Made by a program: the position numbers and the translations under genes. Source: Pelomyxa schiedti (lineage: Eukaryota; Protista; Evosea). From it: 33,941 nt of DNA. Every line of letters begins with the position of its first letter. The first letter of the stretch is position 1. The notes under the pieces are model-generated. The model saw nothing but the letters and a program-made list of their open reading frames with translations. It was not told the origin of the DNA and did no database searches. The stretch covers positions 1-33,941 of the forward strand of contig JAHLWZ010000471.1 in NCBI GenBank assembly GCA_020536535.1. Reading direction: 5' to 3'. This document shows, piece by piece, positions 1-33,941 of the stretch.

Positions 1-254
1 GCTCAGACCAACCTTTCTTCTCCTCCCTCCCCTCCACTCACCCCCCATCTCCTGCTTGGCACCAACAAACCAAAAACACAAACAACTAATTGGAGATAAG
101 TAATCAAAGAGAAAGGAAAGGACAAGGGTCCACATATGTTCTTCACAAAACAAAAAAAATTTTCCCCTTAGAAATACCAACTGTCCACCTTGTCTACATG
201 TTGCAGACTCAAACCTGTTAAAAACAGTGAAAAAACATGGCTTTTCCCCATTGG

Positions 255-384
255 TAAAACAGCCGCCCGGGCGGCTGTTTTATTTTTTTTTCCTTATTAA
301 AACAGCCGCCGGGCGGCTGTTTTGAGGGGGCGGCTGGGCGGCTTTTTTTACAGGAAAGTGATAGGGAAAAAAACAGCCGCCCTT
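255..384. repeat. Cluster of palindromic AAAACAGCCGCC/GGCGGCTGTTTT motifs
   Basis: Perfect 28-bp palindrome TAAAACAGCCGCCC|GGGCGGCTGTTTTA at 255-282. Near-perfect copy AAAACAGCCGCC-G-GGCGGCTGTTTT at 299-323. Further half-sites at about 328-349 and 367-384. Confidence 0.9.
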
Positions 385-1029
385 TGACCCAGATATGTGC
401 CCCCCCTTTGTAGTACATCTGCATTTACTACCTCCTAACAGCCTCGTAGGGAATTTTCTTGCTTAAGTTGTCCAAGAAGGTTAAAAGTGCAACCCCGGGT
501 TTATCAGTTGCTGTGGAGCCGTATCCATACCACCTAGAGCTAAAATCTGTAGTCTGGAGGGCAGAGCAAATCGTTTTTACAGATGAAGCTGGTGATATTA
601 CAAAGAGGTTGGAGGAATACCTTTATTTATTTGTTAATTAAAAATATAGAATGAAATTATGGCTGGCTGTGGCATCCCCGTTCCAAAATATGGCCAGGTA
701 CTGCCAATCCGGTTATCTTTTGTATTCATACCGATTTAAATCGAAGTTATTGCAGCCATAGGAGTTGTGCAGCCTGGGCTTATGTTAGATTGAAGTGTGG
801 GGGATATTGGAGGCATAGGATTTTCTTTCAATAGGCGGGGTAAATACAAATCAGGAGAGGCTATGAAGGAGCTAAAAGAGCCGTAGGGGAATAAGAGCCG
901 GGAGAGGCTGGAAAAGAGCTGGGAGGTGCCATGAAGGAGCGAGGAGAGGCTTGGATATAGCTTGGGGGGAAGGCAAGAGGAAAAGGGGTGTACGGAGCCG
1001 GACTGAAATAAACAGTAGGAGAGGATAGT

Positions 1030-2100
1030 TTGTTTTGAGAGAACCCTGACTAATCTTTGAAAACTTGGAGGAGCTGGTACAACAAGGGGAACCAACAGAA
1101 GCAGATTACGTTGTACCGCTCGTGAGAGGAGTCATATTCTGCTCTGCTTGTGACCTGGGAGGCACAAGCTGGGAGGACCATTGGTGTATGAGTAACATAG
1201 ATACTTGTTGTGGGGGAAGTGGAAGACATGAAACGGGAGGGTGTATTCTGACTGAAGTTGAAAATCAGTGGGAGTTGAAGGGCTCACTAGGGAATCTGGA
1301 GAGACCACTGGAGTTCCAATTGGTGGAGAAGGAGGCAACAATTGTGATGGAGGAGGAAGCCGTGCTTGCATTTGTGGATTCTGTTCCTGTACAGCAACCC
1401 ACTCACGAACCAACTGAGAGACATGGGCATAAAACAGACTCATGCACTGTTGCCAACCAGAATGTACGTCTTTTTGAGTGAGGGCCTGGAAAGTCTTGAG
1501 GAAGGACAATAGCTTTGACGGAACTTACTATTTTCACCTTCTCTGTCTTTACTCCTTTTCTCTGCTTTCATTCGTTCTGCTTCACTTTTATCTCTGCTTC
1601 TGATGACGTAGTGGGTGTTTCCTGCTGCTCTTCAATAGTATTGTTAAAGTGTAGTCGTGGAGATTATCAGTTGTGCAGTGAGATCGAGCTTGTTCCCCAC
1701 CACAATGATGAATGCACATGAGAAACCCTTTGGTGGTGCAGGTCAGTGACATGGACCAGTGTCCCAGAGCTTTCCAAAAAGGGTAGTAAGACAACAGTGA
1801 GGCAGCCACGCAACCTCAAGTTTAACCTGGTCCGTGCCGTTCACAGTCACCTTTGTAAGAGGGGCTGTGCTCCACTGTAACGGAATTGTCGAGAGGGACG
1901 CCCCAGTACCAGTACAGTACTGTACATCAGGGTCGTCTTGCCAGCCACGTTGTCATCCAGCAGAACCACCTTATTACGGTGCTGGGCCGTCCCTATTCGC
2001 TTAAGCTTGTCCACTGCAATAACTTCCAGTGTCGTTTGTGAAGAGAGTTCAGATCCTTGATGACCCACAACGTCTCCCCAGACTAGTTGTGAAGTCTCCA
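1030..2100 (-). pseudogene. Degenerate Roco-family (ROC GTPase + COR) remnant
   Basis: Minus-strand fragments in different frames, in the expected order: eroded P-loop RNKVVLLDDNVAGKTTLM (~1979-1926); KVTVNGTDQVKLEV with the following WDFxGQ motif absent; ALGHWSMSL; G4 IIVVGNKLDL (~1709-1680); COR-like LELQWSL and PPSFQRLVRVL. Stops and frameshifts separate them. Boundaries are approximate. Confidence 0.5.
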
Positions 2101-2250
2101 CAGATGTTGTGCGACGGCGTAGCTGCTCTTCGCAGACATCTTTTCCGATAAGGGAAATTCTCTGTACAAAGGGAGGGAACCCTGTTCGTCTCAACATCCA
2201 CAACAATTGATGTTCTCAAATAAAAATTTCACTCTCCATAAACAAATAGC

Positions 2251-3331
2251 ATGGCACTGGGATATCGCGCAGGTGGCCTCGCCCTTACTATTTTCTGTGT
2301 TCTACTGCTCCGTTGGATGTGGTCACCAGTCTCAATAGGGGACCCTTCCGATTCGGCTTGTCCCATAATCCCGCGGCCCGCTGCTCCATCCCCCTCGTTT
2401 GGCATCCAGGCCAGTATCCCGTGGGACCTCTGGCGCCGCTCAATGTACAAGTCCCACGGGAGCAGCGGTCCAGAGGGGCTGACCGTGACCCACCGGTGTC
2501 CCGCCGCATCAAAGTGGGATTCTGTTGTGAGCTACCAAGGTCGCGATGTCCTCTTCAGTGACACGACCTCTCGTTCCATGTTGAGCTCGCACACTCTCTA
2601 CAATGGCTACTTCGACGTTTTGGACTGCCACGGCAACAAGCTTTACACAGTGGTTCCCAAAAGTACAATGTATGTGAATATCTTGTAGATTTCACACCGC
2701 AGCCCATTAGTTGTAAATACTTATTATAAATATTATATTTATTGATAACGATACAGCAACTTAGTTGGTTATTGTTACTGATATTTCCTCCCCAGCTCTG
2801 TTGTTAGAACTATATCGGGAATGTTGCAGTCTACCACTGTTGCAACCATCCATGAACCTCTGAATGACGCTGTTGTTGGGTCAGTAGTTGGTACGCTGCA
2901 TGGATTCCTGAACATATCATTCATTGATGCTCAGAATAACACCGTTGCTCAGTCATATTACAAAAGAGTGTGTTGTACCCTGTCACTGTTTGAATTCAAT
3001 ACTTAAGCACAAGCAGGATGGACTGAGAGTTCACTATGAAATTGAGGTGGTTGATCCAGAATCACCACTCTCTGACCCCGCTTTCCTGAGCCTCTATACT
3101 GCCGTTACCAGATGGGATATAGAAAAGAAGGATGGTTGCAATTCCCTCGTGTGGTGGGTGTATTGGCCATTTGTTGGGACCCTGGCGTTGCTTGCTCTTG
3201 CAGGAATTTCAATGTGCTTGACTGGACCAACAAAGTCAAAAGAAGGTGAGGATAAGAAAGAGGGGCAACAATCTCCAGTGCCTGAACCAACACCACAAAC
3301 CACAGACACGAAGCTGGAAAAAACAGAATAG
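2251..3331 (+). CDS. Membrane protein with N-terminal signal/anchor and C-terminal TM; central beta-rich region, possibly LURP-one/scramblase-like
   Basis: Exons 2251-2669, 2796-2967 and 3017-3331 join in frame across GT-AG introns. Hydrophobic LALTIFCVLLLRWMW and LVWWVYWPFVGTLALLALAGISMCL segments; charged tail. The fold guess is weak. Confidence 0.65.
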
Positions 3332-3573
3332 AACTCTGTTTCTCCCACAGTCTTTTTGATCATCAATTTCTGTGACTTTGGGCGAAAATGGTGTCCCTCT
3401 GGTCGGTGTGACTGGCCTGTGGTTTATGATGCAACAAGTGTTCCTCCACCCTCAGTCTCAGAGTCTCTGAAGGCTGCACCTCAGAGATCGGAAAAAGACA
3501 ATCAACTGTCTTTTAAATGATCTGAGGCAAAACAACCATTCGTTCGCTCAACGATCAATCAAGAAAACAGTAC

Positions 3574-5334
3574 ATGCAACCGGAATTGCGACCCACGTCG
3601 TATGCACTACGGTGCCTGAGGTGCGGCAAAGTACGTTGCCGACACAGATATTGCTTGTTGTTGTAGTGCATCACCGTTGTAAGGGGGTTTCTTGAAGGTG
3701 GTGGGTGTATTTACAACACGATATCGTAGGAGTACCGCGACAATGAAAAGTGGAGGCTCAGTTGCGACAACTGCGCCACGCACGGTCCCGCCCTGCTTCG
3801 TGCGGAATACGACCAAAGATCCTTCGTTGTGGATCGCAGTATCCCTGGTTAGTGCTTTCTTTCTTGGGCCCAAGGGATACAAACCCTTTTGGGCGTCCAA
3901 TGCATTGTTGACACAAACTGACAACTTTTGCCAGGCGTGTTGCGCATGCACGAATGGTTGCCAATAAATCGCTGTATTCCAGGACTGGCGTCATCGTCCA
4001 CACTCACTCCTGCGGTGTGGCGCAGCCCCGAACTGGCGTTAGCACTGGGAATGACTGCACCCTCTGGAAAACCTGCTTCTGATGACAGCTGGTGTCGTTT
4101 GTGGGTTGCATTCTCTGGTCATCATCCAAGGCGCGGCGCAGAGATGCACTCATGCACGTTCAAGGAGCTGGAAGCTGTTTGCGCTTGTTCAAGGCTGGTA
4201 GGAGAAATGATTGATAAAACCCTTGTTGTTGCCTCTGCTGGAAATACTGCCAGGGCTTTTGCTCAGGTTAACTTTGGCCTTTCATTGTCAAAGAGTTGAT
4301 TGCACCCCAAGGTTTATTCCAACACTGGATCGTCTCTTGTCATTGTAGTTCCTCAAGCAGCTGCGGGGAATCTTTGGTCACTTCAACCATTTTCCCCCAA
4401 AGTTAGACTTGTGAGTGTAACTGGAGAGGGTGCTGACTATGCTGATGCAATCAAGTATATCCTTCAAGTAACAAATCATCAAATAAAACTCTACTAGACT
4501 GGCAGGACTGCTAGCAGCAAGGCCAGGGTTTTATTCTGAGGGTGGTGCCGGAAATGTAGCACGTAGGGATGGAATGGGGAGTGTGGTGCTCTGCGCAGCT
4601 GAAGCGATGGGAGAAATCCCACAGTTTGTTTGAATTGTCAGAACTATCATAGGAACTCATTACTTATACTAGGCACTACTTCCAAGCCATTGGTTCGGGG
4701 ACAGGAGCAATAGCAGCCCACGAAATGGCAATCCGTTTAAGGGCGGATCCACGGTTTTCTGCAGCCCCTACTATGCGATTACACGTGTCACAGAACATAC
4801 CATATACACCAATGTCTGATGCTTGGCTAAATGGGAGGCAAAATCACATTAAAAGCATTCCAGAAGCTGAAGCAAAAGCCAGAATATCTCAGGTGTCCGC
4901 ATTTGTCCTCACAAATCGAACTCCACCGTGTGTCTAATCCCCAGTAATTGATAATACTGAAAAAATGTGACAGGTACTCCATCTGTGGCGGAGTGTATGA
5001 CTGCATGGTAGCCAGTGATGGGCAGGCCTATTGCGTTACAAATGAAGAAGCATACGCCGCGGCACATATATTTCAGTCAATAGAGGGAGTTGATGTGGAC
5101 CCGGCTGCAGCCGTTGCACTCGGCTCTCTGCGGCAAGCCATTTCCCGGGGGACCATCACTGCCAGTGACAGTGTGCTTGTCAACATCACAGGAGGCGGCC
5201 AGTCCCTCCTCAAAAAGGAGCACTCGTCGGAACTCGTATACCTCAAGCCATGGGCCACAGTCGACTGCAACGCCATCAACGACCACACTGTGGACTCCCT
5301 CGTTTCCCAAATTACTTTCGAGCACTCTTCATAG
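3574..5334 (+). CDS. Cysteate synthase (PLP-dependent, threonine-synthase-like fold type II)
   Basis: 7 exons: 3574-3630, 3730-3847, 3935-4266, 4312-4454, 4498-4623, 4673-4927, 4974-5334. The spliced protein has YALRCLRCGK..LLRAEY..WLP, FSGHHPRRGA, CTFKELEA (PLP lysine), VASAGNTARAFA, EGGAGNVARRDGMG, HYFQAIGSGTGAIAA, VLTNRTPPYS and NITGGG, collinear with archaeal/bacterial cysteate synthases. Confidence 0.93.
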
Positions 5335-5498
5335 ACCGACGCAAGTTATTTGGCAGGAAAATCTTCAGAAGAGCTAAAAAATCCCCCTCCTAAAATTAGT
5401 TGTATCCATTCTCACAATTACCGTTTTTTTCCCGTTACAAGAATGCAAAAAAACGACAAACCGCTTGGGAAAGCGAAACGAAAATAAGAAACCAACGA

Positions 5499-6289
5499 AT
5501 GGCAACCGAAGGTACACCAGCAGAGCCGTCGGAGCCGTGTCCACTAAAGTGCGGGACAACGGAGCTGTTCGCGCCGTGCACGCCTCCCGGAGGCGGGTGC
5601 TGCGCGCTGACGATCTCGGCAGACAAGGGCGTGTGGACCCACGAGCAGGCGATGAACCTGACGTGGTACCACAACTCAACTTACTGCACCGCCGATACGT
5701 TCCGCCTGGCCGCGTCGTCGTGGGAGGCCGCGTGCGGGGTGAAGTTCATCCAGGTGTTCGACCCCAGCAAGGCCGTCTTCCAAGTTGTGGACGCGGGGGA
5801 GAATGAAGAGCAGGACAAGCGCCTGGCCAACGTAATCGCGTTCGCGTTCTTCCCGAAGGATCTGCCGCCCCACCGCGTAGTGTGCATGGCTTTGATGACA
5901 CAGTCGCCTAAGATGGCCGTAGCGGTGCTGAGGCACGAACTGGGCCACGTGCTGGGATGGAGGCACGAGCACATGTGGGAAAACTCTGAAGAACTCGCAG
6001 CAAAACTGTGAGTGTGTTTGGGTGTTTGATGTGTGTCAATCAGTAATTTCTGTTCACTCTTAGATTACCAACATAATAAACTGATTCTAAAGTAAAATCC
6101 CAACATAGGAAGTTCTCAGATGGAAGCCGTGAGCTACCTGACGCGAATTGCTACCAGCTGACAGAGTACGATAGGGTGTCGATCATGAACTATCTGAAGC
6201 TATGGCAAGACAGTGCAGCTGGAAGAGTCACGGACCTCAGCGCGAACGACATCCTGGGCAGTAGAATCGTTTACCCAAAAAAATCATAG
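5499..6289 (+). CDS. Metzincin zinc metalloprotease (matrixin/M10-M57-like), copy A
   Basis: Exons 5499-6007 and 6109-6289. Zinc motif HELGHVLGWRHEH (HExxHxxGxxH), AFAFFP strand, and Met-turn LTEYDRVSIMNY in exon 2. Confidence 0.9.
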
Positions 6290-6440
6290 CCATCGCTACT
6301 TCCCAGCACCTAATGGTCCCCTTGGCACACAGATCTTAATATTTTTCCAAAACCCCGAAGAACTTTACTAGAAATGGAAAAACCTTTGACGAAACCACCG
6401 GTTTTTAAAGAGACAAAAAAAACAAAAAAGAAACCAACCA

Positions 6441-7411
6441 ATGGCAGCAACCGAAGGCACTCCAGCCACTCCGTCCGATATGCCAAAGTGCGTGACCGAG
6501 GAGAGGTACTTCGGGCCGCCGTGCCCACCGACGCCCACGGGAGGCGAGCCCTGCGCGCTGACGATCTCGGCCGACATGGGCGTGTGGACCCACGAGCAGG
6601 CGCTGAACCTGACGTGGTACCACAACTCCAAGAACTGCAGCGCCGAGGCGTTCCGGCTGGCCGCGTCGTCGTGGGAGGCCGCGTGCGCCGTCAAGTTCGT
6701 GCAGGTGACCGACCCCAGCAAGGCCCTCTTCGACGTAATAGACGCGACGCCGCAGGAGGAGAAGGCCATGCCGACGACCATAGCGTTCGCGTTCTTCCCG
6801 AGGCAGGCGCCGCCCCACCACGTCGTGTGCTTCGCGAAGATGCTGAACGAGGGGACGCGAAACATCGCGATCGCGGTGGTGAGGCACGAGCTGGGCCACG
6901 TGCTGGGATGGAGGCACGAGCACATGTGGGACCAGACTCCGGAATCACATTCACTGTGAGTGGGGCTTTCATTTTTTTTTTTCTCTTTTTTTTTGTAGTG
7001 GCTCTTTAGTTATTGGTGATGTTGTTGTTATTATTATTATTACGGAACATAAGACTCTAAATAAGCTAAGCAGTGTCTACTTGCCTTTTTCGTTTTTTAA
7101 AAATAGCTCATCTAAACCAGCATAGATACTTCCCAGACTCAAATGGGAATTGGATTCGCGAGCTACCCGACTCGAATTGCCACCAGCTGACAGAGTACGA
7201 TAGGCAGTCGATCATGAACTATCTGAAGATATGGGAGGACCAAAAGGCCAGAATTGTCACTGACCTCAGCGAGAACGACAAACTCGGCAGCCGGATGATG
7301 TACCCAAAATCAGAGCCGGTGTCACTACCAATCATGCCCATACAGCCAACAACATCTGAGCCGGACCCCATCATTGTCCCCTTTGACTCTGCTCCGCACT
7401 CCAAATCCTAA
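6441..7411 (+). CDS. Metzincin zinc metalloprotease, copy B (tandem paralogue)
   Basis: Exons 6441-6955 and 7126-7411, with the intron near the copy A position and in the same phase. HELGHVLGWRHEH, LTEYDRQSIMNY and an extra Pro-rich tail. Confidence 0.9.
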
Positions 7412-7536
7412 CTTCGCACCACAACGTGTCCCAATCGGGCTTCCTTTTCCTCAGTGGAAAATTTGGGTTGTTTTAAAACCGTATTTCATAACTTTGTGTT
7501 CATTTTTACTGACAAAGAAAGAGTTTGTTTGATCAA

Positions 7537-8766
7537 TCAAGAAAAGCAGAAGGGATAACCAAGTTGATGATCAGGTGCTGAAGGGAGAGCTACACGGAGC
7601 ACAGTGAAGCCTGTGAGTGGTTCCTTCACTATCAATTCACTGTCCTGAATGTAAAACAACACTCCAGACTCTACTAGAGGGTAACAGAGTTGGCCATTTT
7701 CTGTGAGTGGAAGTACCAAGAGTGGCCCTCCAAAGTTGTTACAGTCCCAGATTTCACACAGACAGCTGGGAATTCCAAATTCATCCTCCCTCTCTCTAAG
7801 ATAAGACACAGCAAACAGATGTGCACTCAATCGTGACATTCTATACACCATCTTTGTTGACCACAGAATAAACACCTGGGGGTTGTTCTCGAAAACCAGG
7901 ATGCAGTAGCCTGTTCCATCATCATTGGTGACTAGCCCAATGAAACACCTGGAACCGCCTCCGTACATCATAATGGTTGCATTTCCGACGATGTAACATT
8001 TACCCACATCAAGCCTTGTTTCACTCAAGACACACAATGACTTCGACTCGAATGAGCTCTGAACGTCAATGACCACAAACACGCATCCCGCGTTCGAGCT
8101 GCGATCCCTCACCACCACAAGAAGCTCATTCACCACCGACTTGTTGAAGATAACCGTATCCACTCTGTGACTCACAGCAGAGTACTCGAGCCTGACAACA
8201 ACAGACGTGGCAGCAGGGTCCTCGTCCGAGAGCCTCCCAATCGACAGCCCCAGCATGTTTCCTTCCGTGACATCGCTTTCAAACGCGCTCGCCACGAACC
8301 ACGCGTGATTCACTGCGTAAGCGTGCAATACATCAGCATCATGCGGTGGCAGAACCCTCGGGAACAGCGGAACCTTGGCCCCGGTGGCCAAGTCACGCAG
8401 GCTCGTGGAAGGCGGCGGCTCCAGGCGGTGCGTGCTGTCAACCCAAACGGTATAGCGAGTGCCGCTATTAGCACCAGTTCCATCGTTTTCCGGCGTGATC
8501 ACGGGAGGGCCACCAAATGTTCCAAGAACAAGTGGTGACATTTCGAAGTTGATGGGCCAGGCGACGTTGTTGGCAAAGCAAAAGGGCTCGATTGTAAACC
8601 GTCGGCGCGTGTCCTTGACCATCTCCCACACGATCTTCACGGCACCCAGTGCCTCGGACGACGGGATTCGATTGTGGGACATGCCGCACCTCGGGTGCGA
8701 AACGAGGCACAGTGCAGCGAATTGGTCGTTGGCACGAAGGCTCACAGTAGCGGGCCGTGCTTGCAT
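7537..8766 (-). CDS. Intronless hypothetical protein of the 'QFxAL..HPRCG' N-terminal-motif family
   Basis: Uninterrupted 409-aa ORF beginning MQARPATVSLRANDQFAALCLVSHPRCG, followed by a beta-strand-rich body (VVIDVQSSFESKSLCVLSET, CEIWDCNN, VESGVLF). It resembles an expanded hypothetical family I recall from Pelomyxa. Confidence 0.75.
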   Translation of the reverse strand: MQARPATVSLRANDQFAALCLVSHPRCGMSHNRIPSSEALGAVKIVWEMVKDTRRRFTIEPFCFANNVAWPINFEMSPLVLGTFGGPPVITPENDGTGANSGTRYTVWVDSTHRLEPPPSTSLRDLATGAKVPLFPRVLPPHDADVLHAYAVNHAWFVASAFESDVTEGNMLGLSIGRLSDEDPAATSVVVRLEYSAVSHRVDTVIFNKSVVNELLVVVRDRSSNAGCVFVVIDVQSSFESKSLCVLSETRLDVGKCYIVGNATIMMYGGGSRCFIGLVTNDDGTGYCILVFENNPQVFILWSTKMVYRMSRLSAHLFAVSYLREREDEFGIPSCLCEIWDCNNFGGPLLVLPLTENGQLCYPLVESGVLFYIQDSELIVKEPLTGFTVLRVALPSAPDHQLGYPFCFS

Positions 8767-9824
8767 TTTGCGGAATCTATAGATTAATCAAGATCGGAAC
8801 GCGTTTTCCAGCCACACGAAACTCATCACTCGGGCGTTGTGTCACACCCACAAGGCTGGAGTACCACTTTTATAGATGATGACTCAGAACGCGTTGTCAC
8901 GCACAGTCCTTCCCGACCAGAGCGGCAGCAGGGGATCGCACGCATCGCACGCCATCTCGCGCGTCGTGTGGTACCCGATAGTAGAGCCCGGCCTGCAGCG
9001 ACGCGACGTGCCTCCGGCGGGTTAATAAGTTACAAAAGATCGGCTTGTTGCGGCGAGGAGTCCCGTAGCCCTGATGTGGATTAAGCACTTTCCTTACTGA
9101 ATCCGACGAGTTTTATGTCGTGTCAGCACTTTCTACCAAGTTCAGTAAATGGTCCCATACATCAAATTTTCTGCTGACAAGACTGCTTGGGGTTTCTACC
9201 CACAATCTTGAAGTGGCTAATGATTAAGTTCCACCTGGATTCCGTTGTCAAACAGGACGCACTGACTGTGTCTCTGTTCCGGCAAGTGCAAGGTGTAAAG
9301 AATGGCTTATGGGGTATTATTTATAATTATTAATTCAATCAAGATACAGCACAATTACTTCAAAGTTAATCATGACAAAAGTTCATCTCACTTGTAATGG
9401 AATATTACGTCTGTGACAACACACTCGAATCAGGAATTGGCATATCCGCGGATGATCTGCGCCTTCTTTCTTTCCCGAAAATGAAGGCCAGCCATGCCCT
9501 CAACCACTTTGAGACATTCTTGACAACATCATCCCTGCACTTTCAAATCTAACAGCTGGGCATCACCAAGGCAGAGGTGTGTGATGGGGCTGAGGCATGA
9601 GTGTTTGGATTTTCTTTGACTGAAGGAGGAAAATAACTTGCCATGTTGTGCAGGCAAAAACAATTGTGAAAGTAAGAGCTGTCAACCAGTAGTCTGGAGC
9701 AACAATTGGACATCAATGGCCGTGAAGCCGGAAACAAAAAAGAAATTTGCGGATTCCGGTTTTGAGAAAGTCAACCTGCTGCAAACAGACAAAAAAAAAA
9801 GCAAAAAGTTCGAAGCAATCAACC

Positions 9825-11918
9825 ATGCTGGTTTATGTTGTGTCTGTGTTCATAGCTGGACTCGTTGTGTTCTTTGTGCGTTTCTTCTTCCTTGGTAAGT
9901 TCAACCTTTTGTTGGGAAAAAACCGACTTGAGTAAAAATTGACGTCGTTTCGTAGCTGGAATCGACCGACCGTTCATTGAAGATGTAACGCCAACACCTA
10001 CTCCCATAAGTTCGATCCCAACAGACACAGCAAAACCGTCCGTAACGACCGTGCAACCCTCTCCCATTATCGTGGACACTCCCTCGGCAACATCAACCAC
10101 AAAACCTGCCACGATTGAAACAATCACAGCATCTCCTATTGCTGCGGAGCCAATTGTGGGCGGCTCAATCACAAAACAGAAGCCTGCCTCTCCTACTGCC
10201 GCGGAGCCAATTATGGGAGGCGGTTCGGTCACAATACAGAAGCCCACAGCCCAGAAGCCTTTTGATAATTTATCAATTCCTACTATCGCCGTAACTGGTA
10301 CTAGTAGCTCTGTTAAAACTGAAAATAGCGCCATTACTGCAGATTCCAGCAAGATCCAACCTTCAAGTACTAATGTTCAGGGTGCTACTGGCTCTTCTGC
10401 TGCAGTAATTTCAAAGATTTCTCCATCTGTCGGAATTCAGGATAAAGTAGCGGCAAAGGATAATCTGATACCTTCAAAGACGGCCAAGGCGGAGCCTCCA
10501 ATTGAGCCTAAACCAAAACCCAAGGACGAAAAACCTGTTCTCAAGACCCAAACCCTCAACAGTGCCCAATTCTTTCAGAATTTCGAAGAGCCGGAACCTC
10601 AAATACCAACTAAGCAAGTCCCAGCGGTTACATTAAAGCAAGATACCGCTATACCAGTTAAACAAGACTTAGTCACACCTGCAGTTGTTCCAGTGAAGCA
10701 AGATCCAATCGTGGCAGTCAAGCAACCCCCACTTGTTACAGTTGCTCCAGTAAAGAAAGACCCAGTCGTTCCTTTACAACAAGATCCAACCATTCCAGTA
10801 AAGCAGGAACCAATTGTTCCAGTAAAGCAGAGCCCAGTTATACCAGGCAAGCAAGACCCTATTGTTCCAGTACCGCAAACACCTGAGAGTGTTCCCTTGA
10901 AAACTGCTCAAACATTAGAAACGGCTGCATCCATCACTCCCAGTATTTCACAGGCTCCCTCAACTGTCTCTCCCACTACGACTGCTACTGGCACCGCTTC
11001 TGTTGATGCTCAACAGAAGCCACCAGAACAGGAATCTACCAAGCCGGTTGCGCCATTAAAGTCGGCGTCTGCTGCTCCTTCCTCCACTGCAGTGGCGGTG
11101 GAAGAGGCACCCAAACCCACTTCTTCTGCATCTTCAACTCCCTCAACTGGGGAGGCTGCTTTAGCACCCCCAAAACCCTCACATTATAAATCGTACTCCA
11201 TGTCATACACCGCTGCTGGAAGAAACTGGGGGTCCGCTGTATCCACGGCAAAGGCAGTAAACACAACACAAAATACAGTCAACAAGTTTGTTGCTTTTGC
11301 ACCTTCTTCAAGTGCCGCTCCGGCAAGAGTAAGAATTCTCTTTTTTTTCCCCTGCCTAATAATCCTTTATAGAAACTAGGAGGAGGGACAGACAAGGTTG
11401 AATTCATTCCCGAATTTATATTTCTTCCACTTATGTGACAATAGATGAGCCTTCTTCTCCAATGGTGTCAGGGTCTAACAGCCGGATACAAGGATGTTAG
11501 CATTACAAACCTCACAACGGTTATTGTCACCTTCTCGTGCTTTTGTTTGTACATTGCCTATCTTGCATTGCATTTCCATCTGATCAACCTGAATTCCTTC
11601 TCACATTTGATTTTCAAAAAGAGTTTCAAAGATGGACTGGCATTTTGCGCAATGATTCACAAGAAACATCCCGAACTTATAGACTTTGCCTCTCTCAAGA
11701 AGGAGAATGGTGCTGAAAATCTAAAAATTGCATTTGATGCAGGAGAGAGTCTGGGTATCACGAAATTGGTAACCCCCTAGCAACATTTCCCCTCAAGTAC
11801 CAACCAAAATTTGCAGCTTGACGTTGAAGATATTGTTGAAATGGCTGTTCCAGACAAGCTCAGCATGGCAACATACTTATTTGAGGTGTATAAAGTACTT
11901 TCCAAGGACGAGAAGTAA
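9825..11918 (+). CDS. Protein with N-terminal TM anchor, long P/S/T/K-rich stalk and C-terminal type-2 calponin-homology domain (EHBP1/MICAL/smoothelin-like CH)
   Basis: Exon 9825-9894 (MLVYVVSVFIAGLVVFFVRFFFL) splices in frame to 9956-11328, then 11373-11396, 11445-11519, 11622-11768 and 11817-11918. CH domain: [58 protein letters not shown]. The start codon is less certain than the domain. Confidence 0.85.
10625..10878 (+). repeat. Coding tandem repeat, about 8-aa unit (I/V)xPVKQ(D/E)P, roughly 9 degenerate copies
   Basis: LKQDTAIPVKQDLVTPAVVPVKQDPIVAVKQPPLVTVAPVKKDPVVPLQQDPTIPVKQEPIVPVKQSPVIPGKQDPIVPVPQ. Confidence 0.85.
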
Positions 11919-12206
11919 AATTCTTGTTTTGTTTGTGTGTTTATGATGGCTTTAGAACAGAATACTGTTTTTTCCCCTTAGAATTTCAAACCCTTAGTTG
12001 TCCTCGATGTGTTTTCTCATTCAGGAACCACACAGGGTGAGCTCTTGGGTTCTTGATGATGAGATGTATGACACCGAATTCGGTTTTTTCCTTCCTTTCC
12101 CGTACGTTTTTCTTCCAGTTTGGTTGGATCATAATTAAATAAAATCTCCAGATCTTTAGGTGACCGGGCGGTGGAGTAAATTGCGTTGGGCAGTGGATAA
12201 GGAAAA

Positions 12207-13435
12207 ATGGCTACCGGTGTCGTGTTGAGCGGGGAAGAGGCTGCTCGTGCTTTCTCGGCCAAAAATGCAAAGGAGACTCACGAAGCGAAGATGGTCATAG
12301 TAGGAAATGCTAGTATTTTTTCTGTTTTTTTATCTTTTAGAACTAGAGAACTTTTATGAAAGAGAAATTTATCCTCGTCGTTTAGCTGTGGGGAAAACGT
12401 GCCTTCTTATGCGTTGGGCGACCGGTATTTAGTTTTTACATTGATACTGTTGTTTAACTCTTTTTTTGTTTATTAGGAAATTTCTCTAATAAGCACCAGC
12501 CCACTATAGGTGGAGCCTTTCTTGACAAACATATGTAAATAACCAATTTGTCATTAACTTGGCTTACAAACTCCAAAGTGAAATCGAAGGACAGGCTGTG
12601 CATATCAAGGTGTGATACCATTTGTGGTCCTTTTTGTAAATTCTCACATCATTTAGTTGTGGGATACGGGTAACTTCCTTACTTCACGTTGTACATAATA
12701 CTAGTGAAAGCTAATAACATTATTAGCTGGATCAGAGAGATTCAGATCCATGCTCCCAATGTATGATAAACTACTCGACGGGAATAACAGTTATTTACTT
12801 CAAGATAGGTATTATCGAAACACCCAAGCAGCATTAATTGTGGTAGGTAGTAAGTTCTATTTTCCTGTCATATTCCTACCGTGTGTAGTACGACGTTACC
12901 AATCAGAGGTCTTTTCAAGACGTAAAAGTTTGGGTCGAAGGTAATGGAAACATTAATTAAAATGCACACTGCTAAACTGTCACAGAGTTAAGAAATTATA
13001 CAGATGAGCACACTGGTATTCCATAAGTTTTTTCCCTTACACTGTATAACCAAGATATACTTAGTTTTGGCCATTGCTGGAAACAAATCAGACCTGGACA
13101 CAAAAATGGTCTCAAGTGAAGAAGCAGCCGCGTACGCAAGCAGGTTTGTGAAACAAGACCCTATTGAGCTCTTTGGTTTTACATATGAGCAGCATTAACG
13201 CAATGTTTGCAGAAACCTCAGCAAAAACCAATTCCGGTACCCTCTTCCTCTTTGCCGTGCCGTGCCGTGTCAAAACAACTCAACATCCACACAAACAGGT
13301 ATTGACCAACTATTTCTGGACATTTGCCAGAGAGTGATTATCGAGTCAAAGCGGAGACTACCACAGGACAAGAGGCTCACCACCCCGCCTGTCCGCTCAC
13401 CTTCCCCAGAGGAAGCAACTGACTCGTGCTGCTGA
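12207..13435 (+). CDS. Rab GTPase of the endocytic Rab5/21/22/24 group
   Basis: 12 exons give KMVIVGNATVGKT, QPTIGGAF, LWDTAGSERFRSMLPMYYRN, AGNKSD, ETSAK and a C-terminal CC prenylation motif. Confidence 0.93.
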
Positions 13436-13632
13436 AGCACTTGGCTCAAGCTCTCTTCGCTCTGAGTCCTGGCTGGCCGGCCTTCTGCTGTCTACTGCTA
13501 TGACCCCCCTTTTGGTAACTTACGAATATGTTTATAAAGGTTGAGTTTTTTTATTTGGGTGATCACATCAACACGATTTCTTTCTGTGTCTTCCTCGTAA
13601 TGTTCGAGGTTTTTTTTTTTGCTTTCTCTTAC

Positions 13633-15084
13633 ATGGTGCACAAGGATGTTTTGCTAGTGCTGTCCCTGGCCATTTTGTGCGCAAATGCGAAGAGCGTAAG
13701 CGGATTATGGGTTGTTCGTTCCTAACGTTTCGTACAGGTTTACGTTATAAACGGTAAGAAGAAGAAGGTTACAAAACAAGTATTTAATTATTTAATTCTA
13801 ATAGGCTTGGATGGAGTGCACTACGATGTGGAGGTACTTCTATGTGTTACGATACTAATGTAGGGAATTATTATTGGTGTTCGGTTTGGTTTCATTGTTA
13901 ATATTAACTTGTGAAGCCACACGCACTTCCTGAATGGGACTCGAATTGGACAAGTGTGGGGCTTCAGTTCTTGGACCTTGTTAGTGAGTTGAAGTCACTT
14001 TCAGAGCCAGAAGGGCTCCTGCTATCATTTGACCTTAATGCTGATTTGGATGGTCCACAATGCCCTCCAACATGCTCCATTACGTGGCACGGTACAAAAC
14101 ACTAAACACTACACAAGAAATAATACTATAGCACAGGCACAACAAAGTCACTAGTTGAACACACCTTGGACATGGTAACATCCCTTAATGCGTTATTTGT
14201 ATTTGTTAAGGCATACAATTCAGCTTGATTGGGCAACCCTCATGGCATACTTCAATGATAGTTCAGATATAATATCCCACTGCCAGGGAGAAGTTTCATA
14301 TGCCACAACGGAGTTGAATGGCAAAACGCTGGCAATTGGTGTAAATCTGGAACCTGCTGACACTGCCTCATCACTCAGTGAAACACTGGCTGATGACGGG
14401 CTGGATGTGATGGAGCAATATTTAGATGATGTCTGGCAAACATTCTCTGTGGATCAATCAGCAAGTTTTTTCCCCGTTTACCGGCACTGGTTTTAACTCA
14501 CTGATACAAGATATCAGGTTCGCCATTCATCACTATGGATTCTATGTAAACATGTCTCCTGGACCAGTTGAGGATATTCCTGCTCACTCTCGTGACATAT
14601 ATTGGTGGTGCAGTGACTACGCTAACTGTGACATATACGATGAATCTGCGGAAGCAGAATTTGCCGACTTTTGTTCTGCCCATGCATCACACAATGTTTA
14701 TATTGATGCTCCAGCCATTGTAGCACTCACACCGCCGTCTTGGGACCAGCAGTATCTGGTGGACTACATCACCACCCTGTATGCTAGAGGAATACACACG
14801 CACCTTATATTTGGACAATACAACTGGGCACTAGAGGAAAACCACTACAAAGCCATAAAAACCTTGAACAACACAATCCGGATGCTACGGTACTATGGAA
14901 ACCTCACAGAGATTTCATCCTCATCCTCGGACTCTAAGGTAAACGGACTTTGAAACACAAACAAATTCACTAACACCCAAAACAGCACTCTACTTCCAGG
15001 TCATTAGATGGCTCACATGCCTGCATTGCCGCTCCCTCAATCTTCCTTGTTGTGGTATTTGTCTACATTGTGATGTGGATTTGA
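13633..15084 (+). CDS. Secreted, GPI- or TM-anchored glycoside-hydrolase-like TIM-barrel protein, apparently circularly permuted
   Basis: Exons 13633-13695, 13738-13753, 13805-13833, 13917-14091, 14137-14174, 14224-14464, 14511-14938, 14986-15084. Signal peptide, then DGVHYDVEPHALPEW, ATLMAY, LAIGVN, FAIHHY, then DIYWW, NVYID, GIHTHLIFGQYNWALEENH, a Ser-rich linker and a hydrophobic C-terminus. Confidence 0.75.
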
Positions 15085-15148
15085 GTTTGTGATAATTTAA
15101 AAAACTATTTTTCTGTTCCAACACAACAAAAAGGTGTTTTTGTTAGCT

Positions 15149-15964
15149 TTAGACAGCATCACTTACTGTCTCATACTTCTTCCCTTCGGGGGTAGAGAGA
15201 AAGGCAGATATGTTGGTGTATGGGCCACAGCGGGCCACTAGTACTGTTATCAGCACCAGCACACAGAGCGCCGTGCAACCAAATCCAACCCACCAAATCC
15301 AGGTGTCACGTATCCAAGGGTCATCATAGCACACAATCGAACTGGTACTGCTGGGATCATACCTAACATAGGATGAATTTTGTATAAGGCGGGAGCAGAA
15401 GCAGTTGGCATACCATATATCTATAACATCACTGACATTAAATCGCTTCAAAAATGTTGTGCAGTAGTACTCTGGGTTGCCAACACATTGATGGCTATCA
15501 CAACATGTAGCTTGGACTGTTGAAGCTGGAAGTATGAAAATTCTAACTGTCAAAAATAGAAAGAATACAGGGAATGTAGCATACTTCCGTCATTGAATTC
15601 GACTTTAACTTGGCCAATGGAATAACCATCCCAATCTGCGTCAGTACAGTTTTTGTTCAAAACCGTCGCAGTTGTACGTGTCCAGGATGAATCAGGGAGA
15701 CTTCAAGCAGTACATTAACATTAATTTACTTTCCATATTCTACATTTTTAAAGGTGGTGAAGAGACAAAACAAGCAAAAAAACAAAAAAATGAGAACAAA
15801 AAAAGGGGACGGCCGATAACACACGCTTTTTCTCCACTTATTTCAATAGCGCCCTGTATGACGCATAGTAGTGGAATAACTGCCAAAACTACGGCGAAAA
15901 TTGCGATCAAACTGCCTACGAGCATACGAGCGTGACCGGGCTTCATATAACACCTTCGTGGCAT
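15149..15964 (-). CDS. Two-TM protein with Cys-rich luminal loop (DUF3592-like)
   Basis: Exons 15964-15825, 15700-15585 and 15546-15149 join in frame. TM1 LIAIFAVVLAVIPLLCVI; WTRTTATV..VRYDPS pattern; TM2 WIWWVGFGCTALCVLVLITVLV. The family call is tentative. Confidence 0.65.
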
Positions 15965-16301
15965 TCTTAAAGATTAGATCGCGTGCCCTCCCAATGTGCT
16001 TCACAATTCGTTTGCTGTTGTGGCCCCAGAAGCGACCCCGAAATTAAGGGAAACTTTTTTTTTCCCTTTTTACCATCAGACAGAAGTTTGATGGAGATGG
16101 CTTCCTCTGCTTAGGGACTTTTTCCTTCACCACAAAATAGAATCCCAATTGGAGTGTGCCAACAATAAATGGCCAATGCACCGATCCAGATTCACATCCT
16201 TCGGGGAAGCTACTGTACTCTCTGATTGACTATTGTTGGGGATGTTATGAATGTCACTCCCCTTATTGATTTGCTAGAAACTAGAAAACATCATGGTGGC
16301 T

Positions 16302-17364
16302 TTATTCCTGTTTCTTTGAACAAGATTGGAATAGGGTGTATGCTTTTTGTCTCATTTCTGGTGTGGAGTCTTGACTGTAAAACACATGTGTTCCAGAGTA
16401 AAACCAATAGAAATGGAAGATTCCCCTGTCGACATTGTCCAGTTTGGGCACAACTTCATCACTTGGATAAGATGGAGTTACTCTGGCATGCGTACTGTTG
16501 GCGTTGTGGCCAGTTAAAGAGAGGTTGAGAACAAATATAACTTACTTGTGGAAGTTCTGGTTACGGGGATTGTTTATTGGAATTCCGGCTGCCTCAATGG
16601 CGGATTCTATTGAAGATACAAGTGCAAACAATTCCTCTTGCTGGTCCGGTTCGGCATGTAAATAGACGGTGACATTATCATGATCCGCATTGCACCTGTT
16701 TCATGTCCCATTAGTGCTTTCAGAGGTTTGGGATGACTACGTGTATTGTGAGTAGGTTAGATTGATTGAGTTCCACTGGATTGCTCCAATTATATCCAAG
16801 ATGGTACGCTTTTCTTCCTCCTTGTAGCAGCAAAAATCTATGCATAGAATCGTGATCAGATGGAGGAGAGCAGGAAAGAATCAGGTATTACAGTTGAGAG
16901 TGGTGTGCAAGTCCAGCAGTGATTCCATCCTGATGATATCGTCACCAGTACTTGCCGATTCAATGACATCCTGGTCAGTCCCCACCGCTTGTCTATAGTT
17001 GGAATCATCACTCAGGTAAATCTTTTTTTTTCCCCCACTAAATAAATACTTCTACTAAAATAACTACCACCACAAACTCCTCCCGTACTACTTTACTATT
17101 CGTACACAAACGGAAAGAGCAATCAAAAAGGGGAGGGAAAAAAAAAGGGCGGATTTGTATGCCCATAAGTGGGTTAGAGTGGCGAGTACAAACCAGGGTA
17201 TTGAAATTTAAAGACAGGAGGTCGTCACAGTCAGGACAGTCCTCGTCTCCTTGCCAACACACAGACTCACTCCCCAACACTCCTGCCGTGTTTCCCACGA
17301 TCACAACTACAGCCACAGAGAGCATCACTAAAAATAGCCCATTCATTCCTGTTCCTCGTCCCAT
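16302..17364 (-). CDS. Signal-peptide-bearing 2H phosphoesterase superfamily protein (LigT/2'-5' RNA ligase-like fold)
   Basis: Exons 17364 (or 17346)-17194, 17021-16892, 16837-16741, 16695-16546, 16494-16302. Two HxT motifs, LDLHTTLNYF and NFHNTHARV, lie about 85 aa apart as in 2H enzymes. Hydrophobic N-terminus LFLVMLSVAVVVIVG. Mostly invisible in the ORF track. Confidence 0.75.
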
Positions 17365-17474
17365 AATTTGGTTTGTGGTGTTGGTGCTGCCGTTGTGACA
17401 CGACAACGGTTGGGGTTTCGTGGGCTTTTTGTGATGGATGATTTTTTTTTTTTTCTGAGTTTTGATTTGAACAT

Positions 17475-19811
17475 TCAGGGTTGTTCAGGGGGTGAGGCCT
17501 GTGAGGTCCAGTCTGTGGAAATGAGAATAAGAATTACGAGCGGGAGGAAGGAATAGAAGACATGACATACCAGTGAGGTCAGTTTTGGTGATACCTGCGG
17601 TGTGGGTGCAAGGAAGGTGAAGAGCCACAAAGGGCTCAGGCTTCCCAGTGCGTTTGTTGTTGCTGTGCTTGGAAACTGCTTTGGTGAGTGTAGATATTAC
17701 ACTTGGTTTGGGCGAGCCCGGGTAAGACGGCAGCGGTGTTGTCCCGCAAAGCTTGGAGTGTCGCCATTGCAAGCCAATGCGGACCAAATGATCAAAGGTC
17801 TCAGTGACATTTGTTCCCATTCTTGAACTGGTCTAGTTGATTGCTATGGGTGGTATCATTATGTCGTAAAGTTGGAGAAACCTCAAAAAATTGACAGTTT
17901 ATCCTCTTGGCAAAAGCCACGCCGTCTTCGCGGGATACCTGTCTATCGGATTCTAGGTCACACTTGCCTCCAAGAAGAACTTTGGGAAAGTCCTTTCCAT
18001 CTTTCACTCTGAGGATCTGATCATAGAATGTCTGTGCTTCATCCATGGAACAGCGAGAAGTGATCGAGTAACTGCAAAAATTTTATTTTTCGGAGATTAA
18101 TTGTCAACATATACCCTATTGCAAATATTTCACCGGTCCTCATGTACCTAATTGTTGTTGCTTGGATTTTGTGAGTACTAATTGGGGAAGCTCATACGGA
18201 TCTCTCATTGCAGAATACCTGATCAGAGAAAAAATGTTGAATGAAAGTACCATCATATGAGGGTATTACTTACTCCTCCTGTCCGGCTGTGTTTTTGTTT
18301 TTTGGTTCGGTTGGTGTAGGGTAAGAGAAAAAATTCCATAGAAACCAGTATCTAGAATCTCAAGTGTAACTGGGATGCCATCGACAGTATGAATCTTCCT
18401 GTAGGTCTGCTCTCAGTAAGCTTTATTTTACATGAAAGGGCTCACATCTTCAATAGTGGGATCATATTCCTCAACGAAATGACCCTATAGTTAATTGTGT
18501 GATTATTTTTCGTGGGTTGGGTTGGGATAAGGGAACTGCAAGTACTTGGACAAATCGTATGATTAGAGCCGATTTCGTTCCTACACCACCACCACCCACG
18601 AAGACTATGTTCAATGGTTCTTCAGAGCATAATTGTAGGGGTAGCATATGCCGGCTCTGAGCTAGCTCTTGCAATGCGAGTTCCCCAATACTATTGTCCA
18701 ACATAAAGAGATTCTTGGGACCTGAGCCCTTCTTGATTATGTTCGCCAAGCTTAAGCCGCCAATCTCACCAAATGAACAGTTTCGCACTGATAGAGTACT
18801 TAGAACACCCGTACTTCCTGTGCTGCGTTGCTCCATCGCGTGGATGATGTGTGATATCCCTGTATCTCCTAATGGGTTATTGTCAAGATGCAGCTCCTGC
18901 AAGGACTTATTGATTGCTAGGGCAGCAGCCAGTAGCTTCCCTCCAGCCGATTTGATGCCACACTGCCGCAGTCTCAGTATTTCAAGAGTGGAACTTACAG
19001 CAATATGAGGGGCAAGTTCTTGCAGGCACGATTTTGTTACTGGAGAGTTGTATAAGTCCAGTGAAGACAAGTGCTGCAGGTGAGAGGCAAGTGCACGGGC
19101 ACTCTTTTCTGGAAAAGAGTATCCAAGTAGTTGCATAGACCCACTGAAATGACCACACGCATTCAGCATCCCAACGGCAAAGCTTTCACAGGCAGGAACC
19201 AGTGCAACATTGCGAAACACAGGAAGCTGGCAGAAGCACTCTGCGGATCCAGAGGTGCAATGGTTGCACTGTGAGCAGTGAGTGCAAGAACCAGAGGAAC
19301 AGATTCTGCAAGGCGAACTTGAAGAAGAAAGATTCCGGTTCGTGCTACCCGAGGCCATCTTAGCAAAGTGCGAGCACAGAACCTGAGTGGACCGCTCTCC
19401 AAAAACCAGACGGTCTCGAGAATCTTCCGGGAAGGACAAAACACGGCCGGTGATCAACAGGCCCCTCATCAAATCCTCAGGTCCCCCAAACCCCTCCGGG
19501 ATCCCCAAGTACATAGAAAGTGATTCCACACTAGTGAGTGGCGTTCATTGGATGAACGAACTCGTTAAAAAAAGGAAAGGAGAGGAGAGGAGAGAAGAGA
19601 AGAGAATCGAAAAGAAAAGGAAGAATGGGGGAAAAAAAAAAAGCACCGCGCACCTCGTGCGTTCGTAATGTGTGGGGCGTGGTACAAGGTTTTCAACCCC
19701 AGAAGCAGCACGGAAAAGGAGATCGCAAAGAGCACTGGAGCACTGGGGGTCTGATTCATCCGACACGTCCCGTCCCTCTCGTATCAGCTCAATCAACGGC
19801 TTTCGTCGCAT
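17475..19811 (-). CDS. RNI-like leucine-rich-repeat protein fused to a C-terminal Ras-family GTPase domain
   Basis: LRRs: LSSLDLYNSPV, LEILRLRQCGI, LQELHLDNNPLGDTG, LSTLSVRNCSFG. Spliced Ras domain: [63 protein letters not shown]..ETSSR. Splicing at the 3' end is uncertain (stop at 17475 or 17485). Confidence 0.85.
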
Positions 19812-20749
19812 TGTTGTTTTCTGAACTGGACGGTTTGTCTCGGGTCGAGTTTGGTGCGTTGAACTGAGGCACTGTTCACCAGAAGAAGTAATACCACTGA
19901 ATTTCAAAGACGCTGTGGTCCCCTCTGAGTTGTTCACACCAGGAAACCCTCATCATCCTGGCTTCAGCGAACTCTGGGAGACCCGTCCTCTTTCGGTGTT
20001 GCAAAAAAAATTTCTTGTTCAGTCGACTTCGAAGTATGGGAAAAAAGAGCCTGTTGAACGATAAAAGAGACTTTCTTATTGCACACCAAGTCTTATGGAA
20101 TTCAAGGGTTTTTTTCAAAAGAGTCCAGTCAATACAAACAAGATACGAAACAGAGTTGCATCTTATTAGAATCAAGCACTGAAAAGCCAACGCCAACACA
20201 TACAAACAAAGCTTATACAAGACTGATGCTTTTCTCTCAGCACTACCAAGTTTCTGAGGAGCCAGACCAACTTTCACATGACACAATACACATCCCGAAC
20301 ATTTTGGGCTCTTTTGTCACACTTTGATGCTTGCCATGAGTCTGACGAGCAGGAGATCCCCTACAAGTTTCTGGCTCCTCCAACCTCTTTCTTCCCTTAT
20401 TCACATCAGTTTATTTTATACAGGTGTGTGGCAATTCATTCAAAGGGAGACATCCCACAAGAAAGGATGCATTGTTGTAACTGGTGAAACTGCCACACAG
20501 AAAGGGTATACCATACCCTCTGCCACAATTGTGCTTTATCCCAAGTCTTCCCATTTTAGCATTGTGAATCCCCTTGTCCGACTCCTCTTTAGGCTACACG
20601 CATCGAAAAAGTACCTTGCCTGCACCAAACACAAACACAGAAACAACCCGTAAAAGGCCATACCGGATCTTCGATTTTCGTGAAACGATCGTAAATTTGA
20701 ACAAATTAATTAACTTGCCCGAGCCGAGCGCCCGCGAACATAACCACAC

Positions 20750-21949
20750 ATGGGGTTGACTTCGACGCAAATCTGTGCAGCAGTGAGCGGGAGTCTGTCG
20801 GCCGCCGGTGCGGCAGCCGTTATTGTAATGTGCCTGTTGTGGCGATCTCCGAGGTTGCTGTACTGGCGCATCGTGCTGTTTATGGCAATTTGCGATTTAT
20901 TGGTCTGCGTATCCGTGGTACGTGGGTTTTTTTTTTAAAAGAGTAATCATAAAAAAACCAAGAGATCAATTTCAAATTGAAGCCATAAGAGTAATCATAA
21001 CACAGCTATGGGGACTTGATCCAGATAGAACACAGCGGCAATGCAACATCCAAGGTTTCTGATATCTTTTTCTTTTTTGGAAATAAGAATATTCTATTAT
21101 TTAGAGTTGCTAGATGAATTGAAAGTGTACACCACACAGGTTGGATGAACAATGCTTTCTTCCTTGCGACCTACACGTGGACGTTCATGCTCGCAGTTTG
21201 CCTGGAACGAATCACTGTTGCAAATACAGTATGTTCACTGTAACTCTTATCGTCTGACTCTCAAAACTTCTCCAGGTTCCGGGTGTGTTGTGGGAAATTG
21301 TGTTCCACACTGTTGCTTGGGGTTTGCCGTTTATACTGTCCTCCATTCCTCTGATTCCAGGAATCAATATGGCTTATATCTCGCTCAATTCAAGTTGGTA
21401 AATATCCTACTCCCTACTTTTATTGGCACATTTCCCAGTTTAGGTGCTGGCTGGATGATGCCCTTCCTTACACAAGATGGATTCTATCGGATGCATGGAT
21501 CTGGCTCTTTGTTGTATTGATCATCCTCACATATGCCAAAATTCTGATTTATGTCTGGCCACGAAGAAAAGCACGGGCATATGTTAGGACCATCTCAATA
21601 ACTCGTAACAGTGCAGTTCATCAAGTATTACCGCCGCTGCATCAGGTGCTATTGTATCCACCGATTCTGTTGCTTGTGTGGGTTCCAACATTTGTAAATG
21701 ATATGCTGGCCGGTAATGTGGCTGCACACATGGCGGCACTCCTCCTGCCATCCCAAGGCCTTTGGAACTTTCTAGTTTTCGTTCTCACAGCCCGGTACTT
21801 GCATCTTCCATGTATTTCTATTCCCTCACCATGCACTTAGATTGGACAGAGGAAGTGATGTTTTTTTGCCCAACCAAGCTTCAAAAGGCGTTGTCCAGGC
21901 AGAAAACTTTTCTGTGGTAACTGCAGAGAGCGACTCTTCTGCATCATAA
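20750..21949 (+). CDS. cAMP-receptor-like (CAR/Crl/GCR1-type) 7-TM GPCR
   Basis: Spliced motifs RIVLFMAICDLL, CNIQGWM, FHTVAWGLP, WCWL, LLYPPILLLVWVP and PSQGLWNFLVF; seven hydrophobic segments. Confidence 0.85.
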
Positions 21950-22233
21950 ATATGTTTTTACTATGGAGCCTATGTTGAGGTTATGAAACCACCAAGTAAG
22001 GTTGCAGTGGGAAAAAAATAAAAAGTATCTCAGACAGAGGATTCATCAAATCCATCAGTCTCGTCATTCAAAATTATAAAATAAGTATCATCCTGAACAC
22101 AATACCATCGCCCCACAGCACGAAGAAACTTCCCTCCGCCGCAAATCTGAAACGGATTGTGGGAGAAAATTTCAGCTGCTCCGAAAAACTCTGAGCCCTT
22201 TGATCGGTTTTTTTTTTCATCAAAGTCGAAACG

Positions 22234-24018
22234 ATGGACGTTGAGGAAAGCAAGGCGAGGGCGGTGATGAGCGAGGCCGCACGCACCCACAATTTGGACG
22301 TGTTCGGCCCCGGCGCCATGCTTAGGCGCACGTCGTCCCGTTTTTGCCTGTCCGTGGAGCACGGCGACTACAACGGCACGGAGCTGTTTGGCGTAGGCAC
22401 CGACAGGTTGACTGGCACGTAATTAGTAATTATGGGAGTGAGGGTGGGTTGTGAAGAAAACCAAAACAAAAAAAACCCAAAAAGCAAAACAAAACTGTTT
22501 GTTTATTTGCTTGGTTTTTGGCAAAATCCTCCTAGTGAAGAATAGTTGATGAAGTTGTTGTACTATGGATAACTGATAGCGTATTCTTTCTTTACTTTGA
22601 CACCCTCTTTAAACAGGTTTATATGGGTAGCCTACAAGCCAAACGGCACTCCGGCGAATCATCTATTCAGTGTCAACTTTCCGGATGATGGAGTAGTATC
22701 CTATACATCAGGGAGTGTTCCCGCACCGCACTCGGCAGAGGGAAGGTGGGCTCATTTCCCTTATGGAGTGGATTATATCCTCACCTCTGAGGGCTACCGT
22801 TTGCCTACTGGTATAGATGTAGTTGTCTACGGCAACATACCTGGTGGTGGAATGTCACGTTCTGCTTCCTTGACACTAAATTTGATTCTCGATATTCTTC
22901 AGGTAAATTGATTTATTACCTTCCGATTATTTTAAAATATTTGAGGTTAATGGACTCTCAACCGTCTATGAAACTACTCCAATGAAAATCGTAGATATGT
23001 CTCAGGCAGTGGAGAACAAATACATAGGTCAGCCTTTTCAAGTAGTTGGTTTATATTCACAGCAACAGGCTCTCCCTCTGGCAACCTTGACCAAATAATG
23101 ATTCTCTTTGCCAAAGATGGCCAAGGGACACACTACATACCAAAAACACGAGAAGTACGACATGTCAAATTCGGTGGTTCACATACCTGTTTCAAATTAC
23201 TCGTACTTGACACAGGAACCACTCGACATGGACTGGAGCATTCATCTTACTCTGTACATCTTGTCTCCTCCTCCTCTTGTGTTAAATGTTGTGTAACTCA
23301 GATACGTGCTGCAGAATGCAAACAAATGGTTGCTTTAGCTGGCCCAGAATTTGGAATATCTTCTCTTGCTGATATAAAAACAAAAGAAATGCATGATAGG
23401 TTACTTTACCACTCTCAATTTCCACTCACATTTTGCAGAATTGTAGCTAGATTTGGTACCACTCACCCGCATCTCGTGGAGCGCATGGAATACATCTACC
23501 AAGCACAAGAGAGGTTCTACCTTATGCTCGAAGCGTGGAAAAATGGGGATATTGAAACGGTTGGAAACCTGTTCCGGTTGGATGGAATAGGTTTGGAACC
23601 AGTTTACAGCTGTGAAATCCACTAAGAACACCTCAGGACTCCGTGATCTTTATAGAATATCCGGACCAGAACTGGAGACAATGTGTGACATTGTGAGGGC
23701 AGTTCCAGGTGTTATGGGAGAAAGAATGCTCGGCGGTGGTGATAAGGTATTAATGCCTTCCCCGCCTAAAAATACACCTCCTTCTCCGGAATCCCACCCA
23801 CTAAATTCTATCAAACCCCACAATTCATTGCTGCCTATCTCACCATCCCTTCATCCCAGGGTGCATCCGGACTGCTATGTAGGCCCGACGCCGTGCCATG
23901 GGTAATGGCTGCTGTAAAAACAGCATACCCTCGAAGTCGCCCAGACTATTCTACGAAATACGCTGTTCATGACTGCAGCATGGTCGAAGGAATCAAGATG
24001 CTTTCACCACTGTCTTGA
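22234..24018 (+). CDS. Galactokinase-family (GHMP) sugar kinase, atypical subtype
   Basis: Multi-exon gene. SRFCLSVEHGDYNG (cf. GRVNLIGEHTDY), GNIPGGGMSRSAS (ATP loop), ENKYIGSPSGNLDQ, LRDLYRISGPELE, GERMLGGGDKGA. Confidence 0.85.
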
Positions 24019-24588
24019 ACAAAGGGAAAAAAATAGGACACATAAGCAGCAAAGCAATCATTGTGGGACTTTGGCTTGTTTTGGGGTTTTTTGACACAGC
24101 TAACAATTTGGAACACAGAGAAAACCCAGTGTGATCTCGTAAACCTTATTGGTTGATTGAGGAGGACCGGCCTTTCTTTTATTTTTACCAGTTGTGTGTT
24201 GCCTCGGTAAACACATTACCGAGAAATCGGTGGTAAAGACGAAAGGCCCTTTTCGTCTGATTGTGCCGACGGTGATTTTTGCACCTCCTGCATGAGATAG
24301 GAAGGAGAAAAATTGAAAAAAACAGTGAAAAGCCGGCTGTTGTGTCAAGTGTTTCTGCTCCGAACAAATCAACTCAAACAACCAGCGCGAAATCAAACAC
24401 GCTTAAAAAAAAACCAACTAAACCCTTGGCCCGTGAACATCGTTTCCGCATTGGTCGCTCCAGCTCTCTGCGTCCCGCAGTCGTTTCGGCAACAAACCCC
24501 ACACCCCCCGAGATCTCACAACAACAAACAGCAAACACACACAACCGCCAACAAAGCAAACAAAAAGCGATACTAACAAGGCAAGGAA

Positions 24589-26445
24589 ATGAGTACCGCG
24601 CACCACGACCACCACCCGTCCACAAACAACGGACACTCAAATCACCACCACCACAAGCGAGGCGCGGCGTCTACTTCATCGGTTCTGTCTTCCACTGGCT
24701 CCGTATCGCATAAGACGTCGCCTTCCACGGCCACTGCCGCAAACCTTGACGACGATTCTCCCGAAGAATCCGAACCCACCCCAACCACCACTGCCACCAC
24801 TACCACTCCCAGCACTGCTAGTAACACCAGCCCGCGTAATAATTCTGGTCCAGCCAAGCTGTCTGCTTCTTATTCCTTTACAGCCACGAGTAGCGGAGCT
24901 GAGCATGCTGGTACCACCACTACAACCACAACTACTTCGGCCGTCATGGCGTCTGCTGCATCAGGTAGTACTGTTCTGGGACCTGACTACTTCCACATTG
25001 TTACGAAATTCTACCTGGGGTTACCTGATTCTAAAATAGAACCCACAAAAGGCATAAGGTTCAGTACTCACGTAACAACTTTTACTTTTTTCCTAAGTTT
25101 AAACAGCCGCGCGGAATACCTTTCGGAACCAGTTGAGCTACCCATGCTATGTGGGCGTTCTGTGTCAACCTATCCTATTGTTCCAGTAGGTTCTAGTGGG
25201 TTGAAAGCGCGTGATGGAGAACCGAACGCAGGTTCCTATTTCTTTTTTCCCCCTTTTGCATCAACTTACTGTTGTACAAAGATAGCTTTAGTGCAATATT
25301 GTATGAAAATAGGGCACTCATTGCAATAGCTGATGGGTGTAATTGGGGTGAAAAATCCCAGAAGGCAGCAAGAAATGCTATTGAGGGTGTCATGGAGTAT
25401 ATTCCTGGAAGAACTGAAAGCGTGACAGATTTACGAGTTTCGCCTTTGTGCTTTGGCATTTATTCTCATAAATAGTACAGGAGATTGGAAGAAGACTTCT
25501 TCGCGCAATATGCGAGGCAAATACGAAGATCCTTTCAAATGCAACGCACATGTGGGACGCGGGAACAACGACATTATTGCTGTGCTTCATGATACCAGTT
25601 TGTTCCTTCTCCTTTTTGCTTTTTCTCTCACCAAGGTAGTTGGCAGACACATCGGATTGGGGAGCTGTAATCGCTAGTGTCGGGGATTGCAAAGCATTTC
25701 ACTGGAATTTTGCTACACATGAAGTTTTGGATATAACAAGTGGCAATCGGTTGGAACTCTCAATCTCAAGCTTCTTTTTAATCTCCCACCTCAGCTGCGT
25801 TGATTTGCGTGATCCAGGTGGTCGCTTGGGACCCTACGTCGGTCAAGGTAGCCCCGATTTACGCAATTTACAGTTGTATTATCACGTCTGCAAGCCTGGT
25901 GATGTTGTGATGCTTGTAACTGACGGTAAATGATATGCTTTCTTCACATGTATCTAACATAAGTAGGTATATACGACAACTTTGATCCCGTTCAACTTGG
26001 GAACACGCCCAGAGACATGGGTATTGATGCCAATGCATGGCCACAGGTTCCAAAACCTGTTGTGGAAACTACCAAGAAGGCATTCCTAGCCAAGTTTATA
26101 AATGCACGTTTTCCTGCAGTTTCACTGCTAATCTATGAAACTTACTCCAAAAAGGACCTTTACAGCACTCATCCTGTCACCCCCGCTTCAATGGTCAATG
26201 TGGCAGTTGACCATGCAATTGTTACAACAACTCCCACACGAGACTTTATGGAAGCAAATCCAGGACAAAAACAACCTTCAGACTACAAGAAATATCCCGG
26301 AAAAATGGTTTGTTCAATCCCAATTTCTATCCTTGTGCTGAGATTCTTTTTTCAGGACCACACAACAGCAGTGGCGTACCGAGTTGGGCCTGTAGATTTT
26401 TCTGAGGTTGTTGGCGGAAAACGGGTGCCTGTGGCAAATTCGTGA
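24589..26445 (+). CDS. PP2C-like (PPM-type) phosphatase-domain protein with low-complexity N-terminus
   Basis: Spliced motifs AIADGCNWG, SVGDCKAF, DPGGRLGP, LVTDGIYDNFDP and PGKMDHTT; His/Thr/Ser-rich N-terminal region. Confidence 0.85.
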
Positions 26446-26605
26446 TAAATGTAGTTTACAAAATGAGAGTTTTTGTTTGTTTTGTTATTTGCCTTTTTCT
26501 TCCCAAGTACAAAAGCCAAAGTGATAATAATAAATTACAACTCTGTTTTTCAAAAATTTAGTTGGTGCCGGAGGCACAGGTAGTGAAAGGGCCGAAAAAA
26601 TCGTT

Positions 26606-29600
26606 TTAGGCTCCATCGTTGGTTGTTGGACAACCATAGGGAGGCACCTCGGCACTTGTTGAACCAACAGAAACAGTGATGGACTGGGCATAGTCATCTG
26701 TTTCAACAGGCTCGGCTGTCGAGGCATACATACTGCTTTCTTCCTGTAAATTTGTGGTTGGAATTCTGAAGATACCAGGAGAGTGGGAAATTGTGGTTAC
26801 CACTGGTACGAAGGAGGAGTCTTGGGCAACTTCCATCGGAATGTTGAGTTCTGGAACTGGCTCCTTCTTCTTCTTTCTTCGGGAGAGTGAGCCAACTTGA
26901 AAGAACAAGCTAAATAGCAATGGGAGAGTACCGGAAATAGATTCCTGCACAAACTGCGGCTCCAGTGACAGCTCCTGCACCAAGAATACAAGCTGCAATA
27001 ACTCCTATCATAGTTCCTTTGGATGTGGAGCCATTCTCTTTGGATGTGGTGAGTTTTATTACAGTGGAAGAACAAGGAATACTTGAAAATCGAACTCTGT
27101 AAAGGTTGGATGCCGGATTGGGGTTATTCCCTGCATCGTACACAGCTCCTGGTGGCAGCTTGATCGTGCAATTTGGCGACGAATTGTTGCGCAGCATGTT
27201 TACAACATATCTGGCTCCATGGCCAGATATCCACTCTGGACCACAACCAACAGAGATGATATCACTCAAAATAAGCCCAAAAACGGTTTCGGAACAGGTA
27301 ATGTCCACCTCAAATTCATCTGACAGCGGCTCTTCTTTGGAATCTCCAGAGATTGTACAATTGGGTGGTATAGAGTCCACGTAACTAAAAACAGGGGCAC
27401 TTCCTGAAAGGCCGTCCACAGTAACGTCAACAGTAAGATTTGCTCCCGAGCCAGCAACAATTGAACATTCGATTGCTACGTGCTCCGTCACTAAAGTGAC
27501 CCCTGTGCATTGAATTCCTCCTATATTTACAGATATTTTCGATACGTCGTTGCCGAAGTTATCCCCTTCAATATGTGTGACTCCACCGCCGAAATCCGTG
27601 CAGGAAGCGTAGTGCACAACGGGATCTGTTACACATATCAGTTGGCACAGCCGTTGGTGATTTGAGAGGAAATTGGGCATACTCAAGTAGCTGAAAATCA
27701 TAGTTGCCGCAGAAGATTGATTTGCAACTATTACTTGTGTCACTTTGGAGGCTCCAGTGCCTGGGCCTATCGTGAAGGCAATTTGGGAGTGGGCAACCGA
27801 AACGAGGGCACCACTGTATTCTACGCCACTAACTTTAACTGTTGCAGCAGTTCCCTAAAAATAGATAAGTTCAAACAAAACGTGGTGTGTGAGTCAAACC
27901 TGAGGACCAAAGTCTGTGCCATACAATGTGACCAGACCGCCACTGGTACCAGCAGAAGAAGCTGAGAATAACACAGGCGCTGATAGGAGTTATTTTCTTT
28001 CAAGGGAGAGGAGGTATTCGTACCCTCATAGCTAAATCCAGTAGCAAATGAGCAGACTTGCCCTCCAACACTCAAAGATACTGGAAGTGTTTTGCCAACG
28101 CCCTCGCTGACAGAACAGTTTAATTGGGTGTGCTCCTGAACATAACGAAGCTTGCTACACGGTTTACCGCCAATTTGAACTGACACAGCGTCGATGGAGG
28201 CGGCGAAGTTCGTGCCGGAAATAATTGTAAAGCCGCCAGATGTTGGTGTTGAGGTAACGGCCGAGATTGTGGGACCTGCTCTATGTTAAAATCACGGAAA
28301 CAGAAATTCAAAAGCGTACCTGCATAGGGGAAGGAAACACCATCACTCACTAGACCATCAACTGACATTACCATCGGAGAGGAAGTCCCATAACCAGCGG
28401 GAGCAGTGCACGACAGTTTGTTGTGTGCAGAGAGCATAAGGACACTTTGACACGGGAGCCCATTGATAGAGACTATGGGAGTGGGTGTTCCAGGGCCGAA
28501 ATTAGATCCAGCAATGATGGAGGTGCCTCCAGGTGTTCCAACTTGAGAACTCGAGGAGATGGATGGCGCAAGGTAACTCATTGGGGTAATTGCAGGTGTG
28601 TTACCAGCGACAACAACACTCAAAGTAGGCAGACCAGTCCCACTTGGTGCAGTGCACGTTATAGCTAAAAGAAAGATTAGAAGAACAAAATCCGCAGGGT
28701 ATCATTCTTACATGAGTGTGCAGTAAAACTCGTGATGGGGCACTGAACACTGCCAACTTTAACTTGTACCTCAGTAAACAAAGCCCCAAAATTTTCTCCA
28801 GTAATTTCAATGGCCCCACCCGCAGTAGAAGGATTGCTAACACTGGAAACAGAAGGTCCTAAAAACCGGAAAGTGAGTGTGAGGGTGTATATGCTCTTCC
28901 CAGACCTTGGTAGCTGAAAATGGAAGCAGAGGCATATTTTCCCCCGGGACAAGGAGTTTGAACTTCTATAACCTGATTGACTCCTTGGCCTGGGGAGACC
29001 TGGCAGGAAATAGTCGTATGGGCAACAGTATAAGGATTTGCACAAGTAACTCCGCCAACAGTAACACAGGATATCGTTCCCGTGGGCCCGAAGCTGGATC
29101 CAGTTATTATTATGGCTCCACCACTGGTTGAGGGCTTGGAGCACGAATAGATACTGGGAGCTGCAGAGATGTAAACAACTGCTTAAAGAATATAAAGGAA
29201 CACACATGAATAAGACCACATTGCAGAGTTGGAAACTTGACCAGCAATGGTAACAGAGATTGTGTGGTTGTGAGCTATTCCAAATTAACATGGAAAAACC
29301 CGAAATAAAGTCGGTACAATACCAAGGTCATCTTGGATAGCCGCAGCAGGGAAGTTGCAACTGAGGAGGGTTTGTGATAATACAACAGGGGAAGTGCAAG
29401 ATGATCCATCAATTGTGACAGAAACGTCGTAACTCCCACCAGGACCAAATTCACCACCCTAAAAGTGTCCTGGTCAACAATACATACATTCTCACCAACG
29501 AGGAACACTTACCATAATAAGTCCAGAAGATCCACCCTCGGATGGACATGAAGCACCAGAAACAACGGGCGCTGTTAAGTGGTGAGAAGGACGTTGGGAG

Positions 29601-32600
29601 TCTGAGGCCCTCATACGTTTATATGCGCCAAAGCCAGTGCCCTGAAGCCCACCATCAACAGCCATTGAGATGGGAATTCCGGTGCCCACACCAGCACCAG
29701 CATTGCAAGAAATTTGCACGTGCGCTTGCACCACGCGTGCGTCGCTGCATGTAACCCCATTGAAAGTGACAACAACGGAGGACAAAAGAGGGCCAAAATT
29801 GGTTCCCAGTATGGTGACAGTGCCTCCAGCTGCTTCCACTGCTGAGGCAGAATTTATCACAGGAGCTGCATGTATTTTTGTTCACGGTTAGCGCTTTAGC
29901 GAAATAAGAGCAGCGTACCATGATAACACATCGTGAATGGAGTGACACTTTCAATTCCATTGATAATTACGGAGATATAATGGTAGCCAGTCCCGGGAGG
30001 GAAAGTCACAGAGAGGGTGGTGTCAGATAGCCACGTTGCGGAAAGAACTGTAGTGTCAGAGTCGTAAATCACACTGATTTGATAAGCTCCACCAGGGCCG
30101 AAGTTTTCTCCCTGATTTCTTCATCAGTGGGGGATAATGATTGATGTTGTTATGTATTTTCAAACCGTGATTGTGACAGGGAAATCGCCAGCGGTTGGAG
30201 GTGATTCAATGGAGGAAATACGAGGAGCTAAAGTTGGATTATTATGTCAATTGGCAGGAAGGAGTTTCATAGTCAGATCAAGAAGTCATACCTTGATAAG
30301 AAAAAAGACCTGAACCAGACTTTGATCCCACTGTAACAATCACAGGCAAGTCAGCACCAGTCCCAGTTCCAAAGTAGCAGGTTATGCTGGTGTGGGAAAC
30401 CACCACTGGATCGGTGCACTCCTGTCCTTCAATTGTCACGGAAGCAACTGTTCCCGAGGGTCCAAAATTTAGCCCAGTGATTGTAATCTGACCCCCAGAG
30501 GTGGGGATCGAGGATACTGTTGTGACTTGGGGTGCTGAAGAAGCAGAGGTTATATAAATAACGGACACAGGAGTGGTGGCAGAGCATACCATCGTACGTA
30601 AAATCGAAAGAACTGCCGGTATTTCCATCAACCACAGGGATGACAGTGTGGGTTCCTTGGCAAAACAAATCAGATTAATGAGAAATTACTTGTATTTTTA
30701 CCCATATTCGTTGCTGTTGGGATTGGGCACCATATAGTTGTTTGAGATCCCCACAGACAATTTTGCTGAGTTCCATCAAATAGAATGAAGACTTGGTAAG
30801 AGCCACCAGGTCCAAAGTTTGTACCCTTTTTTTTTGGAGAAAACATTAGAAAGCGGAGCAAAAAAGCTGTATTTGAAGAGGAAACCTGTATTAGTGCTGA
30901 TGCCGACCCCGTACTTGGAGACGAGAAGGAAATAATCGAAGGAGGTTGATATGAAAATAGAGAAGCACTGGATTGCTGTCCGCCAGAAGCAGGAACATCC
31001 AGAACAACTGACTTCCCAGTTCCCACTCCAGCAGCCACGGTACACGTAATTTGAGTATGGGCCACAACTGAAGGGTCTGTGCACTCGTTCCCATCCACAA
31101 GAATATGAACCAATGTCCCAGAAGGACCAAAATTCTGACCCGTGATTGTGATAGCTCCTCCAGTAGTTTGAGGACTGCTCACAGTAGAAATGACAGGCAC
31201 TGTTTTATGTTCAGTGTTAGGGCACCTCGTATCCGCCAATAATGATACAAGTTGAATCAAATTCCATTTCATTTAATTAAGAGTTAGAACAGAACAAACC
31301 CGAATAAGCAAATGTATAAACGTTGCTGGTCAATCCGTCGACGGTTACTTGAATGGAAGCGAAGCCACTTCCAGGAGGAATTGTGATTGACATCTCAGTC
31401 TGCGAAACCCACGAGACTGTTGTCGAGAACCCATTCACGGTCGCTGCTATCAGGTACGGCGACGGCGGCCCGCCTCCAAAGTTGCTCCCCTAATTGCGCT
31501 CATTCGTGCGTACTTTCATGAGCCAAACAACAAAAATACCTGGACCTGTGCTGTGCCTCCTGTTGTAGGAATCGATGGAATTGATGAAATCACGGGATCT
31601 GGTGATGAGAAGGTGAGAGTGATGGAGATTTCTCCACTTGAGTTGATCGATACCTGCGTATGAGAACACGGTGTTCGCCAGACTCGTGTAGATGTCGCAA
31701 GTGATTTTCATGTCATGCCCGGCCCCAGTCCCTCCCTGAACAGATTTTTATTGGAATCCGACAGTTTTTTTTGATTCGTCGAAGTACACACAGGTGCCTC
31801 GCACGTCATCGATGTTGTTGACAAAAACGTGGGACTGGAACAAGTGGCTCCGTCAAGTGTTGCCGTGCACCCGCTGAAGTAATAGTTCCCCGTGATGGTA
31901 ACCAATCCGCCAGTTGTGGGAGGCCTCGTAACACTGGTGACAACGGGCCCTAGAATGTTCGTGAATTAGTATGTTAAGCTTGATATGACTGTCATACAAT
32001 TTACACCCTGAACTGAGATGGTATCAACGCCCCAAAGAGCGTAGTCAATGGTGAGATCAAGTCCGCCGTGCTGGTACCACCTGAAGTTCATCTGCGTTGC
32101 AGTTCCAACAGTCACAGAGTAATCGTAGCTGCTCCAGCCTCCCATGCGCGGATAGCTGTCGATCACAGACCAGCCTGCCGAGTCCTTCTGGACCTCGAAC
32201 TGTGGGTAATTGCTGGTCCAGTCCGGGCCGCTGCAAGTCCAGACGAACCTCCAGCTGCTGTCACCAACCCTGAGGCTGAACCTCACCCGCATGACATCAT
32301 AAGGGCTCACATCGACTGCCTGAGAAGATATGTAGCGGTCTCCACTGGCCCCCTGGAAGTAGCATGCTCCTCCGGATGGCGAATTTCCGCATCTGTCCTC
32401 GTATCCTCCGATGTACAGGTGTGACCATCCACTGTGGTAAGAGATAACAAAGGAACGCGTGAGAATAAACGAATATGAATCCGTGACTAAAACGCAAAGA
32501 GCTGTAGAATATAAATGTATGTATTCACTTCTAAAGCGAACAATAAACGTGACTAACCTCCATTTAGCTGCCGTAAAGCTGGACGAACAGTCCTCTGTAA

Positions 32601-32664
32601 ATGGGGCAATTGTAGCAGCACCCATACTGAACAGGAAACATAAATACCACCAAACAAGGTTCAT
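26606..32664 (-). CDS. Large type-I surface protein: signal peptide, reelin-like domain, about 14 IPT/TIG repeats, bacterial Ig-like domain, TM, cytosolic tail (Tgr-like)
   Basis: Starts MNLVWWYLCFLFSMG. Repeated P.I.S..S.PT.GG.ITITG.NFG..C..G.G..FSY units run across many exons. TM MIGVIAACILGAGAVTGAAVCAGIYF is followed by RKKKK; stop at 26606. Confidence 0.88.
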
Positions 32665-32919
32665 CCTTCGCACTGACTCCTCAATAAAAGGCCTGTGTCC
32701 GTACTGAGCCGCCTTGGTTTTTGTGTATTTTTTGGGAGCGATTCTGGGCCAACGCTTTCCTTTTTTTAACTGTACCAAAGATGCATGCCTGCAGCTTGTC
32801 TCTATTTGTCCAAAACATAAACCCAATCTTTGTACACAGACATCAAATAAATCGGGAAAATTTAGGCGCATTTGCTTTTGATGGGGATTGCAATTTAACC
32901 ACTCCGAATGTGGCGAGGT

Positions 32920-33019
32920 NNNNNNNNNNNNNNNNNNNNNNNNNNNNNNNNNNNNNNNNNNNNNNNNNNNNNNNNNNNNNNNNNNNNNNNNNNNNNNNNN
33001 NNNNNNNNNNNNNNNNNNN
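32920..33019. other. Assembly gap (100 N)
   Basis: Run of exactly 100 N, a typical placeholder for a gap of unknown size. Confidence 0.99.
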
Positions 33020-33688
33020 GGGCGTGTGGACCCACGAGCAGGCGATGAACCTGACGTGGTACCACAACTCAACTTACTGCACCGCCGATACGTTCCGCCT
33101 GGCCGCGTCGTCGTGGGAGGCCGCGTGCGGGGTGAAGTTCGTCCAGGTGTTCGACCCCAGAGAGGCCCTCTTCCAAGTCGTGGACGCGGGGGAGAAGGAA
33201 GAGCAGGACAAGCGCCTGGCCAACGTAATCGCGTTCGCCTTCTTCCCGAAGGATCTGCCGCCCCACCGCGTAGTGTGCATGGCTTTGATGACACAGTCGC
33301 CTAAGATGGCCGTAGCGGTGCTGAGGCACGAGCTGGGCCACGTGCTGGGATGGAGGCACGAGCACATGTGGGAAAACTCTGAAGAACTCGCAGCAAAACT
33401 GTGAGTGTGTTTGGTGTTTGGTGTGTGGTGTGTGTCTATCAGTAATTTCTGTGCACTCTGAGATTACCAATATAATAAACTGATTCTAAAGTTAAATCCC
33501 AACATAGGAGGTTCTCAGATGGAAGCCGTGAGCTACCTGACGCGAATTGCTACCAGCTGACAGAGTACGATAGGGTGTCGATCATGAACTATCTGAAGCT
33601 ATGGCAAGACAGTGCAGCTGGAATTGTCACGGACCTCAGCGCGAACGACATCCTGGGCAGTAGAATCGTTTACCCAAAAAAATCATAG
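33020..33688 (+). CDS. Metzincin protease copy A' (5' end lost in the gap)
   Basis: Near-identical to 5627-6289, including the intron (33401-33507); HELGHVLGWRHEH and SIMNY present. Confidence 0.85.
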
Positions 33689-33796
33689 CCATCGCCACTT
33701 CCCAGCACCTAATGTCCCCCTTTAACGGACTTGACACAAATCTTAATATTTTTCAAAACACCGAAGAACTTTACTAGAAATTGAAAAAACCAACCA

Positions 33797-33941
33797 ATGG
33801 CAGCAACCGAAGGCACTCCGGCCACTCCGTCCGATATGCCAAAGTGCGTGACCGAGGAGAGGTACTTCGGGCCGCCGTGCCCACCGACGCCCACGGGAGG
33901 CGAGCCCTGCGCGCTGACGATCTCGGCCGACATGGGCGTGT
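33797..33941 (+). CDS. Metzincin protease copy B' (runs off the window end)
   Basis: MAATEGTPATPSDMPKCVTEERYFGPPCPP.., essentially identical to 6441-6585. Confidence 0.85.
   Translation, partial: MAATEGTPATPSDMPKCVTEERYFGPPCPPTPTGGEPCALTISADMGV

Follow-up and report, generated by a model that had tools for sequence, protein, structure and literature searches.

A transcribed and spliced cysteate synthase gene of probable bacterial origin in the anaerobic amoeba Pelomyxa schiedti

The genome of Pelomyxa schiedti contains a cysteate synthase gene of its own, which is transcribed and spliced. Known roles of this enzyme are coenzyme M synthesis in methanogens and sulfonolipid synthesis in bacteria. 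The gene described here, located in a window of 33,941 nucleotides (the whole of contig JAHLWZ010000471.1, assembly GCA_020536535.1), is real, foreign in origin, already labelled in public databases and also present in a related amoeba. Judging from its sequence, it probably encodes a functional cysteate synthase that acts in the cytosol of P. schiedti as a host enzyme and that originated by lateral transfer from bacteria.

The gene spans positions 3574-5334 of the forward strand, on which all its features lie, and is composed of seven exons and six introns with GT..AG borders, the removal of which leaves a frame open for 463 codons plus the stop. Exon 1 (3574..3630; 19 codons with an ATG start) encodes the first CxxC of an N-terminal four-cysteine motif, and is followed by intron 1 (3631..3729; 99 nt, GTACGT..TCGTAG), exon 2 (3730..3847), which was delimited by the open spliced frame and by the alignments to the TIGR03844 profile and to PDB 9k3c, and intron 2 (3848..3934; 87 nt, GTTAGT..TGCCAG). 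Exon 3 (3935..4266) encodes the PLP lysine, K135, within HSCTFKELEA, as well as LVVASAGNTARAFA. The remaining introns are intron 3 (4267..4311; 45 nt), intron 4 (4455..4497; 43 nt), intron 5 (4624..4672; 49 nt) and intron 6 (4928..4973; 46 nt, GTGTGT..TGACAG, phase 2), and they separate exon 4 (4312..4454), exon 5 (4498..4623), which contains EGGAGNVARRDGMG, exon 6 (4673..4927), which contains FQAIGSGTGAIAA and QNIPYTPM, and exon 7 (4974..5334), which encodes the C-terminal domain with a tail of about 30 residues and ends with the stop codon. Searched singly, exons 3 to 7 produced colinear matches to TIGR03844 at profile positions 44-134 (67.7 bits), 136-177, 180-219, 221-303 (86.9 bits) and 305-389 (91.4 bits), respectively; as a series of sequence matches summing to about 315 bits, this colinearity cannot be explained by chance. 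The spliced model is identical, residue for residue, to the database protein P0001, the record of which was used for the whole-protein searches, while profile searches were also performed exon by exon. Hence, the complete gene with six introns proposed in the preliminary description was confirmed in its frame, intron sizes, borders and product. A single copy of the gene was present in the 52-Mb P. schiedti assembly.

Transcription and splicing were analyzed with contigs from three single-cell transcriptome runs (X1, X2 and X3), together with a DNA run for comparison. Introns 3 to 6 were removed in RNA contigs at exactly the modelled borders (intron 3 in X1 and X3, introns 4 and 5 in all three runs, and intron 6 in X2), whereas the DNA run was unspliced. 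The sole RNA contig covering introns 1 and 2 (X1 record 1, positions 3568-4033) retained both of them, and retention of intron 1 leads to a stop at positions 3664-3666. The predicted splicing was thus observed for introns 3 to 6, introns 1 and 2 having been seen in their unspliced form only; what supports the latter two is homology, as the alignments to both TIGR03844 and PDB 9k3c run unbroken across the two junctions.

Since P. schiedti cells are packed with prokaryotes, we considered that the gene could be symbiont or contaminant DNA misassembled into the host genome, or the product of a recent endosymbiont-to-host transfer from a methanogen. This explanation is extremely improbable, given that the gene has six spliceosomal introns that restore one frame, four of them being removed in RNA, that it lies on a 33.9-kb eukaryote-like contig, and that an orthologue is present in Mastigamoeba balamuthi. 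The introns, together with their removal in RNA, led us to reject contamination, and the earlier claim that the gene is host-encoded holds.

The identity of the product was analyzed by searches against profiles and proteins of solved structure. P0001 matched TIGR03844 (EC 2.5.1.76) from residue 10 onwards with 425.3 bits, above the equivalog cut-off of 324.9, while against the threonine synthase models (TIGR00260 and the NF00xxxx models, with cut-offs of 167-421) its score was at most 42.6 bits, the best of them being NF006050. It also aligned with PDB 9k3c_A, "Cysteate synthase", with an E value of 3.7e-95 (residues 4-440 against 3-412). The curated model and this likeness to a solved enzyme support the proposed assignment as a cysteate synthase, which is also the NCBI name of the protein ("cysteate synthase [Pelomyxa schiedti]").

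All the family motifs that are distinct from threonine synthase (FKELEA, ARRDGMG, GSGTG, QN.P..PM and NR.PPY..GG) were found in the P. schiedti protein, in which HSCTFKELEA (K135), ASAGNTARAFA, ARRDGMG, GSGTGAIAA, QNIPYTPM and NRTPPYSICGG align with bacterial and methanogen cysteate synthases and differ from the ThrC outgroup. Like ThrC, the protein belongs to the fold-type II PLP superfamily (PF00291), and both enzymes are of a kind that eliminates phosphate from a phosphorylated amino acid, but FKELEA replaces the FKDRG of ThrC. The three motifs that the preliminary description had regarded as bacterial-like are located at residues 155, 239 and 266. Only the first one bears that reading out, since methanogens have NTGRAFA/C in place of NTARAFA, whereas RRDGMG and GSGTG are identical in both types; C-T-FKELEA is a better marker of the bacterial versus the methanogen type than those motifs.

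Cysteate synthase evolved from threonine synthase, according to Graham et al. (2009) as cited in PMC4153887, and searches of the host assembly for a source of sulfite found none. Both observations would suit a protein that has moved to a different beta-replacement or beta-elimination reaction (e.g., that of threonine synthase or of phosphoserine sulfhydrylase) and keeps only the name of a cysteate synthase. However, the equivalog model gave about 425 bits against 43 for threonine synthase, every motif specific to cysteate synthase is kept, and a separate thrC-like multi-exon gene is present in the assembly (C505:119781-120807), all of which makes such a drift very unlikely.

Compared with the bacterial sulfonolipid enzymes (capnine/sulfobacin; Cys/CapA; PDB 9k3c/9k3o), the P. 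schiedti protein has the same PLP-lysine and substrate motifs, and its nearest neighbours in the tree are bacterial genes adjoining a cysteate fatty acyltransferase (CFAT). It differs from them in being encoded by a eukaryotic gene with six introns, in an insertion of some 20 residues around residues 93-112 and in the C-terminal tail. With the methanogen enzymes (Methanosarcina acetivorans MA3297 type) it has in common a TIGR03844 score above the equivalog cut-off and the same inferred reaction, but the genes of Methanomicrobiales reach 550-690 bits on this profile and form a separate clade.

Phylogenetic analysis placed the bacterial and eukaryotic sequences in one clade (support 95/98) which excludes Methanomicrobiales (97/98), and within which the eukaryote-like rows join a WOR-3-like clade (85/92). 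Likewise, identity of the P. schiedti protein was 49-51% to the best bacterial matches and 40-44% to Methanomicrobiales cysteate synthases. The position of the amoeba genes within the bacterial-type clade and outside Methanomicrobiales upholds the proposal of a lateral acquisition. As for the type of the donor, identity and clade support favour the bacterial over the methanogen type and thereby argue against the recent methanogen transfer considered above, although a placement as sister to Methanomicrobiales passed the AU test (p 0.23).

The nearest bacterial clade consists of WOR-3-like and other MAGs. In two of its members (L041 and L042) the gene order is GNAT-cysteate synthase-CFAT, and in a third one (L053) it is PAPS reductase::cysteate synthase-AOS-acyl-AMP ligase-ACP-SDR. 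The neighbour gene in L041 matched PDB 28eh, a cysteate-C-fatty acyltransferase, with 423 bits, compared to 270 bits for SPT. By its gene content, this clade couples cysteate synthase to a cysteate fatty acyltransferase in what reads as a sulfonolipid operon of the capnine type.

Among named eukaryotic proteins, the only other homologue found was m51a1_g5981 of M. balamuthi, a "putative cysteate synthase" in EukProt which is 46% identical to the P. schiedti protein over the full length. It has the same motifs and belongs to the same bacterial-type clade, but is placed, together with metagenomic sequences, in a sister subclade. A further sequence, L007 (run ERR11594402), which was entered in the tree as two exon pieces with an X at the split codon, is 54% identical to the P. 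schiedti protein and has an intron of 48 nt (135-182) in the same place and phase as intron 6 of P. schiedti. The view that this is not a standard eukaryotic enzyme needs to be qualified, because NCBI and EukProt already label the amoeba cysteate synthase and M. balamuthi has an orthologue, so that P. schiedti is not an isolated case; its gene is a new eukaryotic member of an already known family. Another contig with a P0003-like gene (L051) is only probably eukaryotic, because it has a GC content of 68% and TGA stops throughout, despite the fact that its neighbours in the atlas are all eukaryotic; a homologue search with its UCH gene returned only metagenomic proteins. A search of genome contigs with exon 7 retrieved one locus, which belongs to Methanospirillum.

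We propose that the gene was acquired from bacteria by lateral transfer, and that this transfer would be old, since six introns have been gained, M. balamuthi has an orthologue and one intron position is common with L007. In the maximum-likelihood topology the two eukaryotic subclades are united, but with weak support (65/89 and 49/31), and for this reason two separate transfers to eukaryotes are possible.

The encoded protein would belong to the fold-type II PLP enzymes and, among these, to the threonine-synthase lineage. If it works as the characterised enzymes of the family do, O-phospho-L-serine would be bound as an aldimine on the PLP of lysine 135, phosphate would be eliminated to leave an aminoacrylate, and addition of sulfite would produce L-cysteate, the predicted overall reaction being O-phospho-L-serine + sulfite -> L-cysteate + phosphate. 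The protein is not extended at its N-terminus in comparison with the bacterial homologues, and the predicted location is cytosolic. A multi-exon phosphoserine aminotransferase gene (C448:59213-60560) was found which could supply the substrate. As to sulfite, PAPS itself is produced in the host organelle (PMC8887013). A link from the host PAPS pathway to sulfite was discarded, given that in the incomplete single-cell draft assembly the sole match to PF01507, and thus the only gene with a PAPS_reduct domain, is an FAD synthase, and no NIR_SIR match to a sulfite reductase was detected; a PAPS/APS reductase such as that of the fused bacterial and archaeal forms, which would supply the capnine pathway with sulfite, was likewise not found in this draft. 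In the literature searched, cysteate was never mentioned together with these amoebae.

Several fates of cysteate were considered, and the head group of a host sulfonated lipid, itself a tentative choice, was ranked above taurine formation and sulfite scavenging, which rank equally, other uses taking up the rest. The acyltransferase check did not favour the sulfonolipid route put forward in the preliminary description. A search of the incomplete draft assembly of the host with the L041 CFAT gave only matches with 26-36% identity, and no canonical acyltransferase of the CFAT, SulA or CapB type was found in it. The best host matches to bacterial CFAT were SPT1-like subunits or, as fusions with polyketide synthases (PKS), BioF/KBL/SPT-like domains; these PKS-fused AOS domains matched SulA with 117 bits, and CFAT was absent from their matches at E <= 1e-30. 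In contrast to the bacterial operons, the host assembly yielded neither a co-transferred CFAT partner nor a cluster of pathway genes. In M. balamuthi, work cited in PMC8136499 is described there as having detected no sulfolipids made from labelled sulfate.

Alternatively, a host decarboxylase of the GADL1/CSAD type might turn cysteate into taurine or some related sulfonate osmolyte. The host assembly indeed contains a gene for a group II PLP decarboxylase (G000:C936, at about 19.6-20.7 kb), and among solved structures the C-terminal piece of its product is closest to those of GADL1, cysteine sulfinic acid decarboxylase and GAD. Nevertheless, the match is at family level only (E 1e-15 on a piece of 171 aa) and the enzyme is equally a candidate glutamate or aspartate decarboxylase, so this fate appears rather unlikely.

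The same low likelihood is given to sulfite scavenging as the main role, by which an anaerobe living in sulfidic sediment would fix toxic sulfite onto phosphoserine and store or excrete the inert cysteate. Consistent with this role, searches for ComD and CFAT did not identify a dedicated cysteate consumer, and no sulfite-making pathway was found in the host, so that sulfite would come from outside or from prey. On the other hand, in the closest bacterial relatives the enzyme has a biosynthetic use within operons, and we know of no characterised cysteate synthase that serves detoxification.

A fourth possibility, raised in the preliminary description for the case of a Pelomyxa-like host, which the source organism indeed is, was that the host enzyme feeds cysteate, as a coenzyme M precursor, to the endosymbiont Ca. 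Methanoregula pelomyxae. P. schiedti depends on its Methanoregula symbiont (PMC10579272), Methanomicrobiales build coenzyme M via cysteate (PMC4153887), and a cysteate synthase above the family cut-off was present in 117 of the 201 Methanomicrobiales genomes searched. This idea is nevertheless weak, because the symbiont expresses a cysteate synthase of its own (METHP_00191, with a value of about 163 in the symbiont expression table, supplement file 6) beside the adjoining comDE (METHP_00192, about 109). Moreover, the host gene is of the bacterial type, it has an orthologue in M. balamuthi, an amoeba with no known methanogens, and, unlike in the methanogen coenzyme M pathway, no ComD was found, the P. 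schiedti assembly giving no match to TIGR03845, ComDE and the second cysteate synthase being those of the symbiont. The supply of a coenzyme M precursor by the host thus has very little to recommend it.

A host feeding its methanogen with a coenzyme M precursor is an attractive idea, but one that is probably wrong and is now removed. What we describe instead is a cysteate synthase gene which has introns and is expressed in free-living anaerobic amoebae, and which adds to the long list of bacterial genes that shaped Archamoebae. It suggests an as yet unstudied sulfonate metabolism in this group. As a more distant prospect, free-living Archamoebae, and probably further anaerobic eukaryotes known only from metagenomes, might run their own sulfonate metabolism based on cysteate, making either a capnine-like lipid, with the host SPT or the PKS/AOS fusions replacing CFAT, or taurine-type sulfonates. 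If true, this would represent a eukaryotic pathway that has so far escaped recognition, as well as a new sulfur sink in these cells.

We read the cysteate synthase (CS) gene within positions 3300-5600 of the Pelomyxa schiedti contig, and its borders were then verified by script. The gene lies on the forward strand at 3574-5334, with seven exons (3574-3630, 3730-3847, 3935-4266, 4312-4454, 4498-4623, 4673-4927 and 4974-5334) and six introns of 99, 87, 45, 43, 49 and 46 nucleotides, GT..AG in 6/6, and splicing leaves one frame of 463 open codons, in exact agreement with the lengths of the preliminary description. In an exon-by-exon profile search, each of exons 3-7 singly matched the NCBIfam cysteate synthase profile TIGR03844, with no better family, and the matches were colinear (profile positions 44-134, 136-177, 180-219, 221-303 and 305-389); Pfam returned only the general PALP fold for single exons. 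One CS copy was found in the host assembly. Just downstream of CS, on the same strand at 5400-6011, lies an ORF that contains the zinc-peptidase motif HELGHxxGxxHE and weakly resembles Peptidase_M57 (at 19.3 bits it stays slightly below the cut-off of 21 bits).

Searched against 1.84 billion representative proteins, exon 7 retrieved a 463-residue database protein, P0001, 100% identical over this exon; the spliced model is identical to it over the whole length, and whole-protein searches were run on this record, which NCBI names 'cysteate synthase [Pelomyxa schiedti]'. P0001 scored 425.3 bits against TIGR03844 (curated cut-off 324.9) and 42.6 bits against the best threonine synthase model, which identifies it by HMM as a CS rather than a threonine synthase. 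Residues 4-440 matched the solved structure 9k3c, 'Cysteate synthase' (E 3.7e-95), and all motifs distinguishing CS from threonine synthase are present: HSCTFKELEA, containing the PLP lysine K135, ASAGNTARAFA, ARRDGMG, GSGTGAIAA, QNIPYTPM and NRTPPYSICGG. A separate thrC-like multi-exon gene is located on another host contig. Compared with bacterial homologues, P0001 is not extended at its N-terminus, so we infer, most simply, a cytosolic enzyme.

RNA evidence consisted of assembled contigs, which inform on presence and splicing, not on expression level. In contigs from three single-cell transcriptome runs, introns 3, 4, 5 and 6 were skipped at the exact predicted GT..AG borders, and the DNA run of the same study covered the CS stretch unspliced. 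The sole RNA contig over the 5' part of the gene (3568-4033, run X1) retained introns 1 and 2, and retention of intron 1 leads to a translation stop at 3664-3666. Regulated retention of the two introns could explain this contig, as could an origin from pre-mRNA or carried-over DNA; since homology to the profile and to 9k3c is unbroken over both junctions, one of the latter two origins is probable. Splicing was thus confirmed in RNA for introns 3-6, while introns 1 and 2, seen only in the unspliced contig, are supported by homology. The six GT..AG introns, four of them spliced out in RNA, bear out the earlier claim that the gene is host-encoded.

The best matches to P0001 were bacterial proteins from MAGs or without a name (49-51% identity); those named came from candidate division WOR-3, Pirellulaceae, Spirochaetes, Bacteroidales and Moorena. 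Methanomicrobiales CS proteins were 40-44% identical to P0001 and scored 550-690 bits on the methanogen-built TIGR03844, against 425.3 for the Pelomyxa protein. A CS match at E <= 1e-60 was found in 119 of the 201 sampled Methanomicrobiales genomes; many are incomplete MAGs, in which a missing match does not mean that the gene is lacking. One genome (G190) carries two copies. The only other named eukaryotic match was EukProt m51a1_g5981, 'putative cysteate synthase' (46% identity), whose prefix, m51a1, marks genes of Mastigamoeba balamuthi (PMC8136499). A 1.4-kb Logan contig with 53% GC, L007, codes for 164 residues from the C-terminal end of a CS, 54% identical to P0001. Its coding sequence is interrupted by a 48-nucleotide GT..AG intron that coincides in codon and phase with intron 6 of Pelomyxa, so a second intron-bearing organism possesses a CS orthologue. 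Mastigamoeba clusters with metagenomic CS proteins of 460-534 residues, among them P0003, P0007 and P0011. One of these proteins, of 476 residues, is encoded without introns on a 9.35-kb ENA metagenome contig (L051:1-9350), beside a zf-UBP/UCH deubiquitinase; the Atlas clusters nearest to the deubiquitinase are 100% eukaryotic. Because GC reaches 68% on this contig, its called genes lack introns and all seven of them end in TGA, it is probably, not certainly, eukaryotic. Its source is probably an unsequenced, intron-poor Mastigamoeba relative.

In CS trees built with a mixture model and a careful search, bacterial and eukaryote-like proteins formed a clade (95/98) that left out Methanomicrobiales (97/98) and the Thermoplasmatota fusion forms. 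Pelomyxa with L007 (99/96-97) and Mastigamoeba with P0003-like proteins (99-100/95-96) were solid groups; their union was the maximum-likelihood topology in both data sets, with weak support (65/89 and 49/31), and together they joined a WOR-3-like bacterial clade (85/92). Forcing Pelomyxa and L007 beside Methanomicrobiales was not rejected by the AU test (delta lnL 10.8, p 0.23), so the case for a bacterial affinity is built on identity, on the free tree and on shared residues rather than on the rejection of an alternative. Amoeba and bacterial proteins share C-T-FKELEA, and both have NTARAFA where methanogen CS has NTGRAFA/C. The preliminary description had taken three motifs as signs of the bacterial type; that conclusion was right, but only NTARAFA discriminates. 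The core reading, a host-encoded, laterally acquired, bacterial-type CS, holds.

In three of four close bacterial contigs, an alpha-oxoamine synthase (AOS) gene lies directly downstream of CS; L041 and L042 both show the arrangement GNAT, CS, AOS. Because the L041 neighbour scored 423 bits against PDB 28eh, 'Cysteate-C-fatty acyltransferase', 394 against SulA (7u7h) and only 270 against serine palmitoyltransferase (SPT), we regard it as a cysteate fatty acyltransferase (CFAT) in the sense of PMC13692747. On a bacterial MAG contig (GCA_964419905.1), the stretch L053:6222-12251 begins its gene set with a 671-residue PAPS reductase::CS fusion, followed by genes for an AOS, two AMP-binding pieces of acyl-AMP ligase, an ACP and a short-chain reductase; this set would cover the whole sulfite-to-capnine route and looks like a complete gene cluster for sulfonolipid synthesis (PMC11211663, PMC2444003). 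A similar 670-residue fusion occurs in the P0010 protein cluster (62 members, named from Thermoplasmatota/Euryarchaeota MAGs). The CS neighbours in L041, L042 and L053 indicate that the likely donor clade of the amoeba gene uses the enzyme for sulfonolipid synthesis.

As for the amoeba, the host assembly contains a multi-exon phosphoserine aminotransferase gene, and PAPS is made in the mitochondrion-related organelle and then exported (PMC8887013); substrate supply for CS is plausible. Host searches covered a single-cell draft assembly in 5,337 pieces, and a gene not found can be called absent from this fragmented draft but not from the organism. No PAPS-to-sulfite route was found in it, the only PAPS_reduct-domain gene being an FAD synthase, nor were a sulfite reductase domain, ComD or, with a bacterial query, CFAT. 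That query matched only two separate SPT subunit 1 (LCB1)-like genes (C253:65455-67681 and C171:104208-105957), fragments of other SPT-like genes, and the C-terminal domains of two polyketide synthases; an SPT-like fragment lies at C800:37801-38268. The polyketide synthases, both highly reducing type I, have open frames of 2723 residues (C171:53358-61526, reverse strand; L058:859-9027) and 2468 residues (C291:145181-152584, forward strand; L059:682-8085), with the KS part presumably in an upstream exon. Both show the order AT-DH-MT-ER-KR-ACP-AOS, and the C-terminal AOS is BioF/KBL/SPT-like, not CFAT-like; chain release by amino acid condensation would yield a sphingoid-like amino-ketone.

The host assembly also contains a group II PLP decarboxylase gene (C936:19654-20467, forward strand; L061/L062). 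Among solved structures, the nearest to its C-terminal piece are GADL1, cysteine sulfinic acid decarboxylase and GAD. The product is a candidate for the decarboxylation of cysteate, or of aspartate/glutamate, and could in principle convert cysteate to taurine; a second decarboxylase gene (C423:40138-41485) is aromatic-amino-acid-decarboxylase-like. Sulfolipids were reported as unlabelled from sulfate in M. balamuthi (PMC8136499), which argues against a sulfate-derived sulfonolipid and is silent on a sulfite-derived one. With low confidence, we rank a sulfonated lipid first as the fate of host cysteate, followed by taurine and sulfite scavenging.

The preliminary description had also raised the possibility that host CS feeds a coenzyme M precursor to a methanogenic symbiont. 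P. schiedti does depend on Ca. Methanoregula pelomyxae (PMC10579272), but the symbiont's own CS (METHP_00191) adjoins comDE (METHP_00192, sulfopyruvate decarboxylase), both being expressed (symbiont expression table, PMC10579272); since, moreover, Mastigamoeba carries an orthologue and host CS is of bacterial type, such provisioning is very improbable.

With the Pelomyxa protein, a known enzyme family gains a new member from eukaryotes. NCBI and EukProt already label it through automatic pipelines, and in the literature searched cysteate was never mentioned together with Pelomyxa, Mastigamoeba, Archamoebae or Entamoeba. CS adds another bacterial gene to a lineage rich in such genes, and points to an unstudied sulfonate metabolism in these amoebae that is open to simple assays in axenic Mastigamoeba.
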